A DNA stretch of 64,000 nt. Source: an uncultured Holophagales bacterium. Its GTDB lineage: Bacteria; Acidobacteriota; Thermoanaerobaculia; Multivoradales; UBA5704. Below are positions 1-64,000 of this stretch, piece after piece (the first letter of the stretch is position 1; each line of letters begins with the position of its first letter). The DNA is taken from NCBI GenBank assembly GCA_963842525.1, contig CAWJGT010000009.1:1088001-1152000 (forward strand), in the 5' to 3' direction. Both the position numbers and the translations under genes were made by a program. The notes under the pieces are model-generated. The model had not been told where the DNA came from. It was given only the letters and a program-made list of their open reading frames with translations, and searched no databases.

Positions 1-957
1 CTCGTGGGCGCACTCGGCGCACGCGCCGGGCTGTACGAGGCGGCGTCGGTGCGGGTTCATCCGACCGGGAGCGTGACCGTGTTCACCGGCTCGCACAGCC
101 ATGGCCAGGGACACGAGACCACGTTCGCCCAGCTCGTCGTCGAGAGGCTCGGCATTCCTCTCGAAAACGTCGAGGTCGTCCATGGCGATACCGACCGCAT
201 CCCCTTCGGCATGGGGACCTACGGCTCGCGGTCCGCCGCGGTCGGCGGCTCGGCGATCTACAAGGCGATCGACAAGATCGTCGACAAAGGGAAGAAAGTG
301 GCGGCCCACCTCCTGGAGGCGAGCGTCGCCGACGTCGAGTTCTCCGACGGCAAGTTCCGCGTCGTCGGCACGGACCGCGAGAAGTCGTTCGGCGACATCG
401 CGCTCGCCGCTTACGTGCCCCACAACTATCCGATCGAAACGGTCGAGCCGGGGCTCGAAGACTCGGCCTTCTACGATCCCAAGAACTTCACCTTCCCGGC
501 GGGCTGCCACTGCGTCGAGGTCGAGGTCGATCCCGAGACCGGGGTCGTCGAGGTGACGGACGTCGCGATCGCCGACGACGTCGGAGTGATCATCAACCCG
601 ATGATCGTCGACGGACAGGCGCACGGCGGCCTGGCGCAGGGCATCGGGCAGGCGCTCCTCGAAGAGGCGGTCTACGACGCGGAGGGGCAGCTCCTGTCGG
701 GCTCGTTCATGAGCTATTGCATGCCGCGCGCGGCGGACCTGCCGATGTTCAAGGTCGGCAACCACGTGACCGCGTGTACGCACAATCCGGTCGGAATCAA
801 GGGCGTGGGCGAGGTCGGCGCCATCGGCGTCCCGCCCGCAGTCATCAATGCCGTGCTCGACGCTCTGACCCCGCTCGGCGTCACGGACATCACCATGCCG
901 GCGACCCCCGAGAAGGTCTGGCGGGCGATCCGCGCGGCGGGGGGAGGTACCGCATGA
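1..957 (+). CDS. Xanthine dehydrogenase family Mo-binding large subunit (CoxL/CutL-like, probably form II type), 5' partial
   Basis: [30 protein letters not shown] and KGVGEVG motifs. L-then-M gene order. The active-site loop lies outside the window. Confidence 0.9.
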
Positions 958-1745
958 AGAGCTTCGAATTCCACCGTCCGCAGTCGGTCGCCGACGCGGT
1001 CCTGCTGCTTCAGGGCAACGACGCGGCCAAGCTCCTCGCCGGAGGGCAAAGCCTGATCCCCGTGATGAAGCTCGACCTGGCGCAGCCCTCGGCCGTCGTG
1101 TCGCTCGGCGCCATCACCGGTCTCCGGAACATCCTCGACGGCGACCCCCTGGTGATCGGCGCTCTCGCCACGCACGACGAGGTGAGCACGTCCCCCGTGG
1201 TGCGGCAGCGCATCCCGAGTCTCGCCAACCTGGCCGGGGGGATCGGCGATGCGCAGGTCCGCAACCGCGGAACCCTGGGCGGCTCGCTCGCCCACGGCGA
1301 TCCGGCCGCCGACTATCCCGCGGCCGTGCTCGGCCTGGGCGCGACGATCGAGACCGACCGCCGCAGCATCGCGGCCGACGACTATTTCACCGGCCTGTTC
1401 ACCACGGCGCTCGAACCGGACGAGATCATCACCGCCGTGCACTTTCCGGTGCCGGAGCGCTCGGGTTATGCCAAGTTCGCCAGCCCGGCGTCGAAGTACG
1501 CGATCGTCGGCGTGATGGTGGCGAAGACCGCGGGCGGCGTGCGCGTCGCGGTCACCGGGGCCGGTCCCAAGGTGTTCCGCGTCCCCGCGTTGGAGGCGGC
1601 GCTCACAGTGCAGTTTTCGCCGGACGCCGTCACCTCCGGGGTCGTTTCGCCCGGGGATCTGCGGTCGGACAACGAGGCAAGCGCGGAGTACCGGGCGCAT
1701 CTCGTGACGGTGATGGCCCGGCGGGCCGTCCAGGCCTGTCAATAA
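954..1745 (+). CDS. FAD-binding medium subunit (CoxM/CutM-like)
   Basis: ATGA overlap with the upstream gene; LAGGQSL and [14 protein letters not shown] motifs. Confidence 0.92.
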
Positions 1746-1746
1746 G

Positions 1747-2663
<917 letters not shown>

Positions 2664-2667
<4 letters not shown>

Positions 2668-3818
2668 CGTCGAAGCTGGCGGAGAACGTCGTCCATTTCA
2701 CCCGCCTTTTGCGCGGCGCCGGTCTCCGTCTTGGGCCGGCGAGCGCTCTGGACGCCCTTGCCGCCGCGTCCGCGGTGGATGTCGTTGTACGTAGCGAGCT
2801 CTATTCGGCACTCCATGCTGTCCTGGTCAAACGGCCGGAAGATTTCGAGGTCTTCGATCAGGCCTTCCGTCTGTTCTGGCGCGAGCCGGGACGCGTTCCC
2901 GATGCGCTGGCGCAGCTCCTGGCGCAGATGCGTATGCCGCAGGCGTCGGCGACCGCGGACATCTCGCGGCGGGTTGCCGAGGCATGGCGCAAGCCGTCGT
3001 CCACTGGACAGGCGCCCGCCGAGCAGGGCGAGGTCGATGCCGCGCTCACCTTCTCGTCCGACGAGGTTCTTCGCACACGCGATTTCGATCAGATGACCGC
3101 CGGGGAGCTGGCCCGCGCCAAGCGGATCGTCGCCCAGATGGCAGTGGTGCAGCGGCCAATCCGCACACGTCGCTTCGCACCCGATCCACACGGCGACCGC
3201 ATCGACCTCGCCCGCACAGTTCGCGAAAGCCGCAAGACCTTCGGCGACCTGGCGCCCCTGCATTTCAGATCACGCATCCTCCTGCCGCCGCCGCTGGTCG
3301 TCCTGTGTGACATCTCGGGCTCGATGGGACGCTATTCGGAGATGCTGCTGCACTTCCTGCACGCCCTGCTCGCCGCCCGCAGCCGCGTCCATGCCTTCCT
3401 TTTTGCCACCCGGCTCACGAAGGTGACTCGGATCCTCCGCCGCCGCGACGTCGACGAAGCGCTCGCGCGCTGCGGCCGCGAGGTCCTGGACTGGTCGGGA
3501 GGAACCCGCCTGCGCACCTGCCTGCACGACTTCAACCGCACCTGGTCACGGCGCGTGCTGGGCCACGGCGCCGTGGTGCTGCTCGTCACCGACGGCCTCG
3601 ACCGCGACCCCGAGCCCGGCCTGGACGCCGAGGCCGACCGCCTCCACCGCTCCTGCCGCAGGCTGATCTGGCTCAACCCTCTCCTGCGCTGGGAGGGATT
3701 CCAGCCCCGAGCCCAGGGAGTGCGCGCCCTCCTGCCCCACGTCGACGAGCACCGTCCCGTCCATAACCTGGACAGCCTCGAAGCGCTGGGCCGGGCCTTG
3801 GGCAAGGCCGAGCCGTAG
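2664..3818 (+). CDS. VWA-domain protein (CoxE-like)
   Basis: MIDAS DISGSM, WSGGTR, TDGLD, WLNPL; GTGA overlap with the ATPase gene. Confidence 0.92.
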
Positions 3819-3861
3819 GGGCTCCCCGGTGAGCGCGGGGCTCACGGGGCTCTCGATAGAG

Positions 3862-3890
3862 TTGACGCCCCGCCCCAATTCAGCTATACT
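3862..3890 (+). promoter_or_regulatory. Putative sigma70 promoter for the redox island
   Basis: TTGACG-17 bp-TATACT in an AT-richer intergenic stretch upstream of 4173. Confidence 0.55.
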
Positions 3891-4172
3891 AGAAATACAT
3901 CAATAGTTGACTATATAAGGGGGAGGCCCGGGGTGAGCACCGCTGTCTTATCAGCCGCATGCACGGCGACGGGAGCTCCGGCTGGCGTGTTGCGGAGACA
4001 CGGACGGCGGCCGCATCGCCGGCGTAGTCTTGAACGCTCTCAAAACCGCTCAACGCCCCGACCCCCTGGTTCATGAGGCTGAACAAGGTCCCGGGCGACT
4101 CATCGCACGATAAGCAATTGCAGCCAATCAAGAAGGCTCACCAGAACCAGGAACCATGGAGGAGCGACGCAG

Positions 4173-6653
4173 ATGAACCACCAAATCGCGCAGAAATTGA
4201 TGTTGGTTTGCTGCCTCATCCTTCTTCTCGGCTGCCCCAAGAAGGGCGCCGACGGGAAGCCACAGGCCGGAAACGTGGTCGTGGACGAAGCCCGGCTCGC
4301 AGGCCGCGACGCCGCATCGTTCCCCGCCGCGGACGAGGACTACTACCGCGACATGGACGGCGGCGTGCCCCTGACGCCTGCCCAGGTCGTTGGACGCAAC
4401 AACTGGGTCGTGTGGACCGCGGGGAACGACCGTCTGTGGGACGTCCTCACGGACAAGAGCGCTGGGTCCTTCGATCTCCTGAAGACGATCTCCTCCTACA
4501 CCTACCCGAAGGACTCGAAGCTCCCGCAGTACGGCCGCCACAACCGGTGGAAGTGGCAGGGCCTGGTCAACGAGCCCTGTTTCGAGGAGGCCAAGGGGCC
4601 GGACCCGGACCGCTTCGGCCTGTGGCTCGACAAGCGCCGCGCCGACTGTCCTCCTGACCCCTTCGAAAACGAGGCCAAGTACCCGGGCATCAAGCTCGGA
4701 GCGCGGGGCAAGAACCTGCCTGCCGGATCCTATTACGGCTGGGGCACCGGGATCATGGGCCTGCGGCTGTTCCCGAATCCGGCCTTCGACGAAGCGGCAG
4801 CCAAGGCCTGGGATCCGGTGCGCTATTACTCCGACCCCAGCTACTACCTGCGCAAGGGTCTCGTGCGGCCCTACCGGGTCGGCATGTCGTGCGGCTTCTG
4901 CCACGTCGGGCCCAACCCGGTCCATCCGCCCGCCGATCCGGAAAACCCGCAGTGGGCGGACCTGTCCTCGAACGTCGGCGCCCAGTACTTCTGGATCGAC
5001 CGCATCTTCAGTTGGGATGCGGATGAGAGCAGCTTCCCCTACCAGCTCTTCCACACCTCGCGCCCGGGCGCCCTCGACACCTCCCTGGTCTCCACCGACT
5101 ACATCAACAACCCGCGCACGATGAATGCCGTGTACGATCTCGGCGCCCGGCTGGCTCAGGGCAAGCGCTGGGGCAAGGAGACGCTGGCAGGGGGCGAGCT
5201 GGACAACAAACAATTCAACGAGTACTTCCCTGGCGGGCCGCTCTCCGAGTTTTTCCAGCCGCCGAGCACCGTCTTCACGCCGCGCGTGCTCAAAGACGGC
5301 GCCGACTCGGTCGGGGCCCTGGGAGCGCTCAACCGGGTCTACATCAACATCGGGCTGTTCAGCGAGGAGTGGCTGCGGCACTTCAATCCGCTGGCGGGCG
5401 GCAAGCCCATCTCGCCGATCGAGGTCAAGGTGGGGCGCGCGAATTCGAGCTTCTGGCAGGCCAACGAGGCGCAGACCCCCCACGTCGCCGATTTCTTCCT
5501 GGCCACCACGGCGCCGCATCTGCTCCAGGACGCCCCCGGCGGCGCGGCCCATCTCACCAAGGACCAGGCGCAGCTCACTCGCGGCAAGGAGGTCTTCGCG
5601 GCAACTTGCGCGCGCTGCCACTCGTCCAAGCTCCCCGCGTCGGCGGCGGGGCTCGATCCCGGCGGCTGCGCAGGTCCCGGCTATCTCGACTGCTGGAACA
5701 AGTACTGGGCGTCGACCAAGACCGACGATTTCAAGAAGCAGATGCGGGAGATCGTGCTCAAGGACGATTTCCTCAAGGACAACTTCCTGTCGACCGAGGC
5801 GCGCGTCCCCGTGACGCTCCTGGAGACGAACGCCTGCAGCCCGCTTGCCACCAATGCGATTGCCGGCAATATCTGGGACAACTACTCCTCGCAGTCGTAC
5901 AAGAACCTGCCTTCGGTGGGCACGATCACGGTCCATGACCCGTTCACCGGCGAGCCGAAGCAGTTCACCATGCCTGGCGGTGGCCGCGGCTACACGCGGC
6001 CGGCCTCGTTGATCAGCCTGTGGTCGACGGCTCCCTTCCTGCTGAACAACACGGTGGGACTGTTCAACGGGGATCCTTCGGTCAAGGGGCGGATGGCCGC
6101 CTTCCAGGACGGCATCGAGAAGATGCTGTGGCCGGAGAAGCGGGACAAGGATCCGAAGCTCGGCGACAAAATTCCGGGCCCCAGCCTGATCGACCGGACG
6201 ACCGCGTCGAGCTATCTCCGGGTTCCGTCCGGCTACGTTCCCGATTTCCTGCGGAAACAGCGCTTCCTGGCGGAACGGTTGACTCCGGCGATCCTCGGGG
6301 AAGGCGGCATCGAGATCGGGCCAATCCCCAAGGGGACGCCGGTCAACCTGCTGACGAACATCAACGTCCGGCCCGACAACCAGACGACGCGGGAGAGGCT
6401 GGCGCACGACAAGAAGCTCCTGGGGCTCCTGATAGATGTCAAGCGCGACCTCAGGAAATTGCCGGTGGGCGCCACCGATGAGCAGGCGCGCGAAGTCTTT
6501 GCCAACCTGGTGCCCCGTATGCTCGAGCTCAGCAAGTGCCCGGATTTCGTGGTCAACCGCGGCCACTACTTCGGCACCGACCTCTTCAAGGAGGAGCCGG
6601 GTTTGAGCGATGCCGACAAGAGGGCTCTGATCGAGTTCCTGAAGACCTTCTGA
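4173..6653 (+). CDS. Di-haem cytochrome c lipoprotein, RoxA/MauG/bCcP superfamily-like
   Basis: Lipobox-like LLLGC; two CxxCH motifs (CGFCH, CARCH after RGKEVF); SLWSTAPFLLNNTVG; C-terminal GHYFG...DKRALIEFLKTF. Confidence 0.75.
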   Translation: MNHQIAQKLMLVCCLILLLGCPKKGADGKPQAGNVVVDEARLAGRDAASFPAADEDYYRDMDGGVPLTPAQVVGRNNWVVWTAGNDRLWDVLTDKSAGSFDLLKTISSYTYPKDSKLPQYGRHNRWKWQGLVNEPCFEEAKGPDPDRFGLWLDKRRADCPPDPFENEAKYPGIKLGARGKNLPAGSYYGWGTGIMGLRLFPNPAFDEAAAKAWDPVRYYSDPSYYLRKGLVRPYRVGMSCGFCHVGPNPVHPPADPENPQWADLSSNVGAQYFWIDRIFSWDADESSFPYQLFHTSRPGALDTSLVSTDYINNPRTMNAVYDLGARLAQGKRWGKETLAGGELDNKQFNEYFPGGPLSEFFQPPSTVFTPRVLKDGADSVGALGALNRVYINIGLFSEEWLRHFNPLAGGKPISPIEVKVGRANSSFWQANEAQTPHVADFFLATTAPHLLQDAPGGAAHLTKDQAQLTRGKEVFAATCARCHSSKLPASAAGLDPGGCAGPGYLDCWNKYWASTKTDDFKKQMREIVLKDDFLKDNFLSTEARVPVTLLETNACSPLATNAIAGNIWDNYSSQSYKNLPSVGTITVHDPFTGEPKQFTMPGGGRGYTRPASLISLWSTAPFLLNNTVGLFNGDPSVKGRMAAFQDGIEKMLWPEKRDKDPKLGDKIPGPSLIDRTTASSYLRVPSGYVPDFLRKQRFLAERLTPAILGEGGIEIGPIPKGTPVNLLTNINVRPDNQTTRERLAHDKKLLGLLIDVKRDLRKLPVGATDEQAREVFANLVPRMLELSKCPDFVVNRGHYFGTDLFKEEPGLSDADKRALIEFLKTF

Positions 6654-6685
6654 CGCCGCCGGGGTTTGCAAGGGAAAGGAGAGGG

Positions 6686-8560
6686 ATGAGCTCTCAGACC
6701 CAACAGCAGGCGGAGGTCAGCTTGGAAGAGGAGTATGAGTACATCGTCGTGGGCTCGGGGGCCGGGGGCGGGCCGTTGGCCGCCAACCTGGCCCTCGCCG
6801 GCCACACGGTGCTGGTGCTGGAGGCCGGAGGCTCTCCAGACACCTACAACTACCAGGTGCCGGCGTTCCATCCCAACGCCTCGGAGGAGCCGGGGATGTC
6901 CTGGGGCTTCTTCGTGCGCCACTATGCCGATGACGAGCAGCAGAAGAAGGATTGGAAATACGTGCCGGAGCGCGGGATCTACTACCCGCGCGCCGGCACG
7001 CTGGGCGGTTGCACCGCGCACAACGCGATGATCCTCGTCTACCCCCACAACAGCGACTGGGATCGAATCGCCGAGCTGACCGGCGACAAGTCCTGGAACG
7101 CCAAAGCCATGCGCCGCTACTACCAGCGCCTGGAGGAGTGCCGCTACCGCGGCATCCTGCGCTTCCTCTACCGGCTCCTGCGCTGGAATCCCAGCCGTCA
7201 CGGCTTCGGCGGCTGGCTGGCCAGCGAGACGGCGGCGATCAAGCTGCTGCTCGACGACCAGGGTTTGCTCTGGCTTGTCCGCTGGTCAGCCTTCAAGAAC
7301 CTCTTCAGGCAGGGCCTCAAGCAGGCCCTGAAGCAGCTCGCCTTCTCCGTCATCACCTGGTTTGACCCCAATAGCTGGTGGTCGGTGGTGCGCCGCTCGG
7401 AAGGATTCCGCATGGCTCCGCTGTCGCGCGACATGGGACGCCGAACGGGCAGCCGGGAGCGGCTCAACGCCGTGAAGAGCGACCCCAAATTCAGAGACAA
7501 CCTCACGATCCGGCTAGGAGCCCTCGCCACGCGCGTGCTGTTCGACGACGGCCAGCGCGCCGTCGGCGTGGAATACATCGAAGGCGCCCACCTCTACAAG
7601 GCCGACGTCCTGAACCAGCCCGGGGAGACTGGCACTGTGCGGCAGGCGCGGGCCAGCCGCGAGGTGATCCTGGCCGGCGGCGCCTTCAACACGCCGCAGC
7701 TCTTGCAGCTCTCCGGCATCGGCCCTGCCGACCTCCTGCAGCGCCACGGTATCCCGGTGCGGGTCGACCTGCCGGGAGTTGGGGCCAATCTCCAGGACCG
7801 CTACGAGATCACGGTCGTCCTGCGCATGGACAAGCCGTTCTCCTCGTTCAAGGACGCGACCATGATGCCGCCCGGGCCGGGCGAGGAGCCCGATCCGCAG
7901 TTCAAACAGTGGCGCGCCAGCGGCGAGGGCGCCTATACCACCAACGGTACGGTGATGTCGTTCATCAAGCGCTCGCGGCCGGAGCTGCTCGATCCGGACC
8001 TTTTCCTCTTCGGGCTGGTGACCGATTTCCGCGGCTACTACCCGGGCTACTCGAAGAGGATCCAGGAGGCGCGCCGCTACTTTACCTGGGCGGTGCTCAA
8101 GGGGAGCACCCACAACAGGGGCAAGGTCGAGATCCGCTCGGCCGACCCGCGCGACGTGCCGAGCATCGACTTCAACTACTTCGGCGGCGATGGGTGGAAA
8201 GAGGACCTCGACGCGGTGGTGCACGCCGTCGAGTTCATCCTCGGCATTACCAAGGGTTACGGCCGGCGGATCGATGAAGAGGAGGCGCCGGGCAAACAGA
8301 AGCACAGCCGCGAAGACCTCGAGGAGTACGTTCGCAACCAGGCCTGGGGGCACCACGCCTCCTGCACCTGCAAGATCGGGGTGGACGGCGATCGGATGGC
8401 GGTCCTCGACTCGTCTTTCAGGGTGCGCGGCACCGAGGGCCTGCGAGTCGTCGACGCGTCGGTCTTCCCGCACATCCCGGGCCTGTTCATCGTGTCCGCG
8501 ATCTACATGATTGCCGAGAAGGCGGCCGACGTCATCCTGGCAGACGCCAGGCGCGGTTAG
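6686..8560 (+). CDS. GMC family FAD oxidoreductase
   Basis: VVGSGAGG FAD motif, RAGTLGGCTAHN, GVGANLQD, WGHHASCTCKIG, LRVVDASVFP. Confidence 0.93.
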   Translation: MSSQTQQQAEVSLEEEYEYIVVGSGAGGGPLAANLALAGHTVLVLEAGGSPDTYNYQVPAFHPNASEEPGMSWGFFVRHYADDEQQKKDWKYVPERGIYYPRAGTLGGCTAHNAMILVYPHNSDWDRIAELTGDKSWNAKAMRRYYQRLEECRYRGILRFLYRLLRWNPSRHGFGGWLASETAAIKLLLDDQGLLWLVRWSAFKNLFRQGLKQALKQLAFSVITWFDPNSWWSVVRRSEGFRMAPLSRDMGRRTGSRERLNAVKSDPKFRDNLTIRLGALATRVLFDDGQRAVGVEYIEGAHLYKADVLNQPGETGTVRQARASREVILAGGAFNTPQLLQLSGIGPADLLQRHGIPVRVDLPGVGANLQDRYEITVVLRMDKPFSSFKDATMMPPGPGEEPDPQFKQWRASGEGAYTTNGTVMSFIKRSRPELLDPDLFLFGLVTDFRGYYPGYSKRIQEARRYFTWAVLKGSTHNRGKVEIRSADPRDVPSIDFNYFGGDGWKEDLDAVVHAVEFILGITKGYGRRIDEEEAPGKQKHSREDLEEYVRNQAWGHHASCTCKIGVDGDRMAVLDSSFRVRGTEGLRVVDASVFPHIPGLFIVSAIYMIAEKAADVILADARRG

Positions 8561-8660
8561 CTTGAATTGGAGCAACGAGCATTTATGGTAGAATTACTAA
8601 CAAGCCCTACTTCGACTCCGCGCGACGAAGCGCCGCGAGCTACCGACGAGGAGTAGCCTT

Positions 8661-10370
8661 ATGCGCAAAGCCGGATTTGTATTGATCCTCTTCTTGGCGG
8701 TGCTGGGGACTGCGATAGGACAGCAGATCCCGAAACCGCCACCCGAGGACAATCCAAACGCCCATGCTCTGGCCGACCAGCTCTATCCGTCCGCCAAGGT
8801 CTGCGGCGAGTGTCACCCCAGGCAGTACGAGCAGTGGAGCAACTCCTCCCACGCCTATGCCAGCCTGTCCCCGATGTTCAACAAGTTCGAGCAGAAGATC
8901 AATGACCTGGCGTCAGGCACCATCAACTCCTTCTGCGTCCGCTGTCACGCCAGCGTCGGCACGGCCCTGGGCGAGAGGCGCGACATTGCCTGGTGGGATC
9001 GCAGCGCGGCCTCCCGCGAAGGCATCACCTGCGTCACCTGCCACCGCGTCGGGAACGGCTACGGCAAGACGAACGCCGCGCGGCGGATCACGCCGGGCGG
9101 CATCCACGAGGCCGTGTTCGGCCCCTTCGATACCCAAGGCGGCATCAAGGCGATCAGCGAAGCGACAGACCTCCAGCTCCTCGTGAGCCACGACCAGCCC
9201 GACAGGCCGGACGAGTCGGACGGGACCAAATGGATCAGGATTCACCAGGCGGCGGTGCAATCGGAGTTCATCACGAAATCAGAGTTCTGCGCCACCTGCC
9301 ACCAGGTCCAGGTCCATCCCGGCATCAAGCTCGAAACCGTCTGGGAAGAGTACCGGTCGTCTCCCGCCGCCAAGGAGGGCATCACCTGCCAGCAGTGCCA
9401 CATGAGCACCAACCCGGGGCTGCCCAGCGGTTTTGCAACAGGGTGGGCCGCCATGATCAACGGCAAGACCGTCCGCGAAGACCGGCCGCTGACCGACCAC
9501 ACCTTCGTCGGCCCGGGCTACCCCATCAGCCATCCCGGCCTCTTCCCGTTCCGCATGGAAGAGTCTCCCTTCACGCCGCAGCAGTGGTTGAAGTTCAACT
9601 ACCGGGACAAGTGGGGGAGCGCAGACTTCGAGAGCAAGGTCGCCGCCTCGTACACCTTCCCGCCCGAGTGGCAGAACCCCGCCGACCGCAAGAAGGCCTG
9701 GGGCATCGTCGAGGAGAATCTCGTGAGGTGGGAGGATCGGCGGAAGCAGCGCGAGAAGCTCCTCGAGACCGCCTCGGACCTCGACGGTCCGTTTTTCAAG
9801 GGGCGCCCCGAGGTCGGTAAGACCTTCTCGTTCGAATACAAGATCACCAATCGCAACAAGGGTCACAACCTCCCGTCCGGCTCTCTGGGGGCCCAGCCCG
9901 AATTGTGGCTCAACGTTGCTCTCATCGATCCTGACGGGAAGAGGATCTGGGAATCGGGCTACGTCGACAGCGACGGTGACGTCGCCGATTTTCAGTCCGC
10001 GGACGTCCAGAACGGTCTGATCGAGCACGACGACCAGCTCGTCAGCATGCAGGCCAAGTTCATCACCACGAACCTGAAGGGAACGGACCGGGAGATGTAT
10101 CTGCCGATCAACCTGGATTTCGACCAGCTTCCCTTCATCCGCCCCGGCGGCACACCGGTCTCGCTGCTCAATCATCCCCCCTTCGCGCGCATGGAGAAGC
10201 GCAGCATCCCGCCTCTGGGCAGCCGGCTCGCGAAGTACAAGGTCCCGGGGAAGCTGCTGACAAAGGCCGGCACCTACCAGCTCGCCGTGCGCCTGCGCGC
10301 CCGGACCGAGCCGATCTACTTCATGAAGTTCGTCGGCGCCACGAACGACATGATCCGGTCCGAAAATTAA
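8661..10370 (+). CDS. Pentahaem cytochrome c (c554/c552-like) with a C-terminal beta domain; the true end may be 10418
   Basis: Signal peptide; five CxxCH motifs (CGECH, CVRCH, CVTCH, CATCH, CQQCH); GHNLPSG motif. Confidence 0.88.
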   Translation: MRKAGFVLILFLAVLGTAIGQQIPKPPPEDNPNAHALADQLYPSAKVCGECHPRQYEQWSNSSHAYASLSPMFNKFEQKINDLASGTINSFCVRCHASVGTALGERRDIAWWDRSAASREGITCVTCHRVGNGYGKTNAARRITPGGIHEAVFGPFDTQGGIKAISEATDLQLLVSHDQPDRPDESDGTKWIRIHQAAVQSEFITKSEFCATCHQVQVHPGIKLETVWEEYRSSPAAKEGITCQQCHMSTNPGLPSGFATGWAAMINGKTVREDRPLTDHTFVGPGYPISHPGLFPFRMEESPFTPQQWLKFNYRDKWGSADFESKVAASYTFPPEWQNPADRKKAWGIVEENLVRWEDRRKQREKLLETASDLDGPFFKGRPEVGKTFSFEYKITNRNKGHNLPSGSLGAQPELWLNVALIDPDGKRIWESGYVDSDGDVADFQSADVQNGLIEHDDQLVSMQAKFITTNLKGTDREMYLPINLDFDQLPFIRPGGTPVSLLNHPPFARMEKRSIPPLGSRLAKYKVPGKLLTKAGTYQLAVRLRARTEPIYFMKFVGATNDMIRSEN

Positions 10371-10430
10371 TGGGCTGACGACATTCATCCCTACGCCGTC
10401 GAATTCGAGGTCCGCTGAGGAGGGGCAAAC

Positions 10431-12008
10431 ATGAACGGAAAAGCGTGGACTGCGAACCCTTTGCTCCTCGGCCTGCTCCTGCTTGCCCTGGGCGTCCCGT
10501 GCGCCTTCGCCGCCGCTGATGAACCCCAAGCCGCAGCCGCCGGCGAGCAAGAGGGGCCCGAGATGTCACCCGAGGCCACGATGCTCGGCGACCTCGAAAC
10601 TCTCGGGGAGCCTTCCGAGGGCTGGTTCAAAGAAGACACAAAAAAGTACGACGGACCCTACGACGCCGAGGCCCAACTGGACATTACTACCAAGAGCAGG
10701 AAAACCGGCAAGCACATGAACAAGACGGCGAATCCACCCATCGAGCTGGGCCGCCGCCTCTACGACCGTGGAGCCTATGAGCCCCGTCCCACCTGGCTCG
10801 GCGCGAAAAACCCGATCAACTCCCACTTCATGGCTTATGGCGACCTTCGTGTCGGCGCCGCCTATTACGACAACGGCGTTGCTGCCGCCGACGGCAAGAC
10901 CGAGCAGTCGGTCGTCGCCGTCCGTCTCAACCTCGACATGGATTTGGCGCTCACCGCCACCGAGCGCATCCACGCCTTCGTGCGCCCGCTCGACAGGAAC
11001 GGCGCGTTTACGCGCTACCAGATCAGCGGCGGCGCCGAAGACGACGAGTTCGTCGACGAGCTCGACTTCGCTCTCGATACTCTCTTCTTCGAAGGCGACC
11101 TCGGTGCCATGACCCAGGGATGGACCGGCAGGACCAACTCGATCGACCTGCCGATCGCCCTCGGCCGCGTTCCCCTGTTCACCCAGAACGGCATCTGGCT
11201 CGACGATGCCTTCAATGGCCTGGCCGCCGGCATCACGGCCAAGAACAGCCCGGCGCTCGACATCAGCAACATGGACCTCACCTTCTTCGCCGGCTTCAAA
11301 CAGGTGACGACCGCCGCCGTTCCCGACAGCAACGACGACGCCAAAGTCTTCGGCCTCGCCGGATTCGCCGACGCCTTCAAAGGTTACGTGGAGCTCGGCT
11401 ATGGCTACATCGATGCCGGCGACAGCGACCTGAGCTACCACAACCTCACCGCCGCGTTTACCAAGCGGTACGGTGGCCGGGTGGCCAATAGCGTCCGGCT
11501 GATCGGCAACATCGGTCAGAGTGCGACGACCAAAACGGCCGACGGGGTGCTGGTCCTGGTGGAGAACTCGCTCATCCCGCGGCGTCCCTGGAATGCCATT
11601 CCCAGTCCCGTGAACGTCGTTCCCTACTTCAACCTTTTCGCCGGCTTCGACACCCCACAGCCGCTGGCGCGGGCCGCCGATTCCGGCGGCGTGCTGAAGA
11701 ACACCGGCATCAACTTCGAATCCGACGGCCTGACGGCCTACCCGACGCTCGACGCCAGCGGGCACGAGTCCTACGGCGGGGCAGTAGGACTGGAGTACCT
11801 GTTCAGCCTCGACCGTCAGATCGTCATCGAAGGGGCGGTGGTCGAGCGCATGAGCGACAGCGTCCTGGGGTCCCAGTACTCCCTCGGAGCCCGCTATCAG
11901 CACAAGATCTCCAACGCCTGGATCGTGCGCCTCGATGCCATGCATGGCTGGCGGCAGGGGCTGAAGGACGTCTACGGGGCGCGAGTGGAAATCCGTCGCA
12001 AACTATGA
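10431..12008 (+). CDS. Putative outer-membrane beta-barrel (porin-like) protein
   Basis: Signal peptide, alternating amphipathic beta strands, terminal strand YGARVEIRRKL; strong SD. Confidence 0.65.
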   Translation: MNGKAWTANPLLLGLLLLALGVPCAFAAADEPQAAAAGEQEGPEMSPEATMLGDLETLGEPSEGWFKEDTKKYDGPYDAEAQLDITTKSRKTGKHMNKTANPPIELGRRLYDRGAYEPRPTWLGAKNPINSHFMAYGDLRVGAAYYDNGVAAADGKTEQSVVAVRLNLDMDLALTATERIHAFVRPLDRNGAFTRYQISGGAEDDEFVDELDFALDTLFFEGDLGAMTQGWTGRTNSIDLPIALGRVPLFTQNGIWLDDAFNGLAAGITAKNSPALDISNMDLTFFAGFKQVTTAAVPDSNDDAKVFGLAGFADAFKGYVELGYGYIDAGDSDLSYHNLTAAFTKRYGGRVANSVRLIGNIGQSATTKTADGVLVLVENSLIPRRPWNAIPSPVNVVPYFNLFAGFDTPQPLARAADSGGVLKNTGINFESDGLTAYPTLDASGHESYGGAVGLEYLFSLDRQIVIEGAVVERMSDSVLGSQYSLGARYQHKISNAWIVRLDAMHGWRQGLKDVYGARVEIRRKL

Positions 12009-12041
12009 TGCCGCTTCGAAAGTGACCCAAGGAGGTTCTCG

Positions 12042-12503
12042 ATGCCTGTGTTCCAGCTTAACGTAAACGGCAGGCAGCACACGGTCAACGTTGACGGCAA
12101 CATGCCCCTGCTCTGGGTCCTGCGCGACATCCTGGGGCTCACGGGGACCAAGTTCGGCTGCGGCGTTGCGCAGTGCGGCGCTTGCACCGTCCACCTCAAC
12201 GGCCGGGCCGTGCGCTCCTGCGCCGTCGACGTTGGCGTGGCCTGCCTCTCCGAGATCACCACGATCGAGGGCCTGTCGCCCGACGGCAGCCACCCGTGCC
12301 AAAAGGCGTGGGTCGAGCTCGGCGTGCCGCAGTGCGGTTTCTGCCAGCCGGGCCAGATCATGACCGCCGCGGCGCTCATCGCGCACAATCAGAACCCCAC
12401 CGACGAAGACATCGACAACGCGATGCGCGGCAACATCTGCCGCTGCGGCACCTATCCACGGATCCGGGAAGCGATCCACAAGGCCGCCGGGAGCACGTCA
12501 TGA
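12042..12503 (+). CDS. (2Fe-2S)-binding subunit, IorA/CoxS family
   Basis: [32 protein letters not shown]. Confidence 0.95.
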
Positions 12504-15124
12504 GCACGACCTACAGAGTCACCCGCCGCGATTTTCTTCGTGCTGCCGGCGTGGGAACCGGAGCGCTGGTGTTCGGCTCCTACCTCACACCATCGCTCCA
12601 GGCCCAGGGCCTCATTCACAACCTGATCAACGGGTTCCCGGTGGAGGACGTCCCGGTGGTCATCCTCAAGGTGAACGGCGACGTCGTCATCATCACCCAC
12701 CGATCGGAGATGGGGCAGGGCATCCGCTCCAGCCTCGCGGCGGTACTGGTCGATGAGATGGAAGCCGACTGGAACCGGGTCACGCTGCGCCAGGCGGACG
12801 CCGACGCTTACAAGTATGCGGTCGCCTTCCCGGCCGAGGTAGCGGACACCGTCACGCTCCCATGGCCCTACCAAGACATTCCCAAAACGAGAAAACCGAA
12901 GGTGCAGTACCTCGTCGCCCCCGAGGGATCCCAGTTCACCGACAGCTCGCGGAGCATGACCGCGTACTTCCAGGTGATGCGGCTCTTCGGCGCCGGCATC
13001 AAGCTGGCGATGATTCGCTCGGCGGCGAAGAAATGGGGGGTCAAGGAAGAGGAGTGCCGCGCGGAGAAGCACCGGGTATACGGCCCCAACGGCAGCTCCG
13101 TCGACTACCGCCGGCTGCTGCTGCGCGCCAAGAAAGAGAAACCGACGTATGGAGACATCAACAAGGCGCTCAAGAAGCCCGGGGACTGGCGTTACATCGG
13201 CAAAGGGAAAGAGCCGATGCCGTTCTACGACGCAGTCGACATGGTGCGCGGCAAGACGGAATTCGGCGCCGACGTCGATATCCCCGGCATGCTGACGGCC
13301 ATGATCGAGCGCTGCCCGGTCGCCAACGGGGCGCTCCTCACCTACGACCCCGCCCCGGCGCTTGCCGTGGAGGGCGTCCGCTACGTCGTGCCGATCTTCC
13401 CTCCGGGAGTCCGGGGGGGTGGCGTGGGCAGAGGCTTCACACCGCACGCCGGTGTCGCCGTGGTGGCGGCGAACACCTGGGCGGCGTTGCAGGGCCGCAG
13501 GGCGCTCAGACCGACCATCACATGGGATCTCGGTCCCCACGCGGCCTACGACTCGGACGCGTATCGCAAGGAGCTCGAAGGGTCGACCGCAAAGGCGGGG
13601 AAGGTTGTGCGCAAATTGAAGGACGTCGACGATGCCTTCGCGCAGGCCGCCGGCGCCGTGGAAGCCAGCTACTACGTTCCGCACCTGGCCCAGGCCCCGA
13701 TGGAGCCGCCCGTGGCCGTAGCCGTTTTCCAGAACGGACGCATGGAGGTCTGGGCACCCACGCAGAATCCCGACGGCGCGCAGCAGGTGGCCGGACAGGT
13801 CGCGCTCGACCTCTCTGATGACCAGATGACTGAGGAGGAGTTCAAAGACAAGGCGCGGGCAGCCGCGACGGTGCACGTGACGATGCTGGGCGGCGGCTTC
13901 GGGCGCAAGTCGAAGCCTGACTACATCGGGGAAGCGGCCATTCTCGCCAAGCACAATCCCGGCGTGCCGATCCGAGTGCAGTGGACGCGCGAGGACGACA
14001 TCAAATTCAGCTACTACAACGCGGCCAGCAGTCAATACCTGAAGGCGTCGCTCGGCGCGGACAACCTTCCCACCGCACTGCTGCAGCGCAGCGCGCTCAC
14101 CTCGTTCTTCGGGACGCTCGTTCCGAACTATTCGACGCCGGGGTTGACCGAGCCCCAACTCGAGGCATATGCGAAAGCACGCCTCGCGTTATTCGGCGGC
14201 GGCGAATACCCGTATGCCTCGGGCATCGAGCGCGCGCAGGGGCTGGAGGACATGCCGTACGACGTGCCGAACATCCGCCTCGAGAACTGCCGGGCCGAGA
14301 ACCACATCCGCGTCGGCTGGATGCGGTCGGTGGCCAACATCTACCACGCCTTCGCCATCAATTCCTTCGCCGACGAGCTGGCGATCGCCGCCGGACGCGA
14401 TCCCAAGGACTATCTTCTCGAGCTGATTGGGAAGGAGGATCGCATCCTCGACGAGGAAACGCTGAGCGCCCAGTCGGTCGAGCGCTTCCGCAACAACGAG
14501 CTTCCCCTGAAGATGATCGAGGTGCCGGTCGAGGGTGGGCAAGTGAACCAGGTGGTTCCCGGCTACCCGCCTCAAACGTCACGGCTGCGCGCAGTGATCA
14601 ACCAGGTGGCGGAGGAGTCGGGCTGGAAGGACAAGGCCGCACAGTACAAGGACATGAAGGGCCGCGGCCTCGGCTTCGCCGCCCACCGCAGCTTCCTCAG
14701 CTACGTGGCCGTCGTGATCGACGTCTCGCTCAACGACGAGAACGAGCTGACCATCCATGACGTCTACGGCACGATCCACTGCGGGCTGGCCGTCAACCGC
14801 GACCGCGTCCTGGCCCAGATGGAGGGGGGGATCGTCTACGGCCTGAGCTACGCCCTTCTCGGCGAGATCACGGTGAAGAACGGAGCGGTCGTAGAGAACA
14901 ACTTCGATGACTACCCCGTGCTGCGCATCAACCAGACGCCCAGGATCCACGTCAGCATCGTGGACAGCGACGACCCGCCGACCGGCGTCGGCGAGCCGCC
15001 GACACCCGCGGTGGCGCCGGCCCTGGCCAACGCGATCGTCGCCGCGGGCGGACCGCGCATCCGCGAAATCCCATTTTGCTGGCGGAAGGGGGATCCGCTT
15101 GGGACGAAAGTCGTGGTTCTTTGA
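12500..15124 (+). CDS. Tat-exported molybdopterin-binding subunit, isoquinoline 1-oxidoreductase beta (IorB/OxiB)-like
   Basis: TRRDFLR twin-arginine signal, [29 protein letters not shown]. Confidence 0.92.
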
Positions 15125-15142
15125 GCCTTGCGAGGAGGTCAC

Positions 15143-16207
15143 ATGACCGAAGAGGCCCTCGGTATTCAGGGTTTCACCGCCGAGGATCAGCGCGTCGTCT
15201 CCAGCTCGCGCTTCAGCGTCGTGCGCGACGCCATCTTTGCAAACCCATATCAGAAAGTATGGGGAGCGCAAGGCAATGCGCCCTTCGAGCGTTTCCCGGT
15301 CACGTTCATGCCGTTGATCAAAGGCATGCTGCCCGGTGGCGGGAGGTGGCAGTTCCTCGCGGCGGCCAAGCGCATCCTCGCCTCCGATTCCGATCTTCGC
15401 TGGGGTCCGGACGGCAAGGGTTACCGCCGCCTCCTCCATGCCAACGGAATCTGCATGACGGGCCTGTGGGAGGTCACAGAGGACACGCTGTACACCGGCT
15501 ATTTCCGCAAGGGGAGCCGCGGCCTGATCATCGTCCGCTATTCCACCTGCTGCACCGAAACTCGCCGCGGCAACACGCGGTCGCTGTCGATGATCGGCCG
15601 CATCTATCCGACCACCGACCCGGACCATCCCGAGCCTCTGCCGACCGCGAGCTTCATCACCCAGGAAGACATCGGCGGCGAGGACACGCCGAACATCAAC
15701 GATGCGAAGCTGCGCAACGCGCCGAACACCACCGCCACCCGCCGTGGCAGCGGCATGCCGATCCTCCTCCTGACCGGGCTCGTGCTCAACATCGCCGAGA
15801 AAAAGCCGACCATCCGGCAGGTCTACCAGATCGCCGAGCTCGGGAAACCGCCCGTCGAGCCGACGCGCGCCCCCGAGTTCATGCAGCTCACCGTTGCCCT
15901 GGGCCAGCCCGTCATCCCCGGCAACGACCTCGACTTCCGCGATGAGATCATGGCCCACATCTACGACCCCGGCGACCCTACACCGAAACGCAAGCTCGTC
16001 TTCGACGTCGAGACCTCCGACACCGGCACCACCCACGGCCTCCCGATCAGAGAACGCCGCAACATCACCAATTGGAAGAAGATCGGAACCATCACCTTCG
16101 ACGCCGCGGTAGTCTCGTTCAACGGAGACCACGTGTTTCATGTGAACCATCCGGCGTGGCGGGAGGATCGGAACGACCCGCGGACGGTGGTGAGGTCGAA
16201 GGTTTGA
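15143..16207 (+). CDS. Catalase-superfamily-like hypothetical protein
   Basis: RRLLHANGICMTG...YTGYF...IVRYS resembles the catalase distal-His and RxS elements; SD GGAGG. Confidence 0.55.
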   Translation: MTEEALGIQGFTAEDQRVVSSSRFSVVRDAIFANPYQKVWGAQGNAPFERFPVTFMPLIKGMLPGGGRWQFLAAAKRILASDSDLRWGPDGKGYRRLLHANGICMTGLWEVTEDTLYTGYFRKGSRGLIIVRYSTCCTETRRGNTRSLSMIGRIYPTTDPDHPEPLPTASFITQEDIGGEDTPNINDAKLRNAPNTTATRRGSGMPILLLTGLVLNIAEKKPTIRQVYQIAELGKPPVEPTRAPEFMQLTVALGQPVIPGNDLDFRDEIMAHIYDPGDPTPKRKLVFDVETSDTGTTHGLPIRERRNITNWKKIGTITFDAAVVSFNGDHVFHVNHPAWREDRNDPRTVVRSKV

Positions 16208-16254
16208 TAACAGGCGGATCGGACCGTCAATGTACTCTGCGGATCTCTTCCACG

Positions 16255-16345
16255 CCGGGAGGGCGAGAAAACCGTCGTAGCCCGTGTCGATAGCAGCCTC
16301 GACAAATAAGGCCTGCCCGGCCGGGCCGATCACCTGGATCTGCGG
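16255..16345 (-). pseudogene. Fragment of a clan AA aspartic protease gene
   Basis: IQVIGPAGQALFVEAAIDTGYDGFLALP contains the DTG motif; no proper start or end. Confidence 0.5.
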
Positions 16346-16710
16346 CGGAGGCCCAGGTGCTTGCCGAGCAGGGTCGCCTGGCCGCTCGCATCGATCAGGA
16401 AACGGGCGGAGACGTCGCCTTCGTCCGTGGCCATCTCGACCCGCCCATCCTCCGGCCATGAGCCTCGATTCAAACCTCTACGACGCCCTCGCCATCGGCG
16501 GCGGCCCGGCTGGCTCGACTGCCGCTCTGGTGATGGCCCGCGCCGGGCTGCGGGTGCGGCTCCTGGGGCGCACACGGTTCCCACGCTTCCACATCGGCGA
16601 ATCGCTGCTGCCGCGCAACTTCGCGCTCTTCCGCTCCCCACGATGAACTCGGCCCCCTTCTTGTCCACTTTGGGAACGTCCGCGAGCGCATCCAGGAGAC
16701 CGAGCTCGCG
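16344..16710. pseudogene. Scrambled fragments of a flavin-dependent halogenase-like oxidoreductase
   Basis: + strand 16458-16634: IGGGPAGS...FPRFHIGESLLP. - strand 16710-16636: RELGLLD...KKGAEF. - strand 16455-16344: ARFLIDASGQATLLGKHL. Confidence 0.7.
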
Positions 16711-16781
16711 GGGCATTCTAACTTGCCGATCGGCTCTTGAAACTGCACCGAGCCGAGCGTATCGTTGGCTCCAGGGCCGGC

Positions 16782-17873
16782 ATGAACCACTGGAAAGAGA
16801 CCGCCGAAATCCTCTCGCGGCTCGCCGAGCTGACGGCGGCAGGGCGGCGGGCCGCGCTCGCGACCGTCGTGCGCATCGTCGGCTCGGGCTACCGCCGGCC
16901 CGGCGCCAAGTTCCTCATCGAAGAGACTGGTGCCACCCTGGGCAGCGTCAGCGGCGGCTGTCTGGAGGCCGATGTGCGCGAGGTGGCCAAGGCCGTCCTG
17001 GAGACGGGGACGCCGAGCCTGCGGCACTACAGCACCGGTGCCGACGAGGATGTCGTCTGGGGCCTCGGGCTGGGCTGCAACGGGCTGGTCGACGTCTTCA
17101 TCCAGCCGGCCACCGAGGGGCCGTTGGCCGATCTGGCCGCATCTCTCCGCGAGCTACTGGCCGGCGATGCACCCTTCGCTCTCCTGACCGTGGTGGACGG
17201 AGAGGGTCTGGGAGCCACGCTAGTGCTGGGCTCGGAGGGGACGGTCCACTGCTCGCTGGGGTCGGCGGAGCTCGACCGGCTCGCGGCGGAGCAGGCGCAC
17301 TCCCTGTTGCCGGGCGGCCGTTCGATTGTGCACAAGGTGGACGGCCGCGGGGTCTTCATCGAGGTACTGCCGCCGCCGCCCCATCTGGTCGTCTGCGGCG
17401 CCGGGGATGACGCCCGGCCGCTCGTGGCCTACGCGGCGGACGCCGGTTTCCGCGTCACCGTCGTGGACCACCGCCCGGCGCTGCTGGAGCCGGCCTGGTT
17501 CCCGCAGGCCGCGCAACGGCTGCTGGCGCGGCCTGAAGATCCGGGAATCGTCCTGCCTCCCGCAGAGCGGTCGCTCGCCGTGGTGAAGACCCACTCGCTG
17601 GCCCACGACCGCGAATGGGCGCGACGGTTGCTCGCGGCGGGCCTGCCCTATATCGGTATGCTGGGACCGCGGGACCGGACGGAGACCATCCTGCGCGAGA
17701 TCGGAGCGGGCCCCGCGGAAACCGAGCGGGTCTTCGGCCCGGTGGGCCTGGACCTCGGCGCCGACGGTCCGCGGCAGGTGGCGCTCTCGATCGTCGCCGA
17801 GCTCCTCGCCTTCATCGCCCAGCGCGAGCCGCGCCACCTCAGCGAGCGCAAGGAGGCCATTCATGCCACCTGA
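16782..17873 (+). CDS. xdhC: XdhC/CoxI family Moco insertion chaperone
   Basis: GSGYRRPGA, GSVSGGCLE, GLGCNG, YIGMLGP, PVGLDLG. Confidence 0.92.
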   Translation: MNHWKETAEILSRLAELTAAGRRAALATVVRIVGSGYRRPGAKFLIEETGATLGSVSGGCLEADVREVAKAVLETGTPSLRHYSTGADEDVVWGLGLGCNGLVDVFIQPATEGPLADLAASLRELLAGDAPFALLTVVDGEGLGATLVLGSEGTVHCSLGSAELDRLAAEQAHSLLPGGRSIVHKVDGRGVFIEVLPPPPHLVVCGAGDDARPLVAYAADAGFRVTVVDHRPALLEPAWFPQAAQRLLARPEDPGIVLPPAERSLAVVKTHSLAHDREWARRLLAAGLPYIGMLGPRDRTETILREIGAGPAETERVFGPVGLDLGADGPRQVALSIVAELLAFIAQREPRHLSERKEAIHAT

Positions 17874-18109
17874 GCTGTCGCAGGCCGGCGGAGCTTCACG
17901 GAAGTGCGGGAGGACCGGTAGGATCTCGCCCCACGCAGGATTCCGCTGGGAGCGCCGGCATCCCTGCCGGCCGGCAATCTGACTCAGTAGAACTACGCAG
18001 CAAGCCATTGCTGAATAACAGCGAGCGGACGGGTTGAAACCCCGGCAGGCAGAGGGTATCTTCCTCACTGCTGAGGACCCTTCACCTCAGCGAACAAGGG
18101 AGGCTATCC

Positions 18110-18712
18110 ATGCCGCATGACCGCTCCGGAGCCGTTGCCGGAATCCTTCTCGCCGCCGGCACCTCAAGCCGCATGGGAAGCAACAAGATGCTTTTCGAGC
18201 TGAACGGCGAGAGCGTCCTGCGCGGGGCGGCGCGGCGGGCGCTGGCCGGCGGCGTCTCGCCTCTCCTGGTCGTGCTCGGCCATGAGCCGGACAAGGCCAA
18301 CCGGGAGCTCGACGGCCTGCCTTGCCAGTGGGTGCTCAATCCGCTCTATGCACAAGGGATCAACTCATCGCTCAAAAGCGGCGTGATGGCGGTGCCGGCC
18401 GAGGCGCAGGCGGCCCTGGTCATGCTGGCCGATATGCCCTTCGTGACCGCGGAGATGCTCGCCGGGCTGATCGCGCGCTACCGGTCGAGCGAAGCGCCGC
18501 TCGTCATCTCGGACTACGAAGGGGTCAACGCGCCTCCCATGCTGTACGACCGGAGCCTCTTCGGCGAGCTGCTGGCGATGACGGGAGAAGGCTGCGGCCG
18601 GCAGGTGGTGAAGCGGCATCGGGACGAGGCCGAGGTTCTGCCGTGGCCTGCGGCGGCCCTCGCCGATCTCGACGTGCCGGAGGATTACGAGCGGATGGTG
18701 CGCCAGTCTTGA
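18110..18712 (+). CDS. mocA: Molybdenum cofactor cytidylyltransferase-like nucleotidyltransferase
   Basis: LAAGTSSRMGSNK, LADMP, DLDVPEDY; Mo-hydroxylase context. Confidence 0.85.
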   Translation: MPHDRSGAVAGILLAAGTSSRMGSNKMLFELNGESVLRGAARRALAGGVSPLLVVLGHEPDKANRELDGLPCQWVLNPLYAQGINSSLKSGVMAVPAEAQAALVMLADMPFVTAEMLAGLIARYRSSEAPLVISDYEGVNAPPMLYDRSLFGELLAMTGEGCGRQVVKRHRDEAEVLPWPAAALADLDVPEDYERMVRQS

Positions 18713-19113
18713 ACCTGGAGCTCTTCGAAGGGCTCGAAGTGGGCGCGATTCGAGGTCACCAAGACCAGGTTGTTGACCTTGGCGATTGCAGCAATCTGTC
18801 CATCAATGAAAGCAGGTGTCTTTCCCAGCGCAGTCAGCCTGGCTCTTTCAGCAGCATGCCACTCTGCAGCCGCCTGATCGTACGGAAGGATGGGAATGCT
18901 GGCGCGGACGGTGCGAAAGAGATAGCTCTCGATGGCTTGGCGTTTTCGCGAAGGCGGCAGCCGCTCGCAACCGAATAAGAGCTCGTGCCAGGCCGGTGCA
19001 GCGGTCGCCATTTCTCCTCGATGCTCGCGCAATCCTGACAGTACTCCGAAGTGAGGAGCCGGGCGAACGGGCTCCGACAGCACGTTCGTATCCAGGAGGA
19101 AGCGGATCGTCAC
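18685..19113 (-). CDS. vapC: PIN-domain toxin (VapC)
   Basis: LLDTNVLSE, DGQIAAIA, LVTSN. Confidence 0.92.
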   Translation of the reverse strand: MTIRFLLDTNVLSEPVRPAPHFGVLSGLREHRGEMATAAPAWHELLFGCERLPPSRKRQAIESYLFRTVRASIPILPYDQAAAEWHAAERARLTALGKTPAFIDGQIAAIAKVNNLVLVTSNRAHFEPFEELQVQDWRTIRS

Positions 19114-19391
19114 CAGGAGAACTCCCGGCCGGGAGATGAATCTCGGACATCGCCGAAGATCTCATCGGGATCGATCCCGAGCTCGGCGAAGTCGAACTCT
19201 CGCCGGACCTCCTCGTAGGCCTCCCAAAAGTCGCGCCGGCCTTCAGCCAGCCGCTCGTAGTCCTCGATCCCGATGAGCACCGCGACCGGCTTGCCCCGCC
19301 GGGTCAGCTCTACGCGAGTCCCCCCCTCCGCCTCATGGACCACACCTGGCAGGTTGTCTCTGGCTTCGGCGATCGAGTACTTCTTGGTCAT
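19110..19391 (-). CDS. Phd/YefM family antitoxin
   Basis: SIAEARDNL...LTRRGKPVAVLIG; overlaps the vapC start. Confidence 0.92.
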   Translation of the reverse strand: MTKKYSIAEARDNLPGVVHEAEGGTRVELTRRGKPVAVLIGIEDYERLAEGRRDFWEAYEEVRREFDFAELGIDPDEIFGDVRDSSPGREFSW

Positions 19392-19588
19392 GTCTACCTC
19401 CGGATAGCCATCTCGCTGTACATCTTAGCTCCGGATGGGAGTTGGAGCAAGAGGAGGGCACGTCACCGTCCGCGGCGCGATCACGGCTACGCCAGAATCT
19501 CCTGTTCCTGCATGTGGGTAAGATGCACGAGGGTGCCGGCGGTATCGTGGATTTCGGCGTCCTTCTCCTCTTCGAGTAGAATCGATCC

Positions 19589-19807
19589 ATGGCGACGCGA
19601 GAGGATCTGGCGGCCGAACGCTTCAGGACTACGTTGGATCTCTTCGAGCTCGGGGAAGCGATGCTGCGGCAGAAGCTGCGGAGGAAGTTCCCGCAGGCGA
19701 GCGAGGCTGAGATCGACATTCAGGTCCAAGCATGGCTCGAGCGGCGTCCCGGCGCGGAGCACGGAGACGCTGTCGGACGCCCGGCTACCTGGCCTCGCCG
19801 TCCATGA
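19589..19807 (+). CDS. Small hypothetical protein, probable antitoxin partner of a nucleotidyltransferase
   Basis: 72-aa helical ORF with ATGA coupling to the NTase remnant. Confidence 0.6.
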   Translation: MATREDLAAERFRTTLDLFELGEAMLRQKLRRKFPQASEAEIDIQVQAWLERRPGAEHGDAVGRPATWPRRP

Positions 19808-19972
19808 ATCCCATCGAAACCGCGCTCCGCCGGATTGCAGAAGACCTCCGAGGCACCGGGAGGTCGTGGGCCCTGATCGGGGGGCTGGCAGTTAGCGCGC
19901 GTGCGGAGCCCCGAACCACACGCGACGTGGGCTACAAAGTCATAGCTGTCCTGGAGCAAGAGGCCACAGGCA
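19804..19972 (+). pseudogene. Truncated nucleotidyltransferase (TA toxin type)
   Basis: WALIGGLAVSARAEPRTTRDV breaks at the DxD motif, then jumps to GYKVIAVLEQ and loses similarity. Confidence 0.65.
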
Positions 19973-20025
19973 AATCGCGATCAGGAAGAAAGAACCGCGG
20001 CGCCGTCACGGTCAATGTGAAGAGG

Positions 20026-20892
20026 CTACGCCACAGCCTGCTGTTCCCGCATGCGGGCGAGGCGCACGAGGGTACCGTAGGCAGCATTACGAACGTTGGA
20101 ATCCTCGTCGTTGCGCAGGACGTGAAGGAGCTTGTCGTAAACCCGTTCATGAAAGAAGACGGGTTCGAGCTTCCCGAGTACAAGGGCGGCTACAACGCCG
20201 CTTGTCTCACTCCTTCATCATCATCTCCTAGTCGTTCCAACGTCGACTTGCGGACCTCCGCCATAGTCTCCACCAGATCGTGCAGAGCGATGAGGGCAGC
20301 ACCACGGACGTAAGATTCCCGACTCGACAACAGGTTCAGCCAGAATTCAGCCCATCTCTTCCCTCGCCTGCTTTCCGAAAACGAAGCGCATCCTTGAAGA
20401 AGATCATTTGACTCGAGCGTCTCCTGAGAGATGAATACCGCCTGGAGAGTTTCGGGAGACGCAGGGCCGCCTTCTGCCAGCCCTTGACAAGGTACTTGCC
20501 GGATCCACCAATCAGTGGCTCTCACTTGATCCACAGATAATTGATAAATGTCCGGAATCTCGGCATAGCCGGCCATGCGGAATTCGTGAGCCAGAGTAGT
20601 GAGATCCGGTACATGATCCGGCCGGGGGTCGAGAAGCTGGGCGAGCTCGAAGGCGGCCCTCTTCGCGGGTGAAGAAGGCTTCGAGCAGAGAGCCGTAGTG
20701 CTCCCAATCCTCGTCCAGGTTTCTCAGCTCCTGGCCTTCCAGGGCCTCGGCAAGGGCTGCGGCGATCGCCGCTTCCAGGGCCTTCTTGGCATCGCTCTGG
20801 CTGAGCCGCTTCCGGACGATCCCGGCCGAAGCCCTGACGAGGCTCGTGACGAGACTGGCAGCGATCTTTTCGGTCAGGCCGGGCAATGGCAT
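20026..20892 (-). pseudogene. Decayed HEAT-repeat protein (helical N-terminus fused to a HEAT tail)
   Basis: Three frames join: MPLPGLTEKIAASL..., then SYVRGAALIAL...DDDEGVRQAA, then AALVLGKL...DEDSNVRNAAYGTLVRL. Confidence 0.55.
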
Positions 20893-21136
20893 CAGTTGTA
20901 CGTAAACTATCACGGGCCGGTATCGGACCACTGCGATCTGGCTCGAACCCACCCCGCCCGGTTACGGGCTCACCAAGTCCGGAATCGGCGCCGGCCGCTC
21001 CGAGCTTCGCGCCTCTTCCCGCTGCGGCGTGGAACACTCGCGCTGAATTCGGCGGCTCTCTGCTTGGAAGCTCTATCGCACCTGCGGAGAATAGCTATAC
21101 TGCCGCTTCCTCGGAGGCTACAACCATCGTGGCGTG

Positions 21137-21374
21137 CATCACTGCTGCCATGGTCCGCATCACTCCTGGTGTGATGCGCGATAGTCTGTGCTTGGCCCGA
21201 GTTACTCCGAGGATGGTCCACATCACTCCGAGGGTGGTCCGCATCACTCCTGCCATGGTCCGCATTACTCCTTTTGTGCTTGGACACACTCCGAGCGTGG
21301 CCGGAGTATCTCGGGCCCCGGCAGGGGTAATGTGGCCCGGACGCGGCTTGATGCAGACCACAACAGGAGTGATG
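21137..21374. repeat. Degenerate 21-bp-period array, core CATCACTCC / GGAGTGATG
   Basis: Cores at 21137, 21158, 21200, 21221, 21242, 21263, 21284; inverted cores at 21303, 21324, 21345, 21366. Confidence 0.8.
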
Positions 21375-21392
21375 CACGCCAGGATGGAGCTG

Positions 21393-21845
21393 TCATCCGG
21401 GCTCAGGTGTGTGCTGCGCGCCGGTCTTGCGGTAGACCGTGGGTTTCTGGCCCTCCCCCACAGACTCGACGCCGGCGCTTCCTTTCTGGACCAGCTCCTG
21501 GAGAATCCGGTAGAGGGAACCGCGGTCCGGCTCATAGCCGAGGGCGCTGCAGACGTCGCGGCGCGTGAACGTCTCGGGGAGACGGGGCAGCGCCGCGCGG
21601 ACGTCGACCTCCAGGTCTGCGATGGTCCGGCGCCGGGGCTTGCTCGGAGGCGGCGCTGCCTCCTGTTTCGCCGCGGGCTTCGGGGAGACGAGGGACCCCA
21701 GCCCTCCGCCGATTTCGGCCTGGAGCATCCACACCAGCTCCAGGGCCCGGATCTGGGCCTTGTAGGCGGTTTCGAGCAGTTGGATTCCGGCGCGGAGCTG
21801 CTCCTCAAGCCGTTGTTTGTGCTGTTCGTATTGATTGTGTGTCAT
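21393..21845 (-). CDS. Hypothetical protein: N-terminal coiled coil plus C-terminal wHTH-like domain
   Basis: MTHNQYEQHKQRLEEQLRAG...; FTRRDVCSALGYEPDRGSLYRILQELVQKG...PTVYRK. Confidence 0.7.
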   Translation of the reverse strand: MTHNQYEQHKQRLEEQLRAGIQLLETAYKAQIRALELVWMLQAEIGGGLGSLVSPKPAAKQEAAPPPSKPRRRTIADLEVDVRAALPRLPETFTRRDVCSALGYEPDRGSLYRILQELVQKGSAGVESVGEGQKPTVYRKTGAQHTPEPG

Positions 21846-21904
21846 GGTGTGCACAATCACAGCACAATTCGGAGAGGCTGGCAAGAGCGTGGTGGCGTGG
21901 GCGG

Positions 21905-22061
21905 AACCTCACCCCCTGTCCCCCCTCTCCCATCTCCCACCCTTCCATCCCCGGGAGAGGGGGGACGTTGTTGATGCCTTTGTAGCGAGCTCCCGAATGC
22001 GTCCCCCCTCTCCCGGCGGGGGGTGGAGGGGAGATGGGAGAGGGGGGCAGGGGGTGAGGTT
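21905..22061. repeat. Long palindromic (REP/MITE-like) element, copy 1
   Basis: Terminal inverted repeats AACCTCACCCCCTG...CTCTCCCATCTCCC and GGGAGATGGGAGAG...CAGGGGGTGAGGTT, with nested hairpins. Confidence 0.8.
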
Positions 22062-22180
22062 TTTTCCCGGCCGTCACGGACTTTGATGGAGCCCTGATGA
22101 TAGCCTGCCGTGGCCTTCCGCCGTGAGGCCGAAGGGAGTACGATGTGCCTCTCTTGTAGCGGAAAGGGAATCCCCAATCC

Positions 22181-23134
22181 ATGCGCACCGAGCTCCTCCA
22201 GATGGCTGCGGACCTGGCAGGCCGGGAAGAGCCGTTTGTGCTGGCGGTGGTGGTGCGCCGCCGGCCCGCCAGCTCGTCACAGCCCGGCAACATGGCGCTC
22301 ATCACGGCCGCGGGCGCCTTTCATGGCTGGCTCGGCGGGAGCTGTACGCAGCCGACCGTAGTCCGGGAGGCCCGGCGCGCGCTCGCCGACGGCCAGCCCC
22401 GGCTCCTCGTGCTGACCCCCGATCCGGAGTCCGAACGGCGGCCCGGCGTGGATGTCTTCCCCATGACCTGCCAGAGCGGAGGGAGCGTGGAGATCTACCT
22501 GGAGCCGATGCTGCCGGCGCCGCGCCTCGTCGTGTTCGGCGCCTCGCCCACCGCCCACGCCCTGGCGACGCTCGGCCAGGCGATGGGCTATTCGATCGCC
22601 GCGGTCGAGGACGACCTGGAGGCGCTCGCACGGAGCGCAGCGGGCTCGGGCTCGTCCTGCTTCATCGTGGTGGCAACCATGGGGGAGCAGGACGAGGAGG
22701 CGATCCGCGCAGCCCTGGCGCAGAAGCCCGCCTATCTCGGCGTGGTGGCGAGCGCCCGGCGTTTTGCGCAGATGCGGGAGACGCTCCTGGCGCAGGGCGT
22801 GGCGGCGGCGGACCTCGACCACATCCACAGCCCGGCCGGAATCGCGATCGGCGCCCGCACCCCGGAGGAGATCGCGCTGTCCATCCTCGCGCAGATCATC
22901 GAGCAGCGCCGGACCGGTGCAGAGGAGAAGCCGTCCGCGGTCCAGGAGGCAGAGCCGGAGGCCCCACCCCCGCCATCGCAGGCGATCGACCCGATCTGCG
23001 GCATGACGGTCGAGATCGCCACGGCCCGCCACACGGCCGGGCACGCGGGCCGCATGTACTACTTCTGCTGTGGCGGCTGCCGCCAGCGGTTCCTCGCCGA
23101 GCCGGAGCGCTATTTGAAGGAAGGGGCCGCGTGA
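22181..23134 (+). CDS. XdhC/CoxF family protein with a C-terminal YHS/TRASH domain
   Basis: GWLGGSC, MTCQSGG, PAGIAIGARTPEEIALSI; DPICGMTV...YYFCCGGC. Confidence 0.88.
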   Translation: MRTELLQMAADLAGREEPFVLAVVVRRRPASSSQPGNMALITAAGAFHGWLGGSCTQPTVVREARRALADGQPRLLVLTPDPESERRPGVDVFPMTCQSGGSVEIYLEPMLPAPRLVVFGASPTAHALATLGQAMGYSIAAVEDDLEALARSAAGSGSSCFIVVATMGEQDEEAIRAALAQKPAYLGVVASARRFAQMRETLLAQGVAAADLDHIHSPAGIAIGARTPEEIALSILAQIIEQRRTGAEEKPSAVQEAEPEAPPPPSQAIDPICGMTVEIATARHTAGHAGRMYYFCCGGCRQRFLAEPERYLKEGAA

Positions 23135-23140
23135 ACCGGA

Positions 23141-23285
23141 CCCTCACCCCCGTCCCCTCTCCCACCCGCACTCCCGTCCCCCGGGCGAGGGGCGCCACCA
23201 CCCAAAGGCTTGAAAACAAGAGGACGGTTCCCCCTCTCCCGGGCGGGTGTGAGTGCGGATGGGAGAGGGGGCCAGGGGGTGAGGG
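23141..23285. repeat. Long palindromic (REP/MITE-like) element, copy 2
   Basis: CCCTCACCCCCGTCCCCTCTCCC ... GGGAGAGGGGGCCAGGGGGTGAGGG; same architecture as 21905-22061. Confidence 0.8.
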
Positions 23286-23288
23286 GCC

Positions 23289-24184
<896 letters not shown>

Positions 24185-24188
<4 letters not shown>

Positions 24189-25321
24189 TTCAGAGCGGCC
24201 TCGTCCATCACCTGGCTTCCTTCGCGCGGGCTCTGCGCCAGCGCGGCGTCGGCGTCAGTCTGAGCGACGAGGCGGACGGCTTGGCGGCCCTCACGTTGAT
24301 CGACCTCGGCGATCGCGATGAGGTGCGCCTCGCGCTGCGGGCTGCCCTGAAAATCCGGCCGCGCGACGCCGCGGTCTTCGAGGAGCTTTTCGCCCTGCTG
24401 TGGAGTACGGCCAGGGAGGAAAGGATACCCGACCCTCCCGCGCATTCCCGGCCTCCGGGAGCCGCCAGGATGCGGCAGGGGCCGCCGCGTCCCATGGGCT
24501 TGCCCCAGGCTTCCACGGCCACGGTGGCCTCGCCGGCTGCCGGAGACGAGCCGGGCTATAGCCGCGAAGCGGTCCTGCGCCGGAAGCCGTTCGACGAGCT
24601 GTCGGCGGCCGACCTGCAGGAGATGGAGCGCCTGCTGAGCCGCCTGGCGCTGCGGCTGGCCACCCGGCCCAGCCGGCGGCGCGTGCCGACGCGGGGCCGC
24701 GGCGAGGTCGATCTGCGGCGCAGCTTCCGGCGGGCGATCGCCCACGGCGGCGAATTCCTCTCGCTGGCGCGGCGGACCCGGCCGATCGAGGAGCCGCGCC
24801 TGGTGGTCCTGTGTGATACCAGCGGCTCCATGGATCCCCATACCCGTTTTCTGCTGACCTTCCTGCTGGCACTCCACCGAGTGGCGCGGCGGAGCGAGAT
24901 CTTCGCCTTCAACACCTCCCTGGTGCGGCTCACTCCCTCCCTGAAGACATTGCGCCCCGGGCGGATCGATCTCGCCCTGGAGCGCATGGCCGCCCGCGTG
25001 CCCGACTGGTCGGGAGGCACCCGGATCGGCGAGTGCCTGGCCGAATTCGTCGAGTTTTACCTGGACGAGCTGGTGAACGGGCAGACCAGTGTGCTCATCC
25101 TGAGCGACGGCCTCGACCGCGGCGACCTGCGGCCCCTCGAGGGAGCGATGAGAGCGATCCGGGCGCGGGCCCGGCGGGTGCTGTGGCTCAATCCGCTGGC
25201 CGGCGATGCGCGGTACGAGCCCACGGCCCGGGCCATGGCGGCGGCGCTCCCGTACGTCGACCGTCTCCTTCCGGCACACAACCTGGAGTCGCTGGAGCGG
25301 CTCCTTCCCCTATTGACTTGA
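24185..25321 (+). CDS. coxE: VWA protein CoxE
   Basis: DTSGSM, WSGGTRIG, SDGLD, WLNPL. Confidence 0.9.
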
Positions 25322-25343
25322 GGGTTGACCCTGAGGCGCGACC

Positions 25344-26078
25344 ATGGGAATGCAGATCGAAAAGAGCTTCGTCCTCAATGCACCCGCTCCCGCGGTCTGG
25401 GAGTTCCTGACCGACCCGTACAGGGTTGGGCGCTGCCTGCCGGGCGCTGCCATCACCGAGAAGCTGGACGACGGCAGCTATGCCGGCACGATCACCGTCA
25501 AGGTCGGACCGGTGACCGCCAACTACCGCGGCAAAATGCGTTTCGAGCGGCTGGACGCCGCGGCGGGGGAGGCGGAGATCGTCGCTTCCGGCCAGGAGAC
25601 GCGCGGCAAGGGCGGCGCCGACATGCGCATGAAAAGCAAGGTGACAGAGCGCGCACCCGGCGAAACCGAAGTGTCCGTGATCTCCGACGTCAACGTGGTG
25701 GGCGTGCTGGCGCAGTTCGGCCGCGGCATGATCCAGGACGTCAGCGATCAGCTTTTCCAGAGGTTCACCGTCGCCATGCGCAAGGAGCTCGAGGTCCCGG
25801 CCGCGCCCGCCGCAGCGGTGGCCGAGGCTCCTCCTGTCGAAAGATCGACGCCGGCCGCCACGGAGGTGCCATCTCCAGGTCGTGTGGAGATGGCCGCCAC
25901 CGCCGCACCCGTTCTACCGCCGGCACCGGTTGCCGGCGAAGCCGCGCTCGACCTCGGCTCATTGGGAGCCGCGGCAGCGGGCCGGGCGGCCGCCCGTACC
26001 CTGCGCCGGCCCGGTTTCTGGATTACAGTCATTGTCCTCGCGCTGTTGATCTACTGGTTCTTGAGGAGCCAATCATGA
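25344..26078 (+). CDS. coxG: CoxG (SRPBCC domain plus C-terminal membrane anchor)
   Basis: VWEFLTDP..CLPGA, VKVGPV, LAQFGRGMI; Ala/Pro linker and terminal TM helix. Confidence 0.9.
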   Translation: MGMQIEKSFVLNAPAPAVWEFLTDPYRVGRCLPGAAITEKLDDGSYAGTITVKVGPVTANYRGKMRFERLDAAAGEAEIVASGQETRGKGGADMRMKSKVTERAPGETEVSVISDVNVVGVLAQFGRGMIQDVSDQLFQRFTVAMRKELEVPAAPAAAVAEAPPVERSTPAATEVPSPGRVEMAATAAPVLPPAPVAGEAALDLGSLGAAAAGRAAARTLRRPGFWITVIVLALLIYWFLRSQS

Positions 26079-26947
26079 TTCCAGCACCGTTCGATTACTA
26101 CGCACCCCAAACGTTGGAGGAGGCCATCAACCTCCTCCAGCAACACCGGGACGACGCCAAAGTCCTCTCCGGTGGGCAGAGCCTCCTGCCGCTACTCAAG
26201 CTGCGCCTCGGCTCCGCCGGCCATCTGATCGACATCGGCCGCATCCCGGGCCTCGAATACATCGAGGAGAACGGCGATCTCCGGATCGGCGGCCGGACCC
26301 GCGAGTCGGCCCTGGAGCAGTCCGAGCTCATCCAGAGCCGCTATCCGTTGCTGGCGGATACCGCGGCGGTGATCGCCGATCCCCTGGTGCGCAATCTCGC
26401 GACGGTCGGCGGCAACCTGGCGCACGGCGATCCGGCCAACGACCATCCGGCCACCATGCTGGCGCTGCGTGCCCAGGTCGTGGCGACCGGGCCCAACGGA
26501 CAACGGACCATCCCGATCGATGACCTTTTCGTCGGCCTGTTCGCCACGGCGCTCGAGCCGGACGAGATCCTGACCGAGATCCGCATCCCACAGCCGCCGC
26601 CTCGCAGCGGTGGCGCTTATGTCAAGCTCGAACGCAAGGTGGGTGATTTCGCCACCGCGGCGACCGCCGTCCAGGTGACGCTGTCCGCAGGCGGCGAGGT
26701 CGAGCAGGTGGGCATCGGCCTGACCAACGCCGGCCCGACGCCCATCCGCGCCGCCGATGCCGAGAGCTTCCTGACCGGCAAAATCCCCACCGACGACGTG
26801 ATCGCCGAGGCGGCGCAGCGTGCGGCGGCGGCGGCATCACCGAATGCCGACCGGCGCGGGGCGGTCGAATACAAGCGGCAGATGGCGCGCGTCCTGACGG
26901 CGCGCGCTCTCAGGCGGGCCATTCAAAGGGCCCGGGGGGAGCAGTAG
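26075..26947 (+). CDS. coxM: Aerobic CO dehydrogenase medium (FAD) subunit
   Basis: MIPAPFDY, GGQSLLPLLK, VRNLATVGGNLAHGDPAND, KLERKVGDFA. Confidence 0.95.
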   Translation: MIPAPFDYYAPQTLEEAINLLQQHRDDAKVLSGGQSLLPLLKLRLGSAGHLIDIGRIPGLEYIEENGDLRIGGRTRESALEQSELIQSRYPLLADTAAVIADPLVRNLATVGGNLAHGDPANDHPATMLALRAQVVATGPNGQRTIPIDDLFVGLFATALEPDEILTEIRIPQPPPRSGGAYVKLERKVGDFATAATAVQVTLSAGGEVEQVGIGLTNAGPTPIRAADAESFLTGKIPTDDVIAEAAQRAAAAASPNADRRGAVEYKRQMARVLTARALRRAIQRARGEQ

Positions 26948-26949
26948 CC

Positions 26950-27432
26950 ATGGCGACACACCAGATCCACGTCAAGATCAACGGCGCCGAGCACAAGGCG
27001 GAGGTCGAGTCGCGCCTCCTGCTGGTTCATCTCCTGCGCGAGAACCTGGGGATGACCGGCACCCACATCGGCTGCGACACGACCCATTGCGGCGCCTGCA
27101 CCGTGCTCCTCGACGGCCAGCCGGTCAAGTCGTGCACCGTGCTCGCCGTGCAGGCCGACGGCCGCGACGTGATGACCGTCGAAGGCCTGGAGCAGAACGG
27201 CCAGCTCCATCCCATCCAGGATGGCTTCTGGCAGGAGCACGGCCTCCAGTGCGGCTACTGCACGCCGGGCATGATGATCACCGGCTATGCCTTGTTGGAA
27301 AAGAATTCCGATCCCAGCGAGCTCGAGATCCGCCAGGCCATCTCCGGCAACCTCTGCCGGTGCACCGGCTACACCAACATCGTCAAGTCCGTGCAGCACG
27401 CTGCCGCGAAGCTGCGGCCGGCCGCTGAATAA
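26950..27432 (+). CDS. coxS: Aerobic CO dehydrogenase small (2Fe-2S) subunit
   Basis: HIGCDTTHCGACTV, LQCGYCTPG, NLCRCTGY. Confidence 0.95.
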   Translation: MATHQIHVKINGAEHKAEVESRLLLVHLLRENLGMTGTHIGCDTTHCGACTVLLDGQPVKSCTVLAVQADGRDVMTVEGLEQNGQLHPIQDGFWQEHGLQCGYCTPGMMITGYALLEKNSDPSELEIRQAISGNLCRCTGYTNIVKSVQHAAAKLRPAAE

Positions 27433-27444
27433 GGAGGAGGAGCC

Positions 27445-29811
<2,367 letters not shown>

Positions 29812-30099
29812 AGCGTAAGACGAGAGGCGCCGGTGAGCCGGCGCCTCTCGATGAGAGGACCTCGGGAAGGCGAAGCGAGCCGCTCCACCGGATACGGATG
29901 AGACGTACTTCAAGACGTGCAAAAATTCCTGCACCTGCAGGCGAGATGCAGTTGGAGCCGATGATCGGATTCTTCTGTTTGCGAATCGGCTCCCGCTCCA
30001 TGTGCCGGAAGGCTGGCGTCTCCGAGTGGTCAAACGCGTTCCAGCAAGCCGCTTTGAGCGCCTCTCATATTTCAAGCCTCCGGCTTTGCCGGAGGTCTC

Positions 30100-33000
30100 T
30101 CAGACCGAAACGGTGCCGGATTCCTCAAGGTCGAGGACGTGCAGTGCGCCGTTCCGGTCTCCCACGACCACTGTACGCCCGGCGGGAGAAGCGGCGACAG
30201 CCGTGGGGGGAACATCGAAGGTGAAAGTCGTCAAGAGCGCTCCATTCAAACCGCTCCATAGCCGCAAGTCGTGAGCGGTCGAAAGGGAGGCGAACCGGTC
30301 GGCGCTCACAGAGATAAGGCTTTGAAGAGCCTCGTTGGGGCGAGGCTCACCGGTCCAGTGACAGAGCAGGGAGCCCGTTTCGAGATTGAGCACGGCCAGA
30401 TCCCGTGAGGCCAGGCAGACGGCCAGTCGGTCGTTCCCCAAAGACGCTAGTCCGGAGATGTGCTGATCGAGCGAAAATTGGTGCAGGGTTCTCCGCCCGA
30501 GATCCCAGCGAAGAATCTTGCGGTCCTGCTCCGTAACGAGCCACCGGCCCTCTCCTGCCTGTTCGAGAACCTCTCCCACAGGCATCGGGATTTTCCGTAG
30601 CCAACCGTTGTCCGGGTTAAAGATCCAGGCCGAGTCCACCGAGCGAAGGACCAGGCGGTCAGGTTTTACCAGGATCGCGTCTCGGATGTCGACGCCTGGC
30701 TGGACAGAGTACCTGTGCCGCCCGTCCTTCGCGCAAACCTGAACGGCGCCGAGGCCGGCATTCAGTACAAACCGATCGATGTCCAGCACGGCGAGGAGGG
30801 TCTCCCGGCGACGCCGGACTAGCGAAAGGGAACGCAACCGTCCTGTGCGGGTTTCCAGGAGCCACACCATTCCTTGCGCCCAGGAGCAGACGGCGTGATC
30901 GTTGTCGATGAAAGCGATGCTCGATATCCGGCCATCCCGCTTGGCCGGTGTCCGTACCCAGGCGGGCTGGGCCATGTCCCAGACCCTTAAGAGTGAGTCG
31001 GTTGACCCCGAAACGACCAGCCCCCCGACCGCGCTGGCAAGTCCAACCGGTGTGGCGGAGTGCGCGGCGGGAAGGCGGACGAGATCGCCTTGAGGAATGG
31101 TTCTGAGCCGAAGAGACCCTCCGGGAGTGATGCTCGCGAGGCGTTCATCGTCCAACCACGCCAAGCCATAAGCTCTCAGATCGGCAACGGAGGAGTGGAA
31201 AAGCACTATGCCGGACCGCCAGTCCCAGACTTTGAGCTCGCAAGGAATGGATGCTGCTGCCAACCGTCCGTCGCGGGCCGACATCACGGTCCACCATGGC
31301 CCGTCAATGGCAGGGCCCAGCTTCAACTCCTGTACCTTGCGGCCGGTTGCTAGGTCCCAGATGATCACGATTCCATCGGTGAAGCTCGCAGCCACATGAG
31401 GCTCGAGAGCCGCGAGGTCTGAAAGATGGGCAGGGTGCTTCCTGCGGAGGACGTGGAGGATTTCTCCATGATCAGGATCGATAATCAGAATGGCTGCGCC
31501 CCTGGCGGCGACCGCGAGCCGCCCGCCTGCGGCGGCCACGATCCGAAGCCCTCTTCTATGACGTTTGGTACGGCCCTGGAGGAGGGCGAGAAACGCCTTG
31601 AGAGGCGAGAGGCGAGGGATGGGGATCTCGGTCCAGGCGTCAGTCTGGAGGTCCCAGAGGCCTGCCTCTCCATTGGACCGGATGGTCGCCACGCGGTGGT
31701 TATCCCACGGGATCAGGTCGTCGACCGGACCTTCGCGGGAGCGTAGGAATTCCCCGGTCTCCAAGTCCCAAGCCTCCAGGCCAGAATTTGTGGCGGCGAC
31801 GATCTGGCAGCCACCCACGACGACGAATGTGTTCAGTTGGCTGCGGGTCCGGAAGGTCCGCAGGAGGGGGCCGGGCTGCGTGAGGGTAGGACGGAGCGGG
31901 CGTAGCCAGCAGGTGCCGCTCCACTGGCTGATCTGGGTCAGGATAGAGTCGAGCCCGGGAGCGTCTTCCCCGGAGAGACGCCCCAGGAGCTGGCTCGCGA
32001 GCTGGTCGGGGTCCCGTGCCACGACATGAGCCGACAGGCGCAGAGCAGCTTGGAACAGCGGGGCGGCAGGATCGCCGGAGAGGAGATCGTAGTCGGTGAG
32101 CAACGCAGGGACTCCAGTCACGGCCAGCTTGGCCTGCAGCCATGACACATCGAAGAGAAGCTCTCGCAACTCGTCCGCCATTCCTGCCTGGGCGAGATGC
32201 CAGGGAAGCTGTTCGAAGTACCACCCGTCGTTGGGGCCAGTGGCGAAACCACCCGGCGAACAGGTGGTATAGCTTTCGATGAAGCGGCGCTGCAAGGATA
32301 CCATGCTGCCGGCCGTCTTTCGGATGTAGTCGCGCTGAAGATCATGCAGGGCGAGGCGGTCTCCTGTCTCACGCAGGAGGAGAGACCGGTCGGCGAGAGC
32401 ATTTAGAAGCCGGTTGGCCTCACTCTGATCGAGGCCGGCTGCGGACCACAGAGTTTCCACGGCGGCCCTGGGAATCGCCGCGTTCTCTGGAAAGACAGCC
32501 AACTCAACATAACGCTCTCGCTCCTCCGGAGACAGAGCTTCGATGCTGGCCGCGAGAGCACGGAGCAGATTCGGGTAGGGATAGTCAGGGAAGTGGTTTT
32601 CTAAGCGCTCCAGGTCGGCCTGACGAAGCCTGTGCAGAACTTCATCCCACTCGCCGAGCCGGCGGGCCAAGCCACCGGCCATGGCGAGAGCCAAAGGGAG
32701 AAAACCGCATTCCTTTGCTACCTGATGAGCGGAGGATGGCATGTCGGCACGGTTCTGCCCGGCCCAGGAGGCGAGAAGGCGCAGGGCCTCGTCCGGCTCC
32801 AAAACGTCTACCTGGAGTTCCCACGCCGCTATGCTCGCCAGGATTCCGCCGTTGCGGGTCGACAGCAGCAGACGGCCGGGTGGCGTGACCACGTCGAGGA
32901 TCTGGGCAGCCTCGAGCGTCCAGACGTCGTCGAGGACAAGGAGCGCACGGCGACTGGCCAAAAATCGGCGGACCCGCTCTCGGGCCTGCGCAATGGAGGA

Positions 33001-33775
33001 GAGATCTGAGCTGTGGGCTCCCAAGGCGTCCGCCAACTCCCGTAAGAGGCCGAGGAGATTGGCTTCGCGGCCTACGCTTAACCAGTAAACCCCATCAGGG
33101 AAGGCCACACGCACTTCCGGGTCCCAGGCGATGGCGGCTGCCAGGACGGTCTTTCCGATTCCCCCCATACCCTGGACGCGCACCGAGCCCACTCCCGTGA
33201 TAGCCAGAGGAGTGCACGGACGGGCCAGGACAGCCTGCTTGAGGGTCGCGCTGTAAGAGGGCCGCTCCCGATAATAGGGAGGCAGTTTCGGGGGCAGGCC
33301 CACGGAGCCGGATAGAGAGGGGGGCGGCCGAAGGGAGATTGAAGAACTCCGCCAGGAGATCCGGATGGCGCTTGACGCACTCATCGAGTTCGGAGAGTGC
33401 CCAAATTCGGAGGTTCAGGGCGCCCGCCATTTCACGAGCCCGGTCGCGGGTGCCGGCGCTGATATCGCAGGTGACCATGAGCACCAGTTCCTCAGGGCGG
33501 TGCTTCGGGGGCAGCATCAGAATCTGCGCCACCGCAGCCATGGCATCGGAAGGGCCGAAGGCTCGGTAACGCTTACATTGGAAGACGGTCCGGCGGCCTT
33601 CGCGGGTACCAGCGAGGTCGCGGCCCTGATCGCCGCCGGAAGCGCCGAGGTGTTCGGCGTCCTGCCAGCCCTCGCGGCGTACGAGCCACAGGCACAGGCG
33701 CTCGAAGTCCGTGGGCGACAGCCGCTCGAAGGGCAAAGTATGCGTCGAGCGGGTGAGAGGGGGGTGGTTGGACAT
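30100..33775 (-). CDS. Mrr-like endonuclease + NB-ARC (APAF-1-like) + WD40 repeat protein; one frameshift near 33320
   Basis: N-terminal DFERLC...DQGRD...FQCKRY; Walker A GMGGIGKT; Walker B LLVLDDVW; LHDLQRDY; WD repeats. The frame switch falls at a G6 run (33319-33324). Confidence 0.82.
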
Positions 33776-34062
33776 CTGATTGAACGTAATCCCATTCTCT
33801 CAGAAGTGCATTCCGATTTATAGCCTCGTGGTCAACAGTCAGCCTTAGAGTCGTGCTCGTGGCGTTCCGATCCCTTCGCTCCTTCCCGTCGAGCGAACCT
33901 CGGCGACTGACTTCCGCACCTTGAAAGGAGATCAGGATGGACAGATTTCCTCGCTTCCAGGTACCGCCAGACGGCCGGCTCCCGCTTACGATCGGCTTGG
34001 TGCATTCCTCGGCTTTGGCCCCCCAACTGGGTGCCAGGCGATTCTCCAGAGGAGCCACCTCC

Positions 34063-34482
34063 TCAGAGAGGATGAATCCAAACTTCGCGGTGTGGCGCTG
34101 CGAGCCGCTCCAGATCATCACGGTCGCCGGTGAGGATATGGGCTCCTCCTGCCTCCACGGCATGGGCCACGACCAGCGCGTCCATGGTCTCGGCCGAGCG
34201 GGCTGCTCCCAGGAGGCGGCCGGCGGTGCGCCCATGGGCCTCGCGCGCCTCAGGCACGGAGCCGACAGCCTTCAGCACACGGTTGACGGGAGCGTCGCGC
34301 GGTCCGCCGCGGACGGTCTCGGCTACGACGACTACCGGGATTTCGACCGGTACTCCGAGCTCCAGGGCTCGGGCCAGGAATGCCCGCGCTCTCTGGTCTC
34401 CCCGGGCCAGAGCGATGACCGCCCCGGAATCGAGGATCAGGCGCTGCGGCGCTTGGCGGCCTTCTCTGCAGGTGACGGCCAT
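34063..34482 (-). CDS. PIN-domain toxin
   Basis: LILDSGAVIAL, VVAE, DALVVA, ILTGDRDD. Confidence 0.85.
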   Translation of the reverse strand: MAVTCREGRQAPQRLILDSGAVIALARGDQRARAFLARALELGVPVEIPVVVVAETVRGGPRDAPVNRVLKAVGSVPEAREAHGRTAGRLLGAARSAETMDALVVAHAVEAGGAHILTGDRDDLERLAAPHREVWIHPL

Positions 34483-34688
34483 GCTCTGCGGACCTCCTCA
34501 ATCACCTGCGGCTCGATCGGTCCCTTCTCCTGCTCGAGCTCCACGAGCAAGCCGGCGAGCCGGTCGTGCTGCAACTGGTGACGGAGGGCACGGTTGACGT
34601 AGCTCGAAAGCCCCCGGGAACCGACGACCTCTCGAGCTTCGGCGAGAAGCTCTTCCTCCAGGGTGAGGGAGACTTTCTCAGTTCGCAT
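34437..34688 (-). CDS. RHH-type antitoxin
   Basis: KVSLTLEEELL...LSSYVNRALR; overlaps the PIN gene. Confidence 0.8.
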   Translation of the reverse strand: MRTEKVSLTLEEELLAEAREVVGSRGLSSYVNRALRHQLQHDRLAGLLVELEQEKGPIEPQVIEEVRRAWPSPAEKAAKRRSA

Positions 34689-34794
34689 GCAGGAATCCTA
34701 CTCCAGGTAGGATTCAGGGGCAAGCGGGAAGCTCGATCCCTATTCCGCGGCTGGAATCACCGCCGCCAAGCGATCGTAGCGGCCGGGCCATCTC

Positions 34795-34998
34795 TTATTC
34801 GGTCTCTCGGAGCCGCAGCAGCTCCTCGAGGGACATGACGTTATCGAAGGTTCCCAGCTTCTCGGCGAGCTTCTCAAGGCGCTTCCGTCGGTTGAATTCG
34901 CTGATCGCCGTGACAATCGCATCGCGCTTGGTCCGGGCGTGGGTATGGCGGATGACTTCCTCCAGCTCCTTGTCCGGAATATCGATCGTCGTCTTCAT
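34795..34998 (-). CDS. VapB-family antitoxin (orphan)
   Basis: MKTTIDIPD...TKRDAIVTAISE; no intact cognate toxin follows. Confidence 0.8.
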   Translation of the reverse strand: MKTTIDIPDKELEEVIRHTHARTKRDAIVTAISEFNRRKRLEKLAEKLGTFDNVMSLEELLRLRETE

Positions 34999-35201
34999 GC
35001 TTCCATGGTAGCAGAATCAGGAATCTTCCGTAGCGAGAGCGGGAATCTGGACGGCCCGTCCCTGCCAAGTAGGTGCGAGGCGATTCTTCAGGCAGTTCTG
35101 AAGATGTGCGTCTTCCTCTATTGAGTTGATCCTTGAACAGCGAGTAAGATAGCGAGCCGCGGAAGTACCCATATCGCCACTTAACCTTGTGGAGGAGTCC
35201 G

Positions 35202-37199
35202 ATGCTCGAACGTCGTGTCGTCGCCCTTGCTGTCGTCCTTTGTGCTCTCGCCGTATCACTCGCCGCGGAAGAGCCCGTCTTCCGCGACCTCACCCTGAAG
35301 TCGCTCCACAACCTTCCGCCCCGGGGAGACGTCGGGGAGGTTCCGCTGCCGGCCCGGTTCCGCGCTCTGGAAGTGGACGTCAAGGCCCTGACGAGCCTGC
35401 TGGACCGGACGCCGGCCGAGCGCTCGGCGTCGGCCGCGGCGGTGCCGGTGTTGCTTGCCCTGCCGTACCCGGACGGCACGGACCAGCTCTTCCGCATCGA
35501 GGAGTCGCCGATCTTCGAGCCGGAGCTGGCGGCCCGCTTTTCCGAGATCCGCACCTTCGTGGCGCAGGGGATCGACGATCCCACGGCGACCGCCCGTCTG
35601 AGCCTGACTCCATTGGGTTTCCATGCCATGGTGCTGTCGGCGTCGGGCACTGTGTTCGTGGACCCCTACCGCCGCTGGGATGCACGTTACGTCCTCTCCT
35701 ACTTCAAGAAAGACGGGCGCAAGGCGGCCGGGCCGGCCTTCCGGTGCGGCGTCCGGGACGGGCGCCCGGGTCTGGCAAGTGAGCACGCCATCGATCAGAT
35801 CCTCCCGCGGGTGATCACCGCCGAGGCCGCGTCGGGATCTCAGCTCCGTACCTATCGCCTGGCGCTCGCCGGGACCGGCGAGTACACGGCCGCGGTCTGC
35901 TCGCCCAATCCGGCGGCGGTGGCCTGCGGTCTGGCCGCCATGGCGGTGTCGATGAACCGGGTCAACGGGATCTTCGAGCGCGACGTGGCGATCCGGATGG
36001 TGATCGTGGCCAACAACAACCTGGTGGTCTACACCAACGGAGCCACCGATCCGTACTCCAACGGTAACGGCAGCGCCATGCTGGGGCAGAACCAGACCAA
36101 CCTGAACAGCGTCATCGGTTCGGCCAATTACGACATCGGTCACGTATTCTCGACCGGTGGCGGAGGCATCGCCCAACTGTCGGTGCCATGCACCGGGAGC
36201 AAGGCGCGCGGCGTCACCGGCCAGCCGAACCCGGTCGGCGACGGCTTCGACGTCGACTACGTGGCGCACGAGATGGGGCACCAGTTCGGCGCCGCCCATA
36301 CGTTCAACGGCACCACCGGCAATTGCGGCGGCGGCAACCGCTCCGCCTCGTCGGCGTACGAGCCGGGCAGCGGCTCGACGATCATGGCCTACGCCGGTAT
36401 CTGCGGCGCCGAGAACCTCCAGCCGCATAGCGACGACACCTTCCACACCCGGAGCTTCGACCAGATCGTAGCGTTTTCGACCGGGTTTACCGGCAGCTCC
36501 TGTCCGGTCATCACTGCGACCGGCAACTCTGCTCCCAGTGTCAATGCCGGCGCCGCTTTCACGGTTCCGCGGCAGACGCCGTTCACTCTCACCGGCTCGG
36601 CCACCGATCCGGACCCCGACACCCTGACCTACATGTGGGAGGAATTCGACCTGGGCAGCGCCGCGCCGCCCAACACCGACACCAATGCGGTGCGGCCGAT
36701 CTTCCGCTCGTTCGTGCCGTTGACCGTGCCGAGCCGCACCTTCCCCCGCCTCTCGGACATCCTCGGCAACGTCGCGACCCTGGGCGAGTCGATGTCGAAC
36801 CGCAACCGTACGATGACGTTCCGCCTGACAGCCCGTGACAACCGTGCGGGCGGCGGTGGGGTCAACTACGCTTCGACCACGGTACGGGTGGTCACCTCGG
36901 CCGGGCCGTTCACCGTCACCCAGCCCAACACGGCGGTGACCTGGGCCGGCGGCAGCTCGCAGACGGTGACCTGGAACGTGGCGAGCACTACCTCGTCGCC
37001 GGTCAGTTGCGCCAACGTCGCGATCGACCTCTCGACCGACGGCGGCGCCACCTTCAACAACCTCCTGGCCTCGACGCCCAACGACGGTACGCAGTCCGTG
37101 ACGATCCCCAGCACGCCGACCACCCAGGCGCGCATCCGCGTCACCTGTGTGGGCAACATCTTCTTCGACATCTCGAACGCCAACTTCACGATCACATAG
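35202..37199 (+). CDS. Secreted reprolysin-like (M12B) zinc metallopeptidase with Ig-like C-terminal domains
   Basis: Signal peptide; HEMGHQFGAAH; EPGSGSTIMAYAG Met-turn. Confidence 0.93.
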   Translation: MLERRVVALAVVLCALAVSLAAEEPVFRDLTLKSLHNLPPRGDVGEVPLPARFRALEVDVKALTSLLDRTPAERSASAAAVPVLLALPYPDGTDQLFRIEESPIFEPELAARFSEIRTFVAQGIDDPTATARLSLTPLGFHAMVLSASGTVFVDPYRRWDARYVLSYFKKDGRKAAGPAFRCGVRDGRPGLASEHAIDQILPRVITAEAASGSQLRTYRLALAGTGEYTAAVCSPNPAAVACGLAAMAVSMNRVNGIFERDVAIRMVIVANNNLVVYTNGATDPYSNGNGSAMLGQNQTNLNSVIGSANYDIGHVFSTGGGGIAQLSVPCTGSKARGVTGQPNPVGDGFDVDYVAHEMGHQFGAAHTFNGTTGNCGGGNRSASSAYEPGSGSTIMAYAGICGAENLQPHSDDTFHTRSFDQIVAFSTGFTGSSCPVITATGNSAPSVNAGAAFTVPRQTPFTLTGSATDPDPDTLTYMWEEFDLGSAAPPNTDTNAVRPIFRSFVPLTVPSRTFPRLSDILGNVATLGESMSNRNRTMTFRLTARDNRAGGGGVNYASTTVRVVTSAGPFTVTQPNTAVTWAGGSSQTVTWNVASTTSSPVSCANVAIDLSTDGGATFNNLLASTPNDGTQSVTIPSTPTTQARIRVTCVGNIFFDISNANFTIT

Positions 37200-37216
37200 G
37201 TAGATAGGGAAGAGAG

Positions 37217-37250
37217 CCGGACCGGGGCGCGAGGGAACGCCCTGGTCCGG
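37217..37250. terminator. Hairpin downstream of the protease
   Basis: CCGGACCGGGGCG...CGCCCTGGTCCGG inverted repeat; no U-tract on the + strand. Confidence 0.4.
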
Positions 37251-37372
37251 TCAGAAAAGAGACAATGAAATGCCACGCTCGGAGCTTTGCAACGCTCCGA
37301 CCCTCTCCATGAGCTTAAGAAGCTATACGTAAAGATCGGCCGGGGGTTGCACCGCGATAGAATGGCCGCGTC

Positions 37373-39358
37373 ATGAACTTGAAGACCATAGCGCTAGGTT
37401 TGGCTCTCATCACAGTGGCCGGGGTGGTCGCCCAGGTGCTCCCCAAGACCCTCGAGACCGCGCCGGCCCAGGCAGCTCAGCCCGGCGAGGATTGGCCCGC
37501 CTGGGGCCGCGATCCCGGCGGGCAGCGCTTTTCTCCGCTCGCTGTCATCGATCGGGAAAATGTCCAGTCCCTCAAGGTCGCCTGGACCTTCCGCACCGGC
37601 GATTCCTATCAGCCCAAGGATTCCAGGCCCACCGCCTTCGAAGCGACTCCAATTTACGTCGACGGCACGCTGTATCTTTCGACACCGCTCGGCCGCATCT
37701 TCGCGCTCGATCCCGTGACCGGCACGCAGCGCTGGGTCTACGATGCCAGGATCGACAAGGATGCCGGCTATGGCGACTTCGTCAGCCGCGGCGTCTCCAC
37801 GTGGAAGTCGCCGTCCGGCCAGCGCCGGATCTTCCTCGCCACGATCGATGCGCGCCTGATCGCGGTCGATGCTGCCACCGGCAAGCCCTGCACCGACTTC
37901 GGAAAGAAGGGCATTGTCGATCTGCGCCGTGGCCTGCGCATCCCTCCGGCGCGCGATCACTACGCCGACTACGAGGAAACCTCGCCGCCGGCCGTCATCG
38001 GCAACACGATCGTCGTCGGCTCCGGCATCGCCGACAACGACGCCGTCAACCAGCCCAGCGGGGAAGTGCGCGGCTTCGACGTGGTCACCGGCAAGCTGAA
38101 GTGGTCCTGGGACCCCATTCCGCAGGACCCGAAGGCTCCCGGTGCCGAGACCTGGAAGAATGGCAGTGCGCGACGCACCGGCGCAGCCAACGCCTGGTCC
38201 GTCCTGGCCGCCGATCCCGAGCGCAACCTGGTCTTCGTCCCCACCGGCAGCGCCAGCCCCGACTACTATGGCGGCGAGCGTCTGGGCAACAACCTCTATG
38301 CGAATTCCATCGTGGCTCTGCGCGCCGACACCGGCGAGCGCGTCTGGTCGTTCCAGACCGTGCACCACGACCTCTGGGACTACGATGTCGCCTCGCCGCC
38401 GGTACTGTTCAACGTCCATCGCGACGGCCGGGTCGTGCCCGCTCTTGGCGTCGGATCGAAGAGCGGCAATTTCTTCGTCCTGCACCGCGAAACCGGCGAA
38501 CCCATTTTCGGCGTCGAGGAGCGGCCGGTCCCGAAGAGCGATGTGCCGGGCGAGGTCGCGTCGCCCACGCAGCCGTTCCCCGTGGCGCCGCGTCCGCTGG
38601 CGCAGCAGACGTTGAACGTCGAGGAGATCCAGGGACCCGAGCCCGACCGCAAGTGGTGCCGCGAGGCGATCGCCAGGCTCCGGTCCGAAGGGGTTTTCAC
38701 GCCGCCCAGCCTGCGGGGATCGATCCTGATTCCGGGCAACGTCGGCGGCATGAACTGGAGCGGCGCCGCCTACGATCCCGCCAACCGGCTGCTGCTGATT
38801 CCATCGAACAACCTGGCCGCGGAGGTCCGCCTGATTGCGCGCGCCGATTTCGACCGCGAGCGCGAGACTGCCGGCCGGGACCTGACCGGCGGATGGGAAT
38901 TCGCCCGCCAGTCCGGAACGCCCTACGGTATGGCGCGACGCCTGCTCCGCGCTCCCGGAGGCTGGCCGTGCACACCGCCGCCCTGGGGTGTGCTCAGCGC
39001 GGTCGACGCCGACACCGGCGCCGTCCGCTGGACCGTGCCGACCGGCCACTTGCCGGCGCTGGGACCGGCGGGCCCGCCGCCTCCGCACTACGGCTCAATA
39101 ACTCTCGGCGGACCCATTGTCACTGCCGGTGGCCTCGTCTTCATGGCCGGAACGCTCGATCCGGCTCTCCGCGCCTTCGACGTCGCCACCGGCAAGGAGC
39201 TCTGGAAAGGCGAGCTGCCCACGAGCGCCCGTGCCATGCCCATGACCTTCCGCGGCCCCGACGGCAAGCAATACGTGGTGATCTCCGCCGGCGGCCACGG
39301 CCTGCCTGTCACACCACTCGGCGACTACGTCATCGCCTTTGCGCTCGCAACTCGCTAA
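37373..39358 (+). CDS. PQQ-dependent dehydrogenase (glucose/quinate/shikimate family, exported)
   Basis: Signal peptide; FEATP, RGVSTW, WSFQTVHHDLWDYD, GGMNWSG, PPWG. Confidence 0.93.
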   Translation: MNLKTIALGLALITVAGVVAQVLPKTLETAPAQAAQPGEDWPAWGRDPGGQRFSPLAVIDRENVQSLKVAWTFRTGDSYQPKDSRPTAFEATPIYVDGTLYLSTPLGRIFALDPVTGTQRWVYDARIDKDAGYGDFVSRGVSTWKSPSGQRRIFLATIDARLIAVDAATGKPCTDFGKKGIVDLRRGLRIPPARDHYADYEETSPPAVIGNTIVVGSGIADNDAVNQPSGEVRGFDVVTGKLKWSWDPIPQDPKAPGAETWKNGSARRTGAANAWSVLAADPERNLVFVPTGSASPDYYGGERLGNNLYANSIVALRADTGERVWSFQTVHHDLWDYDVASPPVLFNVHRDGRVVPALGVGSKSGNFFVLHRETGEPIFGVEERPVPKSDVPGEVASPTQPFPVAPRPLAQQTLNVEEIQGPEPDRKWCREAIARLRSEGVFTPPSLRGSILIPGNVGGMNWSGAAYDPANRLLLIPSNNLAAEVRLIARADFDRERETAGRDLTGGWEFARQSGTPYGMARRLLRAPGGWPCTPPPWGVLSAVDADTGAVRWTVPTGHLPALGPAGPPPPHYGSITLGGPIVTAGGLVFMAGTLDPALRAFDVATGKELWKGELPTSARAMPMTFRGPDGKQYVVISAGGHGLPVTPLGDYVIAFALATR

Positions 39359-39496
39359 GATGCCGCTTCTGTCGTCCACTTGATCTCGGCCTGCTTCAGA
39401 GTTAAAATATGAAAGTATGCGCTCTGATCGCTCCATCTAGAAGGGGACGAGAAACCATGCCGCTGGAAAACTGCGGAAAACCAGAGGGAGGTCTAG

Positions 39497-39862
39497 ATGC
39501 CGAAGGGCCTGTTCTCCAAGCAGAACGTTCCTACGGGCTCGACACTGCATGCCAAAGTCTCACCGACCGCGGCTCCACCGCCGGACCGATGGAGCGCCGA
39601 TCTCTTCCTGCGGCGCCAGGATGGACAGCTCGAAGCGCATTTCGACAATGCCGCCCTGCGCGCGGGGGTGGCACAGGTGCTGAATGGAGCAGGCGACGAC
39701 CACTACATTGGCCAGCTCGTCCTGACCTTCGCCGGCCCGAGCAACGCTCAGGTGGACCTCAAGATCACCAAGCCCGGCGGATCGCCGCACGGCAAGGTCT
39801 ACAGCGAGGTTCATTCCTCTGCACCTGCGGATGCGGTCGCGATCATCATCTTCATGGCCTGA
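39497..39862 (+). CDS. Hypothetical beta-rich protein
   Basis: SD GGAGGT, GC3-biased codons; 10 bp from the next gene. Confidence 0.65.
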   Translation: MPKGLFSKQNVPTGSTLHAKVSPTAAPPPDRWSADLFLRRQDGQLEAHFDNAALRAGVAQVLNGAGDDHYIGQLVLTFAGPSNAQVDLKITKPGGSPHGKVYSEVHSSAPADAVAIIIFMA

Positions 39863-39872
39863 GGGAGGCAGC

Positions 39873-41402
39873 ATGAAAACAGCAATGCTCAAGCCCGGCA
39901 CGCTGGTCGCCCTCGTTGTCTGCCTGCTGGCGATGGGGCCGGCGGCTCAAGCCGCAGAGATGTGCCAGCCGGAGGACACTGTCGGCTCGTGCTGGGATCG
40001 CATCAGGCAAGAAGTGGCACCGGAGCCGGAGGCCTCTGCGGAGGAAACTGTGCAGGAAACCGAGGCCGAGGAAGAGCAGGATCTCGAAGAGCAGCCCACC
40101 GGCCAGGATACGAGCGGTACGACGCTGCAAGCGACGACCAAGAGCTTCCTGCCGCTGCTTGCTTTTGCGGGACTCTTTGGCCAGGGCGACGTGGTGGACG
40201 ACCAGGGCGACCTCATCGCCGACCTCAACTTTCTGCTGCCGGGTGGCCTCGGAGGCAAGAACTCTCAGTTGCAGGCGATCACGGCAACCGAGCCCGCTCT
40301 CTCCTCGGTGGTGCGGGACGCCCTTCCGGAAGCCTCGCGCGACGAGCTTGCTGGCCAGCTCGAGGATCAGCTTTCGGCCGGGGATGACCTCGTCATCAGC
40401 TTTACCTACAACATGGAAGGCCTCAAGCGCGGTCGCGACTTCGAGATCTACCGCGGTCGGTATCAGGCCCTGGTCCAGCCCTTTGTCCTCGAGATGGAAG
40501 ACCAGCAGAGGCAATCTGGCCCTGCATTGGCAGCCGCTCTGAACGAAGTGCGGTGCACCGGAGCGGACGATCTGGAGGACGTGACGTTCGAGGAGATCAA
40601 GGAGTCCGAGACGTGTGGCGGCGATCAGGCCGAGCGGGTGGCCAAGGCGCTGGCAGCGCGAAGGAGTGTCGCCGCGGCTGCGCAAGCCTTCTACTCGAAC
40701 CTGCGAACCCTGCGCGAGAAGCTCGTGGAGGCAGGCCTCGACCGGTTCGGTGAGCTGGTGGCCAACCAGCCGCAGCTCCACCTCAGCATCAAGCGGAACG
40801 AGAGGGAGGCTCTCGTCGGGCCCAATGCAACGTCCGGAAAGCTGACCTTCGAATGGTCCCGCACGAACCTCAATCAGGCGCTGAGATCGGACGAGTGCCA
40901 TCAGGATCTCGAGCTGTCCGCGGAAACGGCCGATCGGGACCTGGTCAAGAGGTGCCTCGCCCAATACAAGGGTTTCATGGCCAAGCATGGCAAGGAGGTC
41001 ACCGAAGGCGAGCGGTTCTCGTTCTCGCTCGAGTACGAGAGCAACGACACCCTGGAGGTGCCCCTTGCGGCTCTGCTGCCGGACTCGGAGCTGACGGACC
41101 TCAGGATCCCAGGGTCGAAGAAGAGGATCGCGGCTTTGGGCTGGAGTCGCAATTTCGTCGGTTTGCAGGACCAGCCGACCCGCTTCGACATCGTGGCCCG
41201 CTACGAGGATGTCAGCGATGATCCGACGCGCCGGGACCGGCTCGTGGCAACCGCCACCTTCGAGCTCAAGGTGGGACAGCTCGATGTCCCTCTAGGCGTG
41301 GTCTACGCCAATCACGGCGAGTTCCTGGGCGAGGTCGACGAGCAGCTCAGCGCCCATTTGGGCCTCAGGTTCAAGCTCAAGGGCATAGGCGGGGAAGAGT
41401 AA
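39873..41402 (+). CDS. Hypothetical exported protein with paired cysteines and a beta-strand C-terminus
   Basis: Signal peptide ending AQA; SD GGAGG; six Cys in the mature part. Confidence 0.75.
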   Translation: MKTAMLKPGTLVALVVCLLAMGPAAQAAEMCQPEDTVGSCWDRIRQEVAPEPEASAEETVQETEAEEEQDLEEQPTGQDTSGTTLQATTKSFLPLLAFAGLFGQGDVVDDQGDLIADLNFLLPGGLGGKNSQLQAITATEPALSSVVRDALPEASRDELAGQLEDQLSAGDDLVISFTYNMEGLKRGRDFEIYRGRYQALVQPFVLEMEDQQRQSGPALAAALNEVRCTGADDLEDVTFEEIKESETCGGDQAERVAKALAARRSVAAAAQAFYSNLRTLREKLVEAGLDRFGELVANQPQLHLSIKRNEREALVGPNATSGKLTFEWSRTNLNQALRSDECHQDLELSAETADRDLVKRCLAQYKGFMAKHGKEVTEGERFSFSLEYESNDTLEVPLAALLPDSELTDLRIPGSKKRIAALGWSRNFVGLQDQPTRFDIVARYEDVSDDPTRRDRLVATATFELKVGQLDVPLGVVYANHGEFLGEVDEQLSAHLGLRFKLKGIGGEE

Positions 41403-41452
41403 ACGGGAAGCCCTTCAAAAGAGCCGCGCTGCGGACTGAAGTACACTTCGTC

Positions 41453-44400
41453 ATGCTTCAGCTCCGCATCAAGCAGCACTCCATAGCGGAGGGCCGCCAC
41501 CGGGTGGACCTCGATCTCACCGGCGACAGCGCTCCGCGAGCTGCCACCGCCGAGTTTGCCTTCGGCCTCTCGCCACAGGATGAAGAGGATCTGCGCTGGT
41601 ATCTGGAGGAGTTCCTTCTATACCCCCAGGAGCCGGCGCCGACGATCGCGCGCCGGGTCGAGGGGCGGATGGCAGAGGTGGGGACGGAGCTGTTCAAGGC
41701 GGTGTTCCATGCAAATGAGGACACTCGGAGGATCTGGAGCCGGGTGGAGGAGCGGCTGCCGGAGACACGCGTCGAGATCGTCTCGGGTGTGACCGAGGCG
41801 GCCACGATCCCCTGGGAGCTGCTGCGAGAGCCGAGAACGACTGCTGCCCTGGCCCTCACCGCCCAGTCGTTCGTACGCGCACAGCCCAACACGGCCCGCG
41901 CTCCCCAGCTTCCAGCCAAGAAGAAAGGGAAGATCCGCATCCTCCTGGTCCTCTGCCGGCCGCGGGGAGATGAAGATGTGCCGTTCCGCTCGGTGGCGAG
42001 CCAACTCCTCCGCGGGCTCAGCGAGGCCAATCGCGAAGCCTACGATTTGGATGTCCTGCGGCCGCCCACCTTCGAGCAGCTCGGGAAGGCGCTCCGCCAG
42101 GCGCACCGGGAGGGCCAGCCCTACCACGTGGTCCACTTCGACGGCCACGGAACTTATATAGAGGTCGAGGAGGCCAGGGGGATCAGGGCTCTCCTGGGGC
42201 GGCTCAGACCGACTATCCTCGCCGGACCACGCACAGGCAAGCACGGCTATCTCGTGTTCGAAAACCCGCAGCTCGAAGACAACGGAGAGCTGGTGGACGG
42301 CACCTCGCTGGGGCAGCTTCTTGCGAGTACGGGAGTGTCCGTCCTTGTCCTCAACGCCTGCCGCTCAGCGCACACCGAGCCGGCATCGACGCCGAGCACA
42401 GACACCACGATTGATCCTCACTCGCAGGTGCGGGCCTTCGGCTCGCTCGCGCAGGAGGTGATGGATGCGGGCGTAGCCGGGGTGGTGGCCATGCGCTACA
42501 ACATCTACGTAGTCACCGCCGCCCGGCTCGTGGCCGAGCTCTACGCCTCCCTTGTTCGCGGTGACTCGCTGGGCGGGGCGGTAACCTTGGCGCGCACGAG
42601 CCTGGCCGACAACCCGCTGCGCGAGGTGGTCTACACACCCTTGCCGCTCCAGGACTGGACCGTCCCCGTCGTCTACGAGGCGACGCCGCTGGAGCTCTTT
42701 CCGAAGGCAAAGGACGACGGCCGCCTGAAGATTCACGTCGAAGCAGGAGCCACGGCGTCGCAAGCCGGTGGCCTCGATGCCGACCTCCCCCCGCCGCCCG
42801 ACGTCGGCTTTTTCGGCCGGGACGAAACGCTCCTCGCCCTCGACCGCGCCTTCGATCGGACCTCGATCGTCCTCCTCCATGCCTATGCCGGCAGCGGCAA
42901 GACCACCACCACCGCCGAATTCGCTCGCTGGTACTCATTGACCGGCGGCGTCGACGGCCCCGTCCTCTTCACCACCTTCGAGCGCTACCTCCCGCTGTCC
43001 CGTGTGCTGGACCGGATCGGCCAAGTCTTCGGGCCGGCTCTGGAGCGGTCAGGCGTCCACTGGCTGGCGCTCGATGATGCGACGCGGCGGCAGGTGGCTC
43101 TCCAGGTCCTCGCCCAGGTACCGGTGCTGTGGATCTGGGACAACATCGAGCCGGTGACCGGCTTTCCGGCAGGCACGGAGTCAGCCTGGAGCGCAGAGGA
43201 GCAGGAGGAGCTTCTCGGCTTCCTGCGCGCCGTGCGGGAGACCGAAGCAAAGATTCTCTTGACGTCGCGTCGCGACGAGCGGTCGTGGCTGGGAGATCTG
43301 CCCAGGCGCATTGCAGTGCCGCCGATGCCGATGGCGGAGAGCCTCCAACTCGTCCGGGCTCTTGCCGAAAAGCACGGCCGCCGGCTCGCCGACATCGAGG
43401 ACTGGCGCCCGCTCCTCGCCTTTGCCCAGGGCAACCCAATGACGCTCACTGTCCTCGCCCGCCAAGCACTACGCGAGGGCCTCAAGACGAAAGAGCAGAT
43501 CGAAGCCTTCGTCGCCCGCCTCCGCTCCGGCGAAGCCACCTTCTCTGACGAGGCCGCCGAGGGGCGCTCCCGCTCCCTCGGCGCCTCGCTTGCGTATGGG
43601 TTCGAGCAGGCTTTCGATGAGGAGGAACGAAAGAAGCTCGCCCTGCTCTATCTGTTTCAGGGGTTTGTGAACGTGGCCGTGCTGTGCGTCATGGGCGATC
43701 CCGAGACCTCGTGGTGCCTGCCCGAGGTACGGAGCCTGACCCGTGAGGAGGGTATTGCCCTCCTCGACCGCGCCGCAGAAGTTGGGCTCCTGGCCGCGCA
43801 CGGCGGCGGGTACTATGGGATTCACCCCGCCCTCCCTTGGTACTTCAAGGGTCTATTTGAGCGGTGCTACCCGGCCGATAACAACGCGGCCGTGCGTGCG
43901 TTCGTCGAGACCTTGGGCGAGTTGGGGGATGCCTTCTGGAGTCAATACGAGCAAGGGAACCGCGAGGTCGTCGATACGTTGCGTACCGAGGAGGCGAACC
44001 TGCTCCACGCTCGCCGGTTGGCGCGAGCCCATGGCTGTTGGAACTCTGTCACCAGCACCATGCAGGGACTCCGGCACCTCTATGGCCATACCGGCCGGCA
44101 GGCGGAGTGGAAACGGCTGGTCGAGGAGATTGTGCCGGACTTCGTCGATCCGGTGAGTGATGGCCCCTTGCCATGCCGAGAGGAGAGTTGGAAGCTGGCC
44201 TCGGAGTACCGCGTGCGACTTGCTTTCGAGGAACGGCGGTGGCCCGAGGCCGAGCGCATGCAAACCATCCGTGTAGAATGGAATCATCAGCAGGCTGCGC
44301 GCTTTCTGGCCCGACCAGTAGAAAAGCTGGAGAGCGGTGGGTGGAGCGCAATCCGGTCACTTGCGGTTTCTCTGGAGATGCTCGGACATATCCGGCGCGA

Positions 44401-45055
44401 GCTGGGCCGTGTGGATTGCGTTCCGGTTTATGAGGAAGCCTTGGAGCTTTCAATGCGAATCGGCGACCTACCCGAGGCGGCGGCTTGCTCGTTCGGCCTT
44501 GGGCATGCGTTCAAGAATCTGCCCGACCTCCGCGATCTCAACCAAGCTGAGTCATGGTACCGAAGGAGCCTTGAACTGTTCGCTGAAAGCGATCGACTGG
44601 CGCGTGGCCGATGCCTGGGGCAGTTGGGAATCATTGCCAAGGAGCACTTCCTTGTTGCCCGAGCCGCAGGACGAGCCGATGAAGAGGTTCTTCGGCATTT
44701 TAACGAAGCGGTGAGGTGCTACCAAGGAGCTCTCGACCTTCTTCCCGAGGATGCGATCAACGACTTAGCCATCACGCACCACCAGCTTGGTGCCATCTTT
44801 GGCGATGCAGGCTATCTCGATCACTCAGTTCAACAATTCCGGGAGTCGATTAGCTTGAGAGAGCAAGCAGGCAACATCTACGGTGCCGCCCTGACTCGCT
44901 TTAATGTTGCCGTCTCCCTGCTTCGCGCCGGGCGGTGTCCGGATGCCTTGCAGTACGCCGAGGCGGCTCTGAAGGGATTTGAGAGCTACGGGGAGGGAGC
45001 GGCGGCGGAGATCGAGGAGACTCGCAGGCTGGCCGCGATGATCTGCGGACAATAG
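41453..45055 (+). CDS. CHAT (caspase-like) protease + STAND NTPase + TPR protein
   Basis: HVVHFDGHG and VLNACRS catalytic dyad; YAGSGKTT; WIWDNIE; GNPMTL; C-terminal TPRs. Confidence 0.9.
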   Translation: MLQLRIKQHSIAEGRHRVDLDLTGDSAPRAATAEFAFGLSPQDEEDLRWYLEEFLLYPQEPAPTIARRVEGRMAEVGTELFKAVFHANEDTRRIWSRVEERLPETRVEIVSGVTEAATIPWELLREPRTTAALALTAQSFVRAQPNTARAPQLPAKKKGKIRILLVLCRPRGDEDVPFRSVASQLLRGLSEANREAYDLDVLRPPTFEQLGKALRQAHREGQPYHVVHFDGHGTYIEVEEARGIRALLGRLRPTILAGPRTGKHGYLVFENPQLEDNGELVDGTSLGQLLASTGVSVLVLNACRSAHTEPASTPSTDTTIDPHSQVRAFGSLAQEVMDAGVAGVVAMRYNIYVVTAARLVAELYASLVRGDSLGGAVTLARTSLADNPLREVVYTPLPLQDWTVPVVYEATPLELFPKAKDDGRLKIHVEAGATASQAGGLDADLPPPPDVGFFGRDETLLALDRAFDRTSIVLLHAYAGSGKTTTTAEFARWYSLTGGVDGPVLFTTFERYLPLSRVLDRIGQVFGPALERSGVHWLALDDATRRQVALQVLAQVPVLWIWDNIEPVTGFPAGTESAWSAEEQEELLGFLRAVRETEAKILLTSRRDERSWLGDLPRRIAVPPMPMAESLQLVRALAEKHGRRLADIEDWRPLLAFAQGNPMTLTVLARQALREGLKTKEQIEAFVARLRSGEATFSDEAAEGRSRSLGASLAYGFEQAFDEEERKKLALLYLFQGFVNVAVLCVMGDPETSWCLPEVRSLTREEGIALLDRAAEVGLLAAHGGGYYGIHPALPWYFKGLFERCYPADNNAAVRAFVETLGELGDAFWSQYEQGNREVVDTLRTEEANLLHARRLARAHGCWNSVTSTMQGLRHLYGHTGRQAEWKRLVEEIVPDFVDPVSDGPLPCREESWKLASEYRVRLAFEERRWPEAERMQTIRVEWNHQQAARFLARPVEKLESGGWSAIRSLAVSLEMLGHIRRELGRVDCVPVYEEALELSMRIGDLPEAAACSFGLGHAFKNLPDLRDLNQAESWYRRSLELFAESDRLARGRCLGQLGIIAKEHFLVARAAGRADEEVLRHFNEAVRCYQGALDLLPEDAINDLAITHHQLGAIFGDAGYLDHSVQQFRESISLREQAGNIYGAALTRFNVAVSLLRAGRCPDALQYAEAALKGFESYGEGAAAEIEETRRLAAMICGQ

Positions 45056-45084
45056 GAGTCGGCTTCGCCGGGAATCTCACCCTA

Positions 45085-45312
45085 TTAGAGAAGCTCGAGA
45101 AACACGTCCAGATCGAGGCGGGCCTGCTTCAGGATATGTGAAAGGGTCGAGCGCTTGATGGGCCGATGGGCTGGAACAATGATCTTGAGAGTCTCGTCTG
45201 CGGTCCGCTTCTGGAGACGGATGTGACTGCCTCGCTGGCGGACGACCAGCCAGCCGTCGCGGCGCAGGGCATTGATCACCTGCTCATAGCTCAGGCTAGG
45301 GACTTTGCTCAA
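45085..45312 (-). CDS. hicA: HicA toxin
   Basis: GWLVVRQRGSHIRL...VPAH; TTG start overlapping the hicB stop. Confidence 0.9.
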   Translation of the reverse strand: MSKVPSLSYEQVINALRRDGWLVVRQRGSHIRLQKRTADETLKIIVPAHRPIKRSTLSHILKQARLDLDVFLELL

Positions 45313-45512
45313 ACGGCGACTTCCAAGACTTCCGCATTGGGAGCGAAGTCCCGGTCGTCCTCGATCGGCTCCAGGTAGAGCGCGATGGCTTCCTGGACGT
45401 TGGCCAGTGCCTCCTCCCGGGTATCGCCCTCGCTCAGGCATCCCGGCAGGGCTGGCACGATCGCCGTGTAGCCGCCTTCTTCGCTGGGTTCAAGAACGAT
45501 CTGCAGCTTCAT
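45309..45512 (-). CDS. hicB: HicB antitoxin (short form)
   Basis: GGYTAIVPALPGCLSEGDTREEALANVQEAI. Confidence 0.92.
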   Translation of the reverse strand: MKLQIVLEPSEEGGYTAIVPALPGCLSEGDTREEALANVQEAIALYLEPIEDDRDFAPNAEVLEVAV

Positions 45513-45744
45513 CGAGGGTCTCCAAGGGGGCCGCGGCCACGTGTGCGTATTTGTCCGTAGAAATATCTGTGAAGTCCGAATGAGCCGTACCAGAAAGAGC
45601 CCGGAGCGCTGCGAACGGCTCCCGGCTCGTCGGGACACCTGGAGGCTCCGCCAGGTCGAGAGCATCCAGCTCGACAATGAGCCGGCTACGCTCATCGGGA
45701 GAGAGCGTACGTACAGCATCCAGGATGGCGGCGAGTTTATCCAT
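45490..45744 (-). CDS. Small hypothetical antitoxin-like protein
   Basis: LSPDERSRL...LSGTAHSDFTDIS pattern; overlaps the hicB start. Confidence 0.5.
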   Translation of the reverse strand: MDKLAAILDAVRTLSPDERSRLIVELDALDLAEPPGVPTSREPFAALRALSGTAHSDFTDISTDKYAHVAAAPLETLDEAADRS

Positions 45745-45933
45745 CCCGGACATTCTAGCGCATCGGCCAACGTCAAGCCACTGACCGGGCGCCAACGATC
45801 GCGCAGAAGCCCCTGTAACCTTTCGCCCCCCTCCGTCGTAGAGAGGATGTCGGTAGTTGTTGGACCCCGAACCTCAGCCAGCCTGGAAACCGATCTCGAC
45901 GGACCAGGTTGTTGTCAAGAAAGAAGGGCTGTC

Positions 45934-47151
45934 ATGCGCAAGAAATGGGTGATCGCCAGTGCCGCAGTGGTGCTCGTGACGGGCAGTCTCGTGGTGGCCC
46001 GCGCGACGACCCGCTCCCAGCCGGAGGAGCGGGAGTCGCCGTTCCGCCTCGGCAAGGTGCAGGCCGAGGACCTGCAGGTGAGCGTGCGCGAGGTGGGTGT
46101 GGTGGATCCCGAGATCAAGGTGGACGTCAAGTCCGCCGTGTCCGGCCGCATCCTGGACCTCCGTGTCCGCGAGGGCGATGTGGTGCGGACCGGGCAGGTC
46201 CTGGCCGAGGTCGAGCCCGACGTCAACCAGGCGCAGTCGCTCTCCGACGTCAAGGCCGCGGTGAGCCAGGCCGACCTCAAGCTGCGCGACGCCGAGCGCG
46301 AGCTCGCGGCGCAGACGGCGCTGTTCGAGGCGGGCCTGATCCCCAGCCAGACCCTGAACAACTATCAGACCTCGCGCGACCTCGCCGCCGAGACCCTGGC
46401 CAACGCCCGGTCGCGCTACCAGATCGTCGAGGACCGCGGCATTCCGATCTCCGGCGCCTCGTCCACGCCAGAAGGCGCGGGTCACCGTCGCCCATGTCCG
46501 GCGTGGTCATCACCAAGGGCGTCGAGCTCGGCGAGACCGTGACCTCCGGCGTCTCCTCGTTCAACGACGGCACGGTGATGTTCACGGTCGCCGATCTCAA
46601 ATCGCTCCTCATCCGCGTCAACCTGAACGAGGTGGACATCGCCAAGGTGCGCGTCGGCCAGCCGGTGCGCGTCACGCTCGACGCCTATCCCCAGAAGATC
46701 TTCGACGGCAAGGTGCGCTTCGTCGCCCCGGCCGCCAAGGTGGTGGACAAGATCAAGGTGTTCGAGATCGAGGTCGCGCTCGACCAGCTCGACGAGTCCT
46801 TCCGCACCGGCATGAGCGCCAACGTCGAGATCCTCGGCGAGAGCGCGCCCGCACGCTCTGTCGATCCCTCTCGAGGCCCTCCAGCGGCGCGACGGGCAGA
46901 CGGTCGTCTATCGCCTGAAGAGCCGCCTCTCGCCGGAGCAGATCGAGGAGGCGCGCGAGGCCCTCGACGGCCGCAGCAAGTTCGTCTGGCTGTCCGAGAA
47001 CTGGAAGGAGTACTTCGAGCCGGTGCCGGTGAAGGCGGGGATCGCGACGCTGGAGCGGGCCGAGGTCATGGCCGGTCTCCGCGACGGCGATCAGGTGGCG
47101 CTCGAAGACGTGACGCGCAAGAAGGTCGAGAAGGACGACGAGAACAACTGA
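45934..47151 (+). CDS. Periplasmic adaptor subunit (MacA-like); at least 2 frameshifts
   Basis: [29 protein letters not shown] and GLRDGDQV found across three frames. Confidence 0.85.
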
Positions 47152-47171
47152 TCCCGGGACGAGGAACAGCC

Positions 47172-47868
47172 ATGAAAATCATCGAAACCCGGGGCCTGAC
47201 CAAGGTCTACGGCAGCGACGAGCAACGCGGTCCATGCGCTCCGCGGCATCGATCTGGACGATCGAGCGCGGCGAGCTCGTGGCCCTGATCGGCCCTTCGG
47301 GGTCGGGCAAGAGCACGCTGATGGCCATCCTGGGCTGCCTCGACACGCCCGACGGGCGGCAGCTACGCCCTCGACGGCCGGCAGGTGGAGAAGCTCTGCG
47401 GGCGCCGAGCTCGCGGCGATCCGCAACGAGAAGATCGGGTTCGTCTTCCAGCAGTACAACCTGCTGCCCAAGGCGACGATCCTGCGCAACGTCGAGCTGC
47501 CGATGCTCTACGCCGGCGTGCCCCGCAAGGAGCGCCGGCAGCGGGCCCTGGAGCTGCTCGAGCGGGTGGGAATCCCGGACAAGGCCAACACGCTGCCCGG
47601 CGCGCTCTCCGGCGGCCAGCGCCAGCGCGTGGCCATCGCCCGCGCCCTCGCCAACCGGCCGGCGCTGCTGCTCGCCGACGAGCCCACGGGCGCGCTCGAT
47701 TCGAAGACCGGCCAGGAGGTGCTCGCGCTGTTCCAGGAGCTGCACGCCCAGGGCAACACCGTCCTGCTGGTGACCCACGACCCGGCGATCGCCGCCCTGG
47801 CGGAGCGCCGCGTCGAGCTGCACGACGGCCTCCTCAATCTCCAGGAGCGCCGGGAGGAGGCGGCGTGA
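47172..47868 (+). CDS. ABC transporter ATP-binding protein (MacB/LolD-like); frameshifted
   Basis: [39 protein letters not shown]. Confidence 0.88.
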
Positions 47869-49118
47869 AGACCAGCGGCGCCTTCCGCGAGCGTCTGCTC
47901 GAGGCGTGGATCGAGCTGCGGCAAAACCCCGGACGCTCGTTCCTCCAGGCCCTGGGCGTGATGCTGGGCGTCGCCTCGGTGCTCGGCGGATTCTCGATTT
48001 CCGACAGCCAGCGGCACCAGGCGGAGCGCCTCTTCGCCCGCATCGGCGGCATCGACAAGCTGAACGTGCTGCCCACCGACACCGCCTACCAGGGCACGCC
48101 GAGCGCGCTGCAGAACGCCAACCTCGGCCTGCGCCTGGAAGACGCGGCCGAGGGCGGGCGGCTCGCCTCCGCCAAGGCGGTCAATGCCACCAGCGTGGTC
48201 CGGGAGGCCCGGGCGCGGGTGCGCTCGGAATTCGCCGACCAGGAGCGCGACGTCAGCGGCATCGGCGCCGACTATGTCGCCATGAACGGATATGAGATCG
48301 AGCAGGGCCGCGCCTTCTCGGCCCACGACTATCGAGACCGGCGCGCCGGTGGCGATCCTGGGCTCGCAGGCGGCGAGCGTGTTCTTCCCGACCGGCGAGA
48401 TCGTGGGCAAGTCCGTGCGCATCGGCGAGGTGCCGGTGCGGTGATTGGCGTCTTTGCCGAGAAAACCTTCCGTTTCCGCGAAGGCCAGGAGAACGTCTTC
48501 GCCTGGCGCAACCGGATCGTGGCCGTGCCCTCTCTGCTGGTCGCCGCGCCGCATGGAGGGGGACGACTACCACCGCCTGGACCGCGTCACCTTCCGGGTG
48601 CCCGACCTCGCGGCCATGGCGGACTTCTCCAAGGAGCTGTCCTCCCTGGTCACGGCCAACCACCGCCTGCAGGACGACTTCCGCCTCGACGACGTGGCCA
48701 AGCGCCTGGAGCGCCAGATGAGCCAGGAGGACGTCTACAACATCATCTTCATGCTCTCGGGCGTGCTCGCGCTCATCGGCGGTGGCATGGTCAACGTCAA
48801 CATCCAACTCGCCTCGCTCAAGGAGCGGGTGCGCGAGGTGGGCGTCAAGATGGCGCTCGGCGCTCCGGGCCGCGAGATCTTCAAGGCGTTCATGACCGAG
48901 GCCTTGCTGCTGACCCTGCTCGGCAGCGTCGCCGGCTTTCTCGTCGGCATCGTCTTCTCGTGGGTGATCACGCGGTCGATCGGCATCCCGTTGATGATCG
49001 CGCCGCTGAGCTTCGTCTGGGCCACGGCCCTGGCCCTCGTCTTCGGCTTCCTGTTCGCCCTCTACCCGCGGCCAAGGCCAGCCGCCAGTCGCCGATGGAG
49101 GCGCTGCGCTATGAGTGA
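47865..49118 (+). CDS. ABC permease (MacB/FtsX family); frameshifted
   Basis: RSFLQALGVMLGV, ERVREVGVKMALGA, PMEALRYE. Confidence 0.85.
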   Translation: MKTSGAFRERLLEAWIELRQNPGRSFLQALGVMLGVASVLGGFSISDSQRHQAERLFARIGGIDKLNVLPTDTAYQGTPSALQNANLGLRLEDAAEGGRLASAKAVNATSVVREARARVRSEFADQERDVSGIGADYVAMNGYEIEQGRAFSAHDYRDRRAGGDPGLAGGERVLPDRRDRGQVRAHRRGAGAVIGVFAEKTFRFREGQENVFAWRNRIVAVPSLLVAAPHGGGRLPPPGPRHLPGARPRGHGGLLQGAVLPGHGQPPPAGRLPPRRRGQAPGAPDEPGGRLQHHLHALGRARAHRRWHGQRQHPTRLAQGAGARGGRQDGARRSGPRDLQGVHDRGLAADPARQRRRLSRRHRLLVGDHAVDRHPVDDRAAELRLGHGPGPRLRLPVRPLPAAKASRQSPMEALRYE

Positions 49119-50410
49119 CGTGCTCGCTTTTTCCGCTGCCACTGGCGACCCGGGCACCACCCGGCGCCAGCGGTCCCTGGGCGTGCGCCTCGCCCTGGTC
49201 TGGGAGGTCATCACCGGCGGCCTGATCGAGCTGTGGGCGCACAAGCTGCGCTCGGTCCTCACGCTGACCCTGCTCATGCTCGGCGTCTTCGCCCTGGTGG
49301 TGATGACCTCGGTGCTCGACGGCGTCAAGGACAAGATCTCCACCGGTTTCGCCGGTATGAGCTGGGACGGCACGCTCTATCCTCACTCCCCGGCGAGCGA
49401 AGACCTCCGAGGAGCAGAAGCGTTTCGCCATGAGCACCGGCCTGCGCTACGAGGATCTGGCGCGTATCGCCGCGCCGCACCCGCAGGTGCTGGGGTTCTC
49501 CCCGCGCGCCACGAAGCGGAGCATCGTGCGGGTGGCGGACGGCGGCGAGCGCATTTTCGTCAACGGCGTCACCGCCGAATATTCGTTCCTGATGGACCGC
49601 CCCGTGGGTCTCGGCCGCGGGATCACCGAGGACGACCAGCGGCGGCACTCGGCCGTGGCGGTCGTGGGCGCCACGCTCGCCTCGAAGCTCTTCGGCGGCA
49701 GCGATCCGGTGGGGCGCGACGTGGTGATCGAAGGCGTGCCCTATCGCATCGTGGGCGTGCTGGCCGGAGGTCAGATCTTCAACGAAGAGCTGTACCAGGA
49801 CTCCAACGGCGTCCTCATCCCGCTGGAGACCTACATGGACCGCATGGATACCGACCACCAGCTCACGCTCGTGGGGGTGAAGATGAAGTCCACGCGGGAC
49901 CTTGAGGAGGTCTCGGCCGCGATGCTCGCCCGCGCGCGCCAAGCCCATCACGGCATCGAGGACGTGGAGGTCAAGGATCTGGACGCCGAGCTGGCGCGCG
50001 CCTCCCAGGACTTCCAGCAGCAGATGCGCGGCTGGTCCGTGGTGCTGTTCAGCCTCGCGGGCACGGTGCTCCTGGTGGGCGGCGTGGGCGTGCTGTCGGT
50101 GATGCTGATCTCCTTCTCGGACCGGCGCTACGAGATCGGCCTGCGCAAGGCGATCGGCGCCGACGACCACCAGATCCTGGTGCAGTTCCTGCTGGAGGCC
50201 CTGGTGCTGGCCGCGATCGGCGCCTCGATCGGCACACTGGCCGGCAGCGCCCTCTGCCGCGCCCTCTCCGACAAGTTCCCCTGGGGCCTGGTGGTCAACC
50301 CCTACGGCCTCGCCGCCGCCTGGGGCATCGCCCTCGTCCTCGCCGTCGCCTTCGGCCTCTACCCGGCCATCCGGGCGGCGCGGTTGTCGCCGATGGAGGC
50401 GATGCGGTAA
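49111..50410 (+). CDS. ABC permease (MacB/FtsX family); frameshift near 49400
   Basis: KLRSVLTL, EIGLRKAIGA, YPAIRAARLSPMEAMR. Confidence 0.87.
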
Positions 50411-50434
50411 CGCTTTTCTGCTAGGCTCTCTCCA

Positions 50435-50638
50435 ATGGCGAAGCCTACAGTGAAGCGTGAGCAGGTCCTGGGGCAGTATCTCCGGGGCGAGATCCCCAGA
50501 GCGCAGGCGATCGAGCGTGTGGGAATCGCCTGGGTGCTCCTCGTCGAACGCCAGTATGCGGCCGTGGCCGAGGACCTGGCATGGGCCCGGGGCGGGACAC
50601 CTGCGCGATCTCTGACCAGAACTACTTCGCGACCGTAA
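50435..50638 (+). CDS. Small hypothetical protein (antitoxin-like)
   Basis: 67 aa; YLRGEIPRAQAIE helix-turn pattern. Confidence 0.5.
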   Translation: MAKPTVKREQVLGQYLRGEIPRAQAIERVGIAWVLLVERQYAAVAEDLAWARGGTPARSLTRTTSRP

Positions 50639-50672
50639 CCGATCAGATCGAAGGGCGTTGGGAGTCTGCGTT

Positions 50673-51530
50673 GTGAGCTGGTTACTGTTCCTTGACGAGA
50701 GCGGCCACGACCATCGGACCATGGCCGCCGAGCTCTGGCCGTTCGTTCAGGACATGCAGCGGCTGGAGTTGGCAGCGTTTGGGACGGAGCTGAATCAGTT
50801 CCGGACGGAGCTGAAAGGCTGCAAGCTCCTCGACAAGGATCGATTCAAGTGGGCGACGCAGGGGCAACGGATGTCCGACGAGGAGCGCCGTAAGCACTGC
50901 CGGGGCTTCTTCACCAAGGGGCTGGAAAAGAGGCCGCCATCGCGCACCGAGTTCATAGCCTACGGGCAGGCGTGCCTGGAGATGGCGACGGGGACCTTCG
51001 AGCTGCTTCGGGACCATAAGGCACGGCTTTTTGCGTCGGCGATTCCGTGCAACGTCGTGAAACCAGAAACATTCGAGGCCGAGGAATTCCTGCGAAAGGA
51101 TCACGTATTCCTGCTCGAACGTTACTTCTGCCTGCTTGAGCAGGAGAAGCAGCACGGCCTGCTCGTGATGGATGAGGTGGAAAAGACCGAAGATCGGCGG
51201 TTCGTGCGCCGCCTGGAAGCGTACTTCCGCAGGTCTCAGATAGGGCGATACCGGTCGACGTGGATCGTGCCGACGCCGTTCTTCGTATCCTCGGACATGA
51301 CCTATCCCGTCCAGGCAGCAGACCTGGCAATCTACTGTGTGAATTGGGGTTTCCGCCTGCCGACCCGCGGGATGAACGCGGTGGCGCGAAGGGAGATCGC
51401 CGACGACTTCGGGAGATGGCTTGCCCAGCTTCAGTTCCAGGGGCAAGGCTACCGGGACGGCTCTGTCTACGAGCTCTATGGCATCGTCTTCGTGCCGGAC
51501 CCGTACACAGCTAGGCGAGGTGAAGAATAA
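50673..51530 (+). CDS. DUF3800 family protein (RNase H-like)
   Basis: N-terminal LFLDESG and C-terminal VQAAD (QxxD) motifs. Confidence 0.88.
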   Translation: MSWLLFLDESGHDHRTMAAELWPFVQDMQRLELAAFGTELNQFRTELKGCKLLDKDRFKWATQGQRMSDEERRKHCRGFFTKGLEKRPPSRTEFIAYGQACLEMATGTFELLRDHKARLFASAIPCNVVKPETFEAEEFLRKDHVFLLERYFCLLEQEKQHGLLVMDEVEKTEDRRFVRRLEAYFRRSQIGRYRSTWIVPTPFFVSSDMTYPVQAADLAIYCVNWGFRLPTRGMNAVARREIADDFGRWLAQLQFQGQGYRDGSVYELYGIVFVPDPYTARRGEE

Positions 51531-51586
51531 AGAAAGGAGGCAACGCTTTCGGAGCCACCCGAGAGCAGCCCCTGAGCCGAGCCTCC
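51526..51586 (-). ncRNA. Candidate DUF3800-associated small structured RNA
   Basis: GGAGGC/GCCTCC closing stem, inner 8-bp hairpin, U-rich tail on the - strand, promoter-like site directly upstream. Confidence 0.55.
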
Positions 51587-51592
51587 ACAGAG

Positions 51593-51621
51593 ATTATCGT
51601 CTATTGGTCTCTCAAACACAA
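51593..51621 (-). promoter_or_regulatory. Putative sigma70 promoter of the sRNA
   Basis: TTGTGT-17 bp-GATAAT on the - strand, 6 nt before the stem. Confidence 0.5.
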
Positions 51622-51666
51622 GGGCGTCTTTGCTCCAGGAACCGCAGGGCCGCCTGCAACTCGCTT

Positions 51667-51966
51667 CTGTCGGTGATGCGCACCTCCTTCTCGGACCGGC
51701 GCTACGAGATCGGCCTGCGCAAGGCGATCGGCGCCGACGACCACCAGATCCTGGTGCAGTTCCTGCTCGAGGCCCTAGTGCTGGCCGCGCTTGGCGCCTC
51801 GATCGGCACGCTGGCCGGCCGCGCCCTCTCCGACAAGTTTCCCTGGGGCCTGGTGGTCAACCCCTACGGCCTCGCCGCCGCCTGGGGCATCGTACTCGCC
51901 GGGGCCTTCGGCCTCTACCCGGCGATCCGGGCGGCGCGGTTGTCGCCGATGGAGGCGATGCGGTAG
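51667..51966 (+). pseudogene. Diverged duplicate of the permease 3' end (50093-50410)
   Basis: Near-identical SFSDRRYEIG...PMEAMR* with two small in-frame deletions. Confidence 0.9.
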
Positions 51967-51973
51967 GCGGGCG

Positions 51974-52198
51974 TCAAAGCACGATGCAGAAGGGGTCGCA
52001 CGAGCCGCAGTAGACCGGATTGCTTCCGTCGTCGCAGGCGTAGTATCTGCACTCCCTCTGGAGCTCTGGACCGCAGGGGAAGCACTCCGAGGTGACATAG
52101 AGGCAAAACGGGTCTGCCGTCGCCGTTGTCGAGCCTGCGAGGGTGATGACAGCGAGCATCGCCAGCAGAGCGAAGAATCGGAGACAGGTCTTACGCAC
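51974..52198 (-). CDS. Secreted cysteine-rich peptide
   Basis: SD AAGGAGGT, signal peptide ending ATA, 46-aa mature part with 8 Cys. Confidence 0.75.
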   Translation of the reverse strand: MRKTCLRFFALLAMLAVITLAGSTTATADPFCLYVTSECFPCGPELQRECRYYACDDGSNPVYCGSCDPFCIVL

Positions 52199-52363
52199 AG
52201 GGCACCTCCTTCCGCACGCAGCGGGGCAGTGGGTAGTCTATAAGAAACGGTGTGACAGCGCGCCGAACCGGGACGGCAGCACGCTCCTCTGCCGGCTTAT
52301 GCCGTGGATGCGCGAGCTTCACTCGCCTCGCAGTGCAGCGCGTGCGCCGGCCTCGGACATGAC

Positions 52364-53600
52364 CTATCCCGTCCAGGCAGCAGGCCTGAAGAGCAGCCAG
52401 CGGTCGAGAACGGCCGCCAGGTCGGTGATCTGGAACGGTTTCGTCAGATAGTCGTTCATTCCCGCCGCGAAGCAACGATCAACCTCCTCTTTCAAGGCGG
52501 AGGCGGTCACCGCGATGATCGGTAGGTTGCCGCAATTTGTCTTGCAGGCGCAGGCGGCGCGTCGCCTCGTAACCATCCATCACCGGCATGCGGCAATCCA
52601 TCAACACTGCGTCGAAGCGCTCCTGGGAGAAAGCGGTCACGGCCTCCAGACCCGTTGTCCACCACCGTACAGCGGTAGCCCAGGATCTCGAGCTGGCGGG
52701 TGATGATCATGCGATTGACCGCGTCGTCGTCGGCCATGAGGATGCGGAAGCGCGCGCGCAGCGCCTCCTGTGGCATCCGCAGCTCGGCGACCCCCCAGGA
52801 GGCACTGCGGTCAGGGCCGGCTCCCAGGCGCGGTCGAATGGCAGGACGAACCGGAAGGTCGAGCCCTTGCCCGGTGCGCTTGCGAGAGGCGTTGTCCAAC
52901 ACCAGGGCTCCGAACACCTGGCCGCCGGAAATCAGCGGCACCCCCAGAAGGGACTTCACTCCGAAGGCGGTGACCCAATCCTGATGAACCAGCTCCGATC
53001 CCCGGGCATCGGCAATCGCCAGGGGCCGGCGGGCGCGCGCCACGGCGTCGACGAACGGCATCTTGCCGGCACGGCGGCGCGCCATCGCTTTGAACCGTTC
53101 CCACGCCCCGGGCTCGGCGACGTCCCGGACCATCTGCGACGTCGCCGGGGTGACCTCGCCGGTGGCGGCGTTCCACAAGAAGACCGCGCAGCGGTCCGCC
53201 TGGCACAGTTCCGCCGTCTTCAAGCAGACCTCCCGCAGGAGCGCCCGTGCGTCGCCCCCGGACCCCACGACGCGAGCAATTTCGGACAGCTTGTCGAGCT
53301 GCGAGCGGCCGGCCTCCTGCTCTCCGCTGAGAGAGGCGACCAAGGGGGCCGCCAGGGCGGCATAGGCTCGGAGGGTCGCGAGATCCTCGCCGGAGAGCGG
53401 CGCGCCTGCCGTGTGCGTCACGAGGGCTCCCCGCACGGCGCCGTGCACACGGACCGACAGCAGCGCCACCGAGGGTGCGGGCTGCGGATCACCGAGGCCG
53501 CCGCTGTCCCAGGGCGCGAGCCACGGCGAGGCAAGGGCGACCTCGTCCGCCTCGGATCGCGGTGCTGCGCCGCTGCGCCTGGCCCGCCAGATGTCCGCCT
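52364..53600 (-). pseudogene. Collapsed hybrid sensor kinase (GAF, HATPase tail, receiver)
   Basis: GAF (SLLGVPL..FGALVL) abuts PGKGSTFRF; frameshifted receiver ILMADDD...MDCRMP...AGMNDYLTKP; no HisKA domain. Confidence 0.7.
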
Positions 53601-53663
53601 TACTTGCGCTTTGGGCCTCCTTGAGCTACGATGACTGCCAACCTGTCAACCAGGAGGCTTGTC

Positions 53664-54098
53664 ATGAACAGGGGTCTACAGAAGCCGTCGGCTGCTTTCA
53701 TCGGTGCGTCGTGGGCAGTTCTGCTGATCGGGGCGGTCGCCTATCTGATCGGCCTGTGGAACGCCGACATGCAACTGAACGAGAAGGGCTATTACTTCAC
53801 GATCCTCATGTACGGGCTTTTTGCCGCCGTCTCTCTCCAGAAGAGCGTTCGCGACCGAGTGGAGGGCATCCCCGTCACGAGCATCTATTTTGCGCTTTGC
53901 TGGGTCTCGCTGGGGATCGCAGTCGTGCTCCTGGCTGTGGGGCTGTGGAATGCCCCGCTGGCTCCGAGTGAAAAGGGTTTCTACGCGATGTCCTTCGTGC
54001 TGAGCCTCTTTGCCGCGGTCGCCGTGCAGAAGAACATCCGTGACGTTGCTGTTTTTGGAGATGACGGGCCTCAGGCCAGAGAAGGGGACGATGTCTGA
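53664..54098 (+). CDS. yiaA: Inner membrane protein YiaA
   Basis: Two YiaAB repeats: GLWNA..LNEKGYY...QKSVRD and GLWNA..SEKGFY...QKNIRD. Confidence 0.93.
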
Positions 54099-54153
54099 CC
54101 CCTCCGCCGTCCGTTGAGGCCGTGGCGGCGTTCGACCGCCGGTAGGGCGGAGC

Positions 54154-54786
54154 CTACTGCACCACCCGGGCCTTCAGGCGGTCCGGATACTGCTTGCGCA
54201 ATTTTTCCACCTTGGGCGCGGCCGTGTACTGGATGTACGGCTGCATGGGATTGCGCGCCGCGTAGTCCTGGTGGTACGACTCGGCACGGTAGTAGGCCTC
54301 CAGGGGCTCCAACCGCGTCGCGATCGGCGCGCCGAGCACGCCGGCTTCGTCGAGCTGCCGGATGTAGGCCTCGGCAATCCGCTTTTGCTCCTCGTCCGCG
54401 TAGAAGATGGACGAGCGGTACTGCCGGCCGCGGTCCGCGCCCTGGCGGTCGACCTGGGTCGGATCATGGGCGACCGAGAAGAAGACCTTGAGCAACTGGC
54501 CGAAGCTCACCCGGGTGGGATCGAAATGCACCTCGATGGCCTCCGCATGGTCCGTCCGGCCTGAGCAGACTGCCTGGTAGTCGGCCGTCTCGGCCGTGCC
54601 GCCCGCATAGCCCGAGGTCACGTCCAGCACGCCGTCGATCTCCTTGTAGACGGCTTCGACGCACCAGAAACAGCCGCCGGCCAGCACCGCCGTCTGCGGG
54701 CTGGCGTTCGGGTCCGGGGTGATATCGAGCAACGGATCGGGAAAGTCGTTCGGCTTCACACGGGGGATGTCACAACTGAGGTCCAT
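54154..54786 (-). CDS. msrA: Peptide-methionine (S)-S-oxide reductase
   Basis: GGCFWC, GYAGG, HDPTQ, QYRS, AESYHQDY. Confidence 0.96.
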   Translation of the reverse strand: MDLSCDIPRVKPNDFPDPLLDITPDPNASPQTAVLAGGCFWCVEAVYKEIDGVLDVTSGYAGGTAETADYQAVCSGRTDHAEAIEVHFDPTRVSFGQLLKVFFSVAHDPTQVDRQGADRGRQYRSSIFYADEEQKRIAEAYIRQLDEAGVLGAPIATRLEPLEAYYRAESYHQDYAARNPMQPYIQYTAAPKVEKLRKQYPDRLKARVVQ

Positions 54787-54850
54787 GGTGTTCCTCCTTG
54801 ACGCCCATTGTACGACGGGCGTCAAGGAGGGGATTCACCGGCAGGTTACC

Positions 54851-57384
54851 TCACTGGCTGAACGTGGCGGTGCAGGTTCTGGCGGCATCGACCGTCACGT
54901 ACGCCACGAAGGGGAGCTCCGCATCGGCCACGCAATCGCCGCGCCACCCGGCGAAGACGGAGTCCGCGCGTGCCGTGAGCCTCACCTGGATCCCTGTCGT
55001 GTAGGAGGCGCTGCAAACGCCTGGACAGTTGATGCCCGCGGGCGAGCTGGTCACCGTGCCGCCGCCCGTGCCGGCGAGGTCGACGGTGAGCGTCGAGGTC
55101 TCCTGCGGCAGCAGGTTGAAGATGGCCACACAGCTCACGTTTCCCCCGCCGTCGAGGAAGCCGTCGAGGCAGTCGCCGCTGCCGCTCCAGCCGGCGAATT
55201 GCGAGCCGGGATCCGCGGCCGGGATGAGCTCGACGCGCTGGAAGGCCGGGAACGTGGCCTGGCATACGGTGCCGCAGTCGATGCCCGCCGGGGAGCTGCA
55301 CCACCGTGCCGTTGCCGGATCCGGAGACGCTCACCGAAACCGTGACGTCGCCGGCCGGCGGCGTGTCCAGGTCGAACGTGGCGATGCAGCTCTTGTCGGC
55401 GTCCGGCGTGAGCTGGCCGTCGGCGCAGTCGGCGTCCCCCGACCAGCCGGCGAAGACCGAGCCCTCGTCCGGGACCGCGAACAGGAAGATCGAGCCCGCG
55501 GAGCCGAAGCCGGCGGAGCAGACGATGCCGCAGTCGATCCCCTCCGGCTGGCTGGAGACCTGGCCGCTGCCGGCGCCCTGCCTGGTGACCGTCACTCGCA
55601 CGCTGACTGGACGCACGGTGATGGAGACCATGCCGGTGGCGCAGCCCGTGCTGACGCAGGCGTCGAAGGTGAAGCTGTCGGCGCCGCTGAACCCCGCGGC
55701 CGGCGTATAGGTGACGAGCTGTGCGTTCGGGTCGCCCGCGACAGGAGTCAGCGGTCCGAGCGTGCCATGGGCCGGCGGCGTCGCGATCGAGATCTGCACC
55801 GTCTCTTCCAGGGTCGTCGAGCCGCGCAGTGTGATGTCGAGGGCCGTTCCCTGATCGGTGGTCACCGATTGGTTGACGGCTTCGACGTCGGCGCTGCCGC
55901 TCTCGTCGCTGACGTTGACCGTCACCACGGCCGTCGCCGTGCCGCCGCTGGCGTCCTCCACCTGGAAGGTGAAGGAGTCGGTGCCGGTGAAGCCCTCGGC
56001 CGGCGAGTAGGTGGTCCTGGCGCTGGTGTCGGACAGGGTGGTGGGCGGATCGGTCACGGTACCGTGCTCCGGTCCGGCGGTGATCGAGAAGGTGAGGGGC
56101 AGATTTTCAGGGTCTGCGCTGCCGGTGAGGGTGATCACCACCGGCGTGTCGAGGAGCGTTGCCACCGTCTGCGCATCGGCGAAGGTGCCCCCCAGTTGCT
56201 CGAGGATCGTGATGTTGACTGAAGCGGTGTCGCACAGCGGCGGCACGGCGTCGTCACAGGCCTCATAGACGAACGCATCGCTCGTTCCCGCGCTGCCGTC
56301 GTGGGTGTAGGTGAACGTGCCGTCGGCATGCAGCACGACCGTGCCGTGGCTGGGGCCGGAGACCGGGGACGTGGTCACCGTCAAGGGGTCCAGGTCCGGA
56401 TCGCTGTCGTTGGCCAGCAGGCTCGCCTCCTCCGAGTCGAGCACCGAGACCGCACCCCTCTCCGCGACCGTGGCGGCATCGTCCACCGCCAGCGGCGGAT
56501 GATTGAAGAATGCGCTCGCCAACGTTACCTGCACGTTGATCCCGACGTCCACGTCACGGCCCAGGAAAGCGCCGGTCGCCACGGTGCCCTGGCGCAGCCA
56601 CAGCGTGCCGTTGGGCACGTAGAAGTTGGCGCGCACCGTGCTGCTGATCCCGAGGTGAGCCGCCTTGGGAGTCGCGCCGAGGTTTCCCGTGCTGCCGTTG
56701 ATGCCCGCCACGTAGAAAATGACGTCGGCGGCCGTCAGCCCGGCGGCGGGATCCGGACCGACGAAGCTGTCCTGCTCGACGCGGAGCTTCCCGGCCACCC
56801 GCACCGTCGCGGGCGCGAGGAAGACGAAGGTCACCGAGGGCCCGGTATCGATCTCCCGCAGGTTGTATACGCCGCCGGTGAAGCGGACGATCCCGCCGGA
56901 GCGGACGTCGAGGAGCCCATAGTCCCCGGCCTGGAGATCGAGCATCTCGTCCTGGCCCACCAGCACATCGGGCCCCTCCGACGGACCGGTGAAAAAGCGC
57001 GGCAGAGTCGTAAAGACCGGCAATCCCAGCGGTGTGCAGGTGACGCTGCCGCTGCCGTCGTCGAGGTCGTTGCAGAAGACGTCTCCGCCGGCCACGGCGC
57101 TCTGTCTCACCCGGATGCTGTCGGCTTTGAGCGCATAGCCGGCCGGAGTGTGCACACCCAGACCGACCGTCAGCTCCTTCTGGGAAGCTCAGGGTGGGAC
57201 CCGGGCTCGCGGCGTTGACGATCACATCTCCGCTCAACACCTCCGAGCCTTGTTCGAGGAAAACACTATTGGTTGCGAAAATCACGGCTCGCGGAAAATC
57301 TGGGGAGAGTGCCGCCTCGGCGGGAGCGGCGCTGAGGAGCGCGAGAATCAAGAGCAGGGCGCTTGACAGGGTGGGCCTGTGCAT
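54851..57384 (-). CDS. Large exported surface protein: beta-solenoid-like N-terminus, cadherin/Big-like repeats, InlB-B-like repeats; 2 frameshifts (~57190, ~55300)
   Basis: Signal peptide; LLANDSDPD, GTDSFTF repeats; three GxGxVxSxPxGIxC...FAGWxG repeats. Confidence 0.8.
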
Positions 57385-57606
57385 CGCGGGTCTCCTTTCT
57401 CGGGAACGTTGGTCAACCTGGACATCACGAAATCTCCGACCGGGGCCGTGGGAAGCCACCGTATTCGAAGAAAAAGAGATAAAAAGACAGCGGACCGATC
57501 CGTCCCGCCGGGCAGCGTGAGCTTCGGTACCTTGGCCGGTCAATACCTCATGTATCACAGGTGGGGCGGTCTGTCCAACCCGAATCTGCTTTTTGTCTTC
57601 TCTTTG

Positions 57607-58917
57607 TCAACCCGCCGCCGCGTTCTTCCGCACGTGCTCGGCCGTGCCGTAGCGGTCGAGATAGATGCCCTCACGGAGCTGGGTAAAGGCCTCGTACAGA
57701 TCGGCGATGTCGTCCTGGCTGAGGTCGGGGAGGGTGAGGATCGACTCGCGGTGGTTGGCCGGCCGATCTAGGTAATCCTCTGGCAGATAACCCCGGTCGA
57801 GGCAGAGCTGGAAGAGGTGGGTGCCGGGATAGGGATAGAAGACGAAATAGCCGAAGTCGTCGGCCGGCAGCTCCGCGGCGAGAGTCAGGGTCTCCAGGGC
57901 CTCGTCCCGCGTTTCGCCCGGCAGGCCCATCATGTAGTTGGCCGTGACCAGCATGCCGGCGTCCTTGGTCCACTGGAAGACGTCCGCGAAGCGCTGGTTG
58001 GTCACCGGCCGGCGCAGCACCTCCCGGCGCAGCCGCTCGCTGCCGCTCTCGACGCCATAGACCACGTGCCGGCAGCCTGCTTCGGCGAGGAGTTGGAGGA
58101 GCCCCTCGTCGACCGTCTCCACCCGGGCATGGATGGAGAAGGGGACGCGCAGCTCTGGGCCGTAGCGGTGGCAGAATTCCTCGACCCACGGGCGCTGGAT
58201 CGTGAATGTGTCGTCCAGGAAGATCACATACGACAGACCGCCCGACGCGGCGAGCCCATGAAGCTCGGCCAGCACACTCTCGTGCGAGCGCCGCCTGCCA
58301 TAGCGGCCGACGTCCTGGTACAGCTCGTTGTAGTTGCGGGCCGCACAGTAGGTGCAGGGGAAGGGGCACCCCCGCTGCGTCGTCATGTGGACGACCCCGG
58401 ACGGCTCGTCCAGCAGGTCGCGGGCCAGAAACGGCAGATCGTCGAGCGGCTCGAAAGGCGGCCGCAGCACCGGCCGGCCGCCTCCCCGCACCTGGAGGTT
58501 GTCGATCTGCCCCGGCCGGATTTCTGCACCTGCATCGAGAGCCGCGAGCAGATCGCGGAAAGTCTCTTCTCCTTCGCCGAGGCAGACATAGTCGAACCCC
58601 GGGCTCCCCAGGACCTCCTCCGCCGAGAAGGTCGGATGAAGCCCGCCGGCCACGACCGGGACGTCGATCTCTTCCCGGATCTCCCGCACCAGCCTTTGCG
58701 CCCGTTTCCACTGCCGGGTGGTCAGCGACAGGGCCAGCAGGTCCGGAGGCCATTCTCCGATCCCGGCGACCACCTCGGCCGCAGTCGTGCCCACCGGCAC
58801 CCGCAGCATCTCCACCTCGTGCCCGAGCGGGCGGACGAACGCGGCGAGAAACGCCGGCCCCATGGACGCGGTGGCCCACTCGCTGTCGGTCTCGAGCTCG
58901 AGGAAGAGGGCTCTCAT
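57607..58917 (-). CDS. Cobalamin-binding radical SAM enzyme
   Basis: GGLHPT, GEGE, RGCPFPCTYC, FLDDTF, GVESGS. Confidence 0.93.
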   Translation of the reverse strand: MRALFLELETDSEWATASMGPAFLAAFVRPLGHEVEMLRVPVGTTAAEVVAGIGEWPPDLLALSLTTRQWKRAQRLVREIREEIDVPVVAGGLHPTFSAEEVLGSPGFDYVCLGEGEETFRDLLAALDAGAEIRPGQIDNLQVRGGGRPVLRPPFEPLDDLPFLARDLLDEPSGVVHMTTQRGCPFPCTYCAARNYNELYQDVGRYGRRRSHESVLAELHGLAASGGLSYVIFLDDTFTIQRPWVEEFCHRYGPELRVPFSIHARVETVDEGLLQLLAEAGCRHVVYGVESGSERLRREVLRRPVTNQRFADVFQWTKDAGMLVTANYMMGLPGETRDEALETLTLAAELPADDFGYFVFYPYPGTHLFQLCLDRGYLPEDYLDRPANHRESILTLPDLSQDDIADLYEAFTQLREGIYLDRYGTAEHVRKNAAAG

Positions 58918-58928
58918 GCCCATCATCT

Positions 58929-59585
58929 TCACTTTATGGCGCTGCGGCGCAACCTTTCGGCCAGAGAGTCCCGGAAGCTCTCCAACTGGTCTGAGGTGAG
59001 GGGCTCCAGCATCGCGGGCAAGGGGCGTGTCGGAAACTGAGCGAGGAGCCACGCCAGCACACCCGGATCGATTCCAGAGTCCTTGCGCAAAGCGATTTCG
59101 AGGTCGTTCTCGGGAGGAAATCCGGCCTGATCGAGGAAATAGAGGTCGACGAGATCACGAGGCTCGGAGCGCGAGAGGATACAAGTCAGCTTGCTCGCTC
59201 GCAGGTCGGTGAGCGATTCGATGACAATCCCTTCGACCGGCGGCGGTGGAGCCGCAATGTCGGCGACGGGCTCGTGGACCACATCGACCTCAACGCTGTT
59301 TCCGTCCCGAGCCTGGAGTTGCGCACGCACGAGGTGACCCACGTCGCGCAGCAGGGTGACAGCGATTCCGGCATCTGCTCCCGCCCCGGGGAGAAACCCG
59401 ACGAGAGCCCGCATGTCCTCGGCGTCATGGACGAAAAGATCGATGTCTCCGGTCATCCGATGGCCAAGATACACCCCGGCAAGAGCCGCACCGCCACCCA
59501 GGTGGCAGGGGATACGCATCTGGCACACACGCACAAAGTCGAGGACGAAATCCGGGACGACCCGACGATCAAAGGTCTTACGCAT
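58929..59585 (-). CDS. AbiEii/AbiGii-type nucleotidyltransferase toxin
   Basis: LGGGAALAGVYLGHRMTGDIDLF, K...R.EPRDLVDLY. Confidence 0.9.
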   Translation of the reverse strand: MRKTFDRRVVPDFVLDFVRVCQMRIPCHLGGGAALAGVYLGHRMTGDIDLFVHDAEDMRALVGFLPGAGADAGIAVTLLRDVGHLVRAQLQARDGNSVEVDVVHEPVADIAAPPPPVEGIVIESLTDLRASKLTCILSRSEPRDLVDLYFLDQAGFPPENDLEIALRKDSGIDPGVLAWLLAQFPTRPLPAMLEPLTSDQLESFRDSLAERLRRSAIK

Positions 59586-59591
59586 CAGGTC

Positions 59592-59945
59592 TTACGCATC
59601 ACCTGCCCGGATTTGTCGTAGTGGCGGCCACTCGGGCGGCGGGAGCTTCAGCAGCCAAGCCCACATCTGTCGTGAGCGCCCCAGATACCGGATCAGGCGT
59701 GGCCAGAGTGCCCGGATTTCGTCGGGAGTGACGAAAAGCCAGACATCCCGGGTGTTGGCCTCCCGCAGGAGGGCACCCATCCAGTAGGCGCGCTCTTCCG
59801 GATCGGACGAGACGAGGTGCTCTTTAAGCTGGCCGACTGTAGCGGTCGTCCACCAAAGAAAGTACGGCCGCGCCTTATCGTCCAGGAGAGAATCCGTGGT
59901 CGGTGGCAGGCGGCCTGCCGGCAGGGTGAGATTCGTGCTACTCAT
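59592..59945 (-). CDS. Probable antitoxin partner of the AbiEii-like gene
   Basis: PYFLWW...LLREANTRDVWLF...LGRSRQMWAWL; 6 bp upstream of the toxin. Confidence 0.7.
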   Translation of the reverse strand: MSSTNLTLPAGRLPPTTDSLLDDKARPYFLWWTTATVGQLKEHLVSSDPEERAYWMGALLREANTRDVWLFVTPDEIRALWPRLIRYLGRSRQMWAWLLKLPPPEWPPLRQIRAGDA

Positions 59946-60024
59946 CGCAATGTATTCCAGGAAGTACCCTACACGAGCAGTGGCAAGAAACCCAGCCGAT
60001 CCCCCCCTTTGTGAAAAGGGCCTT

Positions 60025-60661
60025 TGTCGCAAAGCCCCGCCAGACACCTCCTCTCCGGCGCCATTTGTCGCACCGTTCCTCTACAAGGTCGCACTGCCTG
60101 CGCCCATTGCGACGTTGTTCGCAGGCAACGTTGCACTGTCTTGAGTCAATGCCGCAATGGGCGCGCACAATGTTGCATTGCGCGGAGGCAGTGCAACATT
60201 GGTCCGTGTCAGATAGGGGTGGGTGGATCTCGGGAAGCCTCAGCCAGCCGAGATCGTCGCACGGATCGCTCTCCTCTCCGGACCGCTCACCCTGAACATC
60301 GCACAAGGGCTCGGTAAAGTCGCTTTGTCTGGACGTAATGCGACATTATCCAACTTCTTTGTCGCGCTGATCTCGCGGATGGTGGCGTTGGGCGGTCAGA
60401 TTGTCGCAATTGTTGGTGGCTCTGCGACATTGCTCTGCAAATTCCTCCCTTAGGAAGGAGCCGCTGTCTTGCGGAACGGTGGCAATGTCGCAATAGACGC
60501 GAACAATGAGAGGGTGTCAGACGAAGCACCGTCTCTTGCGGCCTCTTTGCAGAGAGCCGCGGGAGGAATGCGACATTGCATGAGCTAAGTGCGACATTCA
60601 GTGCGGGCAAGGCTTTATTGTCGCACGGCAATGTCGAGATGATGGGGGGTAGTGCGACATT
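60025..60661. repeat. Degenerate 21-bp-period array with quasi-palindromic core TGTCGCA / TGCGACA
   Basis: Cores at 60066, 60087, 60108, 60129, 60150, 60171, 60192, 60255, 60297, 60318, 60339, 60360, 60402, 60423, 60486; after a 1-bp slip at 60569, 60590, 60632, 60653. Confidence 0.85.
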
Positions 60662-60867
60662 GACGGGAGGCGGAATGGGGGCGAGCCTGTCCATTGCAGA
60701 GATGCTGGCGCAATTGGAGACGAAGATCGCGCACACCGCCATGGCCGACGCGAGCGGATGAACCCGGCGTGCCCTCAGAAGCGGCAACGATGTCAGGCTT
60801 CCCCGGACAGGCTCGCGCGCTGTCATGGAGACGGCGCGGCGGGTCCCTCAGAGAGGAGAAGCCTCAA

Positions 60868-61146
60868 ATGTCCCAGATCCCCCGCTGGACCGCTGCCGCC
60901 CTGGCCGTCCTGTTCCTGACCACAGGTGCTGCTCAGGCCCTCCCGGCCTCTCCGCCGCCCGCCGCACCCGAGCCCGCCGGCTGGCTCGACACCCTCCTGG
61001 CTTGGCTCACCGGCTACCCCAACGGCGTTACCGGCGACGAGGGCTGGGGCATGGGCCCCAACGGTATCGCCGGCGACGAAGGTTGGGGGATGGACCCCAA
61101 CGGCCTCACCAGCGACGAGGGTGTGGAGATGGACCCCAACGGCTGA
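60868..61146 (+). CDS. Secreted peptide precursor with three 13-aa DEGxxMxPNG repeats
   Basis: SD GAGGAG; signal peptide ending AQA; 39-bp tandem repeats 61018-61143; protein ends in MDPNG. Confidence 0.8.
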   Translation: MSQIPRWTAAALAVLFLTTGAAQALPASPPPAAPEPAGWLDTLLAWLTGYPNGVTGDEGWGMGPNGIAGDEGWGMDPNGLTSDEGVEMDPNG

Positions 61147-61175
61147 ATGGCCGGCAGCGCTGACAGGCACCACCT

Positions 61176-61216
61176 GGAGGGGCTCCGGACGCCGGTTCCG
61201 GCTTCCGGCGCCCTTC
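61176..61216 (+). terminator. GC-rich hairpin after the peptide gene
   Basis: GAGGGC..CCGGA..GCCGG / CCGGC..TCCGG..GCCCTTC interrupted inverted repeat. Confidence 0.45.
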
Positions 61217-61291
61217 GCCCATTCTCCCTCTTGCGGTCTTCCTTGTCGCGGGTATACGATCCTCCAAGTACGATACACGGAAGCCGAGATC

Positions 61292-61528
61292 ATGGACGAC
61301 TTCGATGAGCCCTATACCGGCATCCTGGAGCGGCTGCGGCCCGTGCTGGAACGGATCTTCGCCGCCTACGGGATCTCCGAAGCCCAGGCCCAAGACATGT
61401 TGGAGAGCGCCAGCCGTCTCCTTCTCCTGCTGCGGGTGCCGGTGGAGGAGGCGGAGAGCTGGCTGGTCCGGACCCTCGTCGAAAGGTGCCAGATGCTCTC
61501 GGGCGTCCAGAGAGGAGGCCGGCGGTGA
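61292..61528 (+). CDS. Small protein resembling a stand-alone ECF sigma region 2
   Basis: LRPVLERIFAAYGISEAQAQDML...AESWLVRTLVERC; GTGA coupling to the next gene. Confidence 0.6.
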   Translation: MDDFDEPYTGILERLRPVLERIFAAYGISEAQAQDMLESASRLLLLLRVPVEEAESWLVRTLVERCQMLSGVQRGGRR

Positions 61529-62850
61529 AGCTGCATCCGAGCGACGACATGCTGGAAGGACTGCTGGGAGCGTTGGGGAGCGTGGACCGGGAGCTGCTCT
61601 GGCACGTGGTGGAGTGCGAGCCCTGCCGCGAGCGGCTGTCGCAGTTGCCCCGGCCCGAGCCGGCCGAGCGGGAGGAGCCGGAGGAGCCTTCCTACGAAAA
61701 GGCCTTCGAAACGGCCCTGGGCCGGCTCCACGAGCAGGCGCGCGTCCTCCAGCGGGAGCGCAAGGAGGCCCTCGGCCTCTTCGTCGAGCTGCGGGAACGG
61801 CGGAGCGAGTCAGCGGAGATCGTCCAGCAGGACACCCGTTTCCACACCTGGGCCGTCTTCGAGCTGCTGATCGACCGCAGCGGCGAGACGGGGGCCCAGG
61901 ACCCCGAAGCCGGGGAAGAGCTGGCGCGGCTGGCCCTTCTCGTCGCCGACCGGCTGGACCCGGTCCACTATCCGGCCGTCCTCATCGAGGATCTACGGGC
62001 GCGCGCCTGGGGCTACCTCGGCAACGCCCGCCGCGTAGCCTCGGACCTCGGAGGAGCAGAAGAAGCCATGGACACTGCTCGCGAGCACCTCGAAAGGGGC
62101 ACGGGAGAGCCGATCGAGCAGGCGATCCACCTCGATCTCAAGGCCTCGTTGCGCAGAGGCCAGCGCCGGTTCGAGGAAGCCCTGGAGCTCGTGGATCAGG
62201 CCGTGGCGATCTTCCTGGAAAACGGCGCGCGGCACCGGGCGGGGCGTTCCCTGGTAAACCGCTCACTCGTGCACAACTATTTCGGTCAAAACGAGGGAGC
62301 CAACGAGGCGTTGCGCAAGGCGATCGGTTTGATCGATCCGGAGCGGGAGCCGCGGCTGTTGCTCTGCGCTCGGCATAACCTGACCGGTTACACCGCCGAG
62401 ACTGGCCGCTTTCAGGAGGCCCTCGAGCTCTACCACGAGACGCGCCCGCTCTACCGCGATTTCGTGGATGCCTGGACCCAGAACCGCCGCAAGTGGCTCA
62501 AGGGCAAGATCGACCACGGCCTGGGCCGGCTGGCTGCGGCCGAGTCGTTGTTCCGCGCCGCCCGCGACGGTTTCATGACCGAAGGCATCCCCTATGACAC
62601 CGCGCTGGTGTCCCTCGACCTCGCCCGTCTTTACGCCGAGCAGGGGCGGACCGCCGAGCTGAAGAGTCTGGCCGGAGAGCTGGTACCGCTCTTCGCCTCC
62701 CGCCACATCCACCGCGAAGCCCTGGCCGCCCTGGCGCTCCTCCGTCAGGCGCTGGCTACGGAGACAGCGAATCTCGACCTCGCCGTCCGGGTCGGCGCCT
62801 ACCTCCGGAAAGCCGAAAACGATCCGGAGCTGCGGTTCAGGGAAGGGTGA
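61525..62850 (+). CDS. ZAS-type zinc finger + TPR protein
   Basis: HPS...HVVECEPC (HxxxCxxC) followed by TPR-like helices; no TM segment. Confidence 0.8.
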   Translation: MKLHPSDDMLEGLLGALGSVDRELLWHVVECEPCRERLSQLPRPEPAEREEPEEPSYEKAFETALGRLHEQARVLQRERKEALGLFVELRERRSESAEIVQQDTRFHTWAVFELLIDRSGETGAQDPEAGEELARLALLVADRLDPVHYPAVLIEDLRARAWGYLGNARRVASDLGGAEEAMDTAREHLERGTGEPIEQAIHLDLKASLRRGQRRFEEALELVDQAVAIFLENGARHRAGRSLVNRSLVHNYFGQNEGANEALRKAIGLIDPEREPRLLLCARHNLTGYTAETGRFQEALELYHETRPLYRDFVDAWTQNRRKWLKGKIDHGLGRLAAAESLFRAARDGFMTEGIPYDTALVSLDLARLYAEQGRTAELKSLAGELVPLFASRHIHREALAALALLRQALATETANLDLAVRVGAYLRKAENDPELRFREG

Positions 62851-62914
62851 ACGGGCGGCGCCCCCGCGGCGAGCCGGAGGCGTCCATTGATCGCCTTGGA
62901 GAGCACCGTCGCGG

Positions 62915-63058
62915 TTAGCCGCAGCGGTGCGAAACCGTGGGGCAGACGCTGTCATCCGACCATGCGCCGGCGGCCGCCTCGAGAAGCTCCTTGTTGTCGA
63001 GTTGGCGGAGCGTCTCCTTCGCGAGCTCGAGCTTCTTGACGGCTTTTGCCTTTTTCAT
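62915..63058 (-). CDS. Lanthipeptide/RiPP-like precursor peptide (47 aa; not in the ORF track)
   Basis: MKKAKAVKKLELAKETLRQLDNKELLEAAAG-AWSDDSVCPTVSHRCG; SD GAAAGGA. Confidence 0.75.
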   Translation of the reverse strand: MKKAKAVKKLELAKETLRQLDNKELLEAAAGAWSDDSVCPTVSHRCG

Positions 63059-63109
63059 GATGCTCTTCCTTTCGTCCTAGCAATTCTTCCGCTCCCCACT
63101 TGGGACAGG

Positions 63110-63345
63110 ACACCAGAAGAGTACGTAGAAACCAGGTCCGAGGCATGACCCGACAGCTCATCCGGCAGGAACGGTGCGCTGCTGGCCTGTGGGCAGGGAT
63201 CGCTTGTAGGGAGAAGGAACACGGCGTTACCGGTGCGCCAGGTTGTCGACACCGCCGGTGGTGACGTCGACCTCGAAATCGCCGTTTGGAGCAATGGAGG
63301 TGCACGGCGCCACAAGAGTTGGCTTTACGAACCAGTCCAACCCTA
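63110..63345 (-). pseudogene. Possible remnant of a secreted-protein domain
   Basis: WFVKPTLVAPCTSIAPNGDFEVDVTTGGVD then, after a frameshift, AVFLLP...LPDEL; reads like protein but has no start. Confidence 0.3.
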
Positions 63346-63361
63346 CGCGCGCAGGGACACC

Positions 63362-64000
63362 TCATAGCTCAAGAGCTACCTGCGCGGATTCCGGGCGGAT
63401 CAACAGCTTTCTGGCGATCATATCGGCTGTGACGCTGAACCAGCGTTCACGGGATGTCGGGCGACCAGGGCCGAGGGTGACGATGGACGTACGACCATCG
63501 ATCGTCACCGATTCGACGGTCACCGCAATGGTGCCGCCAGGCAAGTCTACGGCGATGTCCCGATCCCATTCGAGGAGCCTTCCTCCAAGGTCGATTCGGT
63601 GCTCCTTTGCAACATCGCGATACTCAGTCCACCAAACGTCCACGCCCAAGGCGCCGCGGGCGTCCTTGCTGATGGTTTGGCCTAATACACGGACGCACTG
63701 GCCGTGATTGATGGTCTCGCCGCGCAACTGGAAACCCGCGGCGCTCTTCTCGAAGACTCCGTGGAAGCGAGAATCTGAGCCGCTGAAAGCGACGCTCGTC
63801 CTGACCGATTCAGGATCGATGGACCATCCTGAGGTCGCGTTGACGTTCCAATTGTGGCTCTGCCTTCCCTGGCAGTGATCGTTGTGATGGTGAAAGTCCT
63901 GCTTTCTCTCAACGGTCTCGCGCTCCATGGTTGTGTAAACAGCGCCGACCCGAAGAGTTCCGAATTTGCGCGGGATCGTGAAGACGCTAAGCTGGTAGGC
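63362..64000 (-). CDS. Hypothetical protein, 5' end outside the window
   Basis: The frame stays open upstream of the listed Met through to position 64000. Confidence 0.65.
   Translation of the reverse strand, partial: AYQLSVFTIPRKFGTLRVGAVYTTMERETVERKQDFHHHNDHCQGRQSHNWNVNATSGWSIDPESVRTSVAFSGSDSRFHGVFEKSAAGFQLRGETINHGQCVRVLGQTISKDARGALGVDVWWTEYRDVAKEHRIDLGGRLLEWDRDIAVDLPGGTIAVTVESVTIDGRTSIVTLGPGRPTSRERWFSVTADMIARKLLIRPESAQVALEL

Follow-up and report, generated by a model that had tools for sequence, protein, structure and literature searches.

The 64,000-nt stretch of DNA analyzed here (the window), which comes from a 9.95-Mb genome labeled G000, carries a noncoding array of short near-palindromic cores that keep a 21-bp register and stop just short of the truncated start of a small gene. 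We consider it probable that the cores form a row of recognition sites, in phase with the DNA helix, for a small DNA-binding protein specific to this lineage and that the array stands here as an orphaned operator or nucleation platform. Literature searches, at the level of listings and abstracts, turned up neither such arrays nor this protein family.

A scan for TGTCGCA or TGCGACA with at most one mismatch located 17 cores between 60025 and 60659, 10 in the TGTCGCA and 7 in the TGCGACA orientation. Ten are exact (starting at 60025, 60066, 60339, 60402, 60423, 60486, 60569, 60590, 60619, and 60653), and seven have one mismatch (60087, 60108, 60150, 60171, 60192, 60255, and 60360). Fifteen of the 17 share a single 21-bp phase with a tolerance of one base (Rayleigh R of 0.90, p ~1e-6): from 60066 to 60486, the core centers lie at phase 9 modulo 21 over 12 consecutive sites, three of the last four cores lie at phase 8, the core at 60025 lies at phase 10, and the one at 60619 is out of phase. 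The shift from phase 9 to phase 8 indicates that one base was lost between blocks B and C (Table 1). Wrapping the sequence at 21 nt brought out additional in-phase sites with two mismatches at 60129, 60297, 60318, and 60632, so that the original prediction of about 20 cores of mixed orientation on a 21-bp register is borne out by 17 cores and 4 weaker sites. The consensus, W2-TG-(TCG or CGA)-CA-W2, is a near-palindrome, and therefore the central 3 bp alone carry the "orientation" of a core. The register holds without insertions or deletions over 420 bp of the array, while the spacers have diverged past recognition.

Table 1. Features of the array and its immediate surroundings (positions within the window)
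Feature	Position	Strand	Details
117-aa gene, diverging from the left edge of the array	59595..59945	-	Partner of the AbiEii gene at 58932-59585
Phased array	60025..60659		17 cores and ~4 weaker in-phase sites, 21-bp register
Block A	60025..60198		Cores 60025(+), 60066(+), 60087(+), 60108(-), 60150(+), 60171(+), 60192(-); weak site 60129
Degenerate middle, register kept	60199..60338		60255 CGTCGCA, 60297 CATCGCA, 60318 AGTCGCT, all at phase 9
Block B	60339..60492		Cores 60339(-), 60360(+), 60402(+), 60423(-), 60486(+), all at phase 9
Block C	60569..60659		60569(-), 60590(-), 60653(-) at phase 8; out-of-phase 60619(+); weak site 60632
GGGAGG, ribosome-binding-site-like hexamer	60665..60670	+	4 nt before ATG; read from the sequence
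28-codon ORF (MGASLSIAEMLAQLETKIAH...), 5' stub of a coiled-coil/winged-helix family gene	60675..60761	+	Assigned by family likeness

The periodicity also survives the comparison with shuffled sequence that had been proposed as its critical check. Base autocorrelation at lag 21 between 60025 and 60665 is 0.385, against 0.256 +/- 0.018 in dinucleotide shuffles (z of 7.4), a value equaled by none of 2,000 shuffles, and lags 42, 63, and 84 are likewise among the top lags. The exact 7-mer occurs 838 times in the 9.95-Mb genome (84 per Mb), which gives an expectation of ~0.05 in the 641 bp of the array, where 10 are found. Outside the core the units differ too much for Tandem Repeats Finder, which passed over the array; a repeat search returned spacings of 21, 63, 84, 147, and 230. 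The GC content of the array is 57.7%, compared with 67.8% for the genome.

The array is noncoding, with stops in all six frames. That it might be a decayed gene for a protein with 7- or 14-amino-acid repeats, with GNVAL/GSATL-type units in frame 1, is extremely unlikely. This idea draws on the equivalence of 21 bp and seven codons, on the xNVALxG/GSATLxx-like peptides that recur in frame 1, and on the coding test applied to periodic regions of the genome, which 60 of 258 pass, the other 198 being noncoding-like. Against it, the best frame contains three in-frame stops and a frameshift; GC by codon position is 0.61/0.54/0.59, with none of the rise at third positions (GC3 of 0.84) seen in the winged-helix family gene and in the neighboring TPR gene; and heptad-like peptides of this type (NVAL/SATL) also appear on the reverse strand because the core is near-palindromic. 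Spacings of 20, 41, and 62 bp and periods of 19.75 to 20.5 bp, which are not multiples of 3, would break any frame in sister arrays. The original argument against a heptad-coding ORF was thus right for this array, and no stop-free frame of at least 70 residues with this repeat pattern came to light at any of the nine clusters of exact cores.

We also regard it as improbable that the array acts as RNA, whether as a structured leader of the small gene or as a separate noncoding RNA whose inverted cores form hairpins that some factor binds or processes. The array of an intact module extends to the ribosome-binding site, which makes transcription of at least part of it probable, and its folding beats that of shuffled sequences (z of -4.5 for the plus strand and -7.7 for the minus strand, 20 shuffles each). 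Yet both strands fold well because any DNA with inverted copies would do so, the order of plus and minus cores differs between arrays, which leaves no conserved set of hairpins, and two turns of the DNA helix is a period without significance for RNA. An Rfam scan of the array (E up to 1) returned only chance-level matches to mir-33 and sul1, both under the gathering score. The alternative offered in the original prediction, a repeat-spacer RNA array, finds no support in the same evidence, and the array does not qualify as CRISPR-like either: the common part is only the 7- to 11-bp core, orientation is mixed, Tandem Repeats Finder reports no array, and no Rfam family matches.

What follows the array links it to a protein family. 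The order core, GGGAGG, ATG recurs in intact paralogs, and the final core ends 15 bp before the start codon, within the range of 15 to 20 bp seen in the paralogs examined. On its own, the short ORF matches the first 24 residues of a ~170-amino-acid family weakly (E of 0.17); its DNA shares 80% identity with the intact paralog G000:C9:65403 over 81 nt, rising to 97% over 35 nt. The likeness to the family ends at ~60735, after ~20 codons, and therefore the remaining ~150 codons are missing. The helical ORF that had been suspected of being truncated is accordingly real and truncated, the 5' stub of a family gene.

On the other side of the array, the AbiEii gene and its 117-amino-acid partner are conserved at 77 to 84% identity in four genomes of the same genus (G005, G002, G001, and G003, in the last on two contig ends). 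We considered the array as an operator for an AbiEi antitoxin of this pair (58932-59945) and rejected the idea: the pair is kept in the relatives, the likeness to them stops at ~59913-59973, and none of the four loci has an exact TGTCGCA/TGCGACA cluster, downstream sequence having been read in G005 only. The DNA of the array locus is nonsyntenic with the same-genus genomes. Low-depth soil contigs (165 to 204 bp) cover 59600-59948 and 60989-61192 and do not cover the array.

Arrays of this architecture accompany the family as a whole. We compared 63 family loci, 13 in G000 and 50 from 18 relatives (19 genomes). In 59 of them, the top autocorrelation lag in the 800 bp upstream is 20 to 21 bp or a multiple, a property found in 106 of 500 random G000 segments; 56 loci lie above the 95th percentile of the random set, and the other property, a 20- to 21-bp top lag upstream, is absent from 4 of the 63. 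In intact modules the array spans 500 to 900 bp directly upstream of the gene, up to the ribosome-binding site; an array holds 17 to 45 sites, far above an ordinary operator. The cores differ by paralog (for example, TGTCGCA, AGTCGCA, TGCCGCAA, GTCGCGA, AAGCTTATCCACCGC, GTCCCGGGAC, and CCGGTACA), and the periods of paralog arrays range from 19.75 to 21 bp. The cores are also the conserved part. When four paralogous arrays were aligned, core positions were 82% identical to the reference and spacers 58%, with invariant columns numbering 91 of 147 in the cores and 137 of 525 in the spacers, a difference reached by none of 671 circular shifts of the mask.

These comparisons bear on the reading of the array as a selfish or neutral minisatellite, that is, a functionless 21-bp tandem repeat that grew through slippage or recombination, may have traveled with mobile DNA, and is now decaying. 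Such an origin would suit the nonsyntenic locus and the broken adjacent gene, as well as the IS91-like transposase and integrase upstream of the array at C9:1898780 (identified by eye from ORFs) and the 96%-identical stretch of about 0.9 kb that adjoins the array at C3:355660. We nevertheless judge it quite unlikely: slippage would copy whole units, whereas here the cores are conserved and the spacers are not, the register is free of indels over 420 bp despite the diverged spacers, and 59 of 63 loci repeat this architecture although their cores are unrelated.

Clusters of the exact core TGTCGCA/TGCGACA occur at only nine loci in G000. Two adjoin intact family genes, the one in the window adjoins the 28-codon stub, two adjoin pseudogene remains (one scored by the family profile, the other seen only in an ORF listing by eye), and four have no family-gene remnant nearby. 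The array at C9:1898780 has about 15 plus and 6 minus cores (21 sites, counted by eye), compared with 10 plus and 7 minus in the window. Exact cores at gene-less arrays (14 at C34:414709 and 12 at C12:86383) are among the highest counts, and therefore an array can persist without an adjacent binder.

The family has 14 full copies in G000. Among the genomes searched it is confined to one Acidobacteriota family, being present in 18 of 24 genomes of that taxonomic family and in none of 300 other genomes of the phylum; in public data, a cutoff of E up to 0.001 gives 467 representatives of clusters formed at 50% identity. The 174-amino-acid family protein belongs to no Pfam, NCBIfam, or PHROGs family, PADLOC gives it a weak match to the AbiEi winged helix (E of 0.003), and the family profile finds no PDB sequence below E of 0.15. 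AlphaFold2 (mean pLDDT of 80.8) predicts a long helix (residues 7-72), a disordered linker (73-92), and a winged helix (93-166). The best Foldseek matches in the PDB are winged helices that bind DNA, those of Zur, Fur, PadR, Rok, RosR, and Cdc6, at weak E-values (1.6e-3 and worse, none reaching 1e-3) and with the Rok DNA-binding domain at rank 23. In a protein atlas the nearest named clusters are HARE-HTH (0.88) and then Rok-like (0.85), which we take as a lead only. Residues 1-75 are predicted to form a homodimer (ipSAE of 0.56 versus 0.02 for the best control, with 100% contact agreement between runs and partner pLDDT of at least 83) through an antiparallel interface centered on the invariant residues H28, E32, and H35. 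In calibration of the dimer tool, 20 of 30 solved homo-pairs and 1 of 23 single chains attained its mark, counts that apply only roughly here (own alignment used).

Similarity in array 7-mer content follows protein identity (r of ~0.3, reached by none of 2,000 permutations). The partial Mantel correlation for the winged helix (0.195) is no stronger than that for the N-terminal helix (0.158), which points to co-inheritance of gene and array rather than to DNA-reading specificity. Covariation between recognition helix and core, read by eye before this test, is thus a real signal that is not confined to the DNA-binding domain, and we dropped it as proof of cognate binding. Members of the family have a rather conserved recognition helix, whereas the cores vary, and two loci (L030 and L036) have nearly identical recognition helices and different top motifs.

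Alternatively, the array may be a functional DNA element that depends on something else, for which a nucleoid protein of general type and the intrinsic curvature of phased, A/T-flanked TG/CA steps are candidates, with the small gene regulated by the array or merely traveling along; to this we assign a small probability. In its favor, array content is predicted by the winged helix no better than by the N-terminal helix, orphan arrays keep as many exact cores as gene-linked ones or more, and periodic regions are numerous in the genome. A scan of G000 found 264 regions with a 19.75- to 21-bp period (198 noncoding-like), far more than the 14 full family copies, and none in a triplet-shuffled control. 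A single general factor leaves it unexplained, however, that each paralog has its own core and that array and gene are linked in 59 of 63 loci across 19 genomes, and other classes of array adjoin their own small winged-helix proteins or regulators.

Listing the neighbors of periodic arrays across the genome, a check suggested in the original prediction, showed that some lie beside small proteins of the same architecture or TPR regulators. These other small proteins share the predicted architecture of the family with no detectable sequence likeness (hhalign probability of 0.7%), and seven of their nine tblastn matches lie at most 400 bp from an array, against about 4% expected by chance. Clustering did not establish a common neighbor family: of 175 ORFs reading away from 148 noncoding-like arrays, chosen by a crude GC3-based procedure, 141 are singletons.

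Plasmid centromeres and iterons are the textbook cases in which rows of phased sites come with a small cognate binder, but we know of no such pairing as a multicopy chromosomal design. The iterons of P1, F, RK2, and pPS10 are repeats ~21 to 22 bp (two turns) apart beside the gene of an autoregulating winged-helix Rep protein, which binds to the repeats. The family protein differs in having one winged helix (93-166) and a 65-residue helix rather than a WH1-WH2 pair, it has no Pfam Rep match, and the modules differ in the mixed orientation of the cores here, the absence of replication genes nearby, and their 14 full chromosomal copies. In pSK1, repeats located upstream of par make up the par centromere. 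Like pSK1 Par, RacA, and RocS, the family protein joins a DNA-binding HTH-type domain and a coiled coil in one chain; unlike them, it has the coiled coil first, it has no DUF536 and no C-terminal amphipathic membrane helix (the protein ends just past the wing), and it is multicopy and chromosomal. RocS itself is described as combining a DNA-binding HTH-type domain and a coiled coil and as acting on clustered sites (PMC11500499).

The parC/ParR systems of R1 and pSK41, tubC/TubR of pBtoxis, and the parS heptads bound by omega of pSM19035 are presented in one account as short repeats directly upstream of the gene or operon of the binder (PMC5016525). According to the same account, centromere-binding proteins are small and dimeric (TubR being a winged helix), promoter repression is a further activity of the complex, and omega binds direct and inverted repeats equivalently (PMC5016525). 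The family resembles these systems in the position of the array, immediately upstream of the putative binder gene in 59 of 63 loci. It differs in that no ParM, TubZ, or ParA motor gene lies beside any of the 14 G000 copies, as judged by eye from sequences in ORF maps covering 2.5 kb upstream and 5 kb downstream; no neighbor gene is conserved in these maps. Moreover, the modules are chromosomal (14 full copies on contigs of 0.1 to 2 Mb of the 9.95-Mb genome), the sites recur every 21 bp and number 17 to 45 per array, whereas centromere sites abut at 7 to 12 bp, and the protein carries a coiled coil of 65 residues and does not resemble ParR, TubR, or omega in sequence. The H-NS-like protein Rok of Bacillus subtilis is reported to bridge DNA as a dimer (PMC9757077). 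The family protein shares with Rok and its fellow H-NS-like proteins a predicted N-terminal oligomerization helix, a flexible linker, and a domain at the C terminus for DNA binding. It has neither Pfam Rok_N (PF26513) nor WHD_Rok (PF23159) in hmmscan at E up to 10, and whereas Rok binds AT-rich DNA genome-wide with no private phased array at its own gene, the family cores are specific, contain G+C, and come one per paralog. The original prediction had spoken of a phased protein-binding platform of centromere, iteron, or nucleoid type. The platform is favored by the upstream arrays, by the conservation of cores over spacers, and by the stub of the same protein, whereas the centromere and iteron labels fail for want of a motor gene, a Rep-type initiator, and a plasmid context.

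We infer that the family protein binds these cores, and the predicted fold suggests how the complex could act. The putative binder would consist of an N-terminal helix that dimerizes as an antiparallel coiled coil, a flexible linker of ~20 residues, and a C-terminal winged helix, with each winged helix reading one W2-TG-YCG-CA-W2 core. The linker would let the domain dock on a core in either orientation, and the spacing of two turns would put every site on one face of the DNA. Rod-like dimers could then join neighboring sites into a single, cooperatively assembled nucleoprotein complex. This complex would silence or buffer the promoter of the binder gene itself and could form bridges to further arrays that share its core. 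Counting against this reading, a sigma-70 promoter scan in and near the array found 0 sites; a terminator scan found one terminator-like site, which is no excess over shuffles. The copy in the window was probably orphaned when a rearrangement in variable DNA cut its binder gene after ~20 codons. The array is no less intact than those linked to genes, which leaves two options: a relic of recent origin, or a site that paralogs continue to serve in trans. Binding in trans could come from G000:C9:65403, the nearest paralog, or from the paralogs at C9:1898780 and C30:112244, which have the same core.

A bolder reading, which we think possible but unlikely, is that this Thermoanaerobaculia-type lineage of Acidobacteriota possesses an "addressable" chromatin. 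A genome would hold more than 100 phased arrays with individual cores, every array being read by a private small protein shaped as an antiparallel coiled-coil rod with a flexibly tethered winged helix at each end, and arrays with the same core, gene-linked and orphan alike, would be bridged into long-range loops or silenced domains over variable, defense-rich DNA; the array in the window would then be a working trans-site and not a relic. The invariant His/Glu cluster at the center of the dimer interface could make such an assembly responsive to metal or pH. At least two families with no detectable sequence likeness share the plan, and TPR regulators also have adjacent arrays. There are nine TGTCGCA arrays and only two to three plausible intact binders. 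The copy in the window is of smaller significance because its binder gene is broken. If the arrays are binding platforms, they would constitute a natural library of orthogonal protein/site pairs in an uncultured soil lineage, and possibly an undescribed way to organize or silence variable DNA.

The core of the window array is a near-palindrome, W2-TG-(TCG/CGA)-CA-W2, of which a motif scan found 10 exact copies and 7 copies with one mismatch, 10 of them facing one way and 7 the other. The flipping orientation of the original prediction therefore stands in that both orientations are present, but it is carried by only the central three bases of the near-palindrome. The centers of 12 consecutive sites, from 60066 to 60486, lie at phase 9 modulo 21 and three of the last four at phase 8, which points to the loss of a single base between 60486 and 60569; of the other two sites, one has phase 10 and one falls outside the register (Rayleigh R of 0.90; p about 1e-6). 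The register is kept through the degenerate middle of the array when the sequence is wrapped at 21 nt, with two-mismatch sites at 60129, 60297, 60318, and 60632, and with these in-phase sites the prediction of some 20 cores on a 21-bp register is confirmed. Base autocorrelation at lag 21 was 0.385, compared with 0.256 ± 0.018 in dinucleotide shuffles (z of 7.4), a value equaled by 0 of 2,000 shuffles at any lag from 4 to 129, so the periodicity is significant against shuffled sequence; the next-ranked lags were 42, 63, and 84. The exact 7-mer TGTCGCA/TGCGACA occurs 838 times in the source genome (9.95 Mb, 67.8% G+C), and the 10 exact cores in 641 bp are about 200-fold more than expected. Tandem Repeats Finder did not report the array because its units share only the core, and a repeat search returned spacings of 21, 63, 84, 147, and 230.

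Features of the window and of the source genome (C-numbers, contig:position in GCA_963842525.1)
Feature	Position	Strand	Remarks
Phased core array	window 60025-60659		17 sites, TGTCGCA/TGCGACA at ≤1 mismatch
Stub ORF	window 60675-60761		28 codons; resembles start of 172- to 174-aa family protein
AbiEii-type gene pair	window 58932-59945		left of array; Pfam AbiEii, E 4e-15
Secreted peptide gene	window 60868-61146		39-bp repeat (DPNG-type units); right after stub
Zinc-motif/TPR protein gene	window 61486-62850		same cassette as secreted peptide gene
Second phased array	window, about 21100-21400		21-bp phased GGTCCGCATCACTCC-type units; between two genes
Small gene	window 21396-21884	minus	150 to 163 aa
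Gene with NACHT N-terminal helical domain 2	window 20515-20952	minus	Pfam NNH2, E 7e-5, below cut-off
Arrays at two paralogs	C9:107963-108430; C1:320895-321260		about 17 near-tandem ~20-bp GATAAGCTTATCCACCGCGA-type units
Periodic region (example)	C34:230782-231377		LTGVEVSVTPVKLA-type units, read on the minus strand
Periodic regions (examples)	C9:191618-192184; C9:1069851-1070282
TPR-associated arrays (examples)	C9:239672-240010; C9:603160-603773; C34:675239-675709

A decayed heptad-repeat gene would also produce a 21-bp period, and the best frame of the array does contain heptad-like GNVAL../GSATL.. units, yet it has three stops and a frameshift. Similar peptides on the reverse strand are explained by the near-palindromic core. 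Stops interrupt all six frames, so that no open frame crosses the array, and G+C is flat over the codon positions (0.61/0.54/0.59), compared with a GC3 of 0.84 in the family gene and in the neighboring TPR gene. In sister arrays the sites are spaced 20, 41, and 62 bp apart and whole-array periods run from 19.75 to 20.5 bp, which no reading frame can follow. Collectively, the stops, the flat GC3, and the sister-array spacings lead us to reject the decayed gene, in line with the original prediction's argument against a heptad-coding ORF. Predicted RNA folding of both strands beat shuffles (z of -4.5 and -7.7; 20 shuffles each), a result that does not discriminate between readings, and a promoter consensus scan of the array region found none.

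The ORF start downstream of the array, described earlier as helical and truncated, is borne out as the 5' stub of a gene whose intact homologs encode 172- to 174-aa proteins at C9:1898256-1898780 and C30:111726-112244. The stub's match to the family profile is weak alone (24 residues, E of 0.17). The stub's DNA matches a paralog at C9:65403 with 80% identity over 81 nt, a stretch that begins 21 nt ahead of the ATG and reaches codon 20, and with 97% identity over 35 nt; the likeness ceases at about 60735. Tblastn and profile searches found 14 full-length copies in the source genome, as well as fragments that include a frameshifted copy and the stub. Neither Pfam nor NCBIfam holds a family for the protein, and a word-indexed search returned 13 relatives, all "hypothetical." A profile search of 1.84 billion cluster representatives gave 467 matches with E ≤ 0.001, 327 of them with E ≤ 1e-10, with lengths of 150 to 185 aa in nearly all of the 150 matches listed. 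Among other genomes of the same taxonomic family, 18 of 24 contained the protein family, with as many as 15 matches in one genome. Searches of 16 genomes drawn from eleven further families of the order found none, as did searches of 300 additional genomes sampled over the phylum, a set with a single member of the same taxonomic family.

The DNA around the window array suggests how the stub arose. The AbiEii-type pair is conserved in four same-genus genomes at 77 to 84% identity, and the likeness ceases at about 59913 to 59973; none of the four fetched loci has more than one exact core, with downstream sequence read in one (G005) only. To the right of the stub lies a multicopy cassette of a secreted peptide and a TPR regulator, which lacks synteny to same-genus contigs. 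The array and stub thus sit in variable DNA, and this context argues that the binder gene was probably lost through rearrangement. The cassette itself has dozens of partial matches in the source genome and its genus.

Linkage between arrays and family genes extends well beyond the window. We considered 63 loci at which 800 bp or more of upstream sequence was available: 13 in the source genome and 50 in 18 relatives. The top autocorrelation lag fell at 19 to 22, 39 to 43, 59 to 64, or 79 to 85 bp in 59 of the 63 (106 of 500 random segments of the source genome), and 56 of the 63 lay above the random set's 95th percentile; because kin loci are not independent, these figures are counts and do not amount to a test. 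Almost every family array has mixed core orientation. The cores upstream of the paralogs in the source genome vary (TGTCGCA, AGTCGCA, TGCCGCA(A), GTCGCGA, and GATAAGCTTATCCACCGCGA-type), and TTATCCAC within the GATAAGCTTATCCACCGCGA-type unit resembles a DnaA box, probably by coincidence. Among four alignable TGTCGCA arrays, two beside intact genes and two beside pseudogenes, identity to the reference array was 82% at 147 core positions and 58% at 525 spacer positions, and invariant columns numbered 91 of 147 and 137 of 525, respectively. When the core mask was shifted circularly, 0 of 671 shifts gave a difference this large; in these alignments such a pattern is the signature of selection or homogenization that would act on the cores and not on entire repeats. 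The last core lies 15 to 20 bp before the ATG, directly 5' of GGGAGG, in the intact copies that were aligned and in the window, so a bound protein would sit over the promoter or leader. The 7-mer content of the arrays correlates with protein identity (r about 0.3; reached in 0 of 2,000 permutations), but the winged helix, with a partial correlation of 0.195, does no better than the N-terminal helix, at 0.158. The comparison indicates that gene and array are inherited together; it does not thereby indicate that the winged helix sets the core, and two loci with a near-identical recognition helix have different top motifs.

Exact-core clusters occur at nine loci of the source genome, with an intact gene at two, a remnant at three (the window, C3:1116408, and C3:355660, the last recognized only by eye), and neither at four. 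Orphan arrays hold the most exact cores (14 at C34:414709 and 12 at C12:86383), compared with 10 in the window array and 10 and 7 in two gene-linked arrays. Arrays therefore outlive or outnumber their binders, which points either to use in trans or to another reader. IS91-like transposase and tyrosine-recombinase genes, judged from ORFs by eye, lie 1.2 to 3.4 kb upstream of the C9:1898780 array, and a stretch of about 0.9 kb next to that array shares 96% identity with DNA adjoining the C3:355660 array; together these are a possible route of module spread.

AlphaFold2 (20-row alignment; mean pLDDT of 80.8) predicts a helix at residues 7 to 72, disorder at 73 to 92, and a winged helix at 93 to 166 (H-b-H-H-b-b). 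The best Foldseek PDB matches, to DNA-binding winged helices from Zur/Fur, PadR, Rok, RosR, and Cdc6/Orc1, were weak throughout, starting at an E of 1.6e-3 and never reaching 1e-3. Residues invariant in the family are M1, L14, H28, E32, H35, R36, F111, E119, G156, and E161. Modeled as a homodimer, residues 1 to 75 gave an ipSAE of 0.56 (best control, 0.02), 100% contact agreement between runs, and partner pLDDT of at least 83; in the tool's calibration, 20 of 30 solved homo-pairs and 1 of 23 single chains attained the mark, counts that hold only roughly here because our own alignment served as input. The predicted contacts (28-38, 18-46, 14-53, 32-32, and 35-35) support an antiparallel pair centered on the invariant His/Glu cluster, although two-helix coiled coils are easy prediction targets. 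In this model H28, E32, H35, and R36 lie at the center of the interface, with 32-32, 35-35, and 28-35 contacts, and the cluster resembles a metal or pH-sensitive site.

We propose a mechanism that, taken as a whole, we regard as moderately likely. The cores would be docking sites for the family's winged helix, and the two-turn spacing would set all sites on one DNA face. The antiparallel rod would carry one tethered domain per end, and its ends (about 80 to 110 Å apart by our arithmetic at 1.5 Å per residue, compared with 71 Å for 21 bp) would link neighboring sites in either orientation into a cooperative, filament-like complex. At intact modules the complex would repress or buffer expression of its own binder. 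The window array, which lost its gene yet is preserved like gene-linked arrays, would be either a recent relic or a trans-site for a C9:65403-type protein. Complexes of this kind may silence or insulate variable DNA, form loops, or act in titration. The protein-binding platform of the original prediction is thus favored by core conservation and array-gene linkage, short of proof.

Pairing of a repeat array with a small binder is also found in parC/ParR, tubC/TubR, and omega; unlike these, the family modules come without a motor gene, a plasmid, or sequence likeness. TubR is a winged-helix protein, and omega binds repeats in both direct and inverted arrangement (PMC5016525). In its plan the family protein matches the H-NS-like proteins, Rok in particular (PMC9757077). 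A Rok-like cluster scores 0.85 in the protein atlas, a lead, but the family protein has no Pfam Rok match. pSK1 Par, a single-protein factor, combines an HTH with a coiled coil. RacA and RocS do likewise (PMC11500499). All three differ from the family protein in domain order and in having a membrane or pole anchor. Iteron/Rep systems have the two-turn spacing in common with the arrays, but their protein is different. By analogy, the arrays would function most like centromere or operator arrays with small binders, without being members of these systems.

The genome-wide search called for at the outset contrasted 19.75- to 21-bp periodicity with lags ±3, which cancels codon periodicity, and found 264 regions scoring over 0.30, of which 143 exceeded 0.6 and 53 exceeded 1.0, compared with none at any threshold in a triplet-shuffled genome (600-bp blocks). 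By a crude coding test (open frame with GC3 of at least 0.78), 60 of 258 regions were coding-like and 198 non-coding-like; 148 of the latter are 250 bp or longer, and their cores are diverse and often palindromic. Some regions, such as C34:230782-231377, may be real heptad-repeat genes. A family gene lies within 1.5 kb of only 8 of the 264 at our thresholds. The protein encoded beside the second window array belongs to no Pfam family, shows no detectable resemblance to the first family (hhalign probability of 0.7%), and has at least 297 relatives; its predicted fold (helix 3 to 47, disorder 48 to 74, winged helix 75 to 140; pLDDT of 81) follows the same plan. Of nine tblastn hits to it and to a further small protein that we judged by eye to be similar, seven lie no more than 400 bp from an array (about 4% by chance). 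Downstream of the 3' ends of multicopy TPR regulator genes, most within about 260 bp, are 27 non-coding-like arrays, which could be target sites of those regulators. The window array is thus one modest, damaged case of a large-scale design in its lineage, and its significance comes chiefly from the family-wide and genome-wide pattern, not from the window's broken copy.
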